From Thermoplasmata archaeon (GTDB lineage Archaea > Thermoplasmatota > E2 > JACPAO01 > JAHFTW01), in the NCBI GenBank assembly GCA_034667725.1, contig JAXDQS010000003.1:448001-512000 (forward strand): a stretch of DNA of 64,000 nucleotides, read 5' to 3'. A program made the translations under genes and the position numbers. Below, piece by piece: positions 1-64,000 of this stretch. How positions within the stretch are numbered: the first letter of the stretch is position 1; the number at the start of each line of letters is the position of its first letter. Under the pieces are notes generated by a model. It did no database searches, had not been told where the DNA came from, and saw only the letters and a program-made list of their open reading frames with translations.

Positions 1-565
1 CCTGCACCGCAAGCACGGCGCCGGCCGGCGGCTGCTCGCGCATCAACGTCTCCAGCAGGTCGGGCACGGCCAGGTAGGCCTGGCGGGTCTTGTCGGACAC
101 CAGCTTCGGCATCATCGCGTCCACCGCGGCGGCCATGCCGCGCGCCTGCAAGTCTGCGATGAGCTTGCGGCGGCCCGCCTTCGCCTCGTCCGAGTCGGCC
201 TCGGCGCGCGTGTCCACCAGCACGAGGCCGGACAGCAGCTCGCGGTGCCGCAGCGCCAACTGGAGCGCGACGTAGCCGCCCATGCTGAAGCCCACCACGA
301 TGCAGCGCCGCAGGCCCTTGTCCTCCAGCAACTGCGCCACGTCGCGCGCCATCGCCTCCATGGAGGCGGGCGCCGCGACGGGCGAGCGGCCGTGGCCGCG
401 CAGGTCGGGCACGACGACGCGGTAGCCGGCGGACGCCAGCACGGGGACGGTGGCCTTCCACATCCGACCGTCGAACGGGAAGCCGTGCAGCAGCACGACG
501 GGGCGGCCCTTGTCGGGGCCCATGGTTTCGCAGTGCAGCGGCGCGGGCGCGGGCGGCGCGGGCAT
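1..565 (-). CDS. Alpha/beta-fold hydrolase (enol-lactonase-like), 3' end outside the window
   Basis: Manual minus-strand translation from ATG 565: VVLLHGFPFDG, PDLRGHG, nucleophile motif GFSMGG. The start overlaps the stop of the upstream gene (TGATG). Confidence 0.85.
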   Translation of the reverse strand, partial: MPAPPAPAPLHCETMGPDKGRPVVLLHGFPFDGRMWKATVPVLASAGYRVVVPDLRGHGRSPVAAPASMEAMARDVAQLLEDKGLRRCIVVGFSMGGYVALQLALRHRELLSGLVLVDTRAEADSDEAKAGRRKLIADLQARGMAAAVDAMMPKLVSDKTRQAYLAVPDLLETLMREQPPAGAVLAVQ

Positions 566-1404
566 CAGGCGAACCTCGGCTGGCGCTTCTCGCGGAACGC
601 CGCGACGCCCTCGACAAAGTCGGCGGTCCCCGCCGCGGCGGCGATGAGGCCGCGCTCGGCGTCGAGCTGGGCCGCGAACGAGGCGGCCGCCTGCGACTCC
701 AGGAGCCGCTTGGTGGAGCCGCGGCTCAGGCGCGACCAGGCGCCCCACTTGCGCGCGACCTCCAAGGCACGCGGCAGCAGTTGATCGTCCGGCACCACCT
801 CGTCCACCAGACCGCACGCCAGCGCGTCGTCGGCGCCCAGCACCTGGTTCTCGAACAGGAACCGGCGCGTGCGCTGCTCCCCGATCAGGCGCGGCAGCAG
901 CCAGGTGGCGCCGCCGTCGGGGCTGAGGCCCATGCGGAAGTAGCTGGCGGCGAAGCGGGCGCCCGGCCCGGCGACGCGCGCGTCGGCCACCAGGGCCAGG
1001 CCGAGGCCGCCGCCGGCCGCGACCCCGTTGACCGCGGCCACGAGCGGCTTGTCGCCGACGTGGAGCGCGTGCAGCAGCGGGTGCAGCTCGGCGGTGGCGT
1101 CGAGGACCCACTGGGTCGCGGTGCCGGTGGCGATGCCGTGCTCGAAGGCGCCCACGTCGGCGCCGCTCGAGAACGCCTTGCCGGAGCCGGTGAGGACGAT
1201 GGCGCGCACCGCGTCGTCCAAGAGCAAGCCGCCGAACACCTGGCGGAGGTGGCGCAGCAGGACGGGGTCGAACGAGTTCATCGACTCGGCGCGCGTGAAC
1301 TGCACGACGGCGACCCCGCCCTCCTCGTGCCGCAGCGCGACCTGGGAGGCGGGGCTGGGCGGGTCCGTGACCTGGCGGACGGGGGCGGGCGTCTTGACGT
1401 GCAT
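565..1404 (-). CDS. Enoyl-CoA hydratase/isomerase family protein (PaaG-like)
   Basis: AFSSGADV, AAVNGVAAGGG, GLSPDGG, DFVEGVAAFREKRQPRF. Start placed at ATG 1404 inside track ORF 565..1641. Confidence 0.9.
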   Translation of the reverse strand: MHVKTPAPVRQVTDPPSPASQVALRHEEGGVAVVQFTRAESMNSFDPVLLRHLRQVFGGLLLDDAVRAIVLTGSGKAFSSGADVGAFEHGIATGTATQWVLDATAELHPLLHALHVGDKPLVAAVNGVAAGGGLGLALVADARVAGPGARFAASYFRMGLSPDGGATWLLPRLIGEQRTRRFLFENQVLGADDALACGLVDEVVPDDQLLPRALEVARKWGAWSRLSRGSTKRLLESQAAASFAAQLDAERGLIAAAAGTADFVEGVAAFREKRQPRFA

Positions 1405-1439
1405 GGGGGCCCGATGGGGGGCGGGACTTAGGGCTTGTC

Positions 1440-1898
1440 TCAGAGGCGGAACCCGAGCTTCACGGCGCCGTCCGCCTGGACCGCGGCCGCGCCTTCCTCG
1501 GCGGGGAAGAGCGAGACGGTCCAGGAGCCGGCGCGCGGGTTCGGCACCTCGAGCCGGAGCGGCGAGGTCCCGGAGACCTGATGCTCGCCGCCGTTGAGCT
1601 GGAGCAGCAAGGCGCAGGCGGGGCCGGAGGCGCAGGTCCACTTGGCGGTCGCCTCCAGCAAGGTGGCGTTCTCGGCCACCTTGAGCCTGGCGCCCTGGAG
1701 CCCGGGGCCGGTGGTCATCCCGAAGGCCGGGGTGCCGGCGCCGTCGAAGGTGAACGGGAAGGTCGCGTTCTGGGGCAGCGGGTCGGCCGGCGTGGGTTCC
1801 GGAACGCCCACATCAGGGCTGGGCATGGCGTCGTCGCCCAGGGAGGCGCAGCCGGACAGCAGCAACAGGGACAACAGGGGCAGGAGGCGCGCGGCCAT
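1440..1898 (-). CDS. Hypothetical lipoprotein
   Basis: Hydrophobic signal ending LLLSGC, Pro-rich linker, beta-rich domain. Confidence 0.75.
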   Translation of the reverse strand: MAARLLPLLSLLLLSGCASLGDDAMPSPDVGVPEPTPADPLPQNATFPFTFDGAGTPAFGMTTGPGLQGARLKVAENATLLEATAKWTCASGPACALLLQLNGGEHQVSGTSPLRLEVPNPRAGSWTVSLFPAEEGAAAVQADGAVKLGFRL

Positions 1899-1949
1899 GG
1901 CTCCCGCTTCGCGGCCGGGTATTTCAGCAGATTGCGCGTTTTGCCGAAG

Positions 1950-3392
1950 TCACGCGAGGCTGACGTTCACGTTCTTGGTGCGCGTGTAGAAGCCCATGGC
2001 GTCGCGGCCCTGCTCGGCGCCGATGCCGGACTTCTTCCAGCCGGTGAACGGCGTCTGCGGGAACGTGATGGGGTATTCGTTGACGGACACCATGCCGCAT
2101 TGCAGGTCGCGGGCGATGCGGTGGGCGCTCGCCAAGTCCTTGGTCCAGACGCCGTTCAGGAGGCCGAAGTCGGAGTCGTTGGCGAGGCGGACGGCGTCAT
2201 CCACGCCCGCGAACGGCATGACGCTCAGCACGGGGCCGAAGATCTCCTCGCGCCAGACGGGGTTGCTGGCCTCGACGCCGGTGAAGATGGTGGGCTCGAC
2301 GAAGGCGCCGGCCGCAAGCTCGGGGCTGGCGGGGGCCTTGCCGCCCAAGACCAGCTTGGCGCCCTTGTCGGTGCCCTTCTCCACCAGGCCGAGGACCGAC
2401 TTGCGCTGGCCTTGGCTGACCATCGAGCCGATGCGGACGCCGTCGGCGGTGCCAGGGCCGATCTTCCAGCCGGCCGCCTCGGTCTTGACGGCCTCCACGA
2501 GCGCGTCGTGGATGGACTCGTGGGCCAAGAGGCGCGAGCCGGCCCAGCACATCTGGCCGGCGTTCATGAAGATGCCAAAGCAGATGCCCTTCGCGGCCTT
2601 CTTGAGGTCGGCGTCGGGCAGGACGACGTGGGCGCCCTTGCCGCCAAGCTCCAGCGTGACGGGCGTGACGTTGTTGGCGGCGGCCTTCATGACCTCGACG
2701 CCGGTGGGCACGGAACCCGTGAGCGAGACGCCGTCGACGCCGGGGTGGGCCGCGAGCCGGCTGCCGACCTCGCCGCCAGGGCCAGTGAGGACTTGGAGGA
2801 CGCCCTTCGGAAGGCCCGCCTCCTCGGCGAGCTTGGCCCATTGCAGGAGCGACAGGGGCGTCAGGCTGGCCGGCTTGGCGATGACGGTGCAGCCGGCGGC
2901 CAGGGCAGGCGCGATGGAGCGGACCGCCAACTGGAGCGGGAAGTTCCACGGCACGATGTGGGCGGTGACCCCGAGCGGCTGCTGGAGGGTGTAGTCGAGG
3001 CGGTCGCCGGGGACGGGGATGGTGCGGCCCTCCACCTTGTCGGTCCAGCCGGCGAAGTAGTCCAGCGTCGAGGCGGCAAAGCGGACGTCGCCGGCGGCCT
3101 CCTTGAGGGTCTTGCCGTTGTTGCGCGACTCCGTCAGGGCGAGCTCCTTGGCGTTGGCGGTGGTGAGCCAGGCCAGCTTCTGCAGGATGCGCCCGCGCTG
3201 GGCGGGATCCATGGTGCGCCACTCCTTGGACTCGAAGGCGGCGCGGCTGGCGGCCACTGCGGCGTCGACGTCGGCGCGGGTGCCCTGCGGGACCTGGGCG
3301 AGGACCTGGCCGGTGGCGGGGTCGAGGACGGGGGCGGTGGGGCGGTCGGAGGTCCATTCCCCGCCGAGGAGCATCGCAGCCGGTTGCGTCAT
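1950..3392 (-). CDS. NAD(P)-dependent aldehyde dehydrogenase
   Basis: IVPWNFP, LTGS, LELGGK, NAGQMCWAG (catalytic Cys), EEIFGPV, GWKKSGIG. Confidence 0.95.
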   Translation of the reverse strand: MTQPAAMLLGGEWTSDRPTAPVLDPATGQVLAQVPQGTRADVDAAVAASRAAFESKEWRTMDPAQRGRILQKLAWLTTANAKELALTESRNNGKTLKEAAGDVRFAASTLDYFAGWTDKVEGRTIPVPGDRLDYTLQQPLGVTAHIVPWNFPLQLAVRSIAPALAAGCTVIAKPASLTPLSLLQWAKLAEEAGLPKGVLQVLTGPGGEVGSRLAAHPGVDGVSLTGSVPTGVEVMKAAANNVTPVTLELGGKGAHVVLPDADLKKAAKGICFGIFMNAGQMCWAGSRLLAHESIHDALVEAVKTEAAGWKIGPGTADGVRIGSMVSQGQRKSVLGLVEKGTDKGAKLVLGGKAPASPELAAGAFVEPTIFTGVEASNPVWREEIFGPVLSVMPFAGVDDAVRLANDSDFGLLNGVWTKDLASAHRIARDLQCGMVSVNEYPITFPQTPFTGWKKSGIGAEQGRDAMGFYTRTKNVNVSLA

Positions 3393-3458
3393 GGGGGGCG
3401 GGAGGGGAACGGGGGTGAAAACCGATCGGTGGACGGTTCGCGGCGGATTCCTGGGGGT

Positions 3459-3671
3459 CCGTGGAATCTGTGTCTAGTGGCGCCCGCTACGAGCACTGAT
3501 TTTCCCAGATTTGGAAGATTCCCACAGACCATCTGTGGAATTCTGTTCCTAGGCCCTGCCAACTCCAAAGCCAAGGTCTGTGGAATCTGTGTCTAGTTGC
3601 GGCCGTGACGAGCACCGATTCTCTCAGATCCAGAAGATTCCCACAGAACTCTGTGTGGAAGCTGTGTCCAG
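3459..3671. repeat. Palindromic dispersed repeat cluster (partial unit, long variant 3488-3596, short unit 3607-3671)
   Basis: Matches the consensus GACGRGCACYGATT-N5-CAGATTCGGAAGATTCCCACAGAACTCTGTGGAATCTGTGTCYAG seen at other intergenic sites. Confidence 0.9.
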
Positions 3672-3677
3672 CCGCCG

Positions 3678-4298
3678 CTAAGGATCCGGCGCCTCGGCCT
3701 GCATCCCCAGCCCGAACCGTAGCCCCACCTCGATCTCCAGGAGGTCGAACCGCCGGTCGAGCTTGCGCATCAGGTCCAGCACGGCCTTGGCGTACTTCTT
3801 GCGGTCGCGGTGGATGGCCGGCGCGTCCTCGTCGTCGGGCAGGAACTCGGGGGCCGCCAGGCTCGCGATGGTGGGGATGCCGGGGGCCCATTGCACGAGG
3901 TCGCCGCGGCCGCCGCGCGAGTGGCCGTGCTCGTCCGGCTTGGTGAGGTACTCGTAGAGCGGGTGCGACAGCAGGAGGTCGTCGAGCTCGGCGTGGCTGA
4001 CGTTGCGCGCCATCCAGTCGGCCACGAGGTCCTCGGGCACGAGCCAGCCGTCGTCGTCGGGGCAGTCCACGATCAGGAGGCGCTCGTCCTCGGAGCCGGC
4101 GAGGGACTCCTTGCGGAAGCCGCGTTGGGGGATGACGCGGCAGATGGTGCCGCCGCCCTCGAACTCGAACGGGAGGTCGCGGTCGTCCCAGAACGGCTCG
4201 CGGGCCACGAGCTGGAGCGGGCCGGCGCCTTGGCAGAGCGGGTGCGACAGGAGGGCAACGAGGTGGTCCCAGGGGCCGGCGGCGCGTGGCGGCATCAT
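3678..4298 (-). CDS. Hypothetical protein (about 206 aa)
   Basis: C-terminal part of track ORF 3678..5336 reads as globular protein. ATG 4298 overlaps the amidohydrolase stop (ATGA). Confidence 0.7.
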   Translation of the reverse strand: MMPPRAAGPWDHLVALLSHPLCQGAGPLQLVAREPFWDDRDLPFEFEGGGTICRVIPQRGFRKESLAGSEDERLLIVDCPDDDGWLVPEDLVADWMARNVSHAELDDLLLSHPLYEYLTKPDEHGHSRGGRGDLVQWAPGIPTIASLAAPEFLPDDEDAPAIHRDRKKYAKAVLDLMRKLDRRFDLLEIEVGLRFGLGMQAEAPDP

Positions 4299-5329
4299 GG
4301 CCCCTCCACCACGAACCCGGGCTTGCCCGTGCCCAGCGGCTGCCAGGGCGTCTCCGGAAGGACGACGAGGTCGAGGCTGGCGCCCTTCTTGGGCGGCCAG
4401 GCGGCCGGCAGCCCGGCAACACGGCGGGCGTTCCAGGTCGCCATCCGCAGCAGGTCCGCGACGGCGAGCTTCGGGTGCCAGGCTTGCAGCTGCGCCAACT
4501 CCATCCAGAGGTTGCCGTCGTGGAGCATGCCGTTGTCGGTCCCGACGGCGAGCGCGAGGCCGGCGTCCAGCATGGCGGGCACGGGGGTCTTGATGCCGTA
4601 CCAGGCGTTGCTGCGCGGGCACACCACCACCGGGACGTCGGCGTCGGCGGTGGCGCCCCATTCGCGCGGCGTCGCCCGCGTCATGTGCACCAGGAACGCC
4701 GGGTCGAGCGCCAGGATGTGCCCCAGCGGCTCCGGGCGGGCCTCGCTGGCGTGCAGCGCGAACGGCTTGCCGGCGCGGTGGGCCGCCTCCGACCACGCCT
4801 CCACGTCGCCCGGGTCGGCGAAGTCGCGCAGCGCCGACAGCCCGATGCCGTCGCACGCCGCCGCCAGCTCCTTGGCCTCGGCGTCGTCGAAGCCGGGCTC
4901 GCGCGGCCGGCCGAACACGCGCACCGGCACGCCGAGCTCGTCCGCGAGGCCGCGCAGCAGCGCCACGCCCGCCATGCCGCCCTCGCGGAAGTCGAGGACG
5001 GCGGCGGTGCCGATGGCGGCCATCTCGTCGGTGTAGGCCTGGATGCCGGCCGCGACCTCCTCGGGGCGGGCGCGGGCCAGCTCGCGTTGCTTCCAGCCGC
5101 CGGGCCCGACCAGCTCGTGGACGGTGCGCGGCTTGCCGGGCCGGGTGCGCAGGCAGGCGTCCGCGACGTGGGTGTGCGCGTTGACGGGCGCCGGCACGAT
5201 CCAGCCGCGCGCGTCCGGCTTGCCGTCTGGCTTGCCTTCGCCCCACGCCACCGCGCGGCCGCCGTCGGCCTCCAGCCAGCCCTCGAGGACTTCGTCCTGG
5301 AGGAGGATCCGGCCGGCGAACAGCGCCAC
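4295..5329 (-). CDS. Amidohydrolase/deaminase family metallohydrolase
   Basis: VNAHTHVAD (HxH), ALHASE, LVHMT, CPRSN, VGTDN. GTG start inferred. Confidence 0.85.
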   Translation of the reverse strand: MALFAGRILLQDEVLEGWLEADGGRAVAWGEGKPDGKPDARGWIVPAPVNAHTHVADACLRTRPGKPRTVHELVGPGGWKQRELARARPEEVAAGIQAYTDEMAAIGTAAVLDFREGGMAGVALLRGLADELGVPVRVFGRPREPGFDDAEAKELAAACDGIGLSALRDFADPGDVEAWSEAAHRAGKPFALHASEARPEPLGHILALDPAFLVHMTRATPREWGATADADVPVVVCPRSNAWYGIKTPVPAMLDAGLALAVGTDNGMLHDGNLWMELAQLQAWHPKLAVADLLRMATWNARRVAGLPAAWPPKKGASLDLVVLPETPWQPLGTGKPGFVVEGP

Positions 5330-5386
5330 GCCGCACGCATGGGCCGGCCCGGCAAAGCCTTGATGGGCGGCCCGGTGGCGAGCGCG

Positions 5387-6877
5387 ATGGGGCCCGGGGT
5401 CGTGCTGGCGGTGGACGAAGGCACGACCGGCGTCACCGCCTTGGTGCTGGACGCCGCCGGCGGCGTCGTGGGCCGCGCCTACCGCGAGGTCGGGCAGGCG
5501 TACCCGCGGCCGGGCTGGGTCGAGCAGGACGCGGCGGCCATGCTGGAGGCGGTCGTGTGGACCGGCCGCGCCGCCCTGCGCACCGCCAAGGCCGAGCCGC
5601 GCGACGTCGTGGCCGTGGGCCTTGCCAACCAGCGCGAGACGACGGTGCTGTGGGACCGCGACACCGGCGCCCCCGCGGCCCCCGCCATCGTGTGGCAGGA
5701 CCGCCGCACGGCCCCGCGCTGCGCCGACCTGCGGCCGCAATGGGCGGCCAAGATTCGTCGCCGCACCGGCCTCGTCCTGGACCCGTACTTCTCCGCCACC
5801 AAGCTGGAATGGCTGCTGCGCGACGGGCCCGGCAACGACCGGCTGCTCCAGAAGGCGCGTGAAGGGCGGCTCGCGGCCGGCACCGTGGACGCCTGGCTGC
5901 TGCACCAGCTCACGGGCCAGCACGCCACCGACCCGACCAACGCCAGCCGCACCATGCTGTGGGACATCCACAAGGGCGCCTGGGACGATGAGCTGCTGGA
6001 GCTGTTCGGCGTGCCGGAGCGGCTGCTGCCCGAGGTGCGGCCATCCAGCGGCGACTTCGGCACCACCGAGGCGTTCGGCCACCCAATGCCCGTCCTGGGC
6101 GTCGCGGGCGACCAGCAGGCGGCGCTGTTCGGGCAGGCCTGCACCAAAGCCGGCGAGGCAAAGTCCACCTACGGCACCGGCTGCTTCCTCCTCCAGCACA
6201 CGGGCGGCGACGCCATCCGAAGCCGCCACGGCCTCCTCACCACCCGCGCCGCCTCCACCGGCCGCGCCGCCCAGTTCGCCCTCGAAGGCAGCGTGTTCTC
6301 CGCCGGCAGCGCCATCCAATGGCTGCGCGACCAGCTTGCCCTCCTGCGCGCCGCCCCCGAAGCCGACGCGCTGGCCGAGCAGGTCCCCGACGCCGGCGGC
6401 GTCATGGTCGTGCCCGCCTTCACCGGCCTGGGCGCGCCCCATTGGGACCCCGACGCCCGCGGCGCCGTCCTTGGCCTCAGCCGCGGCTCCGACCGCCGCC
6501 ACCTCGCCCGCGCCGTGCTGGAGGCCATCGCGTTCCAGGCCACCGAGGTCATGGCCGCCATGCAGAAGGACTCTCAGCTCCCGATCCCCCGCCTGCGCGT
6601 CGACGGCGGCGCCGCCCAAAGCGCCCCGATGCTCCAGTTCCAGGCCGACCTGCTGCAACGCCCCGTCGTCCGCCCCGCCAACCTGGAGACCACCGCCATG
6701 GGCGCCGCCTGCCTCGCCGGCCTGGCCGCCGGCGCGTGGAAGCTCGCCGACCTCCGGAAGCCGCGCGCCGGCGACGCCGTCGTCGCGCCCACGATGGCCG
6801 CCGCGGCCGCGAAGCGCCGCATGGCCCAGTGGCGCAAGGCGGTCGCGGCGGTGCGGGCGTACGGGGCGGGCGCATGA
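5387..6877 (+). CDS. glpK: Glycerol kinase
   Basis: AVDEGTTG, PGWVEQD, NQRET, IVWQDRRT, DPYFSATK, GDQQAALFG, KSTYGTGCF, PAFTGLGAPHWD. Confidence 0.95.
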   Translation: MGPGVVLAVDEGTTGVTALVLDAAGGVVGRAYREVGQAYPRPGWVEQDAAAMLEAVVWTGRAALRTAKAEPRDVVAVGLANQRETTVLWDRDTGAPAAPAIVWQDRRTAPRCADLRPQWAAKIRRRTGLVLDPYFSATKLEWLLRDGPGNDRLLQKAREGRLAAGTVDAWLLHQLTGQHATDPTNASRTMLWDIHKGAWDDELLELFGVPERLLPEVRPSSGDFGTTEAFGHPMPVLGVAGDQQAALFGQACTKAGEAKSTYGTGCFLLQHTGGDAIRSRHGLLTTRAASTGRAAQFALEGSVFSAGSAIQWLRDQLALLRAAPEADALAEQVPDAGGVMVVPAFTGLGAPHWDPDARGAVLGLSRGSDRRHLARAVLEAIAFQATEVMAAMQKDSQLPIPRLRVDGGAAQSAPMLQFQADLLQRPVVRPANLETTAMGAACLAGLAAGAWKLADLRKPRAGDAVVAPTMAAAAAKRRMAQWRKAVAAVRAYGAGA

Positions 6878-7467
6878 GCGGCCGGCGCCGCGCCATCGCG
6901 ACTTTGTGGACCCTGTTCGCCCTGCTGTGGGTGGCGATGGCCATCGCGCCGCTCGACCGCGGCGACTGGCTGCTGGAGAACCTGCTGGTGTTCCTCGGCG
7001 TGCCCGCCTTCTGGCTGCTGCACCGCCGCGTCCCGTTGTCGCTCGGGTCGCACGCCTTGGTCGTGGCCTTCCTGTCGCTGCACGTCGTCGGCGCGCACTG
7101 GAGCTACGCCCGGGTGCCCATCGATTGGGCCGCCCTCGGCTTCGAGCGCAACCACTACGACCGCGTCGTCCACTTCGCCTACGGCCTGCTGCTGGCGCCG
7201 CCCATCCTGGAATGGCTGGAGCGCACCGGCCGGGGCAAAGGCCTCTGGGGCGCCGGCCTCGCCGTGCAGGCCATCCTGGCCTCGTCGGCCCTCTACGAGA
7301 TCGTCGAGTGGCTCACCGCGATCGTCGTCGCCCCCGACCTGGGCGCGGCCTTCCTCGGCACCCAAGGCGACGAGTTCGACGCCGTCACCGACATGGCGCT
7401 GGCCGGGCTGGGCGCCGTGGTGGCGATGGGGGCGTGGGTGGTGGCAAGGCGCGTCAGGTCGCCTTGA
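6874..7467 (+). CDS. DUF2238/YjdF-like membrane protein
   Basis: DWLLEN, GAHWSYARVP, RNHYDRVVHFAYG, YEIVEW, FLGTQGDEFD. ATGA overlap with glpK. Confidence 0.85.
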   Translation: MSGRRRAIATLWTLFALLWVAMAIAPLDRGDWLLENLLVFLGVPAFWLLHRRVPLSLGSHALVVAFLSLHVVGAHWSYARVPIDWAALGFERNHYDRVVHFAYGLLLAPPILEWLERTGRGKGLWGAGLAVQAILASSALYEIVEWLTAIVVAPDLGAAFLGTQGDEFDAVTDMALAGLGAVVAMGAWVVARRVRSP

Positions 7468-7837
7468 CGACCATCGCCATGCCCGAAGTCATCGTGCCAT
7501 GGAAACGGCACCAGACATGGTAGGTCCCGGCGGTCGCGAAGGTGAAGGAGGTGTCGCTGCCCACCTCTACCGTCTGGTTCAGCTTGGTCACCTCGATCGG
7601 GTCGCCCACCCAGTGGATGGTGACGGTGTGGCGGCGCGCGCCCTCGTTGTCGAAGCGGACCAGCGTCCCCTTGGCGACGTCCAGGGTGGTCGGGTCGAAC
7701 ATGTTGTCGCGCAGCGCCACCTCGTCCGCGTCCTGGGCGCCGGTGGTCGGCGTCGTGGAGGTGGACTTGTTGCCGTCGTTCGCCATGCAGCCGGAAAGCA
7801 GGAGCGCCACGGCCAAGCTGGCCAGGAGGACTTTCAT
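7454..7837 (-). CDS. Cupredoxin (halocyanin/plastocyanin-like) lipoprotein
   Basis: Lipobox LLSGC; type-1 Cu ligands RHTVT and CRFHGTMTSGM. Confidence 0.9.
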   Translation of the reverse strand: MKVLLASLAVALLLSGCMANDGNKSTSTTPTTGAQDADEVALRDNMFDPTTLDVAKGTLVRFDNEGARRHTVTIHWVGDPIEVTKLNQTVEVGSDTSFTFATAGTYHVWCRFHGTMTSGMAMVVKAT

Positions 7838-7912
7838 GCGTCGGCCAGGAAGAAAGCGGGTTTGACGGTGTTGCTGGCGGCAAACGGCGAAGGGTGTCCA
7901 GTCGGGGCGCGC

Positions 7913-8050
7913 GACGGGCACCGATTTCCCCAGATTCGGAAGATTCCCACAGAACTCTGTGGAATCTGTGTCCAGCCGGCGGCCCGCGACGAGCACTGAT
8001 TTCCTCAGATTGGGAAGATTCCCACAGAACTCTGTGGAATCTGTGTCCAG
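7913..8050. repeat. Two tandem 63-bp palindromic repeat units (7913-7975, 7988-8050)
   Basis: Near-identical units with a 75-bp period and an internal ATTCCCACAG-AACT-CTGTGGAAT hairpin. Confidence 0.95.
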
Positions 8051-8111
8051 TGGGCGTTCACCCACCATCTACCGAACCCACCCAAGACACCGAGCGTCTG
8101 GTTGCTCCGAC

Positions 8112-9473
8112 TTACGCCTTGCTGGCCTTGAGCGCCTCGCCCAGCACGTCCATGGCGCCGTCGACCTGCTCGCGGTTGACGTTGAGGCTCGGGATGACGC
8201 GCAGGCTCGACTTGCCGCACGCCAACAAGATCAAACCGCGCTTCCAGGCGGCCTGCTCGACGGCGTCGCGGACCTTGGGGTCGGGCACGCGGCCCTTGCC
8301 CACGAACTCGAACGCGCGCATGAGCCCGAGGCCGCGGTGGTCGCCGATGGCCTTGTGGCCGTCCCGCAGCTCGTCCATGCGCTTCTGGAGATGCACACCC
8401 ATCTTGGCCGCGTTCTCGACGAGACGCTCGTCCTGCAGCACGTCGAGGGTGGCGAGGCTGGCGGCGCAGCCGACGAGGTTGCCGCCGTAGGTGTTGGAGT
8501 GCTTGCCCTTCTCGCGGAAGTCGAGGTCCTTGCGGACGGCGCAGGCGCCGATGGGGAAGCCGGAGCCCATCGCCTTGGCCATCGCCACGATGTCGGCGCG
8601 GATGCCGAAATGCTCGGTGGCGAACCACTTGCCGGTGCGGCCGAAGCCGGTCTGGACCTCGTCGGCGGCCAGCAGGATGCCGTGCTCGTCGCACAGCTTG
8701 CGGAGCATGACGGGGAACTGCTTGGGGGGGACGACGTAGCCGCCCTCGCCTTGGACGGGCTCCCAGAAGACGGCGGCGGTGTCGTGCGGCGGCATCAGGG
8801 TCTCGAACAGCACCTCGATCGACTCGATGGCGCGGTTGGCCAGCTCCTCGGGCTCCTCGTAGCCGTCGATGTGCCAGATGTTGCGGAACGGGTTGGGGAA
8901 CGGCGCGTGGAACACGCCGGGCATGGTGGGGAAGAAGCCCTCCTTGTGCCGGATCTTGGAGGCGGTCAGGGACAGGGCGCCTTGGGTGCGGCCGTGGAAC
9001 GCGCCGATGAACGCCAAGAACAGGGGGCGGCCGCCGTGGTGCTTGGCGACCTTGATGGCGGCCTCGTTGGCCTCGGTGCCGGACTGGCAGAAGAACACCT
9101 TGGACTCGCCCTCGATGGGCACGATGCCGGACAGGCGCTCGGCGAGGCGGGCCTGCTCCTCGTAGTAGAAGTCGGTGCCCGCGAAGTGCATCAAGCGCGC
9201 CGCCTGGTCCTGCACGGCCTGGACCACGCGCGGGTGGCAATGGCCGGTGTTCAGGACCCCGATGCCGGAGGCGAAGTCCAGGAGGATGTTGCCGTCGGCG
9301 TCCTCGACCACGACGCCGCGGCCCGTGACGGCCGTGACGGGGGCGGTCTTGGTCGTGGTGACGAGGTAACGGTCGTCGCGCTCGACGATGGCCCGCGTCT
9401 TCGGGCCCGGCAGCTCCGTCACGAGCTGCGGCCGCGTCTCCTTCCCGGTGATGCGGGTCTGCGCCACCTGCAT
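8112..9473 (-). CDS. Class III PLP aminotransferase (4-aminobutyrate/acetylornithine type)
   Basis: DFASGIGV, SGTEANE, FHGRT, EPVQGEGG, DEVQTGFGRTG, MAKAMG, NTYGGN. Confidence 0.95.
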   Translation of the reverse strand: MQVAQTRITGKETRPQLVTELPGPKTRAIVERDDRYLVTTTKTAPVTAVTGRGVVVEDADGNILLDFASGIGVLNTGHCHPRVVQAVQDQAARLMHFAGTDFYYEEQARLAERLSGIVPIEGESKVFFCQSGTEANEAAIKVAKHHGGRPLFLAFIGAFHGRTQGALSLTASKIRHKEGFFPTMPGVFHAPFPNPFRNIWHIDGYEEPEELANRAIESIEVLFETLMPPHDTAAVFWEPVQGEGGYVVPPKQFPVMLRKLCDEHGILLAADEVQTGFGRTGKWFATEHFGIRADIVAMAKAMGSGFPIGACAVRKDLDFREKGKHSNTYGGNLVGCAASLATLDVLQDERLVENAAKMGVHLQKRMDELRDGHKAIGDHRGLGLMRAFEFVGKGRVPDPKVRDAVEQAAWKRGLILLACGKSSLRVIPSLNVNREQVDGAMDVLGEALKASKA

Positions 9474-9579
9474 TGCGTTGCCCAGATGGGGCTTGAGGGA
9501 AAAGCCGTGCCGGTTGGTGGCAGGCCGGCCGCCGGCCGCCCAGTCAGCCTCATCAAGCACCCGAAGGTCGCGCCCTCCG

Positions 9580-11409
9580 ATGCCGGACAAGACCGACCTC
9601 GTGATGGAGCTCGCCAAGCGCCGCGGCTTCCTGTGGCCTGCCTACGAGGTGTACGGCGGCGCCGCCGGCTTCTACGACTACGGCCCCCTCGGCGCCACCA
9701 TGAAGAAGCGCTTCGAGGACCTGTGGCGCCACGTCTTCGTCCGCACCGAGGCGACCCCGATGGCGGAGATCTTCTGCCCACGCGTGACGCCGGAGGAGGT
9801 CCTGGTCGCCTCCGGGCACGTCGCCGAGTTCACCGACATGGTGGTCAAGTGCGCCAAGGGCCACCCGTCGCGCGCCGACCACCTCGTCGCCGCCGCCGGC
9901 TACGTGGGCAACGCGGGCGTCCTCAAGGGCCCCGAGCTGGACGCCGAGCTGGCCCGCCTGAAGGCCAAGTGCCCGACGTGCGGCGAGACCAAGTTCTCCC
10001 CGGCGGCGCGCCAGAACCTGATGAACCAGACCGAGATCGGCCCCGGCTCCGGCCGCGTCGGCTACCTGCGCCCCGAGACGGCGCAAGGCATCTTCGTGGA
10101 CTTCCCGCTCTTGTTCCGGCACTTCCGCGAGCGGTTGCCGTTCGGCGTCGTGCAGCTCGGGGGCAGCAACCGCAACGAGATCTCCCCGCGCCAGGGGATG
10201 CTGCGCCTGCGCGAGTTCTCGATGATGGAGGCCGAGGTGTTCTACGACCCTGGCGCCAAGACCCATCCCCGCTTCCACGAGGTCGCCGGCCGCACCGCCA
10301 CCTTCGTGCCCCAGACGGACGAGAAGCCGCGCGAGGTCAGCTTCGGCGAGGCCGTGTCGTCCAAGATGGTCAACAACGAGGCGCTGGCCTACTGGCTGGC
10401 CCGCACCCAGGAGTTCCTGGTGGCCGCCGGCCTCGACCCCAAGCGGCTGCACTTCCGCCAGCACCTCAAGGACGAGATGGCCCACTACGCGGCCGACTGC
10501 TGGGACGCCGAGTTCCACTCCGAACGCTACGGCTGGGTCGAGTGCGTCGGGGTCGCCGACCGCGGCAGCTACGACCTGTCGCAGCACGCCAAGCATTCCG
10601 GCAAGGACGAGAAGCATCCCGCCACCGGCGAGACCGTCCGCAAGCCCAACGCCGAGTTCCTGCGCTACGTCGCCCCGCAGGCTCCCGTCACGCTCGCCAC
10701 CACCCACTTCGCGCCGTCGAAGAAGTTCTTCCCGACCTTGAAGCAGAAGGCGAAGGCCGCCGAGTGGGCGATGCAGGACGCCTCGCCGTACGCCAAGGAG
10801 GCCGCCCAGCGGGGGCTCGCAGGTCCTTGGGCCGAGCGCCACGAGCGCTACCTCCTGACCGAGAAGGAGACGGGCCGCGTCGCCGCCACCCAACCGCTCA
10901 CGCTCACGGTGCAAGGCGAGCAGGTCGAGGTGCCCGCCGAATGCCACGACGTCGTGACCCTGGAGGCGACCATCCAAGGCCGCCGCGTCATCCCCTGCGT
11001 CATCGAGCCCAGCTTCGGGGTGGACCGGATCCTGTACGCCATCTGGGAGCACGCCCTGGAGGCCGGCGAGAAGAACGGCGAGGCCTACACCCGGCTCCGG
11101 TTGAGCCCCAAGGTCGCCCCGATCCAGGTCGCGGTGCTGCCGCTCACCGGCAAGGACGGCCTGCCCGAGCGCGCCGCCGAGGTCGAATGGAGCCTGCGCC
11201 AGGCCGGCTTCCTCACCGATCTGGACGAGTCGGGCAGCATCGGCCGGCGCTACGCCCGCCAGGACGAGGTCGGCACGCCGTTCTGCGTCACCGTGGACAA
11301 CGAGACGCTGGGCGACGGCGCCGCGACGGTGCGGGAGCGCGACACGGGCGCGCAGGTGCGGGTGCCGCTGGGGAAGCTGGCGGCCGAGCTGCGCTCTCGC
11401 CTCAGCTAG
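9580..11409 (+). CDS. glyS: Glycine--tRNA ligase (archaeal/eukaryotic alpha2 type)
   Basis: GFYDYGPLG, YLRPETAQGIF, RNEISPRQGMLRLREF, MAHYAADCWD, IEPSFGVDR, SIGRRYARQDEVGTPF. Confidence 0.97.
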   Translation: MPDKTDLVMELAKRRGFLWPAYEVYGGAAGFYDYGPLGATMKKRFEDLWRHVFVRTEATPMAEIFCPRVTPEEVLVASGHVAEFTDMVVKCAKGHPSRADHLVAAAGYVGNAGVLKGPELDAELARLKAKCPTCGETKFSPAARQNLMNQTEIGPGSGRVGYLRPETAQGIFVDFPLLFRHFRERLPFGVVQLGGSNRNEISPRQGMLRLREFSMMEAEVFYDPGAKTHPRFHEVAGRTATFVPQTDEKPREVSFGEAVSSKMVNNEALAYWLARTQEFLVAAGLDPKRLHFRQHLKDEMAHYAADCWDAEFHSERYGWVECVGVADRGSYDLSQHAKHSGKDEKHPATGETVRKPNAEFLRYVAPQAPVTLATTHFAPSKKFFPTLKQKAKAAEWAMQDASPYAKEAAQRGLAGPWAERHERYLLTEKETGRVAATQPLTLTVQGEQVEVPAECHDVVTLEATIQGRRVIPCVIEPSFGVDRILYAIWEHALEAGEKNGEAYTRLRLSPKVAPIQVAVLPLTGKDGLPERAAEVEWSLRQAGFLTDLDESGSIGRRYARQDEVGTPFCVTVDNETLGDGAATVRERDTGAQVRVPLGKLAAELRSRLS

Positions 11410-11470
11410 ACCACGGATCGCACGGATTCCACAGACCTTTGAATCCGTGCGATCCGTGGAATCCGTGGTT
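11410..11470. repeat. Perfect 19-bp inverted repeat related to the dispersed repeat family
   Basis: CCACGGATCGCACGGATTC (11411-11429) pairs with GAATCCGTGCGATCCGTGG (11441-11459), directly after the glyS stop. Confidence 0.85.
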
Positions 11471-11541
11471 GGACGCGGCGAAGGCCGAAGGCCAGCCGCC
11501 GTCCGCCAAGTCCTTTCAACCCCTCCCCCCAATGCTTATCG

Positions 11542-12558
11542 ATGGACAACGCCGAGCTGGCGGCCCTCCTGGAAGGCTGGGCGGACGTGCAGGAGCAGAA
11601 CGGCTCCCGCGGCTACCGCACCCGGGCCTACCGCACCGCCGCCGGCCGCATCGCCACCTGGCCCGAGCCCCTCGAAGCCATGGCCAAGGCCGGCAAGGAC
11701 CTCCAAGTCATCCCGGGCGTGGGCCCCTCGATCGCGGCGCGCATCCACCAGGTGCTGGCCGCCGGCGGCTGGCCCGAGGTGCAGCAGGAGATGGCGGCGC
11801 CGAAGGCCGACCACGTCCGCCGCCCGGTGCGCACCGGGTTGTGGGCGGCCCTGAAGGGCGACCTGCACAGCCACACCAACGCCACCGACGGCCGCGACAC
11901 GATGCTCGCGATGGCGCGCGAGGCCGAGGCGCGCGGCTACGAGTACGTCGCCATCACCGACCACTCCAAGGACACCCGGGTCGCCGGCGGCCTATCGGAG
12001 GAGCGGATGAAGCTCCACCTGCAACGCATCCGGCGCCTCGACCAGGAGCTCGACGGCATCACCGTGCTCGCGGGCGCCGAGGTGGACATCTTGCGCGACG
12101 GCCGCCTCGACTACCCCGACGCGCTGCTGCAGGAGATGGACGTCGTGGTCTGCTCCGTCCACTTCCGCCACAAGCTCACGGGCCCCGAGCAGACGGCGCG
12201 CATCCTCGCCGGCATGGCCAACGACCACGCCGACATCCTCGGGCACCCCACCGGCCGCCGCGAAGGCCTCCGCCCCGGCATGGAGCTCGACCTGGAGCGC
12301 ATCACCGACGCAGCCGCCGACCAAGGCTGGGCCCTCGAGATGAACGGCAGCCCGGAGCGCATGGACCTTGATGCCGCCGGCGCCAAGCTATGCGCCGCCA
12401 AGGGCGTCCTCGTGAGCTGCGACTCCGACGCCCACAGCCTGCGCGAGTTCAACCAGTCCCGCAACGCCTGCCGCGAGGCCGAGCGCGCCGGCTTGACCCC
12501 GAAGCAAATCCTCAACACCCGCGGCCTGCGCGACCTGCGCAAGGCCCTGCGCAGCTGA
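11542..12558 (+). CDS. PolX-type 8-kDa/HhH domain fused to a PHP domain, no polymerase core
   Basis: RAYRTAA..IPGVGPSIA, then GDLHSHT..DG, AITDHS, GAEVDI, SVH, GHPTGR, DSDAH. Confidence 0.85.
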   Translation: MDNAELAALLEGWADVQEQNGSRGYRTRAYRTAAGRIATWPEPLEAMAKAGKDLQVIPGVGPSIAARIHQVLAAGGWPEVQQEMAAPKADHVRRPVRTGLWAALKGDLHSHTNATDGRDTMLAMAREAEARGYEYVAITDHSKDTRVAGGLSEERMKLHLQRIRRLDQELDGITVLAGAEVDILRDGRLDYPDALLQEMDVVVCSVHFRHKLTGPEQTARILAGMANDHADILGHPTGRREGLRPGMELDLERITDAAADQGWALEMNGSPERMDLDAAGAKLCAAKGVLVSCDSDAHSLREFNQSRNACREAERAGLTPKQILNTRGLRDLRKALRS

Positions 12559-12628
12559 CCTCCCTTCCGGGGTTTGTCCCGCGCGCGCCCAAAAAGCAAA
12601 TCCCCCATGGTTCTGTGAATTCCATATC

Positions 12629-12901
12629 GTGAAGCGCGTCGTCGGCGTGCAATGCACGATGTGTGGCGTCCGCGGAGTCCTCGAAGGGCAAGAAGCCTGG
12701 GAGTTCACGCGATCCTATCCCGACGGCGCCTTCGTCTGGTGCGGCCGGCACGACTGCCCGGGAATCCTCGTGCCGTGGCCCTCCGAGCTGCCCGGCCGCG
12801 TGGCCTGGGAGCCCTCCCGGGACCAGCCCGGCGGCGGACCCGAGGTCCGCGCCGGGGCTGGCCCGGAGCCGGGCGGGCCTACGCGGCGGCGCCCGCCTTG
12901 A
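12629..12901 (+). CDS. Small putative Zn-ribbon protein
   Basis: CTMC and CGRHDC motifs; GTG start with an A-rich box about 30 nt upstream; 3' end overlaps the convergent gene by 23 nt. Confidence 0.45.
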   Translation: MKRVVGVQCTMCGVRGVLEGQEAWEFTRSYPDGAFVWCGRHDCPGILVPWPSELPGRVAWEPSRDQPGGGPEVRAGAGPEPGGPTRRRPP

Positions 12902-14318
12902 CGCGCACCAGGACGGCCTCGCTGGCGTTGTTGTCGCCGGCGTCCTTGCCTTCGGCGCCGCACTTCTCGACGCAGGCGTCCACGAAGGCGGCGTACACCG
13001 TGCCGTTGCGGGCCGTGGCGTCGATGAAGTCCACCATGCCGGGGCAGCGGCCGCCGTCGCCGCAGGGGCCGATGACGAGCGGGTCGAGGCCGTCGCCGGC
13101 GCGGATGGTCTCGAGGCGGGGCGCGGCGGTGCCGGCGCCGGTGACGAGGGTGACGAAGGCGAACCAGCGGGCGCTGGCCAGGTCGTCGCCGGTCGTGTTG
13201 TCCTGGGTGCCGGGGTAGGCGAGCGCGACGCGGCCGTCCTCCAGGGTCGTCATGGCGGGCAGGGTGGCCGCGACGCCGAAGGGGGTGGCGGTGATGGGGG
13301 CGCCCCAGGTCGCGCCGTGGTCGGTGCTGGTGAACAGCATGAGGTGGCCGTCCTGGGCGACGACGGCGTAGTGGACGGTGCCGTTGGCGTCGACCGCGAC
13401 CACGGGGTCGGGGGCCTCCTGGACGGGCCGCTCGGTGACGGCGCGGGTCGTCCAGGTCAGGCCAGAGTCCTCGGACACGTGCAGCCGGCTGAGGCCGCAG
13501 TGGACCTCGGGCAGGTAGAGCACGCCGTCCTGGGACGCCTTGAGGTGGCCGTGCAGGCTGCTGGCCGGGCCGGGGATCGCGGTCTCGCCGACGGTGGCGG
13601 TGGTGCTGCACGGCTCGCCGCCGTCTGCGCTGGCGGGGACGGCGGGGCCGAAGACCAGGCCGCCGTCGAGGCTCTGGGCGCACATGATGGCGTACACCGA
13701 GTTGACGCAGGTCACGACGACGTTCGGGTAGCCGACCGTGGTCGCCGGGGAGCGGGGCGCCGCGGCCACGATGGTCTGGTGGTCCCACGGCGGCGAGGCA
13801 CCGCAGCCCTTCGGGTTCGAGGTCCAGGCCGCGCCTTGGTCGTCGCTCCAGGAGAGCGTCGAGCACAGCAGGATGGGCGCCATCGCGAACTGGAAGACGC
13901 GGCCGGTGGCGGCGTCGACGTAGACGTACGGGTCGTTGGTCTCGGGCGGGGCCGGCTGGCCGGTCGGAAGCCGGGGGCCGACGTCCGCCCAGGTGACGCC
14001 GTCGTCCTGCGACAAGTGGACGCCGGGGCCGAAGCCGACCGCGACGCCGTTTTCGGGGGTGGTGGCGTAGTAGATGTTGCCGTCCGCGTCGACGCCGAGG
14101 GTGGGCTCGAACGCCGCGACGCCCAGCGGCAGGACGTCGGCCACCAGGTCAGGGAGCGCCCAGGCATCCAAGGCGGTGGCGTTGCCGTCGTGCAGGAACA
14201 AGTGGGGCGGCAGCGTCAGCGGCTGCGGGTCCTCGGTCGGGGTCGGCGGGGCGACGGGCGTGGTGCAGCCCGCCAGCAGGGCGGTGGCCAGCAGGGCGGC
14301 AAGGAGGAAGGCGCGCAT
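12879..14318 (-). CDS. Lipoprotein with BNR/Asp-box repeats (sialidase-like beta-propeller)
   Basis: LLAGC lipobox; SQDDGVTW, SDDQGAAW, SLDGGLVF, SEDSGLTW, STDHGATW. Confidence 0.85.
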   Translation of the reverse strand: MRAFLLAALLATALLAGCTTPVAPPTPTEDPQPLTLPPHLFLHDGNATALDAWALPDLVADVLPLGVAAFEPTLGVDADGNIYYATTPENGVAVGFGPGVHLSQDDGVTWADVGPRLPTGQPAPPETNDPYVYVDAATGRVFQFAMAPILLCSTLSWSDDQGAAWTSNPKGCGASPPWDHQTIVAAAPRSPATTVGYPNVVVTCVNSVYAIMCAQSLDGGLVFGPAVPASADGGEPCSTTATVGETAIPGPASSLHGHLKASQDGVLYLPEVHCGLSRLHVSEDSGLTWTTRAVTERPVQEAPDPVVAVDANGTVHYAVVAQDGHLMLFTSTDHGATWGAPITATPFGVAATLPAMTTLEDGRVALAYPGTQDNTTGDDLASARWFAFVTLVTGAGTAAPRLETIRAGDGLDPLVIGPCGDGGRCPGMVDFIDATARNGTVYAAFVDACVEKCGAEGKDAGDNNASEAVLVRVKAGAAA

Positions 14319-14386
14319 GGGTCGCCCAGGGAGGGCTGGGGTTCTTGGGGCTTATGGATGGGACGTGGCTGCGGAGGGCGGTCCGC

Positions 14387-14525
14387 GACGGGCACCGATT
14401 TCCCCAGATTCGGAAGATCTCCACAGAACTCTGGGGAATCTGTGTCCAGCCGGCGGCCCCGCGACGAGCACTGATTCGCACAGATTCGGAAGATTCCCAC
14501 AGAAGTCTGTGGAATCTGTGTCCAG
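14387..14525. repeat. Two tandem 63-bp palindromic repeat units (14387-14449, 14463-14525)
   Basis: Same consensus as 7913-8050. Confidence 0.95.
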
Positions 14526-14567
14526 TCGGGCGCACAACAGAACCACCGAGGACACCGAGACTCCGGC

Positions 14568-15311
14568 TCAACGCACGGACGCCTGCCGTACCCGCTCGAA
14601 GCACAGGGCGGCCGCCGCGGCCGCCACGTTGAGGCTCAGGTCGCCGCCCGGGGTCGGGATGCACACCCGCGCGTCGAGCGCCTCCAGGCTGCCGCGCGAC
14701 AGGCCCTCCGACTCCGATCCCAGCACCAGGCAGACGGCGCCCGTGAGCCGCAGGTCCCACGGCGCCTTGCCGCCGTTGGCGTCCGCGCCCACGATCCACA
14801 CGCCCTCGCGCCGCAGCGTGCTCAGGGCGGTCGCAAGGTTGCCCACCCGCGCCACCGGGAGCATAGAGAACGCGCCGGCCGCCGACTTCAGGGCACCTTG
14901 GCCGATGCTCGCGGTGCCGCGCTCGGGGACGATGAGGCCGTGCGCGCCGGCCAGGAGGGCGCTGCGGGCGATGGCGCCGAGGTTCTGCGGGTCCTCGACG
15001 CCGTCCACGGCCACCACGAACGGCTCCTCGCCCGCCGCGCGCGCCTGCTCGACCAGGTCCTTGACGCTGTGCTCGGGCAAGGGCTCGACGATGGCGGCGA
15101 CCCCTTGCAGTCCGGAGCCGGCGATGCGCACCAGGTCGCCGGGCAGCACGTAGTTCACCACCAGCCCGCGGCGCGCCGCCTCCAGGGTGATGTCGCGCAG
15201 GCGGGGGTCGGCGGCCTGGTCGCGCGCCACCAGGACGGAATGGACCTCGCGGCTGCTGCGGAGCGCCTGGAGCACGGCGTGGCGGCCCGCGATGCCGACG
15301 CGCTCGCTCAT
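14568..15311 (-). CDS. TrmH/SpoU-family RNA 2'-O-methyltransferase (RlmB-like)
   Basis: GRHAVLQAL, LQGVAA, DGVEDPQNLGAIARS, LVLGSESEGL, SLNVAAA. Confidence 0.9.
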   Translation of the reverse strand: MSERVGIAGRHAVLQALRSSREVHSVLVARDQAADPRLRDITLEAARRGLVVNYVLPGDLVRIAGSGLQGVAAIVEPLPEHSVKDLVEQARAAGEEPFVVAVDGVEDPQNLGAIARSALLAGAHGLIVPERGTASIGQGALKSAAGAFSMLPVARVGNLATALSTLRREGVWIVGADANGGKAPWDLRLTGAVCLVLGSESEGLSRGSLEALDARVCIPTPGGDLSLNVAAAAAALCFERVRQASVR

Positions 15312-16453
15312 GCCGTCGGCACGCCGGGCGCGCCGGATAGGCGTTGCCAAGCGACGACGGCCACGGCCGCGACCGCCCCGGCCGCCGCGAAGCCGCCGAA
15401 CAGCCACGCCGGCCCCTGCGCGTCCAGCAGGGCGCCGCCCGCCAGGCCGCCCGCCAAGGCGGCGAGGCCGGCGGCGGCGTGGTAGACGCCCAGCGCGGTG
15501 CCGGTGCGGGAGCCGGCGAGGTCGGCGGCCAAGGCGCGGCCGGTGCCCTCGCTGGCGGCGAAGCCGAGGCCGAGCAGGAAGAAGCCGCCGCCCAGCGCCA
15601 GCGGGCCGTCCGACCAGGCCAAGAGGACGCAGGCGAGGGCGAGCAGCACGCAGCCGGCGGCGAGCACCCGGGGCTTGCCGTGCTGGTCCGCCCAGGCGCC
15701 GATCGGGTAGGCGCCGGCGGCGTAGGTGACGTTGAACAGCAGGTACCAGCCCACCGCGGGCAGGATGCCGTCGCTGCCGGCGCGCAGCAGGAAGAAGGTC
15801 GGCGCGGCGTGGAACAGCGCGACCAGGCAGCCGACGGCGACGTAGGCGCGGAAGCTCGGGTGCGGCCGCTCGTCCGGGGCGTAGCGGGGGCGCGCCGTCG
15901 GCTCCTTCAGCCACGCCAGCGGGAGGGCGGCGGCAAGCCCCGCGACGGCCGCGACCCAGAGGGCGCCGCCCGGCCCAAGCCGGGTCCAAGCCAAGAGGGC
16001 GAGCAGCAGCAGGATGCCGAGGACGGCGCCGGCGGTGTCGGCGGCGCGGTGGAACGCGAACGCCCGGCCGCGCTCGCGGGCCGGCAGCGCTTGGCTCAGG
16101 ATGGCGTCGCGCGGCGCGGTGCGCATCCCCTTGCCGATGCGGTCGAGGCTGCGCCAGCCCAGCACCGCCGGCCACGCCGTCGCGGTCGCCAGCCCGACGC
16201 GCGCCAAGGCGGCGCCCAGGTAGCCGGCGGCCACCAGCGGGCGTTGGCGGCGAATCCGGTCGCCGAGGCGGCCGCCGACCCACTTCGAGAGGTGGCCGAT
16301 GGCCTCGGACAGGGCGGCCACGAAGCCGATGGCAAGGCCGGAGGCGCCGGCGCCCGCCAGCACGAACGGCAGCAGGGCGGTCACCATCTCGCCCGAGACG
16401 TCCATCAGGAGGCTGGTCGCGGCAAGGACGCGCACCGTCTGCCAGCCGGACAC
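15308..16453 (-). CDS. MFS transporter
   Basis: SLLMDVSGEM, GRLGDR, DRIGKGMRTAPRDA, GRAFAFHRAADTAGA; many hydrophobic helices; GTG start inferred. Confidence 0.9.
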   Translation of the reverse strand: MSGWQTVRVLAATSLLMDVSGEMVTALLPFVLAGAGASGLAIGFVAALSEAIGHLSKWVGGRLGDRIRRQRPLVAAGYLGAALARVGLATATAWPAVLGWRSLDRIGKGMRTAPRDAILSQALPARERGRAFAFHRAADTAGAVLGILLLLALLAWTRLGPGGALWVAAVAGLAAALPLAWLKEPTARPRYAPDERPHPSFRAYVAVGCLVALFHAAPTFFLLRAGSDGILPAVGWYLLFNVTYAAGAYPIGAWADQHGKPRVLAAGCVLLALACVLLAWSDGPLALGGGFFLLGLGFAASEGTGRALAADLAGSRTGTALGVYHAAAGLAALAGGLAGGALLDAQGPAWLFGGFAAAGAVAAVAVVAWQRLSGAPGVPTA

Positions 16454-16504
16454 GCCCCGGCCACTCGCGCTTGCTTGAAAGCCTGGCCGCCCCGTTCCGG
16501 TCCC

Positions 16505-17377
16505 GTGGCGGACCTGCGGTCGCGGCGGCCCGAGAACGCCCCGGGCGGGTTCTTCGTGGACGCGACCTGCATCGACTGCGACACTTGCCGCTGGATGGCG
16601 CCCGGCACCTTCGCCCGCGTCGGCCGCCAGAGCGCCGTCGCCCATCAGCCCGCGTCGCCCGCCGAGGAGCGGGCCGCGCTGCAAGCGCTCGTGAGCTGCC
16701 CGACCGCGAGCATCGGCGCGCCGCCGGGGTCTGCCGTGGCGGCGGTGGCCGGCGACTTCCCGCTGCCCGTGACGCCGCACGTGGGGCACTTGGGCTACCA
16801 CAGCGAGGCGTCGTTCGGCGGCGCGGCCTGGCTGCTGCGGCACCCCGAGGGCAACGTCATGGTGGACGCGCCCCGGTTCGCGGCGCCCTTGGCCAAGCGC
16901 ATCGAGGCGCTCGGCGGCTTGCGCCTGATCGTGCTGACCCACCGCGACGACGTCGCCGACCACGACAAGTGGGCCCGCCGCTTCGGGGCCGAGCGGGTGC
17001 TGCACGAACGGGACGCGCCCGTGCCCGGCGGCCCCGTGGAACGGCTCCTGATGGGCGACGACCCGGTGGAGCTGCTGCCCGGCTTGTGGGCGATCCCGAC
17101 GCCCGGCCACACCCGCGGCCACACGTGCTACCTGTGGGAAGGCGACGGCGGCGTGCTGTTCACCGGCGACCACCTCGCCTACGACGACGAAGCCGGGCGT
17201 CTGGAGGCCTGGCCGGACGTGTGCTGGTTCGACTGGGGCGCCCAGACCGCCTCGATGCGCAAGCTGCTGGCGCACGACTTCGAATGGGTGCTGCCGGGCC
17301 ACGGCCGCAAGGGGCACCTCCCCGGCCGCATGAAGGACGAGCTGGCGCGCCTCGTGGCCTGGATGGAGCGGCAGTGA
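16505..17377 (+). CDS. Ferredoxin-like domain fused to an MBL-fold metallo-hydrolase
   Basis: CIDCDTC...CPTASIG; THRDDVADH, TPGHTRGH, FTGDH, PGHG. Confidence 0.9.
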   Translation: MADLRSRRPENAPGGFFVDATCIDCDTCRWMAPGTFARVGRQSAVAHQPASPAEERAALQALVSCPTASIGAPPGSAVAAVAGDFPLPVTPHVGHLGYHSEASFGGAAWLLRHPEGNVMVDAPRFAAPLAKRIEALGGLRLIVLTHRDDVADHDKWARRFGAERVLHERDAPVPGGPVERLLMGDDPVELLPGLWAIPTPGHTRGHTCYLWEGDGGVLFTGDHLAYDDEAGRLEAWPDVCWFDWGAQTASMRKLLAHDFEWVLPGHGRKGHLPGRMKDELARLVAWMERQ

Positions 17378-18102
17378 CCGAGCGCCTCTGGCTGACGCAG
17401 CCGCGCCGCGCCACCGCCATCGCGAAGGTCGTCGCCGTCGAAGGCGGCCTGTTCGCGCTCGACCGCAGCCTGTTCGCGCCCACCTCCCGGCTGTGCCGCC
17501 ACCCGCAGCCGCACGACATGGGCATGGTGTGGATCGACGGCGGCGAGAAGCGCAAGCTCGTGCGCGTCCTCGATCGCGGCGGCAGGCTCTGGCACCAGCT
17601 GCGCGGCACCGTGCCCCCGGTCGGCGCCACCCTCAACTGCCAGCTCGACCAGGAGCGGCGGGAGAAGGAGTCGCGGGCCCACACCGCGATGCACCTGCTG
17701 CTGGTGGCGTTGCAGCGCGCCGGCGCGGGCCCGTTGGTGGCGGACCCCACGGTCAAGGGGGGCGGCACCTTTCGCCTCGACTTCGCGCAAGCCCCCGCGC
17801 CCAAGCTGCTGGCGGCAGCCCTCGCGCAGGCCAACCAATGGGTGCAGGACAACCGCCCCGTCCGCGTCGAGCACGTGCTGCGCGGCATGGAAACCAAGGT
17901 GTTGGATGCCCAGCAGTTCGAGGTGCCCGACCCCTATCCTGGCCCCGACGGCAGCGTCCCGGCCGCACGGGTCGAGGGCGTCTGCTGCCTGCCGTGCGAC
18001 GGCACCCACGTCGAGCGGACCCTCAAGGTCGGCCGCGTCGTCGTCGCGCAAGCCCACCGCGGCGCCGGCGGCTTCGTCGTCGTGGGGCGCGTGGGCGGCT
18101 AG
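17374..18102 (+). CDS. AlaX-like alanyl-tRNA editing domain protein
   Basis: HTAMH and CDGTHV zinc motifs; GTGA overlap with the upstream stop. Confidence 0.75.
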   Translation: MTERLWLTQPRRATAIAKVVAVEGGLFALDRSLFAPTSRLCRHPQPHDMGMVWIDGGEKRKLVRVLDRGGRLWHQLRGTVPPVGATLNCQLDQERREKESRAHTAMHLLLVALQRAGAGPLVADPTVKGGGTFRLDFAQAPAPKLLAAALAQANQWVQDNRPVRVEHVLRGMETKVLDAQQFEVPDPYPGPDGSVPAARVEGVCCLPCDGTHVERTLKVGRVVVAQAHRGAGGFVVVGRVGG

Positions 18103-18812
18103 GCGACGCGGATGGGGCCGAGGCGGCCCGTGCAGCCCTGCCCCTTCAGGCTGACGCTGCGCCCGCCCGCGATGGGCTCCAGCGTGATGAGGCCGAAGCC
18201 GGGCGTGAACGACGCGATGGCGGGGGCGTTGCGCCAGTCCAGCACGGGCTGGCCGTCGATCCAGCCCTGGATGCGCCGCGCCTGCGGCTCGACCTGGAAG
18301 CGGAGCGCGTGCATCTGGCCGGGCGTGGAGGCCGGGCCGTCGGCGATGGCCGTGAACGCCTGCTCCTGCGGGATGAGGCCCGGGATGTGCAGCCGCTCGA
18401 ACAGGATGGCCGTGCGCGCCCCGTTGGCAAGCCCGTCCAGGACGTAGCCGCCCGCGAAGTCCATGAGGTTGAAGCTCGCGAAGCCGTGGCCCCAGGCCGT
18501 CGTGGTGGCGCCGTGCATGGTGGCGCCGAGGATGGTCTCCACCACGAGGCCCTCCTTGGGGACCGGGATCTGGCGGCTGCAGGCCACCAGGTGCTTGGGG
18601 TTGTCGAAGATCTGCACCTGGTCGTGGCTGCGGGTGAAGCGCGGCGCGGACAGCTCCAGCAGGCCGTCCTTCGTGGTCGCCTTGGCGCCTGGCTCGGCCC
18701 AGTGCCACATCGTGCCGTCGCCGGCGGGGAAGGCCGCGGGGGTCCAGGCCTTGAGCGAGTCGGGGCCCCAGGATTCGAAGGCCTGCGACCCGGGCTGCAT
18801 GGTGGCGTGCAT
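18099..18812 (-). CDS. Hypothetical protein (DUF6081-like)
   Basis: RFTRSHDQVQIFDNPKHL motif recalled from DUF6081; start uncertain (18812 or 18800). Confidence 0.65.
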   Translation of the reverse strand: MHATMQPGSQAFESWGPDSLKAWTPAAFPAGDGTMWHWAEPGAKATTKDGLLELSAPRFTRSHDQVQIFDNPKHLVACSRQIPVPKEGLVVETILGATMHGATTTAWGHGFASFNLMDFAGGYVLDGLANGARTAILFERLHIPGLIPQEQAFTAIADGPASTPGQMHALRFQVEPQARRIQGWIDGQPVLDWRNAPAIASFTPGFGLITLEPIAGGRSVSLKGQGCTGRLGPIRVA

Positions 18813-18916
18813 GGCCTGTCCGACGGCGGGGCAGGGATAAGCCATGCCGACCGCAACAACTCGCGAGGAGTTGCAACCAGCGCAACCTTGATGCCCACCG
18901 GCGCCCAACCCCTTCC

Positions 18917-19078
18917 ATGGCCGGCGGCTACGAGAACGAGGACGTCCAGGCCGAGCTGGAGGAGCTGCGCCGCAAGAAGGAGGCCGAGCTGCGCGCCTGG
19001 ATGGAGGAGGAGCGGCGCGAGCGCGAACGCCGCAAGCTGGAACGCGAAGCGCGCGACGGGGACGTCACGCCACCTTGA
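18917..19078 (+). CDS. 53-aa highly charged helical micro-protein
   Basis: Manual translation MAGGYENEDVQAELEELRRKKEAELRAWMEEERRERERRKLEREARDGDVTPP; CTTGAT box 30 nt upstream. Confidence 0.6.
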   Translation: MAGGYENEDVQAELEELRRKKEAELRAWMEEERRERERRKLEREARDGDVTPP

Positions 19079-19529
19079 TCGAGTAGCTGGCCCCAAGCTG
19101 CGCCATTCCCTCGACGGCGACCCGCGCCGTGCCGGCCGGCACCCTGCCCTCGGGAGCCTCGGGGATGCGCTCGCCCGCGTCGTCAAGCCACACCAGGCAG
19201 GCGCCGGCGGCGTTGAGGTCCGCCGAGCTCACCGACGGCCCCTCGTAAGTGCGGTTCCATGCCGCCTGCGGCACGGGCTGGAGGTCCTGGCCCGCCGGCA
19301 GCTCACCCGGCTGCTGGCTGTCCGGCAGCACGCACGGGCCGACGCTGTCGAGGGTGCCGTTGATGTAGATGGGCGCCAGCGCGGTGGCGATGGCGATCAC
19401 CATGCCCGAGGTGGCGTCTTGGGGTTGGCTGCCCCCGGTGGCCGCGTCGGTCGTGGAGGCCGCGAGGTCGTCGGACGGGCCGGTGCAGCCGGCAAGCAGG
19501 AGGCAGGCGAGCAGGAACGCAGCGCGCAT
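19065..19529 (-). CDS. Hypothetical lipoprotein
   Basis: MRAAFLLACLLLAGC lipobox signal. Confidence 0.7.
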   Translation of the reverse strand: MRAAFLLACLLLAGCTGPSDDLAASTTDAATGGSQPQDATSGMVIAIATALAPIYINGTLDSVGPCVLPDSQQPGELPAGQDLQPVPQAAWNRTYEGPSVSSADLNAAGACLVWLDDAGERIPEAPEGRVPAGTARVAVEGMAQLGASYSIKVA

Positions 19530-19628
19530 GACGCTGGAGCCGCCTCTCGACCTACTTGAGCAGATTGGCGGCCATGTGGCGCCGGACGGTTCCGCAACGC
19601 CCATGAGCCCACGCCCCGCTCGGAGGCC

Positions 19629-19781
19629 ATGGCCCCGGCCCCCGACCCGAAGGTGAACGTGAACCGCGCCGACAAGACCGGCGACGACCGCATGGCGATG
19701 TTCCGGGAGCTGGCGAAGCACACCAAGCCCACGGGGCCGTCGGCCAAGGGCAAGAGCAGCGACGGCAGCGAAGAGGAGTAA
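19629..19781 (+). CDS. 50-aa micro-protein ending in EEE
   Basis: GGAGG Shine-Dalgarno, then MAPAPDPKVNVNRADKTGDDRMAMFRELAKHTKPTGPSAKGKSSDGSEEE. Confidence 0.6.
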   Translation: MAPAPDPKVNVNRADKTGDDRMAMFRELAKHTKPTGPSAKGKSSDGSEEE

Positions 19782-19789
19782 GCGGGCGA

Positions 19790-20041
19790 CTGGACACAGA
19801 TTCCCCAGACCTCTGTGGGAATCTTCCGAATCTGAGGGAATCCGTGCTCGTCGCGGCCGCAACTAGACACAGATTCCACAGAGTTCTGTGGGAATCTTCC
19901 GAATCTGAGCGAATCGGTGCCCGTCGGGTGACCGACGCACACAGATTCCATAGACCCTGACTTTGGTTCTGGCGGGGCCTAGCCAAAAATTCCACAGGGT
20001 TCTGTGGGAATCTTCCAAATCTGGGAAAATCAGTGCCCGTC
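19790..20041. repeat. Repeat cluster in reverse orientation (units 19790-19852 and 19863-19925, long variant 19938-20041)
   Basis: Reverse complement of the 63-bp consensus; third copy carries an insert of about 45 bp. Confidence 0.95.
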
Positions 20042-20049
20042 CCGCGCCT

Positions 20050-21495
20050 TCACTCTTCCTCGCCGTCCCCGCCCATCGCGTCCCGGATCTCCGCCTCGGC
20101 CTCCGCCGCCGTCCCGCCCAGGGCCTTGGCGGCCCGCCGTGCCGCCTTGTCGTCCAGCTCCTCTTGGGTCTTGTGGGCGCCGAGGTAGAACTTCGCGCCG
20201 ATCTTGCGGTACCACTTGTAGGCGGCGCCTTCCTTGCGGGTGCGGCTGCCGAAGTAGAGGTGGCGGCGCGTCACCTCGCCCAGCCACTCCTCGGGGACCT
20301 GCAGGAACCGGTTGGGGTCCTTGTTGAGCTCGACGATGACGCGGCGCACGGCCACCATGGCGTCCGCCTCCGACAGGCCGCGGTCCTCCAGGCGCTCGGC
20401 GTGGTTGCGCTCCAGCATGGCCTCCTCGATGACCTCCAGCAGGCGGTAGAACAGTTGTCCGCGCTTCTGGGTCTTGACGGGGCGGAAGTGGCGCAGCAGC
20501 AGCTTGTCGTCGGACTGGAGCTTCTGCATCGGCCCGGCGTGGGCGAAGAACAGGGTCTTGGTGACCTCGGCGGGGTCGGGGTCGCCGGTCTTGCGGTGCG
20601 CCGTGAGGTAGCGTTCGACCAGGACATGCGGGTCGGGGCTCACCTGCAGCGCCTCCGCCACCTCGGGCCCCACCTTGGCGCCGGACAGGCCGGCGCGCAG
20701 GTGCTTGATGGCCTCCTCGGCGGGCGTCGGCTTGGCGCTGGCCGGCTTGGCCACGGGCTCGGACGGCTCCGTGGGGGCCGCGCCTTCGACGGGCGGGGCG
20801 GGCTCCGGGTCGCCTTGGCCGGCCTCCAGCACCAGCTCGCCGGCGATCTCCACTTCCTTGAGGCGGTCGAACCAGCCGTTGGCCTTGGCCGCCTCCAAGG
20901 CCTGCTCGGGGCCGCGGCGGGACAGCTGGACGGAGCCGGGCGGGAGCCGCAGCAGCCGCTCGTCGACGTCCTCCTTGCGGCGCGACCGAACAAGCTCTGC
21001 CACTTCGAGGTAGGCCTTCGGCGTCAGGTTGCGGTTCGCGATCGCCAGCAGCCGGGTCTTGTCGAGGGTGCCGTCGGACCACATCTGGTGGTAGACCGGC
21101 GGGAGGAACAGCAGGTTGCGCGCCGCCACCGCCTGCGGCCCGCCCGTCCACTCCTTGGCCGCCTGGGTGTGGCTCTGCTGCGTCCGCTGGCAATGCAGGT
21201 TGTACGCCAGCGCCTGCACGAAGGGATCCTCGATGTAGGGCACCAGGCGCACGGGCAGCTGGTCGAGGGCGAACCGCACCGCCGTCGACTCGCCGGCCTC
21301 GACCCGCTGCAATTCGGCCCGCAGCGCCGCCTCGCAGCGCTCCACGACGTCCGCCACCGCCCCGCGCAGCAGCCGGTCGCCGGCGCGCAGGGTCTCGATG
21401 GCGCGCTCGACGTGGCGCGCGAACAGCCTGTGCTGCGCCGGGTTGAGGCGGGGCAACGGACCCTGGATGGCCTGCGCTACAAAGACCTCTCGCAC
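20050..21495 (-). CDS. Hypothetical protein (481 aa, helical, ends DGEEE)
   Basis: Protein-like composition and GC-biased third positions; no family recognised. Confidence 0.75.
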   Translation of the reverse strand: MREVFVAQAIQGPLPRLNPAQHRLFARHVERAIETLRAGDRLLRGAVADVVERCEAALRAELQRVEAGESTAVRFALDQLPVRLVPYIEDPFVQALAYNLHCQRTQQSHTQAAKEWTGGPQAVAARNLLFLPPVYHQMWSDGTLDKTRLLAIANRNLTPKAYLEVAELVRSRRKEDVDERLLRLPPGSVQLSRRGPEQALEAAKANGWFDRLKEVEIAGELVLEAGQGDPEPAPPVEGAAPTEPSEPVAKPASAKPTPAEEAIKHLRAGLSGAKVGPEVAEALQVSPDPHVLVERYLTAHRKTGDPDPAEVTKTLFFAHAGPMQKLQSDDKLLLRHFRPVKTQKRGQLFYRLLEVIEEAMLERNHAERLEDRGLSEADAMVAVRRVIVELNKDPNRFLQVPEEWLGEVTRRHLYFGSRTRKEGAAYKWYRKIGAKFYLGAHKTQEELDDKAARRAAKALGGTAAEAEAEIRDAMGGDGEEE

Positions 21496-21536
21496 GGCGG
21501 CGGCAGCCTTGAAGCGGTCGCGCCCGTTGCGCCGGC

Positions 21537-22307
21537 ATGGCGTCCTCGTTCCGCGCCGACCTCCTGGACGGCAAGGCGGCCGTCGTCACCGGCGGGGGCT
21601 CCGGCATCGGCCTCGCCATCGCGCAGGCGTTGGCGGGCCACGGCGCCACCGTCACCGTCGCAAGCCGCGACGCCGCCCGCCTTGCCGCGGCCGCGCAGCG
21701 CATCGGGTCGCGAGCCCGGGCGCACGCGTGCGACGTGCGCGACGCGGCCGCGGTGGCGCGGCTGGCGAAGGCGGTGGGGCCTGCGGACATCGTCGTGAAC
21801 GCGGCGGCCGGCAACTTCCCGGCGCCGTTCTCGGCGATGAGCGAGAACGCCTGGCGCACGGTGGTGGACATCGTGCTGCACGGCACCGCCAACGTCTGCC
21901 GCTCCTTCGGGCCGGCCCTGCGCGACGGCGCCTCCGTGGTCAACGTGGTCGCGGGTTACGCTTGGACGGGCGCGCCGGGCGTCAGCCACTCGGGGGCAGC
22001 CAAGGCCGGTGTGCTGAACCTCACCAAGAGCCTGGCCGTCGAATGGGCGCCGCGGGCGCGGGTCAACGCCGTGAGCCCCGGCCCCATCGACGGCACCGAG
22101 GGCATCCGGCGCCTTGCCGATGACCTGGGGCTTCGGGCGCAGATGGAGGCGGCCGTGCCGATGCGGCGGATGGGGACGCCGGAGGAGGTCGCGCAGGCGT
22201 GCCTGTTCCTCGCGAGCCCAGCGGCCAGCTACGTCACCGGCACGTGCCTGGTGGTGGACGGCGGCATGGACGCCAAGGGGCCGTTTGGGTCGCTGCTCTT
22301 AGGCTAG
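21537..22307 (+). CDS. SDR oxidoreductase (2,4-dienoyl-CoA reductase-like)
   Basis: TGGGSGIG, NAAAGNF, HSGAAKAG, SLAVEW, PGPI. Confidence 0.9.
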   Translation: MASSFRADLLDGKAAVVTGGGSGIGLAIAQALAGHGATVTVASRDAARLAAAAQRIGSRARAHACDVRDAAAVARLAKAVGPADIVVNAAAGNFPAPFSAMSENAWRTVVDIVLHGTANVCRSFGPALRDGASVVNVVAGYAWTGAPGVSHSGAAKAGVLNLTKSLAVEWAPRARVNAVSPGPIDGTEGIRRLADDLGLRAQMEAAVPMRRMGTPEEVAQACLFLASPAASYVTGTCLVVDGGMDAKGPFGSLLLG

Positions 22308-23740
22308 CCCTGCGTGGGCATGAACACGCCGACGTCCTCGTCCGCCAGCAGCCGCACGCCGCCCGCCTGCCGCGCGAACTGCGGGTGGCTGATGACGTCG
22401 CTCGGCGCCGCCGCCGTGTTGCTCCAAGCCCCCAGCAGCCAGCCGTCGGCGTCGATGGTGGTCTCGAAGAAGTCGCCCAGGCGGCGGTCGCCGGCGGGGT
22501 CGCCCAAGGCGGCGTCGGCCTCGCAGGTCGTGCCTTGCTGGCAGATGGGGCCGACGTGGATCGGGTCGGGCGTGAACGGCACCACCGTCACCGACGGCGA
22601 CGCGCCGGTGGCGTCCAGCACGAAGGCCGTGTAGACGCGCCACTCGCCCGCGTAGGACTCGCTGGGGTCGTCGTCGACGCTGCCGATCCAGGAGACGGCG
22701 AACCGGCCGGCGGAGCCCGCCGAAATCCACGGCCAGACATAGGTGCCGTTGCCCGCCAACCCGAGGCCGAGGCGCGCGTGCGGCGTGAGGTCGAAGACCC
22801 ACGGCCAGGTGGCGCCCTCGTCGGGGGTGCCGGCGGCCCACAGGCCGTGCTCGCCTTGGGCCCAGGCGGTCCAGACGTTGCCGGCGGCGTCGAGGGCGGG
22901 CTCGGTCATCATGCGGGCGCCGCCGTCGGAGGCGTTGACGGGGGCGCGGGGCTCGCTCCAAGTGCGGCCGCCGTCGGTCGAGACCGTGATGCCGGTGCCG
23001 TTGCAGCCTTGGACGAGGTGGCCGTTGCGGGCGTCGGCGACCACGTCGGAGTTGCACGGGGTGTTGCCGCGGTCCTCCCAGGTGAGGCCCATGTCGGTGC
23101 TGGCGCGGAAGTCGGCGCCGGGCCCGAAGTAGTTGGCCGTGAAGTAGAGCTCGCCCTGGTAGGAGGCGAGCCACTGCCGGTCGACGGGGCCGCCGGAGGC
23201 CAGCGGGTTGCCGGTGAGCCAGGTGCGGCCGTCGTCGAGGCTGCACGCGACGCTTGCGGCGGCGAGGGCCTCCAGGTCGGTGGTGCAGACGGTGCCGTCG
23301 GCCAGGACCGTGAACTCGGGGTCGGAGACGCCGGCGCCGGGGCCGCGGGGGCCTTCCTCCATCTCGTTGAGGCCGACGTGCGTCCAGGTGGCGCCGTGGT
23401 CGGTGCTGCGCCACAGGAAACTCTGGCCCGCGTAGGGCGTCAAGAGCTCCTCGGGAAGCGGGTCGTCGCCCGGCCGGTAGTGGGTGAAGCCGGGATGCGC
23501 CGACACCAGGATGGTGCCCGAGGGCAGGACCGCGACGACGGGCTCGCCGCCGGCGCGCACGGTGTCGACCAGGACGGGGGCCGCGAACACGGGCAGGTCG
23601 GAAAGCGGCAGTCCCGTGAAGCCGGGCACGGCAGGGAGGCGCTCGACCTCCGCCGGCGGCTGGGGCGCGTCGTCGGGCTGGGTCTGGATGCAGCCCGCCA
23701 AGAGGGCAAGGACGAGGCAGGCGGCGGCCAGGAGGCGCAT
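22304..23740 (-). CDS. Lipoprotein with BNR/Asp-box repeats
   Basis: LLAGC; STDHGATW, SLDDGRTW, STDMGLTW, STDGGRTW, TPDEGATW. Confidence 0.85.
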   Translation of the reverse strand: MRLLAAACLVLALLAGCIQTQPDDAPQPPAEVERLPAVPGFTGLPLSDLPVFAAPVLVDTVRAGGEPVVAVLPSGTILVSAHPGFTHYRPGDDPLPEELLTPYAGQSFLWRSTDHGATWTHVGLNEMEEGPRGPGAGVSDPEFTVLADGTVCTTDLEALAAASVACSLDDGRTWLTGNPLASGGPVDRQWLASYQGELYFTANYFGPGADFRASTDMGLTWEDRGNTPCNSDVVADARNGHLVQGCNGTGITVSTDGGRTWSEPRAPVNASDGGARMMTEPALDAAGNVWTAWAQGEHGLWAAGTPDEGATWPWVFDLTPHARLGLGLAGNGTYVWPWISAGSAGRFAVSWIGSVDDDPSESYAGEWRVYTAFVLDATGASPSVTVVPFTPDPIHVGPICQQGTTCEADAALGDPAGDRRLGDFFETTIDADGWLLGAWSNTAAAPSDVISHPQFARQAGGVRLLADEDVGVFMPTQG

Positions 23741-23818
23741 GGAGGCGACTCCCAAGCGGCGGGCATAATGGTTGTGGCGGGGCGCGCAACTTTTCCCCCC
23801 GCCCTGGGTGGCCGCGGC

Positions 23819-24685
23819 ATGGAGGCCTCGATCGGCGCCACGCTCGTCACCGTGGCGATCCTGCTGTTCGGGGCGCTTCCGCTCTCGGCCGCCCTCACCC
23901 TGCTGCTGTTCTTCCCCCTGCGGGGCTGGGTGTGGGGCCGGGCCCATGCCGCCCGCGTGCTGCACCGCCACGGCATCGCGCTCGTGGCCTTGGTGGCGAT
24001 GCTGGTGCCGGAGAACCTCGAGTCCTGGATCGACCCGGAGGTGACGGCGATGCTGCCGTGGCGGGACGCGCCGACCGCCTTCATCGCCTCCTACGAGGGC
24101 GGCTTCCACGCCTGGCTCCAGGCCCTCCCCGGCCAGACCTTCCTGCTGCCCGTCCTGGCCGTCGTCTACCTCGCCGGCTTCCCCTACATCATCATCGCCG
24201 CCGTCGTGCATGGCGTCTGGCGCGACGACGGCGCCCGCGCCCGCCAGGCCGCCGCCGCCTACGCCCTCTGCTTCGCCATCGCGCTGCCGTTCTACCTGCT
24301 AGTGCCGGTCGACGAGGTCTGGCACCATTTCGGCCCCGGCAACGACGGCCCCGTCCGCCAGCTTGCCATGCAGCAGTACCCGCTGGTGCGCGACCACCTG
24401 TACGCCTTCAACGAGGTCAACAACTGCCTGCCCAGCCTGCACACCGCCATCAGCGTCGCCATGGCCTTGATCGTGCGCGGCACCCCGCGCTTCGGCAGGT
24501 TCGCGGCCGTCCTGGCCGGCCTCATCGTCGCTTCCACGATGTACCTGGGCATCCATTGGGTGACCGACGTCGTGGCCGGCCTGGGGCTCGCCTGGCTGGC
24601 CGTCTTCCTTGCTCGCCGCTTTTATCCTGCACAGGAAACCCTTCCCGTCGAAGCAACGGCCGAAGCCTCGTCGGATGGCTTATAG
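23819..24685 (+). CDS. PAP2/AUR1-family membrane phosphoesterase or phosphotransferase
   Basis: NCLPSLH and STMYLGIHWVTD motifs; multiple TM helices. Confidence 0.85.
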   Translation: MEASIGATLVTVAILLFGALPLSAALTLLLFFPLRGWVWGRAHAARVLHRHGIALVALVAMLVPENLESWIDPEVTAMLPWRDAPTAFIASYEGGFHAWLQALPGQTFLLPVLAVVYLAGFPYIIIAAVVHGVWRDDGARARQAAAAYALCFAIALPFYLLVPVDEVWHHFGPGNDGPVRQLAMQQYPLVRDHLYAFNEVNNCLPSLHTAISVAMALIVRGTPRFGRFAAVLAGLIVASTMYLGIHWVTDVVAGLGLAWLAVFLARRFYPAQETLPVEATAEASSDGL

Positions 24686-24739
24686 CCGGCCCCCGGTCTT
24701 GAAGGGCATCCGGCGCCCCCGCGGCGCCGTCGTGCTCGC

Positions 24740-25318
24740 ATGGCCGATCCCGCTTGGTCCGTCTTGGTGCGGGCGCATCCGCTGGCCATGCTGGTCATGG
24801 TGTTCCTGCTGGACGGCCTCGGCATCCCCCTGATGCCCGAGATCGCCATGCTCCTGGCCTTCGGCACCGACCCGACCTGGCAATGGGGCCTGACCATCGT
24901 CGCCCTCGCCGTCGCCTTGGAGGTCCTCGCCACCGCCCTCGTCTGGGGCGTCCTGGGCGCCATCGGCCTCCCCCGCCGCCTCCAGCGCGTCATGGACACC
25001 TACGCCGGCGCCATGCTGGTCAGCGACGAGCGCCTGCTCTTGGTCAACCGCTTCGTCCCCGTCCTCCCCGTCGTCGGCGCCTTCATCCGGGCCCGCCAGT
25101 GGCGCGTCGGCCTCAGCCTGTTCTACGTCGGCCTCGGCTCCGCCATCAAGTACGGGTTGCTGGTGACGCTTGCCGGCGCGGCCTACGAGTACTTCTCCAG
25201 CGCCTGGGCGTTGGGCATCAGCCTCGGCCTGGCCGGCGCCTTCATCGCGGTGTCGTGGGGCTTCGCGATGCGGCGCTGGTGGGTCGGGCGGCGCGACCAG
25301 GCGCCTGAGGCTGCGTAA
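24740..25318 (+). CDS. Membrane protein (DedA-like)
   Basis: DGLGIPLMPE and NRFVPVL resemble DedA motifs; hydrophobic. Confidence 0.7.
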   Translation: MADPAWSVLVRAHPLAMLVMVFLLDGLGIPLMPEIAMLLAFGTDPTWQWGLTIVALAVALEVLATALVWGVLGAIGLPRRLQRVMDTYAGAMLVSDERLLLVNRFVPVLPVVGAFIRARQWRVGLSLFYVGLGSAIKYGLLVTLAGAAYEYFSSAWALGISLGLAGAFIAVSWGFAMRRWWVGRRDQAPEAA

Positions 25319-25339
25319 GGAAACCGACCTCACCGCCAA

Positions 25340-25519
25340 CTGGACACAGATTCCACGGACCTTCTGTGGGAATCTTCCGAATCTGTGCGAATCAGTGCTC
25401 GTCGCGGGGCCGACTGAGCACAGATTCCACAGACCCTGGCTTTGGTCCTGGCGGGGCCCAGCCAAAAAATTCAACAGAGTTCTGTGGGAATCTTCCGAAT
25501 CTGTGCGAATCAGTGCCCG
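25340..25519. repeat. Repeat cluster in reverse orientation (unit 25340-25403, long variant 25418-25519)
   Basis: Same consensus, and the same insert as 19938-20041. Confidence 0.95.
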
Positions 25520-25592
25520 GTTCCGTGGGTGCCTTGCCAACCCTGGACGCACGGAAGCCCACCGGAGACCCAGCGTTCCATCGGTGCGTCCA

Positions 25593-26951
25593 TCAGACCA
25601 GCTTGAGGACTTCCATGCCGCGGCCCAGGTCGCCGGTGAAGACGTAGCCGTTCCAGGCGCGGGCGTTCCAGGTGTTGATGCCCTCGGCCTGGTACTGGTC
25701 CAGCATGACGGGGGCCTTGGGGTCCGAGAAGTCGATCAGCAGCACGCCGGCGGAGTACCAGGCGATGACGATCTTGTCCTCGCCGGGCAGGACGGTGCCG
25801 AAGTGGGCCGTGCAGTTGGGGACCGCGGTGTAGGCGCTGCCCGCGGCCTGGCCGGCGACACTAGGATCTTGGTGGGGCTCGGTCGGCACGGCGGGCGCCT
25901 GCGGGGCGACGGTGGGCGGGGAGATCCAGCTCAGCATCACCGGGTCGGCCGGGTTCGAGATGTCGTAGAACCACAAGGCGCCCAGCGGCGTGGACAAGCC
26001 CGTCGTCTCCTCCTGGGCGAAGCAGGCGCCGGGGTTGCCGCCGCCGCGGTGCTCGTCGCCGATCAGCAGGATGTCGCCGTCGTTCGAGGCGGCCGCGAAG
26101 TGGTGCAGGTTGCGCGCCGGCGTCGTCCCGATGCCCGTCGGGTTGGGCGGGATGGGCGGGTTGGCGATGGGGGAGCCGACGATGGGCGAGTCCAGGTCCG
26201 ACACGAAGCCGAGGAGCTTGATGTTGAAGTCGCGCTTGGTGACGTCGAGCTCGGTCAGGTCCCAGATCTCGGTGCGCTGGATGGCGGCGCAGTAGGCGCG
26301 CAGCGTGCCCTGGCCGAAGACGCCGCTGAAGGTGGTGCCGTGGCAGCCGTGGGTGCCGAAGTCGCCCAGGATGCGCGGGTTGTAAGGGTCGGAGGCGTCG
26401 ATGAGCGCGTTCGAGCCGCCCACACCCTTGGACGGGTTGTTGAAGACGTACTCGGTGCCGGGGACGACGGCGATGTTGTGGTTCGCCTCGAACTCGACGA
26501 TGCTGGCAAACCTGGGGTTGTGGACGTCGGTGACGTCCCAGAAGTGCATGCCGTTGGTCTGGGTCGCAAGCACGAGGGTGCGGCGGCCGTCGGGGTGCGC
26601 GATGACGTCCGCCTTGCGGCTGTAGGGCGTCTCGGAGTCGTCGGGGCTGTCGTAGACCAGCTTGGGGTGGGTCGGGTCCGAGATGTCGGCGATGAAGAAG
26701 CCCTCGTTCTGCGCGGAGCCGAAGACGTAGTCGCCGGCCACGACGTTGCCCGAGCCGATCGGGTAGGCGGTGCCGTTGTCCCACGTGAGGCGGGCGACGG
26801 GCTCGAGGCCGACGGCGCGGGGCGGCTGGACCGAGGCGAAGCTGGGCTCCATGCTGAAGCCGGCGGGCTGCGGGGGCAGCGGCTCGTCGGGGTTGGTGCA
26901 GCCGGCCAGGAGAGCGGTGGCCAGGAGAAGGACAGGCAGAAGGGCGCGCAT
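25593..26951 (-). CDS. LVIVD-repeat beta-propeller lipoprotein
   Basis: LLAGC; repeated I/F-x-D-[IV]-[ST]-D-P-x-x-P; C-terminal GDLGRGMEVL. Confidence 0.85.
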   Translation of the reverse strand: MRALLPVLLLATALLAGCTNPDEPLPPQPAGFSMEPSFASVQPPRAVGLEPVARLTWDNGTAYPIGSGNVVAGDYVFGSAQNEGFFIADISDPTHPKLVYDSPDDSETPYSRKADVIAHPDGRRTLVLATQTNGMHFWDVTDVHNPRFASIVEFEANHNIAVVPGTEYVFNNPSKGVGGSNALIDASDPYNPRILGDFGTHGCHGTTFSGVFGQGTLRAYCAAIQRTEIWDLTELDVTKRDFNIKLLGFVSDLDSPIVGSPIANPPIPPNPTGIGTTPARNLHHFAAASNDGDILLIGDEHRGGGNPGACFAQEETTGLSTPLGALWFYDISNPADPVMLSWISPPTVAPQAPAVPTEPHQDPSVAGQAAGSAYTAVPNCTAHFGTVLPGEDKIVIAWYSAGVLLIDFSDPKAPVMLDQYQAEGINTWNARAWNGYVFTGDLGRGMEVLKLV

Positions 26952-27002
26952 CAGGGCCGAGGTCGGATGGGGGGGCAAAAGCGTTGCGGCAGTTGGACGG
27001 CC

Positions 27003-28235
27003 TTAGACCAGCGCCAGCACGTCCAGCCCGCGCTGCGAGTCGGCGGCGTACACGTGCCCTTCGTGGTAGCGTGCCTCCCACACCGAGGTCGGGGCGGCCT
27101 GGTGGACGGCGGCCACCTGGCGGGCCGCGGCGGGGTCGCTGAAGTCGACGAGGACGGTGCCGCCGGCGTACCAGCCGAGGACGATGAGGTCGTGGCCGTC
27201 GATGACGTCGCCCAGGTGCGTGCTGCAGTAGGCCGTCGGGCCGGGGGTCTCCTGGGCGCCGACCTGGTCGTACTCGAGCTGGAAGTAGCCGACGGGGGTC
27301 GGGTCGGCCAGGTCGGAGATGTCGAAGAACCAGAGCGCCGAGGTCGGGTAGCCGGCGGTGTCGGAGCAGGGCGGGGAGGGGGTCAGCACGCCCGCGAACT
27401 CGTCGCCCAGCACCAGCAGGGTGCCGTTGCGCGCGTCCCAGACGCCGTGGTGGATGTTGGTGCCGGGCCAGTCGATGACCTGCTGGATGACCGGGTTCAG
27501 CGGGTCGGTCGTGTCCCAGATCATGGTGTCCGAGACGCCGGCGCAGTAGGCGCGGTGCAGCTCGGCGTTGAAGGTCATCTCGTGGCAGGTGGTGGCGGTG
27601 ACGGGGCGGGGCGTGCCGCCGACGGTCACGACGACGGCCGGGAACGGGAACACCTTGACCGTCGGCTTGGCGGGGTCGGTGAAGTCGAGGATATCCACTT
27701 GGCCGGTCTCGCCGGCGCCGGGGACGTGGGTGCTGATGCTGCGCGAGTTGTAGACGACGGCGGTGCCGGGCACGACGGCGATGGTGTGCGAGCCAGGCAG
27801 GTCCACCGTGGTGACGACGAAGGGCGCTTCGGGCTGGGTCACGTCCACCAAGAGGACCGAGGCGAGGCCGCCGTTGGCCATGACGGCGTACCGGTGCCCG
27901 TTGGGGTGCAGGAAGACCTCGACGTCGCGGGTGTTCTCGGTGCCGTCGGCGCCGCTGGAGACCAGGACGGGGGCCGTCGGGTCGGAGACGTCCACGATGC
28001 GCAGGCCCGCGCTGCCCGACTGGTAGACGAGGTCGCGGTCCGCCTCGATCCAGATGCCCAGCGTGCTGTTGCCCTCCGCGTTCAGGAGGAACTGCATCCC
28101 GGTGAGGGGCTCGGGCACGCCGAGGGGGGCTTGCGCGGCGGGCGGGGACTCGGTCGGCGGCGCCGTCGGGTCGTCCTGGACGCTGATGCAGCCGGCGGCC
28201 AGGAGGGCGGCAAGAAGGACAAGGAGGGCGCGCAC
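27003..28235 (-). CDS. LVIVD-repeat beta-propeller lipoprotein (paralog of neighbour)
   Basis: LAAGC; IVDVSDP repeats; ADSQRGLDVL; GTG start inferred. Confidence 0.85.
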   Translation of the reverse strand: MRALLVLLAALLAAGCISVQDDPTAPPTESPPAAQAPLGVPEPLTGMQFLLNAEGNSTLGIWIEADRDLVYQSGSAGLRIVDVSDPTAPVLVSSGADGTENTRDVEVFLHPNGHRYAVMANGGLASVLLVDVTQPEAPFVVTTVDLPGSHTIAVVPGTAVVYNSRSISTHVPGAGETGQVDILDFTDPAKPTVKVFPFPAVVVTVGGTPRPVTATTCHEMTFNAELHRAYCAGVSDTMIWDTTDPLNPVIQQVIDWPGTNIHHGVWDARNGTLLVLGDEFAGVLTPSPPCSDTAGYPTSALWFFDISDLADPTPVGYFQLEYDQVGAQETPGPTAYCSTHLGDVIDGHDLIVLGWYAGGTVLVDFSDPAAARQVAAVHQAAPTSVWEARYHEGHVYAADSQRGLDVLALV

Positions 28236-28294
28236 GGGCTCGCGACGGGGAGCGCGGGGCAAGACCGTTTCGGCCGCCCTGGCGCCCTGGCACC

Positions 28295-28801
28295 TTATTC
28301 GTACTCGAACTGCCGCGAGTGGACCCACGCGATCAGGTCGAGCGCCACCTCGCACGACTCCGACACCTCGGGGTTCGGGTCGTGCAGGAACCGCTCCAGA
28401 ACGGGGACCGACGCCAGCTCGCCGATGGCACCCAAGGCCTCGGCGCATTCGTGGCGCACCATGACGTGCTCGTGCGGCTTCGCCAGCACCTCGGTCAGGA
28501 ACGGGACGGCGTGCGGGTCGCCCATCTGGCCGAGGACGTAGGCCAGCTCGTGGCGCAGCAGGGCGCTGGGGTCCGCGAACGCGGCCGCCAGCGCCTCGAC
28601 CGCCTCGGCGCCGCCGCGGTTCCGCAGCGCGAACACGGCGCGCATGCGCTGGAACATCGGCAGGCCGCGGTCCAGCAGGCGGGCGCGCAGCTCCGGCACG
28701 GTGGGGACGCCGGGCTTCGCCAGGTCTTGCGGCGGGGCGGGGTCCGTGCTGGTGTAGCCGGTCGCCTCGCGCATGGCGGCGAGCTGCGCCTTGCGGTCCA
28801 T
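28295..28801 (-). CDS. HEAT-repeat protein resembling one half of deoxyhypusine hydroxylase
   Basis: DPAPP, RAVFALRN, SALLRHELAYVLGQM, MVRHECAEALGAIG, ESCEVALD; two HE motifs 33 aa apart. Confidence 0.85.
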   Translation of the reverse strand: MDRKAQLAAMREATGYTSTDPAPPQDLAKPGVPTVPELRARLLDRGLPMFQRMRAVFALRNRGGAEAVEALAAAFADPSALLRHELAYVLGQMGDPHAVPFLTEVLAKPHEHVMVRHECAEALGAIGELASVPVLERFLHDPNPEVSESCEVALDLIAWVHSRQFEYE

Positions 28802-28826
28802 GGCCGTTTCCAGGGGGCGGGCGACT

Positions 28827-30365
28827 TCAGGCTTGCGGCGCGGCGGGGCGCTCCAGGAGCGGGGTGCCGCCGGACTGGAGGGCGGCGCGGATCTCGATGT
28901 ACTTGCCGCCCTGGAGCGGGTCGGCGGGGTAGGCGATGAACAGCCGGCCGTCGGGGGTCGCCTCGGCCTCGAAGAAGTCCAGGAGGGCGCGGTCGGAGCC
29001 GGTGGGCTGGCAGGTGCCGCCGCGGGTGCAGACGCCGCCGAGGTGGACGTCGGGGTCCACGATGGTCTCGACGACGGTGGCGTTCGGGGTGCCGAAGCCG
29101 TCGAGCACCCAGGTGCGCAGGCCCCATTGGGCGGGCTCGTAGTCGGAGTCGGTCATGGTGGTGCCGACCAGGGCGGCCACGGCGAACCGGTCGCCGGCGC
29201 CGCCGACCACCCACGGCATGATGGGGCTGGCCTTGACCATCGCGTCGCCAGGCAGGACCGTCATGACCTCCATGGCGGCGGGCGGGTCCCAGGTGGCGCC
29301 GCCGTCGGCGCTGCGCAGCAGCCACAGGCTCGTGCCCATGGGCGCCGCCCCTGTGGGCATGGCGGACGGCCAGAAGTCGGTGGCGTAGGCGACGACGACG
29401 GTGCCATCGCCGGTGACGTCGAGGGCGGGCGCCATGTGCAGGCCGCTCCAGTGGCCGCCGGTGTCGGTGGTCCGCCAGGTGGCGCCGGTGTCGAGGATTT
29501 CCCACGTGCGGCCGCCGTCGCGGGTGCGGGCGACCTTCATGGTGAACTCCTGGCTGCCGTAGAGGATGGCCGCGGGCGCGGTGCTCGGCTGCGTGAACGG
29601 GATGTAGGCCGTGGTGGCGTCGGGGGCGAAGGCGACGGGGCCCAGCCAGCCGATGTCGCTGCCGAGGGCGAGCGCGCCGGTCCAGGTGGCGCCGCCGTCG
29701 AAGGTGGTGTTGACGAGGACGGCGCGGCCCTGCTGCTTGCCGTCCATGTCCTTGCCGGAGCCCATCCAGGCGACGACGAGGTGGCCGGGGGCGCCGGCGG
29801 CCATCCATTGCCGGTCGCTGCCTTCGCCCTGCTCGACGACGCTGCCCAGGTACGTCCAGTTGCCGTCGCGCCAGGCGTGGACCTGGATGCCGCCGCCGCC
29901 CAGGTTGCTGGCGTAGAGCGTGCCGGCGGCGTCGACCGCGACCTCGGCGTCGCCGTTGGCGGCCGGGCCGTCGTCGGAGTAGCGGCCGTCGCCGGCGCGG
30001 TTGAGGCGGGTCCAGGTGGCGCCGTCGTCGGTGGAGCGGTACACTAGGCCGTGGCCGCAAGTGTCCTGGCCCGGCACGTCGACGAGGTAGAAGCCGGCGT
30101 CGCAGCCGGGGAAGGCCACCGCGAGGGAGCCGTCGAGGGCGGCCCAGGCGCTGGGCTCGCCGCCGCCGTACACGGGGCCGGTCTTGGCGATGGCGCCGAG
30201 GAGGGTGAAGGTGGGGGCCTCCAGGGCGGCGGGCTCGACGGCGCCTTGCAGCACGTGGGTCCAGGGCGCGGGCGGGGTCGGAGCGGACGGCTGGGGGTCC
30301 GGGTCCGTGGGGTTGGTGCAGCCGGCCACGAGGGCGAGGACCGCGAGGAGGGCGAAAGCGCGCAT
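28827..30365 (-). CDS. Lipoprotein with BNR/Asp-box repeats
   Basis: LVAGC; STDDGATW, TFDGGATW, TRDGGRTW, SADGGATW. Confidence 0.85.
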   Translation of the reverse strand: MRAFALLAVLALVAGCTNPTDPDPQPSAPTPPAPWTHVLQGAVEPAALEAPTFTLLGAIAKTGPVYGGGEPSAWAALDGSLAVAFPGCDAGFYLVDVPGQDTCGHGLVYRSTDDGATWTRLNRAGDGRYSDDGPAANGDAEVAVDAAGTLYASNLGGGGIQVHAWRDGNWTYLGSVVEQGEGSDRQWMAAGAPGHLVVAWMGSGKDMDGKQQGRAVLVNTTFDGGATWTGALALGSDIGWLGPVAFAPDATTAYIPFTQPSTAPAAILYGSQEFTMKVARTRDGGRTWEILDTGATWRTTDTGGHWSGLHMAPALDVTGDGTVVVAYATDFWPSAMPTGAAPMGTSLWLLRSADGGATWDPPAAMEVMTVLPGDAMVKASPIMPWVVGGAGDRFAVAALVGTTMTDSDYEPAQWGLRTWVLDGFGTPNATVVETIVDPDVHLGGVCTRGGTCQPTGSDRALLDFFEAEATPDGRLFIAYPADPLQGGKYIEIRAALQSGGTPLLERPAAPQA

Positions 30366-30528
30366 GGACGGGGGACTTCGGGGGCCCGTCATCAAGCTTC
30401 GGGGCCGGGCGATGCAGCGAAACGCCGGGTTGGCACCCGTTTGGATGCAGGATCGCAGCGGTCGGTCCAACATGCTCTTGCAGGGCCCTGGGTTTGGGCG
30501 GCCCGGTCCTCGGACCACGTGAACACCC

Positions 30529-30909
30529 ATGAAGACGACAACCCTGCTTGTGCTGGCCGCCGCCAGCCTGCTGCTTTTGACTGCCGCGCCGGCCAACGCC
30601 ATCCGCATCAACGGGCCTTCGCTCGTCGTGCCGTGCGAGCCGACCCCGCCCCCGTCCAGCGGCGGCCTCAACGGCTTCCTCGAGGGCGCCCTGCACGGCG
30701 CCACCACCGAGCTGTGCAACCAGTACGACGCCCTGATGGTCGAGGTCAACCGCGTGTACGGCGAGACCGTCACCAAGGCCAACGAGGTCGTGGACCAGGT
30801 CGAGCCCTTGGTCGAGGAGCAGCAGGACTTCGCCTGCGTCCTCATGTACGGCGAGCCGGACCCCCAGCCCGAGCGCGACCTCTGCCGCGAGATCGTCATC
30901 GGCGTCTGA
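30529..30909 (+). CDS. Small secreted protein with 4 Cys
   Basis: Sec signal MKTTTLLVLAAASLLLLTAAPANA; acidic helical mature part. Confidence 0.75.
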   Translation: MKTTTLLVLAAASLLLLTAAPANAIRINGPSLVVPCEPTPPPSSGGLNGFLEGALHGATTELCNQYDALMVEVNRVYGETVTKANEVVDQVEPLVEEQQDFACVLMYGEPDPQPERDLCREIVIGV

Positions 30910-30927
30910 GCCAACCCGGTCCTGCGG

Positions 30928-30950
30928 TTCCCCTTCTCCCCCTTTTCCTT
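30928..30950 (+). terminator. Pyrimidine-rich tract, putative archaeal terminator
   Basis: TTCCCCTTCTCCCCCTTTTCCTT just after the stop at 30909. Confidence 0.4.
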
Positions 30951-30956
30951 GCGTTT

Positions 30957-32516
30957 CTAGGCGCGGCGCACCAGGCTCTTGGCCGTCATGGCCGTGGGCA
31001 CGGGCAGGCCCATCAGGTCCAGCAGGGTGGGGCTGACGTTCTCCAAGGCGCCGCCGTGGGCCAGCGACTCGCCCTTGCGGCCGTTGACCAAGAGCAGCGG
31101 GCTGGGGTTCATCGTATGCTTGGTGACGGGTTCGCCGGGCTTGCCGTCCACGACCTTGCACATCTCCTCGGCGTTGCCGTGGTCGGCGGTGATGAGCGTG
31201 ACGAAGCCCAGCTCGGTGGCGACCTGGACGACGCGGTTGAGGCAGTTGTCCACGAACTCGACGGCCCGGATGGTGGCGTCCAGCTTGCCGGTGTGCCCGA
31301 CCATGTCCGGGTTGGCGTAGTTGACGACGAGGAAGTCGTGGCCGCCGGAGCCGAGCGCCCACAGCAGCCTGTCGGTGACCTCGCCGGCCGACATCTCGGG
31401 CGCCAGGTCGTAGGTGGCCACCCGCGGGCTCGGCACCAAGAGGCGCTCCTCGCCCGGAAACGGCGCCTCCCGGCCGCCGTTGAAGAAATAGGTGACATGG
31501 GCGTACTTCTCGGTCTCCGCGACGTGGAACTGCGTCAGGCCCAGCTTCGACAGGTGCTCAGCCAAACAGTCCTCGACCTTCTGCTGCCCATACGCGACGT
31601 GCAGGCCGGGCCAGCCCTCGAAGCCCTTGTCGTACTGCGTCATGCAGACCCACAGCAGGTCCGCGACCTTGGGGCGCGCGAAGCCGGTGAACGCCGGGTC
31701 CATGAACGCCCGCGTGACCTGCCGGCTGCGGTCGGGGCGGAAGTTGAGCCAGACCACGGCGTCGCCGGCGCGCACCACGCCCGCCGGGTCCACGACGGCG
31801 GGCTCGACGAACTCGTCGCCCTTGCCGGCGGCGTTGGCGGCGGCCACGGCGGCGTGCGCGCTCGGGAACCGGGCGCCCTTGGCCTCGGTGTAGAGCCGGT
31901 ACGCGGCCTCGGTGCGCTCCCAGCGCGCGTCGCGGTCCATGGCGTAGTAGCGGCCCGTGAAGTCGGCGATGCGGCCGACGCCGGCCTCGCGGAGTTGCCG
32001 CTCCAGCGTGTCGAGGTAGCCGAGGGCGCTCTGGGGTGGCGTGTCGCGGCCGTCGCCGACCGGGTGCACCCAGACGTCGCGCAGGCCCGCCTTGGCGGCG
32101 GCCTTGAGCGCGGCACCCAGGTGCGACTCGTGGGCGTGGACGCCGCCGGGCCCCAAGAGGCCCATGAGGTGGAGGCGGCCGCCCGTGCGGCGCGCGTGCG
32201 CGAACGCCGCCGCGAGGGCCGGCTCGGTGCCGAAGGCGCCGGCGGCGACGGCGTTGTTGATGCGCATGTAGTCCTGGTGCACGACGCGGCCGGCGCCGAT
32301 GTTGAGGTGGCCGACCTCCGAGTTGCCCATCTGGCCCGGGGGCAGGCCGACGGCGGGGCCGTTGTTCAGCAGCTCGGTCGTGGGGCAGGTGGCGCGCAGC
32401 CGGTCGAAGGTCGGGGTGCGGGCCAGCTTCACGGCGTTGCAGACGTGGGTCTCGTCGCCGAAGGCGAAGCCGTCCAGGACCACCAGGAGGGCGGGACGGT
32501 GCGTGCGCGGGGCCAC
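30957..32516 (-). CDS. gpmI: 2,3-bisphosphoglycerate-independent phosphoglycerate mutase (bacterial type)
   Basis: LVVLDG, GQMGNSEVGHLNIGAGR, GRYYAMDRD, NFRPDR, AETEKYAHVT, NPDMVGHTG, TADHGNAE. Confidence 0.95.
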   Translation of the reverse strand: MAPRTHRPALLVVLDGFAFGDETHVCNAVKLARTPTFDRLRATCPTTELLNNGPAVGLPPGQMGNSEVGHLNIGAGRVVHQDYMRINNAVAAGAFGTEPALAAAFAHARRTGGRLHLMGLLGPGGVHAHESHLGAALKAAAKAGLRDVWVHPVGDGRDTPPQSALGYLDTLERQLREAGVGRIADFTGRYYAMDRDARWERTEAAYRLYTEAKGARFPSAHAAVAAANAAGKGDEFVEPAVVDPAGVVRAGDAVVWLNFRPDRSRQVTRAFMDPAFTGFARPKVADLLWVCMTQYDKGFEGWPGLHVAYGQQKVEDCLAEHLSKLGLTQFHVAETEKYAHVTYFFNGGREAPFPGEERLLVPSPRVATYDLAPEMSAGEVTDRLLWALGSGGHDFLVVNYANPDMVGHTGKLDATIRAVEFVDNCLNRVVQVATELGFVTLITADHGNAEEMCKVVDGKPGEPVTKHTMNPSPLLLVNGRKGESLAHGGALENVSPTLLDLMGLPVPTAMTAKSLVRRA

Positions 32517-32539
32517 GCCGGCGGCGACCGGGTGGCGGC

Positions 32540-33151
32540 TCAAGAACCCGGCTGGACCATCATGCGCCGGCGTTCGAACGGAAAGCGGCGGTCGTGGCCA
32601 TCGCCTGGGTCCTCCGGGTCGAGCCGGGTCAAGGGGAAGCGGTGCAGCACGCGGTGGCGCGGGCCTTCGGGCCCTTGCTCGGAGGCGAACAGGCAGACCT
32701 CGTCGAACCAGTCCTCCGCGAACTGGGCCGCGCGGAAGTCGTCGCAGAACCGCCGCAGGTCCACGGGCTGGGGCAGACGGCCGAGGGTCACGTGGGCCGA
32801 GAACGGCCGGCCGGCGTTGGGGTCCTGGCGCATGGGGGTCGCGGCCTCCAGCAGCATGGCGAGCCCCTCGATGCCGCCGGCCACGGCGCCGGCCCAGACG
32901 ACGCGGGCGCGGGCCGGGTCGGGGAAGGCGCCGACGCCCTGGACGACCACGGGGACGGAGTGCGCCTCCTGCAAGACGGGAGCGACCGCGCGCACCACCG
33001 CCGTGGGGTCGGCCTCGCCCAGGAAGCGCAAGGTGAGGTGCCAGGAGCCGGGCGGGACCGGGCGGAGGCCGGGCGCGCGCTCCCGCAGGAAATGGGTCAC
33101 GCGCGCATATTGCGGCGACGGGGGCGCCTGCACGCCCAGGAAGAGGCGCAC
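32540..33151 (-). CDS. thpR: RNA 2',3'-cyclic phosphodiesterase (2'-5' RNA ligase family)
   Basis: RLFLG, HLTLRF, GAFP, HVTLGR (two HxT motifs). Confidence 0.9.
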   Translation of the reverse strand: MRLFLGVQAPPSPQYARVTHFLRERAPGLRPVPPGSWHLTLRFLGEADPTAVVRAVAPVLQEAHSVPVVVQGVGAFPDPARARVVWAGAVAGGIEGLAMLLEAATPMRQDPNAGRPFSAHVTLGRLPQPVDLRRFCDDFRAAQFAEDWFDEVCLFASEQGPEGPRHRVLHRFPLTRLDPEDPGDGHDRRFPFERRRMMVQPGS

Positions 33152-33277
33152 AAGGGAGGATGCCGTGGTGGGATGAAAAAACACGCCGGCATGGGTCGGG
33201 ATTGCCGTGCTTCCACCCGTCTCTGCCCAGGAAACCTAAGCCCGACCCCTGCATCCCCGCCCGCCCAGGTGAGCCAG

Positions 33278-33568
33278 ATGGCCACGTACCGCATCGAGTG
33301 CACCCATTGCCGCGAGACCAGCTTCATGACGACCCGCCCGCCCACCCCCGTCGGCGGCGACCGCGTCGTCCCCCGCCCCGCCCTGCGCTGCTGCCCCTGC
33401 TGCGGCCGCAGCGACCGGATGCGGGTCTTCGTCCAGGCGCGCCGGCCGGCGGACTACCACGACCACGTCCGCAGCGTCTGGCACGCCGACCGCCTGCCCA
33501 TCCCCGGCCAGGCCTGGCGGCGCATCCAGCAAGACATCCAGCGCTCGACGCCGCCGGTGGCGAAGTAG
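33278..33568 (+). CDS. Small Zn-finger protein (CPxCG-like)
   Basis: AGGTGA SD; CTHC and CCPCCG motifs. Confidence 0.6.
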   Translation: MATYRIECTHCRETSFMTTRPPTPVGGDRVVPRPALRCCPCCGRSDRMRVFVQARRPADYHDHVRSVWHADRLPIPGQAWRRIQQDIQRSTPPVAK

Positions 33569-33673
33569 GACCGCAGGCATGACCCGCGCTTTTTCCGCTT
33601 TCCCCTGGAACCGGCCGCCGCTTTCGACAATCCGACCAGGAGGGTCAAATCCCCCTTCGGCAACTCGAGCCGC

Positions 33674-34825
33674 GTGCGGGTCCTCCTAGGCATCGCCCTC
33701 TGCGCCCTTCTTGCCACCACGCCGGCCGCCGCCGACGTCGCCAGCCTCCTGCACCCCGAGTCCCCCCTCGGCCCCGTGCTTGAGAGCCATGCCGGCGCCG
33801 GCGTCCGCTCCTTCGGGCCCACGCACTCTCCCGTCGGCAGCGGCTTCGGCGGCTTCGGCGGCGGCAGCCCCAGCATCAACTACAGCCAGCCGTGCCCGGT
33901 CGGCCTGACCTTCAACGGCCCCAGCTCCCTGCCCTGCATGTTCGTCCCGACAGTTCCCGGCCCCGTCGTGCCGCCGCCCGGGCTGCTGATCGCTCCCATC
34001 AAGTCCACCGAGCCCGAGGTCGAGCCGCAAGCCCCCCGCGACGAGGTGGACGGCGGCCGCGACGCCGCCGCGGACGAGGCCACCGCCGTCGCCCCGCCCC
34101 AGGACGCCATGAGCGCCCGCGGCGCCGGCGACGCCACCCCCGCCCCGCTCCCGCCGCCCCGCCCCACGGGCCTCGCCGCCGCCCTCGCGCTGGCCGGCCC
34201 CGCCCTGCCCGTCGCCGGCTGGCTCGCCGCCCTGCTGCTGGCGGGCGGCGCCCTCGTCGCCATCCTGCTGGCCCGCCGCCGCGCCGGCCTGCCCTTGCTG
34301 CCGCTCGGCCAGAAGAACGGCCGCGCCCGCGCCACGGTGCGCGACGCCGTCCTCGAAGCCGTCCGCGCCAACCCCGGCATCCACAAGCAAGGCCTGGTGC
34401 GCCACCTCGGCCGCAGCAACGGCACCATCGAGCACCACCTCGACCGCCTCGTGGCCGCCGGCGAGGTCGTCCTGGTGCGCCGCAACGGCTACAACTGCCA
34501 CTTCGCCGCCGCCGGCGTCGACCGCCGCATCATGGGGGCCGCCGCCGTCCTCAAGTCGGAGACCGCCCGCAGCCTCCTCCAGGCCGTCGCCGCCACCCCC
34601 GGCCTGGGCCTCACCGTCGCGGCCCGCGCCCTCGGCGCCTCGGTCTCCACCATCCACTACCACCTCGGCCGCCTCGCGGAGGCCGGCCTCGTGCAGGTCC
34701 ACGCCGCCGGCTCCGCCCGCCACGTCCACCCCACTCCGCTGGCCCACCAGGCCCTGGCCACGTGGGCCGGCGCCGCCCCGGCGTCGGACGCCGGCAGCCA
34801 GGCGCCCAGCCTTGCCACCACCTGA
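33674..34825 (+). CDS. Signal peptide, Pro-rich ectodomain, TM helix, tandem winged-HTH regulator
   Basis: N-terminal signal; TM ending LARRR; VRANPGIH..GTIEHHLDRL and VAATPGL..STIHYHLGRLAEAGLV. Confidence 0.8.
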   Translation: MRVLLGIALCALLATTPAAADVASLLHPESPLGPVLESHAGAGVRSFGPTHSPVGSGFGGFGGGSPSINYSQPCPVGLTFNGPSSLPCMFVPTVPGPVVPPPGLLIAPIKSTEPEVEPQAPRDEVDGGRDAAADEATAVAPPQDAMSARGAGDATPAPLPPPRPTGLAAALALAGPALPVAGWLAALLLAGGALVAILLARRRAGLPLLPLGQKNGRARATVRDAVLEAVRANPGIHKQGLVRHLGRSNGTIEHHLDRLVAAGEVVLVRRNGYNCHFAAAGVDRRIMGAAAVLKSETARSLLQAVAATPGLGLTVAARALGASVSTIHYHLGRLAEAGLVQVHAAGSARHVHPTPLAHQALATWAGAAPASDAGSQAPSLATT

Positions 34826-34857
34826 GCCGTTCTTGGGGAAGGAGCGATCGCCCCGGC

Positions 34858-35052
34858 ATGGGCATCCTCGACATGTTCCGCGGCAAGAAGGCCGCCGCCA
34901 GCCAAGACCCCGTCTGCCACATGCAGGTCACGCCCGCCAAGGCCGCCGGCACGGCCACCCACGGCGGCACCACCTACCTGTTCTGCTCCGCCGGCTGCAA
35001 GGCCAAGTTCGAGAACGACCCGCACGCCTACCTCGGGGCGCACGCGCACTAA
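34858..35052 (+). CDS. YHS-domain protein
   Basis: DPVCHM...YLFCSAGCKAKFENDP. Confidence 0.85.
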   Translation: MGILDMFRGKKAAASQDPVCHMQVTPAKAAGTATHGGTTYLFCSAGCKAKFENDPHAYLGAHAH

Positions 35053-35069
35053 GGCGGAGCGGAATGAAG

Positions 35070-35142
35070 TGGGCCACTCCAGATTTGAACTGGAGGCTAC
35101 TGGTCCCGAACCAGCAAGGTTACCAAGCTACCCCAGTGGCCC
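35070..35142 (-). tRNA. tRNA-Pro (CGG)
   Basis: GGGCCAC/GTGGCCC acceptor stem, anticodon arm GCTGG-TTCGGGA-CCAGT, T-loop TTCAAAT; no encoded CCA. Confidence 0.92.
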
Positions 35143-35202
35143 TTGAACGTCCCCGACTTGAGGGGGGTATTTGGGCGTGGTGGCCTGGCGTCGGGCGGCG
35201 GC

Positions 35203-36252
35203 CTACGCCACCAGGATGTCGTCCACCCAGTAGCCGACGAAGTCGCCTTCGCCGCAGCCGGCCGGCAGGTTCGTGAGGGCGCTGCAGCCGGCGTCGGCGT
35301 CGAAGCGGAACTGCACGACCGTCGTGCCGGCGGGCAGGGGGAAGACGGCCTGGGTCCATTCGACGAGGTCGCCGTTGTAGTAGCCGATCTCGGTGAGGGT
35401 GCTGGCGTCGGGGCCGACGAGGACGTGCAGGCCGTCGAGGCCGTTGCTCTCGGCGCCGCCGCGGTACCAGAAGGAGAGCATGGTGTCGGCGGGGCTGGCC
35501 TTGAAGGGCAGGGTCTCGAGGCGGGTGCGGTAGTTGTCCGGGTAGCCGGAGAACCACGACTTGGCGCCGGCCTTGAACTGGTCGGTGGCTTGGGCCCAGG
35601 CGTTCTCGGGGAACTCGGCGTCCAGCTCGGTGGGGGCGCTGGGGTCGGGGGCCGCGAGGACGTTGCTGGTGATGGTGAACTGGCTGCCGTCGGTCTCGGC
35701 GCCGTCGGAGAACAGCGGGACCTTGGTGGGCGGGGGCGGCGGCTGGGCGGCGACCACGAGCATGGTGGCGTTGCCGGGCGCGCCGTTCTTGGGGGTCACG
35801 GTGGCGGTGAGCTTGTAGGTGCCCGCGACGGTGTAGGTGGCGGTGAGCTTGCCGGGCAGGGTGGAGCCGCCGCCGGCCTTGGTGGCCTTGGCGTCGGGGG
35901 TGGCGGCGCCGGTGGCGTTGGCGACCTGCTGCTGCATGACGATCCAGGTGCCGGAGGTGACGTTGGCGCCGTTGGCCTTGGCGGCGAGGGTGAAGTTGAC
36001 CGTGAGGGGAATGATGCCGTCGGGCTGGAGGCGGGCGAAGGCGACCTCGGTGCCGCCGGCAGCGCCCGTGCCGCCCGGCCCGGTCGTGCCGCCGGGGCCG
36101 GTGGTGCCGCCGGGGCCGGTCCCGCCAGGGCCGGTGGTGCCGCCGGGGCCCGTCGTGCTGTCGGTGCCGGTGGAGGCGGGGTCGTCGCCGGAGCAGCCGG
36201 CAAGGGCAAGGCCTAGGATGAGGAGGGCAACCATGCCCTTCGGGTCCGCCAT
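35203..36252 (-). CDS. Lipoprotein with (GTTGPG)n linker, PKD-like domain and C-terminal beta-sandwich domain
   Basis: LALAGC; tandem Gly/Thr/Pro repeat at about 36066-36157; TYTVAGTY; FSDGAE...FRFDAD...GYWVDDI. Confidence 0.8.
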   Translation of the reverse strand: MADPKGMVALLILGLALAGCSGDDPASTGTDSTTGPGGTTGPGGTGPGGTTGPGGTTGPGGTGAAGGTEVAFARLQPDGIIPLTVNFTLAAKANGANVTSGTWIVMQQQVANATGAATPDAKATKAGGGSTLPGKLTATYTVAGTYKLTATVTPKNGAPGNATMLVVAAQPPPPPTKVPLFSDGAETDGSQFTITSNVLAAPDPSAPTELDAEFPENAWAQATDQFKAGAKSWFSGYPDNYRTRLETLPFKASPADTMLSFWYRGGAESNGLDGLHVLVGPDASTLTEIGYYNGDLVEWTQAVFPLPAGTTVVQFRFDADAGCSALTNLPAGCGEGDFVGYWVDDILVA

Positions 36253-36267
36253 GGCGCGGGGAGGGGC

Positions 36268-37422
36268 TCAGGCGCCCGAAAAGCGTTGCGAGCGGCGGCG
36301 GGCGATGGCCGCGGCGCCCAGCACGACGAGGGCGGCCAGGAGGCCGGCGGGCGCGGGGACGTTGACGGGGCGGGCGACGGGGTCGTTGGCGACGGCGACC
36401 TCCTTGCTGCCCAGGGGCGCGGTGACGTTGATGGTGTGCTCCTGGGACGACCGGAAGACGCCGCCGTCGATCTGGCGGGCGCCCATGTAGTGGTTGAGGA
36501 ACTCGGCCTCGACGTGGACGGTGTTGTTGCCCTTGCGCCAGCCAGCGTGGCTGGAGTCGGCGGTCCAGCGGCCCTCCTTGGGCTCCATCGTGATGGCGCC
36601 CTTGCCGTCGGCGTGCACCAGGCGGACGGCGCGCAGGCAGGGGTGGGCGCGCGCCAGGTCGTCCTGGGTGCAGGCGTGCAGCGCGGGCGAGGGGGCGGCG
36701 TCCAAGGTGGCGACGATGCTGTCGCCGCTGAGCTCCAGCCGGCCGCGCGTCTCCAGGGTGAAGGCGGCGCCGCCGACGGTGAAGGTGAGGTTGGCCGCGG
36801 TGGCGTGGCGGCGGTCCTGGGCGGTGGCGCGCACGACGTACTCGCCGGCGGCCGCCGCGTCGAGGCGGGCCTCGTAGTGGCCGTCGCGCTCGGTGGGCTG
36901 GAGCTGCACCGGCACGGCGGCGCCGTCGCGCAGCACCGACAGGCTGGGGGCTTCGGCCTTGGCGTTGTCGGTGGCCAGCACGTGGATGGTGACCAGGCCG
37001 CCGGGGGCCTGAACGGGCGGGTCGACGGACAGCTCCAGGTGGGGGGCGGAGAAGTCGGAGACGGGCGGGTTGATGGCGACGATGAAGAACGCCAGCCACG
37101 CCATGAAGAACATCGAGGCGGTGCCGAACCATTCACGGCGCTTGAAGTGGGCCACGTCGGCGCCGAGCCTGGGGAACAGCCACCGGAGGCCGAGGCCGAA
37201 GGCGCCGCACAGGGCGAGGCCGCCGAGCCAGCCGGTGACCTGGTTGCCATTGAGCGACGCATACAGCGCCCAGGAGGCGGCGGCCGCAACGACGGCCCAC
37301 CCGATCAGGATGGCCGTGGTCTTGAACGACACGATCTCGCGGTGGATGAACGTGTCCTCGTCGAAGTCGGGCAGCTTGAACTCGTACTCGCCCTCGGTCC
37401 CCGGGACCTTCTCGTCCGCCAC
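36268..37422 (-). CDS. Membrane protein with Ig-like ectodomain and C-terminal anchor
   Basis: YEFKLPDFDE N-terminus, three TM helices, C-terminal VPAP-TM-RRR; GTG start inferred. Confidence 0.75.
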   Translation of the reverse strand: MADEKVPGTEGEYEFKLPDFDEDTFIHREIVSFKTTAILIGWAVVAAAASWALYASLNGNQVTGWLGGLALCGAFGLGLRWLFPRLGADVAHFKRREWFGTASMFFMAWLAFFIVAINPPVSDFSAPHLELSVDPPVQAPGGLVTIHVLATDNAKAEAPSLSVLRDGAAVPVQLQPTERDGHYEARLDAAAAGEYVVRATAQDRRHATAANLTFTVGGAAFTLETRGRLELSGDSIVATLDAAPSPALHACTQDDLARAHPCLRAVRLVHADGKGAITMEPKEGRWTADSSHAGWRKGNNTVHVEAEFLNHYMGARQIDGGVFRSSQEHTINVTAPLGSKEVAVANDPVARPVNVPAPAGLLAALVVLGAAAIARRRSQRFSGA

Positions 37423-37444
37423 GGGCGCGGCGACGGAGGGTCCA

Positions 37445-37453
37445 TTTAAAAAA
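37445..37453. promoter_or_regulatory. Bidirectional TATA box
   Basis: TTTAAAAAA between divergent starts 37422 and 37481. Confidence 0.6.
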
Positions 37454-37480
37454 GGCGGGGCGGGGTCGCCGCGCGCTCGC

Positions 37481-39535
37481 ATGAAGGCCGGGATGACGAA
37501 CGTGGACGTGGCGGCGCTTGCGAGCGAGCTGGCGTCCCTCGTGGTGGGCGCCCGGGTGGACCGCGCCTACCAGCCCGGCCGCGACGTGATCCTGCTGCGG
37601 CTGCGGCGCAAGGGCACCGGCAAGGTGGACCTGCTGTTCGAGCTGGGCAAGTTCCTCACGGCCACGCGCCGGCCGCCGGAGAACCCGGACAAGCCGAGCA
37701 TGCTGGCCCAGGTGCTGCGCGACAAGCTGGAGAACGCCCGCGTCGTCGGCTTCCGCCAGATCGGCTTCGACCGTCTGCTGCGCATGGACCTGGAGCGCGG
37801 CGACGGCCCCCGCAGCGTCGTCTTCGAGCTGTTCGGCGACGGCAACCTGCTTCTCCTCGACGCCGCCGGCGTCATCGAGCTGCCGATGCGCGGCAGCGAC
37901 TTCGGGGCCCGCCGCCTCCGCAAGGGCGAGCCCTACGTGGCGCCGCCGGGCGCCTCGCTGCCGTTCGGCCTCGACGTGGCCGCCCTCCAGGCCGCCTCCG
38001 CCGGCAAGCGCGACCTGGTGCGCTTCCTCGCGGTGGACCTCGGCTTCGGCCCGCTCTGGGGCGAGGAGCTGGCGCTGCGTTCCGGCGTCGGCAAGAACCT
38101 CCCCGTCGCGCAGCTGGACGCCGCCCAATGGCTCCGGGTCCACGCCGAATTGCAGCGGCTGGGCGGCGACATCGCCCGCAACGACCTCGCGCCCGCCCTC
38201 GTCCACCGCGCCGGCGAGCAAGTGGACGCCGTGCCGTTCGCCATGCTGCGCTACCCGTCCCCCGAGTTCAGCCACGAGGAGGCCCCGAGCTTCCGCGAGG
38301 CGCTGGACGCGTTCTTCGTCGGCGGCCCCGAGTCGGACGAGGAGGGCGACGAGCCCGACGACCCGCGCCGGGGCCGCTACGAGGAGGCCCGCGCCAAGGT
38401 GCTGCGGCAGGTGCAGCAGATGGACGAGGCCATCGGTCGCTTCGTAGAGGAGGAGGCGGAGCACCAGCGCGACGGCGAGGCGGTCTACGCCAGCTTCACC
38501 CGCGTCCAGGCCATCCTGGAGGCGCTGCACAAGGCGCGCGCCGAGCGGCCGTGGACCGAGGTGGAGGCCAGGCTGGCCCAGGGCCGCGCCGAGGGCAACG
38601 CGTTCGCCCTCCAGGTCCCGGAGCTGCGGCCGCACAACGGCACCGCCGTGCTGGAGTTGGCGGGCGCGGAGGGGGAGCCGCGCCGCGTCGAGGTCGATTT
38701 GCGGCTGACGGTGCAGCAGAACGCCGAGCGCGCGTTCGACGCCGCCAAGAAGGCCCGCAGCCGCCGCGAGGGCGCCGAGGCGGCCCGCAAGGACGCCATG
38801 GCCAAGCTCGCCGCCATCGAGGCCGCGGGCCTGGACGCGTTCGGGGCGGCGCCGCAGCGGGTCGAGCGCACCAGCCGCCACTTCTGGTTCGAGTCCTACC
38901 GCTGGACCCTGACGCCCAGCGGCCTGGTGGCGGTGGGCGGCCGCAACGGCGCCCAGAACGACGCCGTCGTCAAGAAGTACCTGCGCGAGGGCGACCGCTA
39001 CGTCCACGCCGAGATCCACGGCGCCCCCAGCATCGTCGTCCGCCCCGCCGAAGGGGTCGCCGCCGACATCAGCACCGCCGACCTGCGCGCCGCCTGCCAC
39101 TTCGCCGTCGTGTCCTCCCGCGCCTGGCGCCAGTACGGCCCCGCGACCGCGTACTGGGTCAACGCCAGCCAAGTCTCCAAGACGCCCCGCAGCGGCGAGT
39201 TCGTCCCGCGCGGCGCCTGGATCATCCATGGCAAGCGCAACGTCGAGCCCGACCTGCCGATGCAGTGGTGGGTCGCCTTCGTCGAGCTGCGCATGGACGG
39301 CACCCCGGTCCCCAAAGGCACCGACGCCGGCGGCCGCACCGTCCGCAAGCTGGTCGGCGCCACCCTCGACTCGCTCCGGCCCTACGCCGACAAGGCCACC
39401 CCGATGCTGCCCGGCCCCATCGGGCCCGCCGACGCCGCGCAGTGGCTGGTCGCCAAGTACGGCGTCACCAACGAGGAGGCCGCCGCCGTGCTGCCCGCGG
39501 GGTCGGTGCAGTTCCTCGAGGACGTGGCGCTGTGA
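37481..39535 (+). CDS. rqcH: Ribosome quality-control protein Rqc2/RqcH (NFACT family)
   Basis: MTNVDVAAL, QIGFDR, ELFGDGN, coiled coils, NFACT-R motif WFESYRW..GGRN..VHAEIHGAPS, QVSKTP.SGEF. Confidence 0.93.
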   Translation: MKAGMTNVDVAALASELASLVVGARVDRAYQPGRDVILLRLRRKGTGKVDLLFELGKFLTATRRPPENPDKPSMLAQVLRDKLENARVVGFRQIGFDRLLRMDLERGDGPRSVVFELFGDGNLLLLDAAGVIELPMRGSDFGARRLRKGEPYVAPPGASLPFGLDVAALQAASAGKRDLVRFLAVDLGFGPLWGEELALRSGVGKNLPVAQLDAAQWLRVHAELQRLGGDIARNDLAPALVHRAGEQVDAVPFAMLRYPSPEFSHEEAPSFREALDAFFVGGPESDEEGDEPDDPRRGRYEEARAKVLRQVQQMDEAIGRFVEEEAEHQRDGEAVYASFTRVQAILEALHKARAERPWTEVEARLAQGRAEGNAFALQVPELRPHNGTAVLELAGAEGEPRRVEVDLRLTVQQNAERAFDAAKKARSRREGAEAARKDAMAKLAAIEAAGLDAFGAAPQRVERTSRHFWFESYRWTLTPSGLVAVGGRNGAQNDAVVKKYLREGDRYVHAEIHGAPSIVVRPAEGVAADISTADLRAACHFAVVSSRAWRQYGPATAYWVNASQVSKTPRSGEFVPRGAWIIHGKRNVEPDLPMQWWVAFVELRMDGTPVPKGTDAGGRTVRKLVGATLDSLRPYADKATPMLPGPIGPADAAQWLVAKYGVTNEEAAAVLPAGSVQFLEDVAL

Positions 39536-40584
39536 GGCTGCTGCGCAAGTCCATCGCCGAAGGCCTCCTGGTGCTGCGCCTCGACGCCCTCGACGACCTC
39601 TGGACCCTGCGCAACCTCATCGGCGAAGGCGACCTCGTGGCCGCCGACACCGTCCGCACCGCCGAGTCCCCCGGCGACAAGGTGCGCGAGGCCAAGATGG
39701 AGAAGCGCCGGATGCGCCTCGGCGTCCGCGCCATCCAGGTCGAGTGGCACTCGTTCGACGACCACCTGCGCGTCCTCGGCCCGATCGAGACGGGGCCGCA
39801 GGACCACGGCCGCCACCACACGCTCGCGCTGCGCCCTGGCGACGAGGTCGAGATTCAGAAGCGCCACCCCATCGCGGCCTGGCAGCTTCGCCTGGTCGAG
39901 GAGGCCGTCGCCCAGAGCCAGGCGCCCCAGGTGCTGCTGCTGGCCATCGACGACGCCGAGGCGCAGTTCGCCCACCTCAAGGCCTACGGCCTCCAGCTCC
40001 TGGGCAGCCTCCCGTCCGCCGGCCAAGGCAAACGCCACCCGGGCGCCGCCGAGGCCAAGCGCGCCTTCTACGACGAGGTGCTCCGGAGCCTCCAGCTGTT
40101 CCGCGCCGAGGGGACCCCGCTCGTGGTGGTCGGCCCCGGCTGGTGGCGCGAGGAGTTCCTCGCCCACGCCCGCGACAAGGCCCCGGCCGCCGTCGCCGGC
40201 GCCATCACCGACGGCACCAGCCAAGGCGGCCGCGGCGGACTGCAGGAGGCCCTCCGCCGCGGCGTCGTGGACCAGGTCGCCCGCGACCACCGCGTCGCCC
40301 GCGAGACGGCCCTGGTCGAGCGCGTCCTGGAGTCGATCGCGCGCGGCGACGGCCTGTGCGCCTACGGGCCCGCCGAGGTGGCGCGCGCGGTGGCGGCGGG
40401 AGCGGTGGACGACCTCCTGGCCAGCGACGAGGCGGTGCGCACCGGCAAGGCGACCGCGCTTCTCCACGCCGCCGAAGCGGCCCGCGCGCGCATCCACATC
40501 GTCTCCGGCCTGCACGACGCCGGCTCCCGGCTGGCCCAGATGGGCGGCCTGGCGGCGCTGCTGCGGTTCCGGCTGGATTCCTAA
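39532..40584 (+). CDS. pelA: Pelota (ribosome rescue factor)
   Basis: DDLWTLRNLIGEGD, LRVLGPI..GRHHT, VVGPG, AYG..EV..A..GAV, QMGGLAALLRF; GTGA overlap with rqcH. Confidence 0.93.
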   Translation: MRLLRKSIAEGLLVLRLDALDDLWTLRNLIGEGDLVAADTVRTAESPGDKVREAKMEKRRMRLGVRAIQVEWHSFDDHLRVLGPIETGPQDHGRHHTLALRPGDEVEIQKRHPIAAWQLRLVEEAVAQSQAPQVLLLAIDDAEAQFAHLKAYGLQLLGSLPSAGQGKRHPGAAEAKRAFYDEVLRSLQLFRAEGTPLVVVGPGWWREEFLAHARDKAPAAVAGAITDGTSQGGRGGLQEALRRGVVDQVARDHRVARETALVERVLESIARGDGLCAYGPAEVARAVAAGAVDDLLASDEAVRTGKATALLHAAEAARARIHIVSGLHDAGSRLAQMGGLAALLRFRLDS

Positions 40585-41216
40585 GGCTCGGGCGCGGTCG
40601 CGGGCTCGACGGCGAGGCCGTAGTCGGCACGCGCCTCCAGCGAGACGCTGGCGCCGGCGCCGACGGGGTCCTGCCGGACCCGGATGGTGTAGCTGCCCGG
40701 CTCGGGCGCCTCGCCGGCGTCCAGGGTGAAGCTGTTGGGGGAGCCCGCCACGCTCGACATGTTGTCGACCACGGCGCCGTCGGGGCCGAGGAGCTCCACC
40801 ACGAGGTTGTGCGGCTGCGCCGAGGTCACCGCGACACTGCCCTTGACCGACACGACGCCCTCCTCGACGACGACCTCCAGGGAGACGTCGTTGCCGACCG
40901 CGGGCGGCAAGGCTGGGCCCAGGGTGCCGGTGCTGGAGGTGATGTAGATGCTGTCCGGGTCGGCGGTGTTGTTGGCGCCGTCCTGGTCCAGGTCGTCGTC
41001 GCCCAGGTTGGGCTTGCCGTCGTTGTCCAGGTCGCCCGTGGCGTTCAGGTCGGGGTAGCGCGCCTTGAACAGCTGCGCCGCGTCGGGCGTCGGGCCCCCG
41101 CCGCCGATGGGATCGACGGCCGCCTCGTTGTTGTACTCATACACGAAGACGCCCACCATCACGACGGCCAAGAGCGCCGCGCCCACGATGCCCACGACAG
41201 TGTCGGTCGAAACCAT
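40581..41216 (-). CDS. Membrane-anchored extracellular protein with DxDxDG Ca-binding motifs
   Basis: N-terminal TM; DLDNDGK and DLDQDG; beta-sandwich C-terminus. Confidence 0.75.
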   Translation of the reverse strand: MVSTDTVVGIVGAALLAVVMVGVFVYEYNNEAAVDPIGGGGPTPDAAQLFKARYPDLNATGDLDNDGKPNLGDDDLDQDGANNTADPDSIYITSSTGTLGPALPPAVGNDVSLEVVVEEGVVSVKGSVAVTSAQPHNLVVELLGPDGAVVDNMSSVAGSPNSFTLDAGEAPEPGSYTIRVRQDPVGAGASVSLEARADYGLAVEPATAPEP

Positions 41217-42103
41217 CAGCCCAGCTTCTCCGCGGTCACTTCGAAGCGGGTGTAGGAGAAAACCCCGACGGTGAAGCTGTTGCCGACGTCATGCCGCGCC
41301 GGATCGGCCTCGCCGCCGACCTCCTGCCGGCACGCCGCCGCGCGCTGCAGCTCGTCCGGCGTCGAGTCGGCGGCCGGCAAGGGGCAGTCGCCCGTGGCCA
41401 CGAGGTCCACCCGCACCCGCCACTTGCCCGCCGTCGGCACCCCCATGTCCGCCGACAGCTTGGCGACCACGTCCGCCTCCGTCGTGGCCGGCCCGCCCAC
41501 CGCGATCAGGTCCGCCGGCTTCGGCCGCTCCGTGCTCAAGACCCAGTCGGCCGTCTTCTCCTGCGAGATGTACTGGCCCGGGTTCTCCAGGTCCGCCTGG
41601 GCCGGCAGGTTCGACATGTAGAGGGTGCCGGGCAGGAAGTCGCCGACGGCGTCGTACACCTCGACCTTGAACCGGTCGGGCTCGCTGGCCACGATGTCGT
41701 CCGTGAAGTTGAGCTGCAGCCGCACCGCGAACACGTTGTCGTGCGGCACCTCGAAGAAGAAATCCTTGTGGCTTTCCGCGTTCGACAGGTCGTCCAAGGC
41801 CTGCGTCTGGCCCACCAGGTCCTCGGTGTGGTCCGTGAACGTGACGCGGAACTGGCTCGGCACCTCGTCCGGCACCGGCAGCAGCAGCACCAACGCAACG
41901 CAGCCCGCAAGCAGCAGCGCGCCCACGACGCCCGCGCCGATGTCGAAGCCGCGGCCCGGCGCCTTGGTGCGCACGGGGCCGGCCGCAGGGGGCGCGGCGG
42001 GGGCTGCCGCAGGCGGCGGCGCAGCGACGGCCGGCGACGCCGGGCCAGGACGAAGCACGACCGAGGAACGGACTTGGCGCGCGGCCACGTCCTCGTTTGA
42101 CAC
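41216..42103 (-). CDS. Single-pass membrane protein
   Basis: Pro/Ala-rich N-terminus, TM helix, acidic ectodomain; stop overlaps the next ATG. Confidence 0.7.
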   Translation of the reverse strand: MSNEDVAARQVRSSVVLRPGPASPAVAAPPPAAAPAAPPAAGPVRTKAPGRGFDIGAGVVGALLLAGCVALVLLLPVPDEVPSQFRVTFTDHTEDLVGQTQALDDLSNAESHKDFFFEVPHDNVFAVRLQLNFTDDIVASEPDRFKVEVYDAVGDFLPGTLYMSNLPAQADLENPGQYISQEKTADWVLSTERPKPADLIAVGGPATTEADVVAKLSADMGVPTAGKWRVRVDLVATGDCPLPAADSTPDELQRAAACRQEVGGEADPARHDVGNSFTVGVFSYTRFEVTAEKLG

Positions 42104-42192
42104 TTGGAAGGTTCATGATGCTTTTGCACGCGTCGTGCAACAGTCCCCCGACGCGGTGCGTTCATCAAGCACGCCCGGCTCGCCGCCGCCAC

Positions 42193-42265
42193 AGCCCCGT
42201 AGTCTAGTGGTCAAGGATAGGGGACTTTGGATCCTTTGACGTCGGTTCGAATCCGACCGGGGCTA
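42193..42265 (+). tRNA. tRNA-Gln (UUG)
   Basis: AGCCCCG/CGGGGCT acceptor stem (A1-U72, archaeal Gln), anticodon loop CTTTGGA, T-loop TTCGAAT. Confidence 0.93.
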
Positions 42266-42395
42266 CTCAGGCGGCGGGCGCGGGGCGCCACGCCGCTGGT
42301 GAGCCGCCGGCGGCTTCGGGGTTGCCCGCTTCGCATCGCAACCGCATCGGGAACGCCCTCCGGGGCGTTTCCTCGCCGCATCCGACCGGGGCGCG

Positions 42396-43703
42396 CTAGT
42401 CTTCCTTCCGCAGCGGCCTCAGCACGCCCGCCATGACGGCGGCGGCCAGGATGGCCAGCACCGGCAGGGGGAAGGCGTCGCGCGGCTGGCGGACGCCTGC
42501 CGGCGTGTCGGCGGCCTGGCCGCGGGGCGCGGGGTCGTTGGCTTCGGCGGCCGGGGCGACGGCGCCCCCCGTGTTGGAGACGAGGTTGGCCGGGACGATG
42601 ACGGTGGGCGTCCCCGTGGGCCGGGGGATGGTGGTGGCTCCGGCGGCGGGGGCGGCCGTGGCGGCGGGTGACGAGGTGGCCGCGGCTGGCGTCGCCTCCG
42701 CCTGGGTGGCGGCGCTCGTGTTCGAGGCGGTGGTCGTCGTGGTGGCGGGCGGCGGGGTGGTGCCGCCGGCCTGGGCGGGCGTCTCGACGGGCTGGTCCTC
42801 GACGACGGACTCGGGCGTGGCCGCTTCGGGCGCGGCGACGGACGTGGACATGACCTGGAGCGTGGGGGCGGCGCCGGGCAGCAGGGGCAGGAGGATGGGC
42901 GTCGGGGAGCCGGGGACGATGGCGGTGGCGTTGTCGATGCCTTGCGGGACGGTGCCGTTGGCGGTGGCGACCAGCTCGACGACGGCGGTGCCGTTGGCGA
43001 GGTCGAGGTCTTGCGGGCGCAGCACCACGACGCCGCCCTGCCGAATGAACTCCAGCGGGAGGGGGCGGCCGTCCTTCAGCACGAGCATCAGCGACTGGAC
43101 GACGGGGGCGGTCGCGTTGGTGGTGGCGTTGCTGGTGCCGTTGAGGATGGGCTTGGCCGATCGGACGGGGCCCGTGTAAACGAGGACTTCCGGCTTGGCG
43201 GCCTCGACGGGCGGCGGCGTGGGCTGGACGGGGACGTCGGGGATGGCGTCGCCTTGGTCGAGGCCCAGGCCGCCGGCCAGGCCGTTGCCGAAGCCGTTGC
43301 CGGAGGAGGCGTCGGCGCCGTTCGCGGCCGCGTCCTGCTTCTCGAGGAACGCGACCAGGCCGAGCGCCAGCGCCATGCCGAGCATGAGGGCGAGGGCGGC
43401 GACGGCGAGGACGAGGTAGAAGCGGACGCGCTGGGGCTCCAGGATGGAGCGGCCGCGCTGCGACAGCGAGTAGTAGACCCAGCGCCGCTCGGGGTCGTCG
43501 AACCGGTCGATGAGGCCGGCCTCCAGGAGCTTCTTGAGGTGCTCGGACACGGCGGGCTTGCCGAGCTCGAGGCGGGTGGCCAGCTCGGCGCCGGTCATGC
43601 GGCGCTCGGCAAGCAGGCGCATGATTTCGCGCCGGGACTCGCTGGAGAGCACCTTCAGAAGGGCGTCGTCCAGCGGCAGCTCAAGGACTGCGGGCGCGGT
43701 CAT
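42396..43703 (-). CDS. ArsR-type HTH, TM helix, Pro/Thr/Ala-rich ectodomain, C-terminal TM anchor
   Basis: LKVLSSESRREIMRLL..TGAELA..VSEHLKKLLEAGLI..WVYYSL; TM follows; C-terminal PLPVLAIL..RPLRK. Confidence 0.8.
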   Translation of the reverse strand: MTAPAVLELPLDDALLKVLSSESRREIMRLLAERRMTGAELATRLELGKPAVSEHLKKLLEAGLIDRFDDPERRWVYYSLSQRGRSILEPQRVRFYLVLAVAALALMLGMALALGLVAFLEKQDAAANGADASSGNGFGNGLAGGLGLDQGDAIPDVPVQPTPPPVEAAKPEVLVYTGPVRSAKPILNGTSNATTNATAPVVQSLMLVLKDGRPLPLEFIRQGGVVVLRPQDLDLANGTAVVELVATANGTVPQGIDNATAIVPGSPTPILLPLLPGAAPTLQVMSTSVAAPEAATPESVVEDQPVETPAQAGGTTPPPATTTTTASNTSAATQAEATPAAATSSPAATAAPAAGATTIPRPTGTPTVIVPANLVSNTGGAVAPAAEANDPAPRGQAADTPAGVRQPRDAFPLPVLAILAAAVMAGVLRPLRKED

Positions 43704-43887
43704 GCAGGACTCCCATGCGAAAGGGGCCATATCAAGCGTAGGGATGGTGTTCGGTGGGCGCCGAACCTATCGTTCTCCTTCTGATGGCCCCCGGTTTGGC
43801 GGGTCCCGAACCCGGTTTCGGCGCCCGCCGGCCCGGCCGCGATGGGAAAAGCGCAAAAAGACCCCCGCCCGTGGGCGCGCCGTCGCG

Positions 43888-45048
43888 ATGCGCATCGCCA
43901 TCTTCACGGACTCCTGGCTGCCGCGCGTCGACGGGCTCACGACCAGCGTCCAGGGGTTCAAGTCGGCGCTGGAGCGGCGCGGCCACGAGTTCCACGTCTT
44001 CTGCCCGGGGCCGAAGTGGGAACGCACGGCGGACACCACGACCTACAAGGGCGTCCCGTTCTGGGGCTACCCCGACTTCCGCATCTCGTGGCGGTCGGGC
44101 GGCCATGACACGGCCAAGATCCTGCGCGACGAGGGCTTCGACCTGGTCCACATCCAAAGCCCGTTCCTGGTCGGATTGTGGGGCCTGCGGGCCGCCCGCA
44201 AGGTCGGCATCCCGGTCATCACCAGCTACCACACCTACGTCCCCGACCTGGTGCCCTACGTCGTCCCGCCCGGCTTCCGCGGCATGAGCCAGAAACTGGT
44301 GTGGCGGCTCACCGAGACCTTCTTCCAGCGCTGCGACTGCGTCCTGGTCCCGTCCCCCAGCTGCGCCCGCGAGCTGTTGGAGCATGTGCCGCACCACAAC
44401 ATCCCCAATCTCGAGGTCCACGCCAACGGCGTCGACACCGACCGCTTCCACCCTGGCGCCCGCAGCGACCCCATGCGCGCCCGCCTCGGCCCCCCCGGCA
44501 GCAAGATTCTGGTCTCGGTCGGCCGCCTGGCCCGCGAGAAGGACGTCCCGTTCCTGCTGGAGGCGGTCGCCTTGGCCCGCGCCCGCGAGCCCCGCCTGCA
44601 CCTGGCCATCGGCGGCCGCGGCCCCGAGCTGCCCCGCATCGAGGCCCGGATGCGCGACCTGGGCCTGGAGGAGCACGTCACCTTCCTCGGCTTCATCCCC
44701 GACGCCGACCTCGCGATGGTCTACGCCTCGGCCGACGCCTTCGCCAGCGCCTCGCAGTTCGAGACCCAAGGCATGACCGCCGTCGAGGCGATGGCCTGCG
44801 GCACCCCGGTCGCCGCCGTCCGCGCCCGCGGCCTGGCCGACTACGTCCTGCACGGCCGCACCGGCTTCCTGTTCACGCCGGACGAGCCGAAGGACGCCGC
44901 CGAGGCCATCCTGCAAGCCGTCCACGCCGGCCCCGAGGCGCGGCAGGCGGCCCGCGCCCACGCCGAGACCCTCAGCCTGCAGGAGTCGGTCGACCAGCTC
45001 GAGGCGATCTACCGCCGCATCGCCGCCGGCCGGGCCGCGTCCTCGTAG
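43888..45048 (+). CDS. Glycosyltransferase family 4
   Basis: MRIAIFTDSWLPRVDG, YHT, NGVD, VGRLAREK, ETQGMTAVEAMACG. Confidence 0.93.
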   Translation: MRIAIFTDSWLPRVDGLTTSVQGFKSALERRGHEFHVFCPGPKWERTADTTTYKGVPFWGYPDFRISWRSGGHDTAKILRDEGFDLVHIQSPFLVGLWGLRAARKVGIPVITSYHTYVPDLVPYVVPPGFRGMSQKLVWRLTETFFQRCDCVLVPSPSCARELLEHVPHHNIPNLEVHANGVDTDRFHPGARSDPMRARLGPPGSKILVSVGRLAREKDVPFLLEAVALARAREPRLHLAIGGRGPELPRIEARMRDLGLEEHVTFLGFIPDADLAMVYASADAFASASQFETQGMTAVEAMACGTPVAAVRARGLADYVLHGRTGFLFTPDEPKDAAEAILQAVHAGPEARQAARAHAETLSLQESVDQLEAIYRRIAAGRAASS

Positions 45049-46115
45049 GCCGCCAGCACGCCGCGGGCGATGGCGTCCCAGTCGAAGCGGGCGGCCTGCG
45101 CCCGGCTCGCCGCCGACGCGCGCGAGCGGGCGGCCGGGTCCGTGGCCAGCCGCGTGATGGCCTCGGCCCACCGCCGCGGCTCGTGCGGCAGCACCGGGCC
45201 GGCGGCGCCGACCACCTCCGGGATGCCGCCCGCGTCGGCGGCGACCACGGGGGCGCCGCACGCCATGGCCTCCAGGATGCTGATGCCGAACGCCTCGTAG
45301 CGCGCCGGGTGGACGTAGGCGACGGCGCCGCGCAGCAGGGCGTCCTTCTCCGCCTCCTGGATCCAGCCGAGGAAGCGGACCCGGTCGGCGACCCCGAGCC
45401 TGCGGGCCTGCGCCTCCAGCCGCTTGCGGGCGGGGCCTTGGCCGGCGACCAGCAGCTCCAGGTCCCGGGGCACGTCGGGCCAGGCCGCCACCAAGGTGTC
45501 GAGGCCCTTGACGCGCACCACCCGGCCGACGGCGATCGCGTAGGGCTTGGGGCGTTGGGCGGCGGGGCCGTCGGGCTGGGGCTCGACCGCGTTGTGGCTG
45601 ACCCGAAGCTTGTCGGCAGGGCCCCCGTGGGCCTCCAGGTCGCGCCGCAAGAAGTCGCTGACGCACAGGACGCGGCGGGCGTGCCGGAGGGTGCGCATGA
45701 ACATCCGGTCGTTGGCCCGGCTGGCGAGCCCCAGGAGCCCGCGCCCCTCGCCGTAGGTGTTGTGGTAGGTCAGGACGCCCGGGCAGTCCAGCTCCCGGAA
45801 CGCCTTGCTGTAGCTCGGGGACCAGCGGAAATGCAGGTCGACGACGTCCGGCCGGATGTCCCGGATCGCCTGGCCGAGCCCCTTGGTCACCACGGGCGGC
45901 GGATTGTAGAACCGGCGCAGCGGGAAGCTGGACGGCAGCCGATGGACCTGCATCCCGTCCTCCTCCGTGGTGCCGGGCACGGAGCCGGGCTGGGCGGCCG
46001 TGACGACGTGGACCTCGTGGCCCCAGGCCGCCAGCCGCCGCCCCACCGCGCGGATGCGGCGCTCGATGCCGCCCGCGTAGGGAAAGTAGAACGGGTTGAG
46101 CTGGACGACGCGCAC
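45009..46115 (-). CDS. Glycosyltransferase family 4
   Basis: PYAGGIE, VGRVVRVKG, EAFGISILEAMACG, GGIPEVV. Confidence 0.93.
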   Translation of the reverse strand: MRVVQLNPFYFPYAGGIERRIRAVGRRLAAWGHEVHVVTAAQPGSVPGTTEEDGMQVHRLPSSFPLRRFYNPPPVVTKGLGQAIRDIRPDVVDLHFRWSPSYSKAFRELDCPGVLTYHNTYGEGRGLLGLASRANDRMFMRTLRHARRVLCVSDFLRRDLEAHGGPADKLRVSHNAVEPQPDGPAAQRPKPYAIAVGRVVRVKGLDTLVAAWPDVPRDLELLVAGQGPARKRLEAQARRLGVADRVRFLGWIQEAEKDALLRGAVAYVHPARYEAFGISILEAMACGAPVVAADAGGIPEVVGAAGPVLPHEPRRWAEAITRLATDPAARSRASAASRAQAARFDWDAIARGVLAAYEDAARPAAMRR

Positions 46116-46221
46116 GCCGGGCCGGCCGACGAGGGCGGGGCCGAAAAGGCTGCCTTTGTGCTTGCCCGGGCGGCAGCGGTTCGGTGGTCTCGGTACCCTC
46201 GGTGGATCCCCTCAGGACTTT

Positions 46222-46315
46222 GTGTGGAATCTGTGTCCAGTCGGCGGCGCGCGACGAGCACTGATTTCCTCAGATTCGGAAGATTCCCACAGAACTCTGT
46301 GGAATCTGTGTCCAG
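46222..46315. repeat. Repeat cluster (partial unit plus full unit 46253-46315)
   Basis: Consensus 63-bp unit lying between divergent genes. Confidence 0.92.
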
Positions 46316-46424
46316 TCGGCGGGGTTCACGGGGGGCCGGACGAGAACCCCTGAAGTGGTTCCGTGGGACTCGGCGCGTTCCAGGTTGGGCCAAGCCTCAA
46401 GCCGCCTGCCCAGGTTCCGCCGTC

Positions 46425-46886
46425 ATGCCCGCCAAGAAGGCGACGCCGGCCAAGGGCGCCACCACCCGCGTCTCCGGCGAGGGCTACACCACGGCCTCGA
46501 CCTTCAGCCCGCGCATGGCCGCCGCGTGGAAAGAGCTCGACGCCGCCGTCCGCCGCGTGTTCCCCAAGGCCGAGCCGGTGTTCGACTACGGCGTGCGGGG
46601 CTGGCGGGTGCCGCGCCCCCTCAAGGTCGAGGCGTGGAAGGGCACGATGGACCCCAACTGGCTGACCCTCTACCTGGCGGAGCGGGCGCAGGGCATCACG
46701 CTGCACTTCTGGAACCCGTGCGAGCCCGGCTTCCTCAAGCGCAAGGGCCCGGAGCTGGCGCCGCACGGGCTCAAGGCGATGGTGGGCTGCCTGCAGTTCA
46801 CGCGCAAGGGGGACTATCCCGTGCCGGTCATCGAGGGGTTGCTGCGCGAGGCGCGGGGCCAGATGGAGTCCGAGGCGCCGCGGTAG
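46425..46886 (+). CDS. Hypothetical protein (DUF1801-like)
   Basis: ELDAAVRRVFP, YG..GW, LA..AQGITLHF, MVGCLQF; CTCAAG box 29 nt upstream. Confidence 0.65.
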   Translation: MPAKKATPAKGATTRVSGEGYTTASTFSPRMAAAWKELDAAVRRVFPKAEPVFDYGVRGWRVPRPLKVEAWKGTMDPNWLTLYLAERAQGITLHFWNPCEPGFLKRKGPELAPHGLKAMVGCLQFTRKGDYPVPVIEGLLREARGQMESEAPR

Positions 46887-47237
46887 CTACACCGCGCCGA
46901 CCAGCGCCAGCACCGAGAGCAGGTTCCACACCACGACCGCCATCGAGACGCAGCCCACCACCAGCAGGCCCCAGTGCGCAGCACCGCCGCGGCCCATCGC
47001 GACCTGGCGGCCGGCGACGGCGAGGATCAGCAGCAGCCCCGCCAGCTTCGCGGCCAGGAGCGCCTCGTAGCCGTGCGCCACCAGGACGCCGGCGAGGGGG
47101 CCCAGCTCGATGGCGCCCTGCTCCAGCGCCCACGCGGTCGTGAGGACGTCGAGGTACCAGAGGCAGCCGATGGCGAGCCCCGCGATGGCGAGGCCAGCCC
47201 GCTCTGGGGCAGGCAGGTGGAGAGACTGAGTGCGCAT
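46887..47237 (-). CDS. Small membrane protein (DUF5658-like)
   Basis: LDVLTT..AL..GAIELGPL, AKL, VVVWNL. Confidence 0.75.
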   Translation of the reverse strand: MRTQSLHLPAPERAGLAIAGLAIGCLWYLDVLTTAWALEQGAIELGPLAGVLVAHGYEALLAAKLAGLLLILAVAGRQVAMGRGGAAHWGLLVVGCVSMAVVVWNLLSVLALVGAV

Positions 47238-47298
47238 GGCCCCAGGTGTGGGCGGCCGGCACGGATGCAGCCACGGGTGGCGGCAAGCGGGCTTTGTC

Positions 47299-49224
47299 CT
47301 AGGGCGCGGGCGTCACCCGGAAGGCCGCGAGCGGGGCGCCGCGCAGCTCGACCAGGCCGACGCCGGACAGCCTGCGCAGGTGGTAGACGGTGGCGCCGTA
47401 GCTGGTCTCCAGGCGGCGCGCCGCCTCCACGACGGTGATGCCGGGCTCCTGGTGCAGCAGCGCCTCCAGCCGGCACGCCAGGTCGGTCTTCAACAGGCCG
47501 TCCGTGGGGCACGCGGGCGCGGAGGCCAGGTAGACGCAGACGTAGCGGCCGGCCTTGCGCTGCCGCACCAGCCCCGCGCGCTCCAGCACTTGGAGGTGGT
47601 GCTGCAAGGCGCCGCGGCCGCACCCCGCCAGCCGGGCCAGCTCGTTGAAGTGGATGCCTGGCGCCGCCGCGAGGTGGGCGAGGATGCGCGCCCGGGTCGG
47701 CTGGTCGGCAACACTTTGCCCGCCCAGCCGCGAGAACAGCCCGACCGCCGCGGCCGGCACCGTGCGCCACAGCGCCCAAAGCGGGAACACGGCCACCCCC
47801 AGCCCGGCCAGGAGCGGATGCGGCGGCGCGACGCCGGCCAGCGGTGGCGGCGCGGGCGCGGCCGGCGGCGCGACGCGCGGCGTAGCCGTCCTCGCCACCG
47901 GCAGGGGCGAGCACGCGTCGCCCGGCCCGGCGCCGTCGAGGTCGGCCTGGTCGGCGTTGGGCGTGTCCGGGCAATTGTCGGGGAACGCGGCGACCCCCTG
48001 CTGCGCGATGCCGTCGCCGTCGCGGTCGGCGTCGCAGGCGTCGCCTTGCCGGTCGAGGTCGAGGTCCTGCTGCGCGGCGTTGGGCTCGGCGGGGCAGTTG
48101 TCGGCCTCGTCCTGGACGCCGTCGCGGTCGCTGTCGCGCACGGGCTTGGCCACCGCCGGAAGGATCAGGCTCGACGGGGCCGCGGGGACCACGGGCGCCT
48201 CGACGCAGGCCTCCGGATGCAGCACGCAGCCCTCCAGGCGGGGCGCGACGGGCTCGTGGTGCGGCGGCAGCAACGGGGCGACCGGCGACGGCGCCGACGG
48301 GCACAGGCCCGCGGCCGGCGCGAGGCATTCGGCGATGCCGTCGAACCGGAGCCGCCAGAACGCCTGGCCGTCCCACGACAGCAGCGCGGGCACCGGGTCG
48401 AACTGGCCGGGCAGGAAGGTGTACTGCCGCGTCGTCGCGTTGTAGCGCAGCAGGTTGAGGCGGTCGAAGCTCCAATGCTCGTAGGCCAGCAGGGCGCCCT
48501 CGTCGCGGGCGGTCTGCACCAGCCGGCCGCCGACCCGGTCGATGGGCAGCCACGCCGGCGTCGCCGTGCCCGGCAGCTCCTCGAAGGCGGCGCCGTCGTA
48601 GGCCAGCATGGCGTGGCCGCCGCCGGACAGGAACGCAAGCACGTGCGCCGTGGCGCCGTCCCAGATGAGGCCGCGGGCCGCGAGGAACCGCGGCGGCGCA
48701 GGGCTCGCGGGCCGGAACGCGTCGGCCGCGGCGTCGTACTGCTGCGGCGGCGCCGCCAGCGCGGCGGGCACCAGCGTCAGGCCGTTGGCGGTGGCGAAGT
48801 GCGACGGCCGCGCGTCGCCGCCCCACGGCGCCGGCGGCGCGGCAGGGCTCGCGGCGCGCGCCGCAACACAGCCGCACGACTCGCGCCACAGCAGCGCGGG
48901 CGCGCCGGGCGTGACCACGAGGAGCTCGCCGGGCGCCACGACGTGGACCGTGCCGAGGCCGGCGGCCGCGGGCAGCCGCGCGAGGCGTTCACTCGTGCCG
49001 GCGGCCGGCAGGTAGCGCTCCAGCGTGGCGTCGCCGTGGCCGTCGCAGGCTGCGCGGACGTAGTAGAACGCGCCGGCCATCCATTGGCCGTCGGCGCAGT
49101 CGTCGGGCGCGAGGCCGACGCGGCCGGTGGCTTGCACGGCCCAGACGCCGTCCGATTGCGCGTCCGCGGCCGCCACCAGCGGCACCGCGAACGCCAGCAA
49201 CAGCAGCCAAGCCCGTCCCGCCAC
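47299..49224 (-). CDS. Signal peptide, beta-rich ectodomain, thrombospondin type-3 repeats, TM helix, tandem winged HTH
   Basis: DSDRDGVQDEADNCP..N..Q.D.D.D..GDAC repeats; GLFSRL; PGIHFNEL..LQHHLQVLE; EPGITVVE..TVYHLRRL. Confidence 0.85.
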   Translation of the reverse strand: MAGRAWLLLLAFAVPLVAAADAQSDGVWAVQATGRVGLAPDDCADGQWMAGAFYYVRAACDGHGDATLERYLPAAGTSERLARLPAAAGLGTVHVVAPGELLVVTPGAPALLWRESCGCVAARAASPAAPPAPWGGDARPSHFATANGLTLVPAALAAPPQQYDAAADAFRPASPAPPRFLAARGLIWDGATAHVLAFLSGGGHAMLAYDGAAFEELPGTATPAWLPIDRVGGRLVQTARDEGALLAYEHWSFDRLNLLRYNATTRQYTFLPGQFDPVPALLSWDGQAFWRLRFDGIAECLAPAAGLCPSAPSPVAPLLPPHHEPVAPRLEGCVLHPEACVEAPVVPAAPSSLILPAVAKPVRDSDRDGVQDEADNCPAEPNAAQQDLDLDRQGDACDADRDGDGIAQQGVAAFPDNCPDTPNADQADLDGAGPGDACSPLPVARTATPRVAPPAAPAPPPLAGVAPPHPLLAGLGVAVFPLWALWRTVPAAAVGLFSRLGGQSVADQPTRARILAHLAAAPGIHFNELARLAGCGRGALQHHLQVLERAGLVRQRKAGRYVCVYLASAPACPTDGLLKTDLACRLEALLHQEPGITVVEAARRLETSYGATVYHLRRLSGVGLVELRGAPLAAFRVTPAP

Positions 49225-49318
49225 GGCCGTCTTGATCGGTCGCGGGAATAAAGGAATGGTGGGACGGTCCCTTAGCAAGCCTCAAGCAGAAAGGCTGCCT
49301 TTCCTGGGGTCGCGTCGC

Positions 49319-49345
49319 GGAAAAGAGAAGGAGGAGGGGAGGAGG
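49319..49345 (-). terminator. Pyrimidine-rich tract, putative terminator
   Basis: CCTCCTCCCCTCCTCCTTCTCTTTTCC on the minus strand just after the stop at 49350. Confidence 0.4.
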
Positions 49346-49349
49346 TCCG

Positions 49350-49634
49350 TCAATAGCAGATGGTGGCTGGAATCGTGGTCCTGATGCACGGGCCGTTCAG
49401 GCCTTCGCAGCTTCCGTCCGGGCACACGCCTTGGCACCGCTCGAGCGAGTTCTGGTTTGAACAGACCCCGACGCAGAGTTGGTAGCCGCTCGAATGAGGT
49501 CCGTAACTTCCAATGCACGAGCTGGTCGTGACGACAGCCGCCCCCGCCGTCGCGCTACCGCTGAACGCCAGCAAAGCCAGCACCAAGCTCGTCGCGCCCA
49601 GAAGCGCGCAGATTTTCGTGTTCATGGGGTTCAT
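49350..49634 (-). CDS. Small secreted Cys-rich peptide (8 Cys in the mature part)
   Basis: Signal MN(PMN)TKICALL...SATA, then C-x13-C-x3-C-x8-C-x3-C-x4-C-x6-C-x9-C. Confidence 0.7.
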   Translation of the reverse strand: MNPMNTKICALLGATSLVLALLAFSGSATAGAAVVTTSSCIGSYGPHSSGYQLCVGVCSNQNSLERCQGVCPDGSCEGLNGPCIRTTIPATICY

Positions 49635-49701
49635 CCCAACCGCTTCGGCTGGGCTTCGCCGGACCCGCTTAGGCACATATGCCGCTTTTGGCTGATCGTG
49701 G

Positions 49702-50961
49702 CTATTGCGGCTGGAGAATTTCCTTGGACGCGTCGATGGACGTCGGAAGCGCAAACTCAGGGGCCGGCTGCATCCTCGCCTTCGCCACCTTGGCCTTGTG
49801 CTGCAGGTCATCGATCGCGTTCATGTGGTTGATGAACGCCATGTAGGGCGAGTCGTAGGGGCTGAAGTAGGCGTGGATGTCGCCGTCGCCCATCCCCTTC
49901 GTGCAGGAGTAGTACAGGTGGTCGCTGGTCTGGAGGCGGCGCCACGCGTGCACCAGGTCCGCGTCGCCGGTGGCGTGGACGTCCCAGGCCATGTTCTTGA
50001 GGCGCTCGAAGCAGAGCTGCTGCATCCGGTTGCCAAGCCAGCCGCTGACGTCGCGCTCGGTGTCGGCCCACGAGATGGCGTGCGGGACCTGCAGTTCGTC
50101 GCGCGCCTCGTGGCGGCCGGCGACCTCGCTCGGGGTGGCGAACCGGAGGTGGGGGTGCTTGAGCACCTCGCCCGGCAAGTGCTCCAGGAACTGGAAGATG
50201 CCGGTCTCGGGCCATTGGTGCTCGCCGAAGGTCTCGTAGTCCATGAACAGGTTGACGGTGTCGCCCTGGGCCTGGGACAGCCAGTCGGCGAACTTGTCGG
50301 CGGTGAGGGGGAAGCCGGCCCAGCCGTGGTTGCTGAAGCGGAACGCGACGTCGTCGCTGAGGCGGTAGTTCTTCAGCAGCACCTTGAGGCCGTCGACGCC
50401 GGCGGGGCGGTAGAGGACGTTGGGGCTGCGGCTGCCGAGGATGCGCTCGGTGCCTTCGGTGAGCATCGCCTTCCACCCCATGCCGGCAACAGTGCGCGCG
50501 ATGCGGTCGTCGTACACCAGCTCGGTGTTGCGGAACACGGTGGGCTGGACGCCGAGGTGGCGTTGCAGCGCGGCGGAGTGGGCCTGGACCTGGGCCTTGA
50601 ACTCGGCCTGGTCGTCCCACAGCGAGGCCATCGAGTGGTAGTAGGTCTCGCCGAGGAACTCGACCTGGCCGGAGTCGGCGAGGTCCACGAACGACTGCAG
50701 CACGTCGGGGCGCTCGTCGGCGATCTGCTCCAGGAACACGCCGCTCAGGGAGTAGGAGGCGCGGAAGGCGCCGTCGGTCTTGCGCACCATCTCCAGGACC
50801 TGCTGGTTGGCGGGCAGGTAGCACTTGCGGCTGGCGCGGTCCAGAATCTCGCGGTTCTTGGCGCGGTCCCAGTAGTCCAGGCCCTTCGGGGCGTCGAACG
50901 ACTGGATGCGGCGCAGGCGGTGCGGCTGGTGGACCTGGAAGTAGAAGCAGACGTCGGTCAT
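49702..50961 (-). CDS. Glycoside hydrolase family 57 (alpha-amylase type)
   Basis: FQVHQP, ETYYHS, FRNTEL, LSDDVAFRF, MDYETFGEH, SWADTERD, LQTSDHLYY. Confidence 0.95.
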   Translation of the reverse strand: MTDVCFYFQVHQPHRLRRIQSFDAPKGLDYWDRAKNREILDRASRKCYLPANQQVLEMVRKTDGAFRASYSLSGVFLEQIADERPDVLQSFVDLADSGQVEFLGETYYHSMASLWDDQAEFKAQVQAHSAALQRHLGVQPTVFRNTELVYDDRIARTVAGMGWKAMLTEGTERILGSRSPNVLYRPAGVDGLKVLLKNYRLSDDVAFRFSNHGWAGFPLTADKFADWLSQAQGDTVNLFMDYETFGEHQWPETGIFQFLEHLPGEVLKHPHLRFATPSEVAGRHEARDELQVPHAISWADTERDVSGWLGNRMQQLCFERLKNMAWDVHATGDADLVHAWRRLQTSDHLYYSCTKGMGDGDIHAYFSPYDSPYMAFINHMNAIDDLQHKAKVAKARMQPAPEFALPTSIDASKEILQPQ

Positions 50962-52151
50962 TGGGTTTGGTCTCCTCGAAGGTTTCGGGCGGATCGGTAG
51001 ACGGCGAGGGTCTTGGCGCAGGACTTGTCCCAGGTGAACGAGCGGGCCTCGCGGGCGCCGTTGCGGCCGAGCTCCTCGCGCAGCTCGGGGGAGTCGAGGA
51101 GGCGGACGATCTGGTCGGCCATCTCGTCGGTGTCCCAGTACTCGGCCCGGAGCACGTGCTTGAGCGCCTCGCCGACGCCGCAGGTGCGGCTCACGATGGT
51201 CGGCAGGCCCGTGGCCATGGCCTCCAGGACGCTGATGCCGAACGGCTCGCTGACGCTGGGCAGGACGTAGACCTCGTGGCTTTCGTAGAACGCGGCCTGC
51301 TGCTCCATGTCCACGAAGCCCGTGAAGCGGACGTTGTCGGCGATGCCCTGGTCGAAGGCGTACTCGATGCACTCGCCCAGCATCTCGCCCTTGCCGGCCA
51401 CCACGAAGCGGGTGCCCGGGCGGACCTCCAGCACGCGCTTGGCGGCCTTGAGGAAGTAGAGCGGGCCCTTCTGGCGGCTCAGGCGCGACAGGAACAGCAC
51501 CGAGCCGCGGCCGTCGTGGTAGTCGCGGTCCATGCCGGGCTTGAACTTGGAGAAGTCGACGCCGTTGTGGACCGCGACCACCTTCGAGGGGTCGGCGCCG
51601 TAGGCCTTCTCGACCAGGCCCTTGGTGTAGCGGCTGACGGCGATGACGCGGTCGGCGCCGGCGACCCCGCGCCGCTCGATGTCCTCGATCCACGCCTGCG
51701 GCATGAAGCCGGCGCTGCGGTCGTGCTCGATGCTGTGCACCGTGAACACGAGCGGGATGCCGGTGCGGCGCCGCAGCTCGAGGGCGGCGGGCACGGTGAT
51801 CCAGTCGTGGCAGTGCAGCACGTCGGCGTCGAACGACTTGAACGCGTCCACCAGCCGTTCGTTGTAGAGCATGACGGCGGCGTTGAAGTTCTGCTCGTAG
51901 CGGCGCCCCTTGTCGCGGGTGGAGCCGCCGTAGGGGTCGATGGGCTCGGCCTCGACCTCGACGATGTTGAGGTGGCCGTGGTGGTCCGCGACCCGCAGGC
52001 CGTCGGCCATGGAGGGCATGTGCGGCATGTAGAAGTCGAGCTGGACGCCGATGCGGGCGAGCCCTTGGGTGAGCTCCAGGCAATGGATGCCTAGCCCGCC
52101 TGCCATGAACGGCGGAAACTCCCAGCCCAGCATCGCGACCTTCATGGGCAT
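50958..52151 (-). CDS. GT4 glycosyltransferase (putative glycogen synthase)
   Basis: MLGWEFPP..GGLG, HCHDW, QKGP, PSVSEPFGI; overlaps both neighbours. Confidence 0.92.
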   Translation of the reverse strand: MPMKVAMLGWEFPPFMAGGLGIHCLELTQGLARIGVQLDFYMPHMPSMADGLRVADHHGHLNIVEVEAEPIDPYGGSTRDKGRRYEQNFNAAVMLYNERLVDAFKSFDADVLHCHDWITVPAALELRRRTGIPLVFTVHSIEHDRSAGFMPQAWIEDIERRGVAGADRVIAVSRYTKGLVEKAYGADPSKVVAVHNGVDFSKFKPGMDRDYHDGRGSVLFLSRLSRQKGPLYFLKAAKRVLEVRPGTRFVVAGKGEMLGECIEYAFDQGIADNVRFTGFVDMEQQAAFYESHEVYVLPSVSEPFGISVLEAMATGLPTIVSRTCGVGEALKHVLRAEYWDTDEMADQIVRLLDSPELREELGRNGAREARSFTWDKSCAKTLAVYRSARNLRGDQTQ

Positions 52152-54034
52152 CAACGCGTCACAGGGATGCCGGTGGCGGTGGTGGCGCGCACCGGGCGGC
52201 GGGAGTAGGCGTTGACCGTCTCGACGAAGGTGGAGTGGCTCCAGACGAGCGGCGTGACGCTGGTGTGCTGGCCGGTGCGGGCGTCGACCTGCTCGGGCAG
52301 CAGGTCGGTCGGGGAGGCCTGCTTGGCGCACCACTCGATGAGCTCGCGCGCCCGGTCGGCGTTGCCGAGGCGGAGGTGGCACTGGGCCAGCCAGAGGGTG
52401 CAGATAATCCAGGCGTTCTCCTTGCCGTAGTAGACGTCGCCTTCGTAGCGCGCGATGCCGCCGGTGGCCTTGACCCAGAGGCGGTCCTCCACGGCCTTGA
52501 CGACCTGGGCGAAGCGCGGGTCGGTGGTGGGCACGAGGTCCATCAGAAGCGCCAGCAGCGAGGCGGCGTCGATGGTCTCGTCGCGCGGCTCGATCGACTT
52601 GACGAAGGCGTTGCGGCCGGGGTGCCAGAGCTTGGCGAGCGCGGCCTGGTGCATCCGGTGGGCGGCCTCGTTCCAGAAGTCGCTGCGCTTGGCGAGCGCC
52701 TTGCCGATGGTGGCGGCGGCCCGGAGGCCGCGGATGGTGGCGGCGACACTGTAGACGTTGATGGCCTTCTTCTCCTCCCACAGGTCGAAGGTCGGCAGCG
52801 GCAGGCCGTCGGGGCCGGCGTAGCGCATCAGGAAGTCGGCCGCGCCGCGCACCAAGGGCCACGACACCAGCAGCTGGTCGAGGTCGCCGGAGGCCTCGTA
52901 CTCCGCAAGGACGGCGTCCACGACGCTGGCGGTCTGGTCGATCTGCAGGAACGGCGGCGGGTGCCAGGTGGAGCCGAGGTTGCCGTCGGGGAGGTGGCGG
53001 TGCAGGAAGCTGCCGTCGTCCTCCTGGCAGCGCGCCGCCAGGCCGAGGAAGGCTTGCGCGTTGCGGCGCAGCCCGACCTCGCTCATGGCGCGGCTGATGT
53101 AGGCGCCGTCGCGCCACCAGCAGTAGTTGTAGGTGTCGCCGCCCGACTTCAGGGTCCGCGAGTCGGGGCTGGCGATGACGGCGCCGTCGAACGCCTGGCA
53201 TTCGCGCATGACGTAGAGGCTGCGGCGGTACACGGCGCGGGCGCGGGGCGACAGGTCGCCGGCCAGCTCGGGGACGCGGTTGCGGGCCCAGTGGTTGCCG
53301 AAGCCGACGGTCTCGGCGGTGTAGAGCTGCGGGTCGCGGTCGGCGACGTGGCGCTGGAACTCGTTGCTCTCGCGCCGGCTGCCGGCCAAGAGGACCATGA
53401 GGTGCAGGACGCGCTCCTGGCCGCCGGGCAGCTCGACGTTCCACTGCACCACCGAGTCGGCGGCGCCGTGGCTGATGCGGTTGCCCTGGAGCTTGCCGTC
53501 CTCGGCGTCGACGTAGCTGCCGGCGAGGCCCTTGAGGGTGTGCTCGCCGCACGAGACGTCGTCGAAGTCGGGGCGGCCCATCACCTGGAACCAGGTGTCG
53601 CCCTTGTAGTGGGTGACGGAGCGGCGCTCGGCGTCCCAGTACGCGGTGCCTTGGTACAGGGTGCCGCCGATGTTGAGGCTCTGGTAGTGGAACACCCGGA
53701 GCCGGCGCGGCTTGTCGCCCGGGTTCCGGACCGTGATGCGGCGGATGATGAGGTCCAGGTTCGGGTGGACCATGTCGTCGAGCGTGATGTGGACCCCGAG
53801 GCGCTGCAGCCGGGTGCGGGTGGCCCCCGACTCCTCCAGGTAGCCCATCTCCAGCGGCGCCTCGCCGCCTTGGTCCACCCAGCTGAACGAGTCGGTGTCG
53901 GCGTCGAACAGGCCGACGCGGGCCTGCTGGAGCTGCTGGTGCAGGCCGGGGCGCGGGTAGTAGAGCTGGGCCCAGCTGCCCCGTTCGTCGACGGTGAGCA
54001 GGATGCGGGAGTTGCCGGAGGTGAGGGAGATCAT
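52151..54034 (-). CDS. Glycoside hydrolase family 15 (glucoamylase-like)
   Basis: YNYCWWRDG, QIDQT, DLWEE, GIARYEGD, LPEQV, PLVWSH. Confidence 0.95.
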   Translation of the reverse strand: MISLTSGNSRILLTVDERGSWAQLYYPRPGLHQQLQQARVGLFDADTDSFSWVDQGGEAPLEMGYLEESGATRTRLQRLGVHITLDDMVHPNLDLIIRRITVRNPGDKPRRLRVFHYQSLNIGGTLYQGTAYWDAERRSVTHYKGDTWFQVMGRPDFDDVSCGEHTLKGLAGSYVDAEDGKLQGNRISHGAADSVVQWNVELPGGQERVLHLMVLLAGSRRESNEFQRHVADRDPQLYTAETVGFGNHWARNRVPELAGDLSPRARAVYRRSLYVMRECQAFDGAVIASPDSRTLKSGGDTYNYCWWRDGAYISRAMSEVGLRRNAQAFLGLAARCQEDDGSFLHRHLPDGNLGSTWHPPPFLQIDQTASVVDAVLAEYEASGDLDQLLVSWPLVRGAADFLMRYAGPDGLPLPTFDLWEEKKAINVYSVAATIRGLRAAATIGKALAKRSDFWNEAAHRMHQAALAKLWHPGRNAFVKSIEPRDETIDAASLLALLMDLVPTTDPRFAQVVKAVEDRLWVKATGGIARYEGDVYYGKENAWIICTLWLAQCHLRLGNADRARELIEWCAKQASPTDLLPEQVDARTGQHTSVTPLVWSHSTFVETVNAYSRRPVRATTATGIPVTR

Positions 54035-54073
54035 GGGGCACCGAACCTGGGAGGAAGGGATGGAGGAAGGGGA

Positions 54074-55054
54074 TCAGGCGACTTGCCGCGCCGTCGGCGG
54101 CAGCCCCGACGCGCTGGTGACGTACTTGGTCGCCACCCGGTGCGCGAGGCGCAGCCGGTCCCGGTCGGGGACCGCCAGGAGCTGGCCGGCGAGGTTGCCT
54201 GCGTTCCAGGCGTCGCCGGCGCCGGTGAGCCGGCGGCCGGGCGTCGCGGAGGCGGGGACGGTGACGGCGCCGTCGGGGCCGACGCTCGCGGCCCATTGGC
54301 GGGTGTGGACGTCGAGGCGGACGCCGAGGCGCTCGGACAGCTCGGCGGCGGCCCCCATCGGGTCGCGGCCGGCCTCGGTGCCGGCGTAGGCCGCCAGCTC
54401 GTTCTCGTTCATGCCGAACGAGCCGACGCCGCGCCACAGCGGGCCTGGGCGGACGAGCTGCTGGGCGTCGGCGGCGCGGTGGCGCGGGTCGCCGGTGTCG
54501 AGGTACACGAAGGTGCCGTGGCGGCCGAGGCGGTCGGCGACGGTGCGCAAGAGCGGGGTGCCGTGCGCGTTCTGGGACCAGTTGACGACGGCGACGGCGT
54601 CGGCCTCCTCCATGAGGGCCCAGTCCTCCTCCTGGAGGCGGCGCGGGCCGAAGTCGGCAAGCGGGCCGGCGTGGCTAAGCATGACGTTGGCGTCGGCGCA
54701 CTCCAGGCCAAGCGTGACCGAGGAGCGTTTGCCGGTGCGGACGCGGGAGGTGCCGAGCTTGGTGCCCTTGGCGGCCTGCTGCAGCAGGCGGGCGCCGAGC
54801 GCGTCGGTCTCCGCGATCAGCTCGACCTGGGCGCCGAGGCGGGCCAAGGCGAGGGCGAGGTTGGCCGCGTTGCCGCCGAGCTTGAGGTGGACGGGCCCGA
54901 TCGGCAGGTTGCCGCCGCCGCGGCCGGCGATCTCGTGGAGGCGCGCCCCCGTCTCGCCCCAGGCCGGCAGCGGTGCCAGGGCGTCGATGTAGAGGTCGGG
55001 CAGCACCACGACGCGGCGGCGGCGCAGCTTCGACAAGGGGACGGCCACGGGCAT
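54074..55054 (-). CDS. PfkB-family carbohydrate kinase
   Basis: GGNAANLA, MNENE, LTGAGDAWNAG. Confidence 0.9.
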   Translation of the reverse strand: MPVAVPLSKLRRRRVVVLPDLYIDALAPLPAWGETGARLHEIAGRGGGNLPIGPVHLKLGGNAANLALALARLGAQVELIAETDALGARLLQQAAKGTKLGTSRVRTGKRSSVTLGLECADANVMLSHAGPLADFGPRRLQEEDWALMEEADAVAVVNWSQNAHGTPLLRTVADRLGRHGTFVYLDTGDPRHRAADAQQLVRPGPLWRGVGSFGMNENELAAYAGTEAGRDPMGAAAELSERLGVRLDVHTRQWAASVGPDGAVTVPASATPGRRLTGAGDAWNAGNLAGQLLAVPDRDRLRLAHRVATKYVTSASGLPPTARQVA

Positions 55055-55057
55055 CCC

Positions 55058-55384
55058 TCACTGGCGCGGCGCGAACGGCGACTCCGGCGGCAGCAGGTAG
55101 ACGACCGCGTCGGTGCGCCAGACCTGGAAGCCGTACTCGCGGGCGTAGTCGCGCAGCAGCATCTGGTTGCGCTCCTCGGAGCGGTCGGCCTGCATCCGCA
55201 TCGACGACCGCAGGCAGCGGGGGCAGACGTGGATCTGCTCGCCGGACTGCTCGTGGGCCAATTGGACGCCGGGCTCGCCGTGGCAGCAGGCGCACGCCGG
55301 CGCCTCGCCGGGCGTCCGGGCGCGCAGCACCGGGCGCCGCGCCGCTTGGCGTTCGGCGCCGACTGTGGACGGGGGCATGGACAT
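55058..55384 (-). CDS. Small putative Zn-finger protein
   Basis: CACC and CPRC motifs; stop 3 nt before the PfkB start. Confidence 0.6.
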   Translation of the reverse strand: MSMPPSTVGAERQAARRPVLRARTPGEAPACACCHGEPGVQLAHEQSGEQIHVCPRCLRSSMRMQADRSEERNQMLLRDYAREYGFQVWRTDAVVYLLPPESPFAPRQ

Positions 55385-55524
55385 GGGGTGGCGATGGCCA
55401 CCGCGCCTCTTGAGGGGCGGGGTCGCGTCAACCATCTGGCGAAAAGAAATGTTGCCCGAGCCCCGTTTGGAATGCTGGCCGCGGAATCCGCGGGTTTTCC
55501 TGAACTACGGGGTGGAATGCGCGG

Positions 55525-56523
55525 TCAGGCTGCCTTCGAGCCGGGGCGGGCGGGCTGCAGCGACAGCCGCTGCTGCATCGTCAGCACGGGCGCGAACAGG
55601 TCGCCAAGCTTCTCGGCGCGGCGCACGGCGTCGTCGGGCCCGAACCGGAACCCCTCCGGGTCGCCGCGGCGGCGCAGCCGCTCCAGCTCCGGCCAACTGA
55701 GAGGAACGGAGACAGACGGCTCGGGACGGCCGCGCAACGAATAGACGCAGACCGTGGTCTTGTGGGTGTCGTTCTGGCTCCAGTCCACCAAGACCTTGTG
55801 GGCCCGGAGCGCCTTGCGCATGTTCGAGGTCACAAGCTCCGGCAGGGCTGCCTCCAAGGCCTCGGCCACGCGGCGGGCGAACGGCTTGGTCTGCGCGTAG
55901 GTCATGGGCGTGTTGAGCGGCGCGTACACCTGGATGCCTTTGGCGCCCGACACCTTCGGGAAGCACTCCAGGCCCAGGTGCCCGAGCGCTGCGCGGACGG
56001 CCTCGGCGACCTCGGCGCACTCCAGCACGCCGGCGCCCTCCCCCGGGTCGAGGTCGAAGGCGAGCGTGGTCGGGCGGTCGGTGTCGCGGAAGGTGCAGAG
56101 GTAGGTGTGCAGCTCCAGGTCGGCGGCGTTGGCGAGCCACACCAGGTCCGCCAGCGAATCCGCCATGCAGAACTCGATGTCGGCGCCGCGGGTCTCCGAG
56201 TACCAGTTCGTCGTCGGCAGCCACTCGGGGCGGTGCGCGGGGCACTCCTTCTGGTAGAAGAACGGGGCCTCGACGCCGTTGGGGTAGCGCTTGAGGCTCA
56301 AGGGGCGCCCGGCCAGGTGCGGCAGCAGCCACGGCGAGATCCGGACGTAGTAGTCGATGAGCTCGCGCTTGGTGAACCCCGTCTTGGGATACATCACCTT
56401 GTCCAGGTTGGTGAGCTGGAGACGGCGCCCCTCGACCTCGACCTCGAGCGCCTGCTTGCCCGCCCGCGCGACCGCGGCGTGCATCGCCTTGGCCGGGTCC
56501 TTCGTGCCGGCCATCGGCCTCAC
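55525..56523 (-). CDS. NHEJ primase/polymerase (stand-alone LigD Pol domain)
   Basis: LTNLDKVMYP, RYPNG, FFYQK, FDLDPG, SGAKGIQ, VDWSQN; start GTG 56523 or ATG 56514. Confidence 0.93.
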   Translation of the reverse strand: MRPMAGTKDPAKAMHAAVARAGKQALEVEVEGRRLQLTNLDKVMYPKTGFTKRELIDYYVRISPWLLPHLAGRPLSLKRYPNGVEAPFFYQKECPAHRPEWLPTTNWYSETRGADIEFCMADSLADLVWLANAADLELHTYLCTFRDTDRPTTLAFDLDPGEGAGVLECAEVAEAVRAALGHLGLECFPKVSGAKGIQVYAPLNTPMTYAQTKPFARRVAEALEAALPELVTSNMRKALRAHKVLVDWSQNDTHKTTVCVYSLRGRPEPSVSVPLSWPELERLRRRGDPEGFRFGPDDAVRRAEKLGDLFAPVLTMQQRLSLQPARPGSKAA

Positions 56524-57323
56524 GCCGCCGCCTTGGCCTTGCCCCTGACCTTCTTGAGCGACTTCTCCAGCGCGGTCACCAGGTCGATGGCGGGTGCCGC
56601 CGACTCGGGCGTGGGCTCGGCGACGATGTCGTGCCCCTTCGCCTTCTGCTCGATGAGCGCCATGAGCTTGTCGCGGTGCTCGTTGCGGTACTTCTGCGGG
56701 TCGAACTCCGCGCTCAGGCCCGCGATCAGCTGCTCCGCCAGCTTGAGCTGCTTGGCGTCGACGTGGCTCTTGCCCGCCTGCCTCGCCTCGGCGGCGATGC
56801 CCTCGGGCGGCACGACCTCCTCCTGGAAGCGCATGGTCTCCAGCATCAGGATGTCGCCTTGGACGCGGATGGCCACGAGGTGCTCCTTGTCGTGCATGAC
56901 CATGCGGCCGATGCCGACGCGCCCCGACTTGTCCAAGGCCGCGCGCAGCAGCTGGTAGGCAGCACCCGCGTTCTTGTCGGGCAGCAGGTAGTAGGGCTTC
57001 TCGTAGTAGACCGGGTCGATCTGCTCCGACGCCACGAACTCCTGCAGCTCGATGCTGCGGGTCGCCTCGGGGTCGGCGGCCGCCAACTCCTTTTCGGTGA
57101 AGGTGACGTGGCTGCCGCGGGTGTACTCGTAGCCCTTGACGATCTCCTCGCCGGGGACCTCGTCGCCGTGCTTGGCGCAGACCCGCTTGAACTTGATGCG
57201 GGCACCGTCGGCGGCGTGCAGCATATGGAAGCGGACGTCCTTGTCCGTCACCGCGGTCACGAGCTTGACCGGGATGTTCACGAGGCCGAGGCTGATGGCT
57301 CCGCTCCAGACTGCGCGCGCCAT
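56520..57323 (-). CDS. ku: Ku protein
   Basis: RAVWSGAISLGLVNIPVKL, IVKGYEY, IDPVYYEKPYYL, DLVTALEKS; GGAGGTGA SD. Confidence 0.97.
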   Translation of the reverse strand: MARAVWSGAISLGLVNIPVKLVTAVTDKDVRFHMLHAADGARIKFKRVCAKHGDEVPGEEIVKGYEYTRGSHVTFTEKELAAADPEATRSIELQEFVASEQIDPVYYEKPYYLLPDKNAGAAYQLLRAALDKSGRVGIGRMVMHDKEHLVAIRVQGDILMLETMRFQEEVVPPEGIAAEARQAGKSHVDAKQLKLAEQLIAGLSAEFDPQKYRNEHRDKLMALIEQKAKGHDIVAEPTPESAAPAIDLVTALEKSLKKVRGKAKAAA

Positions 57324-58297
57324 GGCTTCACCTCCGCCTGCTCCCACACGACCTCGGTCGCGGGCTTGTCGTTCCTCAGTCCTTTGAAGCTGGCCTGGAA
57401 CAGCAGGCCAAGAGGTGTCAGGTTCGAGAACTCCACTTCACACACCATCCTTGGGTCCACCCAGTGGACGTCGGGCTCCTCCTCTTCCAAACGGGCGCCG
57501 AACGGGCAGCCCAGCACCGGGATCGCTTGCAGCCGCGCCAGCAGCCTGGCGCCGTCGGCGCCGCCGAAGCCCGTGCCGACCTTCCCCACGTAGCGCAGGG
57601 TGCCGCCGGGCCGGTCGTGGTGGCCGACCAGGAGGTTGCCGATGGCGCCGGCGCGGGCGCCCTGCCCCTCCTTCCAGCCGCCGATGACGAACTCCTGGCG
57701 CAAGCGGTTGCGAATCTTGAGCCACGACGGGCTGCGCCGGCCGGAAAGGTACGGGCTCGCGAGCCGCTTGGCCACGATGCCCTCCAGGCCCATGGCGCGG
57801 CTGACCTGGAGCATCGCGTCGCCGACGCCGACGTGGCTCGGCGGCGTGCTCCAGTTGGCGCCCTGGAGCGCAAGCGACTCCAACGCCGCGCGCCGCTCGG
57901 TGTACGGCAGCTGCGTCAGGTCCGTGCCGCGCAGCCGCAGCACGTCGAAGGCGAAGTAGTGCACCGGGTTCGACGCGACCTGGCGCTGGACGTCACCGGG
58001 GTCCAGGAGGCCCAGCCGGCGCTGCATCCGCGGGAAGCTCGGGCGGCCGTGCGCGTCGAGCGCCACGACCTCGCCGTCCACGACGGTGCGCGCCGGCAGC
58101 TGCCGGGCCATCGGCTGCAGCTCCGGGAACGTGTGCGTCACGTCGTTGCCGTTGCGGCTCCAGACCCGCATCCGGCCGCCGTCCCGGCTGGCCAGGGCGC
58201 GCACGCCGTCCCATTTGTACTCGAAGGCGAACTCCAGGGGGCGCTCCGGCAGCGTGGCAGGCGTTGCCAGCATGGGCGGCACCCAGTCGTCCGGCAT
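57278..58297 (-). CDS. ATP-dependent DNA ligase (stand-alone LigD ligase domain)
   Basis: PMLA, EYKWDGVR, VDGEVV, FAFDVL, EGIVAKR, WLK, GKVGTGF. Confidence 0.95.
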   Translation of the reverse strand: MPDDWVPPMLATPATLPERPLEFAFEYKWDGVRALASRDGGRMRVWSRNGNDVTHTFPELQPMARQLPARTVVDGEVVALDAHGRPSFPRMQRRLGLLDPGDVQRQVASNPVHYFAFDVLRLRGTDLTQLPYTERRAALESLALQGANWSTPPSHVGVGDAMLQVSRAMGLEGIVAKRLASPYLSGRRSPSWLKIRNRLRQEFVIGGWKEGQGARAGAIGNLLVGHHDRPGGTLRYVGKVGTGFGGADGARLLARLQAIPVLGCPFGARLEEEEPDVHWVDPRMVCEVEFSNLTPLGLLFQASFKGLRNDKPATEVVWEQAEVKPWRAQSGAEPSASAS

Positions 58298-58519
58298 GGA
58301 TGCCCCGGTTCTGTCCCTGCTGCCTATTAGATTGTTCGGGGAATGGCGGCTTTCGCACGGTTGTCCCGCCGAGGACGACCCGCATCGGCGGTGCTTTGCC
58401 GCCCTTCCCGTGGGCAAGGGATATGGTTCCGTCCAGACAGAAAGCCACTTGATGCCGTGCAACGCCAAACCCGCAAGGTCTGGCTGCGCCCGTCCGGCAG
58501 AACGCCTGGATGGATCCCC

Positions 58520-59029
58520 ATGAAGCCCCACAACCCCCGACCCGCCGCGGCCCACAACCTGACGCCGCCCTACATGCCCCAGGCCGACCTGGACTATGAA
58601 GAAGGGTTCCGCGCCCTGGTCGCGATCGAGGCAGAGATGATGGTGCAGGGCGTGTCCGCCGAGCGGCTGCTGCGCCGCGGCCACGCGCGCTTCGCCCTTG
58701 GCAACTTCCTGGCCGCCGCCTTCGACGCCGAGCGCGCCATCCGCATGGACCCGCACAACCCCGAGGGCGACTACCTGAAGGGCCAGGCGTTCCTGGCGAT
58801 GGCCGCCGTCAAGCACGGGGTCGCCCGCCCCGCCATCGGCACCGGCCTGCCCAAGAAGGCGCTGCCGCCGCGCCGCCACCTGCTGCTCACGGCCCGCAAC
58901 TGCTTCCAGCGGGTGCTGGCCCTCAACCCGGACGACCCGCAGGCCCGCAAGGCGCTCCGGGCCACCCGCGCCATCCTGGCCGACCTGGCCGCCCACCCGG
59001 ACGCCCAGTCCCCGCCCCAGGCCGAGTAG
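58520..59029 (+). CDS. TPR-like protein
   Basis: RG.ARFALG, AIRMDPHN..YLKG, FQRVLALNPDD. Confidence 0.7.
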   Translation: MKPHNPRPAAAHNLTPPYMPQADLDYEEGFRALVAIEAEMMVQGVSAERLLRRGHARFALGNFLAAAFDAERAIRMDPHNPEGDYLKGQAFLAMAAVKHGVARPAIGTGLPKKALPPRRHLLLTARNCFQRVLALNPDDPQARKALRATRAILADLAAHPDAQSPPQAE

Positions 59030-59128
59030 CCGGGTCCGGGCCGCCCGGATGCCAACCCTGAGGCCTTGGAGCGTCGAGAAACTCCATGAAGCGCCCCACT
59101 GGAGGCGACCCTATGACAGGTGATTTTG

Positions 59129-59917
59129 ATGCCGCAGCCCAACCCCACCGGCCCCGCAAGCCGGACTTCCCGCACTTCGCGCCGGACGAGCCGGAGCGAC
59201 CGGACCACATCCCGCAGCCGAGCCCCCGCGACCCCGAGCCGCCAGGGCCGCTCCCGAGCCGCCCGCTCCGGCACGGCAAGCCCGGCCAGCCGGACGACGA
59301 CACGCCCGTCCCGCCCCCGCAAAAGCCGGACGAGCCCAACCCCGGCGAGCCCGCGCAAGGCATCGCGTCCCCGTGACCCGGAAGCCATCGCCACCCTGAA
59401 GGAGGACCACGCCCGGCTGCGCGAGCTGCTGCCCCGCCTGCGCGCGGCGCCGGACGCGCACAACCGCGAGAACCTGTTCCAGGACGTCCAGGACGAGCTG
59501 GCCATCCACGGCCGCCTCGAGGAGGACATCTTCGACCCCGCGTTCCGGGACGCCGCCAAGGGCCTGGACCGGAAGCTGTACTTTGAGGCCCGCGAGGAGC
59601 ACCAGTCCATCGACCGCCTGCTTGCGGAGATGCGCCGCACCGACGTCGGCTCCGAGGCGTTCGCCGCCCAATGCAAGGTGCTGGAGGACCAGGTGCTGCG
59701 CCACATCGACGCGGAGGAGCGGACGATGTTCCCGAAGGCCGTCCGCCTGCTCGACAAGGAGAAGATGGCGGAGCTGGCCGGCCGGATGCGCCGCCGCCGC
59801 CTCGAGCTGCACGGGCAGACGCCGGTCGAGCGCGCCAACCACGACCAGGAATCCGCCCGCGAGAGCCTGTGGGGCCGGCTGTTCGGGCCGTTCGGCGACG
59901 ACGACCGCGCCATCTGA
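59129..59917 (+). CDS. Hemerythrin-domain protein (start uncertain; basic low-complexity N-terminal tail)
   Basis: LKEDH, HGRLEE..F.P, EEH, HIDAEE..FP. Confidence 0.8.
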   Translation: MPQPNPTGPASRTSRTSRRTSRSDRTTSRSRAPATPSRQGRSRAARSGTASPASRTTTRPSRPRKSRTSPTPASPRKASRPRDPEAIATLKEDHARLRELLPRLRAAPDAHNRENLFQDVQDELAIHGRLEEDIFDPAFRDAAKGLDRKLYFEAREEHQSIDRLLAEMRRTDVGSEAFAAQCKVLEDQVLRHIDAEERTMFPKAVRLLDKEKMAELAGRMRRRRLELHGQTPVERANHDQESARESLWGRLFGPFGDDDRAI

Positions 59918-59952
59918 AGGGCCTTTTGTAGGACCATCCCCTCGGCGCCGCC

Positions 59953-60576
59953 ATGGAACAACCCGACTACCTCAAGCTCCTGCGCCAAGCGCGGGCGACC
60001 CTGCCCGAGAACGTGGGCAACAAGGACCGCTGGGCCCTGCCGAAGCCTGAGGTCATCCCCGAGGGCCGCATGACCATCCTGCGCAACTTCCGCGAGATGC
60101 TCACCGCCACCCGCCGCGACCAGGACCACCTGGCCAAGTTCCTGCTGTCCCAGATCGGCACCGCCGGCTCCGTCGACGGCGACCGCCTGGTCTTCACCGG
60201 CAAGGTGCCCATGGCGAAGATGCAGGGCGTCCTGGACGACTACGTCGAGACCTACGTCCGCTGCGCCGAGTGCGGCGCCCCCGACACCCACGTCGAGAAG
60301 GACGCCCGCGTCGCCATCCTGCGCTGCGAGGCGTGCGGCGCCCACACCCCCATCAAGGCCCGCAAGGCCCGCCGCCCCGAGGCCGCCGTCAAGGAGGGCG
60401 GCGTCTACGAGGTCCGCCTCAGCCAGCCCGGCCAGCGCGGCGAGGCCAAGGGCGCCTACGAGGGCTACTACTTCATCGTCCCCGGCGGCCAGGTCGGCCA
60501 GACCGTGTGGGCCAAGGTCAACCGCATCTCGGGCAAGATGGCGTTCTGCGAGCTGACGGTCAAGCCGAAGGACTGA
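59953..60576 (+). CDS. eif2b: Translation initiation factor aIF-2 beta with TRAM domain
   Basis: YLKLL, TILRNF, LAKFL, YV.CAECGAPDT, CEACGA; C-terminal TRAM-like GEAKG..FIVPG. Confidence 0.93.
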   Translation: MEQPDYLKLLRQARATLPENVGNKDRWALPKPEVIPEGRMTILRNFREMLTATRRDQDHLAKFLLSQIGTAGSVDGDRLVFTGKVPMAKMQGVLDDYVETYVRCAECGAPDTHVEKDARVAILRCEACGAHTPIKARKARRPEAAVKEGGVYEVRLSQPGQRGEAKGAYEGYYFIVPGGQVGQTVWAKVNRISGKMAFCELTVKPKD

Positions 60577-60580
60577 GCCG

Positions 60581-61165
60581 CTAGACCACTTGCCGCGCGT
60601 AGGTCCCCACGAGCCGCGCCGTCGCCAGCACATGCCCTGCCATCGCGGCCTCCAGCGCCTCGCGGTCCGAGCCGGGCTCCAGCGTGACGGCGACGTCGAG
60701 CGCGTAGACGGTGAAGTTGTAGTGGTGCGGCGCGCTCGCGGGCGCCGGGCAAGGGCCGCGGTAGCCTTCGCTCTCGATGGCGCCGTGGGGGAGGCCCCCT
60801 TGGGGGAAGCGGAGGGCGCCGTCCGGGGCGGTGAGGTTCCACACCAGCCAGAGCGTGAGGGTGCTGGCCGGCGCCTCGGGCACCGGCATGTCGGCGTCCT
60901 GCAAGATCAGCGCGAGCGACAAGGTGGCGGGCGCGACGCCGGTGACGTTGAGCGGCGGCGACACCTGGCGCTGCTGGTTGGCGTCGCACGAGTAGGCGCG
61001 CGGCATCGGGGCGCCGTCGGCGAAGTCGGGGCTCGACAGGCGCAGCAGGGCCGGGTCCTGCGTCGTCGCCATCGTGCCCGACGACGTCGTGCCGGCCAGG
61101 CCGGGCGCCCCCCCGCAACCGGCCAGCAGCACGGCGCAGGCCGTGAGCAAGGCCAGGTTGCGCAT
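60581..61165 (-). CDS. YbhB/YbcL (PEBP) family lipoprotein
   Basis: LLAGC; SPDFADG, VSPPL, DAD, YRGPCP, HHYNFTVYALD. Confidence 0.88.
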   Translation of the reverse strand: MRNLALLTACAVLLAGCGGAPGLAGTTSSGTMATTQDPALLRLSSPDFADGAPMPRAYSCDANQQRQVSPPLNVTGVAPATLSLALILQDADMPVPEAPASTLTLWLVWNLTAPDGALRFPQGGLPHGAIESEGYRGPCPAPASAPHHYNFTVYALDVAVTLEPGSDREALEAAMAGHVLATARLVGTYARQVV

Positions 61166-61212
61166 GCCTTGGGCGAGCGGCCGCCTCACCTGACGGCTTC
61201 GGCCGCGGCAAC

Positions 61213-63774
61213 TCACCATTGCACCACGCGGGCGCCGATGCGGCCCGCGGCCACGTCGCGCCCGGCCACCTGCACCCGCACCCGGTCGCCCAGGCGCGCG
61301 CGCACCAGGCGCGACTCGCCGGTGTCCGGGTCGGCCCACGTGCGCCAGCCCGTGGGGTCGGTGACGTCGCGCGGCTCCTGGTAGAGCATCGACTCCCACT
61401 CGTCGACCTGGAACGGGCCGCCGGGCAGGTCGCGCAGGGCGATGCGGGCGTCGAGGCCGCCTTCGAGCTCGACGAACATCCAGACCGGCGTGAAGCCGCC
61501 GACCCTGCCTTGCGTCGGCATCTCGTCCCCGGCCAGCACGAGGCAGCTGGCCTTGATGCGGCGCTCGAGCTGGTCGGCGGCGCGCTCCTGGCTGCTGCAG
61601 TGGTCGCACATCGCCTGGAGCGACTGCTCGCTGTGCGGCGCCGGCCCCTTCGAGCCCTCGACGAGCCACTTGAGGTTGCGGTGCACCACCAGGTCGGGGT
61701 AGCGCCGGATCGGGCTGGTGAAGTGGCAGTAGTAGGTCGAGGCGAGGCCGAAGTGGCCGGCGTTCTCCGGCATGTAGGCGGCGCGGCCCATGGCGCCAAG
61801 CACCTTGATGGTCGCGATCTCGGCCAATGCCGCGTCCGGCAGGTCCGACAGGGTGTCCACGACCTCGCGGAACGGCTCCAGCCAGGCGTCCTGCTCCTCC
61901 TCCGAGAGCGCCGCGAAGCCGACCTTGGCCGTGACGCCGCCATCGGGGGCGGGCGCCGCTGGGGCCTCGACGGCGCCGCCGAACATCTGCAGCTTGCCGC
62001 CGCCTTTCTTGAGCTGGTCGAGCAAGGTCTCGGCGGCGGCCTCGGCGCCCCGGGTGCTCTTGCCGGGCAGCACCATCTCGGCCGGGATGCCCATGGTGGC
62101 AAGCTGGTGCTTGAGCCGCTCGGCCTTGTCGCGGTCGGGCAGCGGGTGGACGCGGTACAGGACGGGGACCTTGTTCTCGGTGAGGTGGCGGGCGACCGCC
62201 TCGTTGGCGGCCACCATGAACATCTCGATCATGCGGGTGGCGTCGTCGGCGCGCTTCTCCAAGGCCGAGAACCCGGCGGCGCCGAGGATCACTTTCAATT
62301 CGCCGGTCTCCAGGTTGATGCCGCGGCGGTGCTGCCGCATCCGGTCGGCCAGCTCCATCAACTGCTTGAACGGGGACTGGCCGGCCCGGGCGCGCTGCAA
62401 CGCGGTCTCGTACGCCAGGTTCTCGCGCACCCGGATGAGGGCCTTGTGGAACTGCATCCCCTCGACGCGGCCGTCGGCGCCGACCTCCAAGCCCACGCTC
62501 AAGGCCATGCGGTCGCCGTCGCTGCGCAGGCTGCACAGGTTGTCGGAGATGCGGGCCGGCAGCATCGGCAGCACGCGGCCCGGCAGGTAGACCGAGGTGG
62601 CGCGCTTGCGGGCGTGGCGGTCGAGCGTGGTGTCGAGCCGCACGTAGTGGCTCACGTCGGCGATGTGGACCCAGAGCCGGACCCGCCCCGCGCCAAGGTC
62701 CTCGATGCCGACGGCGTCGTCGAAGTCCTTGGCGTCGTGCGGGTCGATGGTGTGGCACTCCAGGCCGCGCAGGTCGGTGCGGTCGGGGTCCTCGGCCAGC
62801 GTGGGCTCCGCGAACTTGGCGGCGGCCTCCTCGGCCCGGGGGTCCTCGGTGTGCTCGAAGAACTCCTCCTGGTTGACATGGCGGCGGATGAGCGCCCCGA
62901 CCGCCTCCTGCGGCGACCAGAGGCCCCACGCCAGCAGGCAATGGACGTAGTCGCTCGAGTGGCTGGTGTGCTCGCCCAGCCAGTCCTGCGCCAGGAAGCC
63001 GAGCTGGCGATGCAGGTCCAGGCCGAACGCCTGCACGGCCCCCAGCCCGCCGATGCCGCGCACCGGCTCCCCGTCGCGGGGGACGCCGTCCCACTCCACG
63101 AACTGGCGCATCGCGGGTTCGACCCACTCCAAGGTGGCGCGCGCGGCCTCCGACGGCTGGGTGGCGGCGCGGCGGAACGAGCGCCCCTCCTCCGTCTCCT
63201 CCTCGGCCACCAGCTCCCGCCGGAGCCGCTGCAGCTCCTCCCACGCGGCCCGCATCCGGTCGTGCTCGGCCAGGCTCCACGGCCGCCACCGGTCGCCGCG
63301 GCCGCCGACCGTCTGGAAGCGGCCGGTGCCGGGACGGCGGCAGCGGTCGAGGGCGGCGCGCGCGTCGCGCAGCTGGCCCGGCGACGGGTCGGAGCCGTAG
63401 TGCGCCTGCGCAATCTGGAGGTCGGTCCAGGACTCGCGGTCGTCGCGGCAGGTCGCCTGCCACAACGCCTCCTCCAGCCGGCCGAGGTCGTCCTCGCCCT
63501 CCTCCGCCAGGTTGCCCTTGGCGTGGACCTCGACGAGGTGCTTGAGGCGGGCGAGCGCCTCCTCGTGGTCGCGCAGGTCGCCGGCGTAACGCTCGCGGAA
63601 GACGCGCCGCGTGAGGTGCTCCGCCTTCGTCTCCTTCACGCCGGCCACGGTCAGAAGTCGCGCCCACGGCACGCCCTTGACGCGATAACGGTCGAGCAGG
63701 ATGCCAAGGTTGCGCGGCGCCTCGATGCCGTGCGTCCCCGGCTTGAACTCGACCACGTCGCCCGGCTTGGACAT
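61213..63774 (-). CDS. RNase II/R (RNB) family exoribonuclease with atypical N-terminus
   Basis: TIDPHDAKDFDDA, HIADVS, SVYLP, IEMFMVAAN, HFGL..HFTSPIRRYPDL, C-terminal S1-like domain. Confidence 0.93.
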   Translation of the reverse strand: MSKPGDVVEFKPGTHGIEAPRNLGILLDRYRVKGVPWARLLTVAGVKETKAEHLTRRVFRERYAGDLRDHEEALARLKHLVEVHAKGNLAEEGEDDLGRLEEALWQATCRDDRESWTDLQIAQAHYGSDPSPGQLRDARAALDRCRRPGTGRFQTVGGRGDRWRPWSLAEHDRMRAAWEELQRLRRELVAEEETEEGRSFRRAATQPSEAARATLEWVEPAMRQFVEWDGVPRDGEPVRGIGGLGAVQAFGLDLHRQLGFLAQDWLGEHTSHSSDYVHCLLAWGLWSPQEAVGALIRRHVNQEEFFEHTEDPRAEEAAAKFAEPTLAEDPDRTDLRGLECHTIDPHDAKDFDDAVGIEDLGAGRVRLWVHIADVSHYVRLDTTLDRHARKRATSVYLPGRVLPMLPARISDNLCSLRSDGDRMALSVGLEVGADGRVEGMQFHKALIRVRENLAYETALQRARAGQSPFKQLMELADRMRQHRRGINLETGELKVILGAAGFSALEKRADDATRMIEMFMVAANEAVARHLTENKVPVLYRVHPLPDRDKAERLKHQLATMGIPAEMVLPGKSTRGAEAAAETLLDQLKKGGGKLQMFGGAVEAPAAPAPDGGVTAKVGFAALSEEEQDAWLEPFREVVDTLSDLPDAALAEIATIKVLGAMGRAAYMPENAGHFGLASTYYCHFTSPIRRYPDLVVHRNLKWLVEGSKGPAPHSEQSLQAMCDHCSSQERAADQLERRIKASCLVLAGDEMPTQGRVGGFTPVWMFVELEGGLDARIALRDLPGGPFQVDEWESMLYQEPRDVTDPTGWRTWADPDTGESRLVRARLGDRVRVQVAGRDVAAGRIGARVVQW

Positions 63775-64000
63775 CAGAGGCCCGCGCAGAGGTCCTTGAG
63801 CGCCACCGCCGGCTTCCGCGCCTTCACGACGCCGGACGCCACCAGGACGCCGTGCGCGCCCAGCTCGATGGCCTTGGCGACGTCGTAGCCGGTCTTGACG
63901 CCGGCTCCGCACAGCACCTTGGTCTTGGCGCTCACCCGCTTGACCGCCTCGACGGCCTCCGACACCACCGTCGGGTCCGCCGACGTCACCGACACCTCGC
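63774..64000 (-). CDS. tpiA: Triosephosphate isomerase (archaeal type), 5' part outside the window
   Basis: [25 protein letters not shown]. Confidence 0.92.

What the first reader, a model, noticed from the sequence alone, without database searches (positions are those of the whole stretch)
28295..28801. Half-size deoxyhypusine hydroxylase (DOHH) homolog in an archaeon
Seen: 168 aa with H84-E85 and H117-E118 (33 apart) and motifs YTSTDPAPP, LLD..PMFQRMRAVFALRN.GG, SALLRHELAYVLGQ, MVRHECAEALGAI, ESCEVALD and terminal FEY. Known: eukaryotic DOHH is a pseudo-dimer of two HEAT halves with four HE motifs (human H56, H89, H207, H240; 33 apart within each half) forming an O2-dependent di-iron site. 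Archaea have aIF5A and deoxyhypusine synthase but no recognised DOHH. From memory, the motifs match the linker and C-terminal half of human DOHH far beyond generic HEAT similarity. Inference: a homodimer rebuilds the di-iron site and completes aIF5A hypusination. It may represent the pre-duplication ancestor of DOHH or a transfer from eukaryotes.
Basis: partly seen in the sequence, partly recalled or inferred. Interest (0 to 1): 0.9.

Follow-up and report, generated by a model that had tools for sequence, protein, structure and literature searches.

The report
Half-size archaeal deoxyhypusine hydroxylase homologue
This soil archaeon (phylum Thermoplasmatota) has a well-conserved gene for one lobe of the two-lobed iron enzyme that eukaryotes use to finish the hypusine modification of translation factor 5A; the hypusine literature says archaea lack this enzyme, and two copies are predicted to pair and rebuild the two-iron site.

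Summary
Window 28295-28801 (minus strand) encodes a 168-aa protein.

- **Closest relative:** by sequence and by fold it is human deoxyhypusine hydroxylase (DOHH, 4D4Z; E 1.3e-64; 0.8 A rmsd). Other HEAT families score far lower.
- **Catalytic residues:** H84, E85, G91, H117 and E118 are present in 114/114 archaeal homologues. The same positions are present in both lobes of 102 full-length DOHHs (those sampled are eukaryotic).
- **Gene integrity:** the gene is single-copy, single-lobe in all 94 loci examined, and under purifying selection (dN/dS 0.13-0.29).
- **Distribution:** it occurs in 107 of 401 sampled Thermoplasmatota genomes, including Marine Group II. It occurs only in families that carry heme-copper oxidase.
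- **Dimer and substrate:** a homodimer model passes its controls (0.87 vs 0.21), with both His at the interface. The genome also encodes aIF5A with the K-P-G-K-H-G loop, and deoxyhypusine synthase.

My best reading is a homodimeric di-iron deoxyhypusine hydroxylase of aIF5A. Activity is inferred, not shown.

The origin is unresolved. Whether this is a pre-duplication form or a captured C lobe cannot be decided: three rooted topologies lie within 1 lnL unit.

It is not a universal archaeal solution, because several aerobic families lack it.

Papers up to 2018 state that no archaeal DOHH is known, and I found no later report of one. Annotation pipelines already name relatives "deoxyhypusine monooxygenase". 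This scan has flagged the same family before on many other genomes.

The parts
28295..28801 (-). Half-size DOHH homologue gene: 168 codons plus the stop codon at 28295-28297
   Evidence: ORF and translation. Human DOHH 4D4Z at E 1.3e-64. Foldseek top hit 4d4z_B, rmsd 0.8 A over 129 columns, 52% identity. dN/dS 0.13-0.29 against nine orthologues.
28730..28759 (-). N-terminal tail motif G-Y-T-S-T-D-P-A-P-P (residues 15-24), equivalent to the eukaryotic inter-lobe linker
   Evidence: G15, T17, S18, D20, P21, A22 and P23 are invariant in alignment A1. The consensus Y-x-S-V-D-P-A-P-P is shared by all archaeal clades and by the linker in front of the eukaryotic C lobe, and is absent in front of the N lobe. 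Residues 19-23 lie in the modelled dimer interface.
28322..28699 (-). HEAT-repeat core, residues 35-160 (eight helices, four hairpins): one DOHH lobe
   Evidence: Pfam HEAT_2 and HEAT_PBS. AlphaFold2 model with mean pLDDT 89.5 and helices at 35-43, 49-62, 64-76, 80-93, 96-106, 113-126, 129-137 and 144-160.
28547..28552 (-). First His-Glu pair, H84-E85 (aligns with human H56-E57 and H207-E208)
   Evidence: Alignment to 4D4Z. H and E are present in 114/114 archaeal halves. H84 is in the dimer interface. Human ligand list from PMC3306375.
28529..28531 (-). G91, the invariant glycine seven residues after H84 (aligns with human G63 and G214)
   Evidence: Present in 114/114 archaeal halves and 102/102 of each lobe of the full-length DOHHs. 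Its role in substrate binding in human DOHH is recalled from memory (Kang et al. 2007) and was not checked here.
28448..28453 (-). Second His-Glu pair, H117-E118 (aligns with human H89-E90 and H240-E241)
   Evidence: Alignment to 4D4Z. Present in 114/114 archaeal halves. H117 is in the dimer interface.

Best explanation
The gene encodes a single-lobe deoxyhypusine hydroxylase. Two identical 168-aa subunits, each made of four HEAT hairpins, pair concave face to concave face, as the N and C lobes of eukaryotic DOHH do within one chain. Each subunit supplies H84, H117 and E118 to one iron, so the dimer rebuilds the non-haem di-iron centre. E85 and G91 from both subunits line the substrate cleft. 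The conserved N-terminal tail (Y-x-S-x-D-P-A-P-P, the counterpart of the eukaryotic inter-lobe linker) packs onto the partner subunit. Using O2, the enzyme hydroxylates the deoxyhypusine side chain that deoxyhypusine synthase has built on the lysine of the K-P-G-K-H-G loop of aIF5A, giving hypusine. Shown here: specific homology, fold, residue conservation, single-lobe architecture, purifying selection, co-occurrence with the substrate pathway and with aerobic respiration, and a dimer model that passes its controls. Inferred: iron binding, dimerisation in solution, the substrate and the chemistry. Whether the single-lobe form is the ancestor of eukaryotic DOHH or descends from its C lobe is unresolved.
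For: - **Specific DOHH homology:** human DOHH is first at E 1.3e-64, both lobes align (N 103 bits, C plus linker 119 bits), and CpcE and YibA are around 1e-4.
- **Fold:** the AF2 model (pLDDT 89.5) superposes on 4d4z_B at 0.8 A over 129 columns.
- **Catalytic positions:** H84, E85, G91, H117 and E118 are in 114/114 archaeal halves and in both lobes of 102 full-length DOHHs. Outgroup HEAT arrays lack His at both sites. The human iron ligands H56, H89, E90, H207, H240 and E241 are listed in PMC3306375.
- **Architecture:** there is one locus in this genome, and all 94 archaeal loci are single-lobe, many in stop-to-stop frames of only 160-182 aa.
- **Selection:** dN/dS is 0.13-0.29.
- **Homodimer plus 2 Fe model:** score 0.87 against a best control of 0.21. 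Calibration: the mark was reached by 20 of 30 proteins solved as pairs of one chain and 1 of 23 solved as single chains. The runs share at least 74% of contacts and partner pLDDT is at least 86. The symmetric interface contains residues 19-23, 84, 113-114, 117 and 144-159.
- **Substrate pathway in the same genome:** aIF5A at 145.7 bits with the K-S-K-P-G-K-H-G-A-A-K loop; DHS at 333 bits plus a paralogue; no EF-P.
- **Oxygen:** this genome has COX1 (E 1.7e-159). In the phylum sample the gene occurs only in oxidase-bearing families (f1 17/18, f31 51/58, f13 22/36, f15 7/9). It occurs in 0 of 156 genomes of six families that lack the oxidase (two sub-threshold COX1 hits in f10 aside).
- **Fit with published biology:** aerobic archaea contain hypusine while anaerobes stop at deoxyhypusine (PMC9599864).
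Against: - There is no biochemical evidence; every functional step is inferred.
- The dimer pass may reflect the model's memory of the solved two-lobe human structure.
- The gene is not linked to aIF5A or DHS. DHS lies 134 kb away and aIF5A on another contig, and the neighbours are lipoproteins and iPGM.
- Several aerobic Thermoplasmatota families lack any homologue even with the family profile: f38 0/5 complete genomes, f28 0/2, f27 0/1. The enzyme is therefore dispensable or replaced elsewhere.
- No spermidine synthase, AdoMet decarboxylase or pyruvoyl arginine decarboxylase was found in this 90%-complete genome, so the donor for the preceding DHS step is unclear.
Confidence: 0.68

Rival explanations
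1. It is a homodimeric di-iron oxygenase with the DOHH fold that acts on a substrate other than aIF5A-deoxyhypusine, for example a free polyamine, another aminoalkyl-lysine or another protein.
For: There is no genomic linkage to aIF5A or DHS. The classical spermidine route is not detected. The gene is absent from some aerobic relatives, which must therefore either lack hypusine or make it another way.
Against: The residues that align with the human substrate-cleft positions (E85, G91, E118) are as invariant as the metal ligands. The whole concave face is 46-49% identical to eukaryotic lobes. Eukaryotic DOHH is known to have a single substrate (PMC3306375), and that substrate's archaeal counterpart is encoded here.
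Confidence: 0.15
2. Origin rival A. The archaeal gene descends from the C lobe plus linker of an already duplicated eukaryotic DOHH, captured by ancient transfer into Thermoplasmatota and kept as a homodimer.
For: The N-terminal tail equals the eukaryotic inter-lobe linker. The core is slightly closer to C lobes (48-49%) than to N lobes (45-46%). The quick tree and one C20 evaluation favoured A+C. With my tools the family was found in only one archaeal phylum.
Against: A+C is not significantly better than the alternatives (p-AU 0.45-0.49). On the larger set the tree with N+C held together had a log-likelihood 24.8 units higher than the free quick-search tree, in which A+C were already a clade. 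Archaeal halves are never nested inside eukaryotic C lobes; C and N are each monophyletic and the archaeal sequences form a basal grade. The archaeal core is closer to both lobes than the lobes are to each other (39%).
Confidence: 0.35
3. Origin rival B. The single-lobe homodimer is the older state, and eukaryotic DOHH arose from such a gene by tandem duplication and fusion, with the second copy's tail becoming the linker and the first copy's tail being lost.
For: The archaeal core is 46% and 49% identical to N and C lobes, while N and C of one protein share only 39%. N and C are each monophyletic and the archaeal halves form a basal grade. The N+C-constrained tree was best in two analyses. 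All named two-lobe forms seen are eukaryotic and all archaeal forms are single-lobe.
Against: This topology is not significantly better than the others. A homodimer must serve both roles, which could hold its sequence near the N/C consensus whatever its origin. Presence in Asgard archaea was not tested.
Confidence: 0.45
4. It is a non-catalytic HEAT scaffold, a truncated pseudogene or an assembly artefact.
For: Pfam and NCBIfam see only generic HEAT repeats. The only sequencing run that holds the stretch is probably the source sample.
Against: The same intact single-lobe ORF occurs in 107 of 401 sampled genomes and in more than 90 independent assemblies. dN/dS is 0.13-0.29 and all ligand positions are invariant. 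Decayed copies are rare: one genome has two in-frame stops and one has a TGA.
Confidence: 0.02

Closest known systems
Eukaryotic deoxyhypusine hydroxylase (human DOHH, PDB 4D4Z/4D50; yeast Lia1; EC 1.14.99.29)
   Same: It has the same HEAT-hairpin lobe (0.8 A rmsd, 52% identity to one lobe) and the same His-Glu pairs 33 residues apart. It shares the invariant Gly after the first pair and the Y-x-S-V-D-P-A-P-P segment. Both organisms have the substrate pathway (IF5A with the K-x-G-K-H-G loop, plus DHS), and both settings need O2.
   Different: It has one lobe (168 aa, four hairpins, two HE pairs) instead of two lobes in one chain (about 300 aa, eight hairpins, four HE pairs), so the active site needs a homodimer. 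The linker motif sits at the free N terminus. The host is an archaeon. The activity is untested.
Phycobilisome HEAT proteins (CpcE/CpcF lyase, NblB) and E. coli YibA
   Same: They share the Pfam repeat type (HEAT_PBS, HEAT_2) and the alpha-solenoid fold.
   Different: The scores are far below family cut-offs (NblB 32 vs 300 bits; CpcE 19.7 vs 330 bits). The PDB E-values are about 1e-4, against 1e-64 for DOHH. Generic HEAT arrays lack His at both HE positions.
Alternative archaeal and protist routes to (deoxy)hypusine (Haloferax agmatine-dependent DHS pathway; bifunctional Trichomonas DHS)
   Same: They address the same question of how aIF5A is modified in organisms without a recognised DOHH (PMC5178350, PMC6105217).
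   Different: Those routes use DHS itself, or stop at deoxyhypusine. Here a separate DOHH-type hydroxylase candidate exists. This genome lacks detectable speE, speD and pyruvoyl ArgDC but has two arginase/agmatinase-family genes, so the donor for the first step is open.

Membership tests
Deoxyhypusine hydroxylase (DOHH/Lia1, EC 1.14.99.29) | Best and specific sequence similarity to DOHH rather than to other HEAT-repeat families | tested here: met
   4D4Z scores E 1.3e-64, against CpcE 4.9e-5 and YibA 1.9e-4. Full-length eukaryotic DOHHs are 46-61% identical. DOHH-like halves are monophyletic against HEAT arrays, SH-aLRT 99.
Deoxyhypusine hydroxylase (DOHH/Lia1, EC 1.14.99.29) | [quoted passage not shown] | tested here: met
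   H84-E85 and H117-E118 are present. They occur in 114/114 archaeal halves. The human ligand list comes from PMC3306375.
Deoxyhypusine hydroxylase (DOHH/Lia1, EC 1.14.99.29) | Eight HEAT repeats in one chain forming a symmetrical dyad of two lobes (four HE pairs) | tested here: not met
   The protein has one lobe only, with four hairpins and two HE pairs. There is no second locus in the genome. All 94 archaeal loci are single-lobe.
Deoxyhypusine hydroxylase (DOHH/Lia1, EC 1.14.99.29) | Two lobes facing each other so that the His/Glu ligands of both form one di-iron site | tested here: met
   This is met in silico only. The homodimer plus 2 Fe model scores 0.87 against a best control of 0.21. 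The mark was reached by 20 of 30 proteins solved as pairs of one chain and 1 of 23 solved as single chains. Residues 84 and 117 are at the symmetric interface. The pass may come from memory of 4D4Z, and it supports binding without showing it.
Deoxyhypusine hydroxylase (DOHH/Lia1, EC 1.14.99.29) | The substrate is available: IF5A with the modifiable lysine loop, and a deoxyhypusine synthase | tested here: met
   aIF5A matches TIGR00037 at 145.7 bits and has the K-P-G-K-H-G loop. DHS matches PF01916 at 333 and 222 bits.
Deoxyhypusine hydroxylase (DOHH/Lia1, EC 1.14.99.29) | O2-dependent chemistry, so an aerobic host is expected | tested here: met
   COX1 is present in this genome (E 1.7e-159). 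The gene is found only in oxidase-bearing families and in 0 of 156 genomes of six families without the oxidase. Related genomes are not independent samples, so this is supportive only.
Deoxyhypusine hydroxylase (DOHH/Lia1, EC 1.14.99.29) | Di-iron content and hydroxylation of deoxyhypusine-IF5A to hypusine | not testable with these tools
   This needs the recombinant protein, metal analysis and an enzyme assay or mass spectrometry.
Phycobilisome lyase / NblB HEAT proteins (CpcE, CpcF, NblB) | Score above the curated family cut-off of the NCBIfam equivalog models | tested here: not met
   NblB scores 32.1 bits against a cut-off of 300, and CpcE 19.7 against 330.

The most novel reading that the evidence does not exclude
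The single-lobe homodimer is the ancestral form of DOHH. On this reading, hypusine hydroxylation existed in aerobic archaea before eukaryotes, and the eukaryotic two-lobe enzyme arose from such a gene by tandem duplication and fusion, with the tail of the second copy surviving as the inter-lobe linker. The family would then be both the long-sought archaeal DOHH for the lineages that carry it and a living example of the pre-fusion stage of a pseudo-symmetric metalloenzyme.
Probability: 0.35. Interest if true: 0.88.

Novelty: new variant of a known kind. Interest (0 to 1): 0.75.

Why it matters
Hypusine is an essential modification found on only one protein, translation factor 5A. Primary papers up to 2018 state that archaea have the first enzyme (DHS) but no homologue of the second (DOHH), and that the archaeal pathway is therefore unsolved. 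The later papers I read report no archaeal DOHH, although hypusine has been measured in aerobic archaea.

A conserved, catalytically intact, single-lobe DOHH homologue in Marine Group II and related aerobic Thermoplasmatota gives a concrete candidate. A 168-aa protein can be tested directly for dimerisation, iron content and activity on aIF5A.

It also gives a natural experiment on how a pseudo-symmetric di-iron enzyme relates to a symmetric homodimer.

The limits matter as well. The gene is absent from several aerobic relatives, so another hydroxylase must still exist elsewhere in Archaea.

Tried and rejected
- **Quick ML tree:** it grouped archaeal halves with C lobes (SH-aLRT 92). I rejected this as evidence because a constrained N+C tree had a higher likelihood and all later AU tests were non-significant.
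- **Computing limits:** full C20 tree searches and background jobs were too slow or were killed on one CPU, so I used PMSF instead.
- **Fused or prokaryotic two-lobe forms:** the longer-length search and the contig context of the best full-length hits showed only eukaryotes among those that could be named or placed.
- **Spread to other phyla:** the search with the most divergent member (L017) returned only 51 hits, and the named ones are Thermoplasmatota or 'Euryarchaeota'. The Atlas listed 164-170-aa HEAT clusters in Nitrososphaerota and Bathyarchaeota. I could not fetch those sequences, so they remain a lead only.
- **Gene-neighbourhood link to aIF5A or DHS:** none was found. Only iPGM and a lipoprotein recur, and only within the window's own clade.
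- **Expression:** no RNA holder was listed. The single DNA holder is a soil metagenome that is probably the source of the assembly.
- **Classical polyamine genes:** speE, speD and pyruvoyl ArgDC were not found in this 90%-complete genome.
- **PF01287 search for aIF5A:** it found nothing, but the control also missed Haloferax. TIGR00037 did find aIF5A.
- **16S rRNA:** not found in the assembly.

Full report
**Observation.** Window 28295-28801 holds, on the minus strand, an ATG-initiated ORF of 168 codons. They include H84-E85 and H117-E118, which lie 33 residues apart. The preceding gene on the same strand ends at 28827, only 25 bp upstream, so there is no room for a missing N-terminal lobe. 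The whole 2.32-Mb genome (26 contigs, about 72% GC, 90% complete) has only this one DOHH-like locus.

**What it resembles.** Pfam and NCBIfam see only generic HEAT repeats, and the phycobilisome-type models score far below their cut-offs (NblB 32 vs 300 bits, CpcE 19.7 vs 330).
- Against all PDB chains, human deoxyhypusine hydroxylase (4D4Z) is first at E 1.3e-64. Both of its lobes align to this one protein: the N lobe at 103 bits over residues 39-162, and the C lobe with the preceding linker at 119 bits over residues 13-165.
- CpcE and YibA reach only about 1e-4.
- An AlphaFold2 model (mean pLDDT 89.5; eight core helices) superposes on 4d4z_B at 0.8 A over 129 columns with 52% identity.
- H84, E85, H117 and E118 align with these ligand positions.

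**The organism and the pathway.** The genome encodes aIF5A (TIGR00037, 145.7 bits) and no EF-P. Its aIF5A has the K-S-K-P-G-K-H-G-A-A-K modification loop.
- There are two DHS-family genes, scoring 333 and 222 bits.
- A heme-copper oxidase subunit I is present at E 1.7e-159.
- Spermidine synthase, AdoMet decarboxylase and pyruvoyl arginine decarboxylase were not found. Two arginase/agmatinase-family genes are present. The aminobutyl donor for the DHS step is therefore unclear. Haloferax shows that an agmatine route can also end in deoxyhypusine (PMC5178350).

**A conserved family, always half-size.** The word-indexed protein search returned 1,716 relatives of 92-294 aa at E<=1e-10.
- The closest are 165-195-aa proteins from Thermoplasmatota MAGs at 65-88% identity.
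- Several of these are already auto-named 'deoxyhypusine monooxygenase' by JGI or NCBI.
- In GTDB genomes the gene is in 23/24 genomes of the same family and in 107/401 genomes sampled across the phylum.
- Named records show two main groups of carriers. One is groundwater, sand and soil Thermoplasmatota, the window's own clade. The other is Poseidoniales (Marine Group II).
- In all 94 loci I fetched, the match is a single lobe. Many lie in stop-to-stop frames of only 160-182 aa.
- In an alignment of 20 own-clade members, the tail residues G15, T17, S18, D20, P21, A22 and P23 are invariant.
- Across 114 archaeal halves H84, E85, G91, H117 and E118 are present in every one. The same holds for both lobes of 102 full-length DOHHs, apart from two Asp at the E85 position in N lobes.
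- Generic HEAT arrays lack His at both positions.
- dN/dS against nine orthologues is 0.13-0.29.
- Misassembly, truncation and pseudogene readings are therefore excluded.

**Ecology of presence.** I searched the same 401 genomes for COX1.
- The DOHH-half occurs only in families that carry the oxidase: f1 17/18, f31 51/58, f13 22/36, f15 7/9 and a few small families.
- It was found in 0 of 156 genomes of six families without it (f4, f5, f8, f9, f10, f23).
- This fits an O2-dependent enzyme. It also fits the published pattern that aerobic archaea have hypusine while anaerobes stop at deoxyhypusine (PMC9599864).
- Related genomes are not independent samples, so this is supportive only.
- Other aerobic families lack the gene even when searched with the family profile: f38 0/5 complete genomes, f28 0/2, f27 0/1, and f26 has only weak generic HEAT arrays.
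- The enzyme therefore cannot be the universal archaeal solution.

**Quaternary structure.** A homodimer with two Fe ions scored 0.87 in the controlled complex test, against a best control of 0.21.
- In the calibration this mark was reached by 20 of 30 proteins solved as pairs of one chain and by 1 of 23 solved as single chains.
- The runs share at least 74% of their contacts, and partner pLDDT is at least 86.
- The interface is symmetric. It contains the tail (residues 19-23), H84, residues 113-114, H117 and the last helix (144-159). The ligands of the two subunits therefore face each other as the two lobes do in human DOHH.
- Because that two-lobe structure is solved, the pass may be from memory. 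It shows likeness and supports pairing, but does not demonstrate it.

**Origin.** Over the 123-column core the archaeal protein is 46% identical to N lobes and 49% to C lobes, whereas N and C lobes of the same protein share 39%. It therefore sits near the N/C node.
- The tail motif Y-x-S-V-D-P-A-P-P is shared by every archaeal clade and by the linker in front of the C lobe of the full-length DOHHs. It is absent in front of the N lobe.
- All two-lobe forms I could name or place by context are eukaryotic.
- With HEAT arrays as outgroup, DOHH-like halves are monophyletic (SH-aLRT 99).
- The placement of the archaeal halves is not resolved. A quick tree gave A+C (92, not starred).
- Holding N+C together then gave a tree 24.8 lnL units better.
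- On a leaner 47-row set the three rooted alternatives differ by at most 1.4 lnL under LG+F+G4 (p-AU 0.44-0.52).
- Under PMSF-C20, with each constraint optimised, they differ by less than 1 lnL (p-AU 0.37-0.63).
- A C20 evaluation of trees optimised under the other model favoured A+C without rejecting N+C (p-AU 0.15).
- In the PMSF-optimised trees, N and C are each monophyletic. In all six trees the archaeal halves form a basal grade and are never nested inside a eukaryotic group. A recent transfer from a particular eukaryote is therefore not supported.
- Ancestor versus ancient capture of a C lobe stays open, with a slight lean to the single-lobe form being older.

**Context.** The neighbours are two LVIVD-repeat lipoproteins downstream, a 695-aa lipoprotein without Pfam domains upstream, and iPGM. 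iPGM recurs near the gene in 22 own-clade loci and the lipoprotein in 15. Neither recurs in Poseidoniales. This indicates vertical inheritance within the clade and no operonic link to aIF5A or DHS.

**Literature and prior art.**
- PMC5178350 (2016), PMC6105217 (2018) and PMC3306375 (2012) state that no archaeal DOHH homologue is known.
- A 2022 paper and a 2026 review that I read mention none.
- Full-text searches combining DOHH or deoxyhypusine with Thermoplasmatota, Asgard, Poseidoniales or Marine Group II found no report.
- Automated pipelines do name relatives 'deoxyhypusine monooxygenase'.
- This scan has flagged the family before: 61 notes in at least 59 genomes. Those notes are AI leads. 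I re-tested their shared claims here independently.
- Their claims of more distant relatives beside DHS in Nitrososphaerota and Caldarchaeum could not be tested with the genomes I can reach.

**Verdict.** This is a real, conserved, single-lobe DOHH homologue. It is most likely a homodimeric di-iron deoxyhypusine hydroxylase acting on aIF5A in aerobic Thermoplasmatota (confidence about 0.68). It is a new variant of a known enzyme kind, with an unresolved but interesting evolutionary relation to the eukaryotic enzyme.

Noticed in passing
L002 (G000:C3:342153-343022) and L003 (G000:C2:107388-108314): The genome has two deoxyhypusine-synthase-family genes (PF01916: 333 and 222 bits). The second could be a homospermidine-synthase-like or otherwise specialised paralogue.
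   Followed up: partly
whole genome G000; L105 (C10:66173-67042) and L106 (C3:288781-289608): No spermidine synthase, AdoMet decarboxylase or pyruvoyl arginine decarboxylase was detected in the 90%-complete genome, but two arginase/agmatinase-family genes are present. The polyamine donor for aIF5A modification is unclear and may follow a Haloferax-like agmatine route.
   Followed up: partly
window 25593-26978 (-), 27003-28235 (-), 28827-30329 (-): The DOHH-half is flanked by three predicted lipoproteins with Cys-containing signal peptides. Two are paralogous LVIVD-repeat proteins and one is a 695-aa ORF (true start probably internal) with no Pfam match. The last recurs next to the gene in 15 related loci.
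   Followed up: partly
G290:C122:4347-4766, G268:C36:95396-95845, G015:C61:10129-10413, G373 (two loci): There are rare departures in other genomes: one copy with two in-frame stops (TAG, TAA), which looks like a decaying gene; one copy with an in-frame TGA; and two genomes with a second full or partial copy.
   Followed up: no
families f38, f26, f27, f28 of the phylum sample (e.g. G105, G115, G216, G259, G278): These are aerobic (COX1-positive) Thermoplasmatota families with no DOHH-half, even with the family profile. If they make hypusine, as reported for Thermoplasma acidophilum, a different hydroxylase must exist.
   Followed up: partly
ESM Atlas clusters: Clusters of 164-170-aa HEAT proteins in Nitrososphaerota and Bathyarchaeota score 0.95-0.96 by language-model features. 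They may be more distant half-size relatives, but their sequences could not be fetched to check the His-Glu pairs.
   Followed up: no
L025, L041 (CAZVJB010000002.1, CAZXUC010000001.1) and L027 (JAZJZE010000002.1): Records carrying close orthologues (69-74% identity) are labelled 'uncultured Halobacteriales archaeon' or 'bacterium'. These are probably taxonomic mislabels of high-GC Thermoplasmatota MAGs.
   Followed up: no
L014-L017 (G026, G028, G025, G030; same order, families f2 and f3): DOHH-halves from the other families of the window's own order are more divergent from it (about 53% identity) than those of Poseidoniales (about 58-60%), and they branch separately. The gene tree and the taxonomy disagree, through either unequal rates or transfer within the phylum.
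   Followed up: partly

Follow-up and report, generated by a model that had tools for sequence, protein, structure and literature searches.

The window, by which we mean the whole analysed stretch of 64,000 nucleotides, carries a gene for a small secreted cysteine-rich protein (hereafter the peptide) directly upstream of a gene for a predicted membrane receptor with DNA-binding domains (hereafter the receptor). The question raised by this locus is whether the two products belong together or are neighbours by chance. A first-pass annotation had proposed either a ligand with its single-chain receptor/transcription factor, or an antimicrobial peptide with its regulator and immunity protein. The precursor, its eight Cys residues, the 125-nt gap, the receptor domains and the DUF5658 gene were all found where that annotation had placed them. 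A genuine archaeal pair of a secreted peptide and a receptor-regulator would be valuable, if true. Since the adjacency proved to be species-specific and statistically unremarkable, however, the locus is not good evidence for such a pair. On balance, we consider it somewhat probable that the peptide and the receptor are two separate things, brought together by chance in one species.

The peptide gene and the end of the gene upstream of it are arranged as follows.

49702..49780, minus strand: C-terminal tail of the GH57 gene, its last ~25 codons, non-conserved (GC3 profile, congener homology)
49545-49634, minus strand: signal-peptide part of the peptide gene
49353-49544, minus strand: mature 64-aa protein with eight Cys
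49350..49634, minus strand: peptide gene, 94-aa precursor by translation, stop included

The precursor begins with a Lys-containing n-region and a hydrophobic core; cleavage at the A-T-A motif that follows would leave 64 residues. The eight Cys residues of this mature part are spaced C-x13-C-x3-C-x8-C-x3-C-x4-C-x6-C-x9-C, including CVGVC and CQGVC, and the mature protein is slightly acidic (2 K+R vs 3 D+E). In the database the gene is called only from the TTG codon at residue 17 onwards, which gives 78 aa. Over 49350-49634 the peptide frame is the sole open frame of six and by far the top-scoring one in our codon-likelihood gene caller. The peptide matched no family in NCBIfam (including the TIGRFAM models) or Pfam at E up to 1, and had no match in PADLOC. 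An AlphaFold2 model built from a two-row alignment had a pLDDT of 48.8, not good enough to look for similar folds.

A single homologue of the peptide, P0006, was found among ~15 billion proteins. It was the lone homologue both in an exhaustive search of 1.84 billion cluster representatives and in a word-indexed search of 5.8 billion clusters, made with the single sequence and with the profile. P0006 comes from a different genomic background, and shares with the peptide six Cys at identical spacing and the invariant core CVGVCSNQ...RC.GVC.DGSC. The DNA identity in the conserved part is only 58%, and 8 of the 20 conserved residues are encoded by synonymous codons. These facts show the gene to be genuine. 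No further homologue turned up when 40 relatives were searched in six frames, or when 197 genomes of the class were searched likewise with a profile, and pattern scans of metagenome and genome contig collections gave none that was confirmed. P0007, P0008 and P0009 were rejected, being repeat proteins that match short stretches only. P0007 repeats a motif resembling the first Cys loop of the peptide; its 2.3-kb contig gave no useful context. The peptide and P0006 would thus represent a new, very rare family of disulfide-rich secreted proteins.

The lower GC content noticed in the first pass was borne out: the GC of the peptide gene is 62% against 77% in the receptor gene, and the GC3 is 0.79 against 0.95. 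The codon log-likelihood of the peptide gene is -5.9 in total, or -0.06 per codon, which lies under the 1st percentile of called genes (0.146). Canonical AT boxes were looked for at -30 of its first ATG, and none was seen. The atypical composition extends into the GH57 tail, in which GC3 falls from ~1.0 to 0.8; homology to the congeners' GH57 proteins (Pfam) stops at residue 391-406 of 419. The peptide gene and this tail form a stretch of ~550 bp with atypical composition, flanked by no convincing direct or inverted repeats as traces of a mobile element. Since synteny 3' of GH57 is not conserved in four congeners, the insertion cannot be dated from it. The peptide would be a Sec-exported protein of 64 aa, probably with four disulfides, from a family of two members, and its gene would be a recent arrival, brought in with a short segment of foreign composition and transcribed separately.

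The second partner is the receptor, the parts of which are as follows.

47299..49224, minus strand: receptor-regulator gene, 641 aa, predicted type-I transmembrane transcription regulator
49159-49224, minus strand: signal peptide
~48244-49158, minus strand: predicted Kelch-like all-beta ectodomain
~47911-48135, minus strand: TSP3 repeats
~47760-47814, minus strand: Pro-rich stalk and predicted transmembrane (TM) segment
~47524-47706, minus strand: winged helix-turn-helix (wHTH) 1
~47311-47484, minus strand: wHTH 2

The full ORF spans 47299-49278 on the minus strand with a TTG start. The GTG at 49224 is the likelier start, and the 641-aa product from it is identical to the database protein P0005. 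TSP_3 (PF02412) passed the Pfam threshold in two stretches (41.3 bits against a cut-off of 25, E 1.2e-10), and residues 382-456 carry the motifs D-x-D-x-D-G-x-x-D-x-x-D-x-C. The C-terminal part matched the Pfam families HTH_20 (E 3.7e-17) and HTH_HVO_0163_N (E 6.3e-17), each in two stretches. As judged from sequence, the wHTH fold is ArsR-like; the NCBIfam model of ArsR/SmtB metalloregulators (NF033788) gave 53.6 bits, below its cut-off of 55. PADLOC returned only generic wHTH matches, and in the literature HVO_0163 was met with in one acetylome paper, which is unrelated.

The membrane segment and the ectodomain are less clear-cut. Residues ~488-506, which follow the Pro-rich stalk and precede wHTH 1, form a moderately hydrophobic stretch, with a hydropathy maximum of only 1.6 (19-residue window) at residues 489-507 and an Arg at 505. 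A clearer TM helix is aligned at the same position in the paralogues and the orthologue. The ectodomain contains three clear Y-D/N...P motifs ~50 residues apart, resembling Kelch repeats, and a weaker fourth by eye. No Kelch repeat was matched in Pfam at E up to 1, and the closest PDB sequence match was a Kelch domain, at E 0.62. The AlphaFold2 model of the ectodomain (two-row alignment) had a mean pLDDT of 47.4, and its top Foldseek matches were six-bladed Kelch proteins (E ~1e-5) with TM-scores of only ~0.31; at this low confidence the model gives a weak hint. In the database of 5.8 billion clusters, the ectodomain found only the receptor protein itself.

The part of the earlier proposal that concerned a single-chain receptor/transcription factor is therefore supported at the sequence level by the signal peptide, ectodomain, TSP3 repeats, TM segment and tandem wHTH. 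The receptor would be a type-I transmembrane one-component regulator. After cleavage of the signal peptide, a Kelch-like propeller would be held outside the cell on a Ca-binding TSP3/proline stalk, followed by one TM segment and two tandem winged helices of the ArsR/HVO_0163 type in the cytoplasm. The tandem wHTH would form an internal pseudo-dimer, contacting DNA either at the membrane or once it has been released. The locus documents a predicted type-I membrane regulator with tandem wHTH and a Kelch-like/TSP3 ectodomain, from a family that has expanded strongly in these Thermoplasmatota of soil. The present genome encodes ~15 proteins in which two wHTH are combined with a TM segment and an ectodomain; most of them also have a signal peptide, and the ectodomains show no relationship to one another. 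Of 41 related genomes, 36 have the module; the matches per genome number 1-43, or 4-43 inside the order, and most lie in ORFs of ~700-900 aa.

A third gene follows the receptor gene after 61 nt.

46887..47237, minus strand: gene for a small DUF5658 (PF18902) membrane protein, 116 aa, three hydrophobic segments

The Pfam threshold for DUF5658 was passed (26.8 bits against 25.2), with 78 of 82 profile positions covered. Since the gap shows no AT-rich box, this gene is probably co-transcribed with the receptor gene. It is present in a single copy in the genome and its codon usage is native; no paper mentioning DUF5658 was found in the literature.

The spacer between the peptide and receptor genes, on the other hand, carries candidate signals of its own.

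49225..49349, minus strand: spacer, exactly 125 nt with the receptor start at GTG 49224
49319-49328, in the spacer: T-run
49289-49303, in the spacer: 15-bp palindrome GAAAGG-CAG-CCTTTC
49247-49252, in the spacer: TATA-like TTTATT, beginning 28 nt ahead of the receptor GTG

In this genome, an AT-rich peak lies at -31 to -25 from start codons, with a modest enrichment of AT boxes (23% vs 6-10% at control positions). Since the T-run and the rare hairpin are followed by TTTATT at -28, where the genome shows this peak, the peptide and receptor genes are putatively separate transcription units; these promoter and terminator assignments are made from motifs alone. A scan for bacterial sigma-70 promoters and intrinsic terminators, which is ill-suited to archaea, gave nothing. 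The palindrome has only two copies in the genome, both intergenic, and the other one lies past the 3' end of a gene and looks like a terminator.

Whether the two genes also travel together was analyzed on the basis of the relatives and the paralogues. The receptor orthologue in genome G005 (P0010) is 41% identical over the full length; within this genome, the orthologue in G004 matches P0002 best. Both orthologues lie 66-70 nt downstream of grpE, and neither a peptide ORF nor a DUF5658 gene was found near them; the DUF5658 orthologues of the two genomes are located elsewhere. In the present genome, grpE is located on a different contig and is not followed by a regulator gene. The ectodomains of the orthologues are only 31-33% identical to that of the receptor, and their ligands could differ from the one here.

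The first-pass annotation had also asked whether regulators of this kind are enriched next to small secreted Cys-rich ORFs, and we saw no such enrichment. Of the 14 paralogous membrane regulators, not one is accompanied by a peptide of this kind. The genome encodes 15 small secreted proteins with at least 6 Cys; for 14 of them no membrane regulator was found at a distance of 3 kb or less, and the peptide is the one exception. At least one immediate adjacency among 15 would be expected by chance with a probability of ~0.19. The adjacency of the peptide and the receptor is not conserved. An adjacency unrepeated in paralogues and relatives had been named beforehand as the outcome that would speak against the pair, and this is largely what the paralogues and orthologues show. 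The exception is P0006, the gene of which again adjoins a cassette of a sensor and a tandem-wHTH regulator, so that the ligand-receptor reading is not refuted outright. With the orthologues in G004 and G005, the 14 paralogues and the 197 genomes of the class all lacking the peptide, however, that reading is not supported. The foreign-looking codon usage of the peptide gene, and the T-run, palindrome and TATA-like box in the spacer, also weigh against it.

It is worth noting that a functional link could take two forms. The peptide might be a diffusible ligand of the ectodomain, or a secreted output under the control of the receptor, the locus being in either case a fused-receptor counterpart of three-gene cassettes (triads) found in the same genome. 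Four such split cassettes consist of a secreted Cys-loop protein, a TM-TPR receptor and a tandem-wHTH regulator, and in all four the small Cys-loop gene lies 3-42 nt upstream. Three fused regulators have an upstream partner of ~245-268 aa. The cassettes resemble the present locus in that a small exported Cys protein precedes a receptor with signal peptide, ectodomain and TM segment, and in having a tandem wHTH of the same superfamily. Since secreted Cys proteins recur upstream of sensor/wHTH modules, the prior for a peptide-receptor link is raised. The co-orientation of the two genes 125 nt apart, and the rare palindrome between them as a possible operator, point in the same direction.

The likeness to the triads, however, does not go far. 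Their genes are tightly coupled, being 3-42 nt apart or overlapping, whereas the gap here is long and has its own terminator- and promoter-like signals. Their receptor and regulator are separate proteins, and here the two are fused. Their small proteins end in a two-Cys hairpin, C-x(~18-22)-C, whereas the peptide has eight Cys in an unrelated pattern and no such hairpin. The terminator-like second copy of the palindrome also speaks against an operator.

The context of P0006, the sole other family member, can be read in both directions. Its gene adjoins the tandem-wHTH gene of a cassette of a membrane receptor with TPR tail plus tandem wHTH, but on this contig the wHTH gene runs convergently, with the peptide gene at the 3' end of the cassette and not in the ligand position. 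The chance of a tandem-wHTH neighbour is ~0.03 if ~1.6% of genes are of this kind, a figure for a single case which assumes a similar gene density in the organism of P0006. When the ectodomain and the mature peptide were modelled as a complex, the score was 0.00 and the fold of the partner was uncertain; this speaks neither for nor against binding. We thus regard a functional link between the peptide and the receptor as unlikely, although a real minority case for it exists. A wider proposal is somewhat less likely still: that members of the CVGVCSNQ...RC.GVC.DGSC family are coupled to membrane-sensor/tandem-wHTH modules, either as diffusible signals of archaea or as secreted effectors under regulation, with the locus as the fused-receptor version of these kinase-free units and strain-specific pairs of peptide and ectodomain as in kin recognition. 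The three-gene cassettes, not the peptide-receptor pair, deserve bench work first, and the present locus can serve as a negative control for these better-conserved cassettes.

There is another possible interpretation, that of an archaeocin-type module in which a disulfide-stabilised antimicrobial peptide is controlled by the membrane regulator and DUF5658 confers immunity. In its favour, the peptide is a small exported Cys-rich protein with a patchy distribution and a foreign composition, traits that are usual in horizontally moving conflict genes, and a small membrane protein with three segments follows the receptor. At the halocin C8 locus of haloarchaea, too, a regulator gene, halR, adjoins halC8, and halocin C8 is likewise a Cys-rich secreted peptide, of ~70 aa (bioRxiv 10.64898/2026.07.27.741052). 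Halocin C8, however, is cleaved out of a Tat-exported precursor of 283 aa, which is the source of the immunity protein as well, and genes for an ABC transporter come next (bioRxiv 10.64898/2026.07.27.741052), whereas the peptide has a Sec-type signal peptide and no transporter or processing genes adjoin it; its neighbours are glycogen-metabolism genes and DUF1801. The halocin C8 domain (TIGR04449 / PF22862 precursor) was not matched in the peptide in NCBIfam or Pfam at E up to 1. The peptide's slight acidity and the blank NCBIfam and PADLOC searches also weigh against this reading. G004 and G005 contain orthologues of DUF5658, and the peptide was found in neither genome, so that DUF5658 is not linked to the peptide; its native codon usage agrees with this. 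With the adjacency unrepeated in paralogues and relatives, the earlier proposal of peptide, regulator and immunity protein gained no support, and we hold it to be improbable. The view that the peptide ORF is no gene, having stayed open by chance in a spacer of low GC, could draw on its low codon-usage score and the missing AT box, but is very hard to reconcile with the sole open frame, the complete signal peptide and the six equally spaced Cys, core and synonymous differences of P0006. The peptide is therefore best regarded as a probable incidental and recently acquired neighbour of the receptor.

To our knowledge, no peptide-based cell-cell signalling has been described in archaea. ArnR carries its HTH at the N-terminus and its TM helices at the C-terminus, and is not known to have a large outer domain or a secreted partner. 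Sulfolobus ArnR and ArnR1 are membrane-anchored archaeal transcription regulators (PMC6396743), as is predicted for the receptor. Among the closest known systems are the transmembrane transcription regulators (TTRs) ToxR, TcpP and CadC, which share with the receptor a one-component design with a DNA-binding domain, a sensor-like outer domain and, as predicted for the receptor, a single membrane pass. In ToxR and CadC the DNA-binding domain is N-terminal. The receptor would show the inverted topology, with the N-terminus outside after signal-peptide cleavage and the DNA-binding domain at the C-terminus. Two tandem winged helices of the ArsR/HVO_0163 type would take the place of one OmpR-type domain, and the outer part would be a Kelch-like propeller on TSP3 repeats. 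TTRs are defined by a predicted DNA-binding domain and at least one TM region (PMC10269533), and the receptor has the former in HTH_20 and HTH_HVO_0163_N. According to the census of Demey et al. 2023 (PMC10269533), TTRs are widespread in archaea, with ~4 per genome on average; the present genome holds ~15 copies of the receptor's type.

All the features listed by the first-pass annotation were present: the peptide gene, its drop in GC content, the 125-nt gap, the TSP3/wHTH receptor and the DUF5658 gene. Genes were called with a codon-likelihood model trained on the genome itself (2.32 Mb in 26 contigs, 90% complete, GC about 71%), resulting in 2176 gene calls and a coding density of 90%. The genes around the pair are as follows.

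52151-54034, minus strand: GH15 glucoamylase-like gene
50958-52154, minus strand: GT4/GT5 glycogen-synthase-like gene
49702-50961, minus strand: GH57 gene
49350-49634, minus strand: peptide gene
47299-49224, minus strand: receptor gene
46887-47237, minus strand: DUF5658 gene (Pfam, 26.8 bits)
46425-46886, plus strand: DUF1801 gene, convergent, followed by a GT4 gene

The first three genes (49702-54034) form a glycogen-metabolism cluster immediately 5' of the peptide gene. With a GTG start at 49224, which sets the gap at 125 nt, the receptor matches a 641-aa database protein.

The proposal that the peptide is the ligand of the receptor was not borne out, either in the relatives or among the Cys-rich secreted ORFs of the genome. 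Full-length relatives of the receptor were found in two congeners, G004 and G005. The G005 orthologue (P0010) shares 41% identity with the receptor; the ectodomain is less alike (about 31-33%) than the cytoplasmic part (about 53%). The G004 relative has 741 aa, and its best match in our genome is the receptor (P0002). In both congeners the gene follows grpE (Pfam GrpE, E about 1e-25) after 66-70 nt, in a local gene order common to the two, and neither a small Cys-rich ORF nor a DUF5658 gene was found near it. Since grpE of the present genome is on contig C2 with no regulator behind it, the receptor has changed place in one of the two lineages. The DUF5658 gene is single-copy in our genome, and its orthologues in G004 and G005 are on different contigs from the receptor orthologues. 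Downstream of GH57, the genes were unlike ours in all four congeners examined. The peptide-receptor adjacency is not conserved, and the proposed pair fails co-inheritance, the most important test of a dedicated peptide-receptor system.

The genome was also surveyed for ORFs of 45-160 aa whose N-terminus resembles a signal peptide and which have 6 or more Cys, with Cys accounting for at least 7% of the mature part. Of these ORFs, 15 were not buried inside another gene. The window peptide alone adjoins a membrane regulator; for the next nearest ORF the distance is 3.1 kb. With 30 of the 2176 genes flanking regulators, 0.21 adjacencies are expected among the 15 (probability of at least one, 0.19); the enrichment of such ORFs beside TM-wHTH paralogues was thus not found (1/15). 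Codon usage was native (scores 32-95) in 14 of the 15, the exception being the window peptide. Besides the window peptide, the genome thus encodes at least 14 small secreted proteins with 6-12 Cys and native codon usage, several as adjacent pairs (for example on contigs C1 and C3, C1:161398-162176, C3:70528-71076 and C1:235189-236068), and this repertoire of disulfide-rich exported mini-proteins is unusually rich.

By translation, the peptide precursor has 94 aa, with a signal peptide ending in A-T-A and a mature part of 64 residues. Its eight Cys follow the pattern C-x13-C-x3-C-x8-C-x3-C-x4-C-x6-C-x9-C, including CVGVC and CQGVC. When the mature part was run exhaustively with HMMER against 1.84 billion cluster representatives, a single hit was convincing as a homologue: P0006 (E 3.6e-6), a protein of 139 aa that has its own signal peptide and shows exactly the same spacing of the first six Cys. 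The core CVGVCSNQ-x4-RC-x-GVC-x-DGSC is invariant between the two. At the DNA level, the 37 core codons that align are only 58% identical, and synonymous codons are used at 8 of the 20 identical residues (e.g. AGC versus TCC for Ser). Conservation is therefore at the protein level. No further homologue was found in a word-indexed search of 5.8 billion clusters (single sequence or profile as query) or when 40 relatives and 197 genomes of the class were searched in six frames, and pattern scans of metagenome and genome contig collections gave no match. The peptide family is extremely rare, and the peptide falls in no described family. A weak match, the 291-aa protein P0007 (ENA metagenome contig, L053:194-1069), contains four copies of a unit like N-C-I-E-S-Y-R-x-H-S-N-G-Y-C-Y-G-V, which resembles the first Cys loop of the peptide, C-I-G-S-Y-G-P-H-S-S-G-Y-Q-L-C-V-G-V; this likeness may reflect a common disulfide-loop motif or else coincidence.

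The GC content is 62% in the peptide gene, compared with 77% in the receptor gene and 61% on the P0006 contig. In the GH57 gene, GC3 stays at about 1.0 as far as codon ~390, the point where congener homology stops, and drops to 0.8 over the last 25 codons, which are not conserved. Values in the peptide gene are 0.64-0.88, and those in the receptor gene are again 0.88-1.0. The GH57 C-terminal tail, of 20-odd residues, is absent from the congeners. From its composition, the atypical segment of about 550 bp (~49225-49780) looks acquired; no flanking repeats were found around it.

Genome-wide, the regions before start codons are richest in AT at -31 to -25 and poorest at -23 to -15, which indicates that the mRNAs would be mostly leaderless with a TATA box. 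Hexamers with at least 5 of 6 A/T starting at -33 to -27 occur in 23% of upstream regions, versus 6-10% at control positions. The peptide-receptor spacer contains, in succession, a T-run (TCTCTTTTCC), the palindrome GAAAGG-CAG-CCTTTC (49289-49303) and TTTATT, starting at -28 from the receptor GTG. The palindrome GAAAGG-N(2-3)-CCTTTC has two copies in 2.3 Mb (about 0.05 expected), both intergenic, 3' of a gene and beside a T-run; the other copy (C4:62336-62349) precedes its T-run and is terminator-like. The palindrome is probably a terminator hairpin, and possibly an operator. No AT box was found in the 61-nt gap before DUF5658. With sequence motifs as the sole basis, we infer two transcription units: one with just the peptide gene, the other with the receptor and DUF5658 genes. 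No AT box is present at -30 from the first ATG of the peptide gene; one lies at about -31 from a later TTG, the start used by the database gene call, which would give only a short signal peptide of 14 residues. The N-terminal sequence from the first ATG, M-N-P-M-N-T-K, is similar to that of two further secreted proteins of the genome (M-K-P-M-N-T-T and M-N-R-M-N-P-T), which favours this start.

On balance, we think it somewhat probable that the peptide is a disulfide-rich secreted protein of recent acquisition, transcribed independently, and that the one-component membrane regulator beside it senses something else.

A functional link, in which the peptide would be the ligand or a regulated output of the receptor, appears rather unlikely to us. 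It draws on the neighbourhood of P0006. On its 1.6-kb metagenome contig, the P0006 gene converges with a tandem-wHTH gene (170 aa), the two stop codons being 155 nt apart; a gene whose product has a TPR-like C-terminus precedes the tandem-wHTH gene. These two neighbours match a cassette present four times in our genome, in which the gene for a protein of about 460 aa (signal peptide, ectodomain, TPR-like tail) overlaps a soluble tandem-wHTH gene downstream of it. In all four, outside the window (C10:163769-165984, C10:172144-174284, C3:659811-661888 and C1:119481-121911), a small gene of the same orientation, 3-42 nt before the other two, encodes a secreted protein ending in a two-Cys loop, so that tightly coupled three-gene cassettes are formed. 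Three fused regulators (C1:360892-363158, C1:265565-267768 and C4:14742-17002) have a conserved co-oriented upstream gene (gap -25 to 65 nt), the product of which, about 245-268 aa, has a single Cys close to the C-terminus (C-E-S-P-L-P-S, C-E-E-P-L-P, C-L-E-A-A); these upstream proteins possibly represent a conserved subfamily of partners. The pairing of secreted proteins with sensor/wHTH modules is therefore a real theme in the lineage. The peptide family has been seen twice beside such modules, in the window and at P0006, and the chance probability of the second sighting is near 0.03, given that tandem-wHTH genes are about 1.6% of genes. P0006 is, however, one case, in convergent orientation, with the peptide at the 3' end of the cassette instead of the partner position. 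The conserved three-gene cassettes are stronger candidates than the window pair for archaeal transmembrane signalling.

An archaeocin/regulator/immunity module, also suggested by the annotation, is improbable: the peptide is slightly acidic and has no halocin-family match, no transporter genes are adjacent, and DUF5658 orthologues occur in two congeners where the peptide was not found. It is scarcely credible that the peptide ORF is not a gene. Its codon usage is atypical, with a log-likelihood of -5.9 (-0.06 per codon) that is below the 1st percentile of called genes (0.146), but its frame is the sole open one among six over the interval, with the top score by a wide margin.

If the peptide is a recently acquired protein transcribed independently of the receptor, the regulator would sense another stimulus through its propeller/TSP3 ectodomain and would act by a built-in pseudo-dimer of winged helices. 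Its regions are as follows.

Residues 19-40: signal peptide
About 300 residues: ectodomain, predicted all-beta
Residues 382-456: TSP3 repeats, followed by a proline-rich stalk
About residues 488-506: TM candidate, a moderately hydrophobic segment
About residues 525-585 and 599-656: wHTH domains

Pfam matched TSP_3 (41.3 bits) and, in two stretches each, HTH_20 and HTH_HVO_0163_N. The ectodomain has three clear Y-D/N...P motifs spaced about 50 residues, and a weaker fourth by eye. Its AlphaFold model, from a two-row alignment, was poor (pLDDT 47), and the top Foldseek matches of this model were six-bladed Kelch propellers (E about 1e-5, TM-scores near 0.31). The best PDB sequence match was also a Kelch domain, at a non-significant E of 0.62. 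The label "Kelch-like" is reasonable but unproven.

The C-terminal module of TM plus tandem wHTH is present in about 15 proteins of the genome, with unrelated ectodomains. A search of 41 related genomes gave matches in 36, between 1 and 43 per genome (4-43 within the order), and ORFs of about 700-900 aa held most of them. One of the paralogues of our genome lies in the window (33674-34825). It is flanked by a gene for a zinc-ribbon-like 99-aa protein with 6 Cys and without a signal peptide (33269-33568) and by one for a 64-aa protein with a YHS/TRASH-like metal-binding domain judged by eye (34858-35052), hints of metal sensing. The closest paralogues of the receptor in the genome are two divergent TSP3-type membrane regulators in a cluster at C3:421771-430683, which also contains a soluble tandem-wHTH gene and genes for secreted proteins of 12-14 Cys. 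In the congeners, module matches a few kilobases apart (G004 C5:372078-378727 and G008 C1:172652-185376) suggest tandem arrays of membrane regulators.

In a 2023 census (PMC10269533), archaeal genomes had about four membrane-bound regulators each on average, and the abundance of the module is therefore a lineage expansion. Provided that the TM segment is accepted, the receptor falls within the census definition of ToxR/CadC-class membrane regulators. It would work like the members of that class, but its topology is inverted and its DNA-binding part is tandem ArsR-like.
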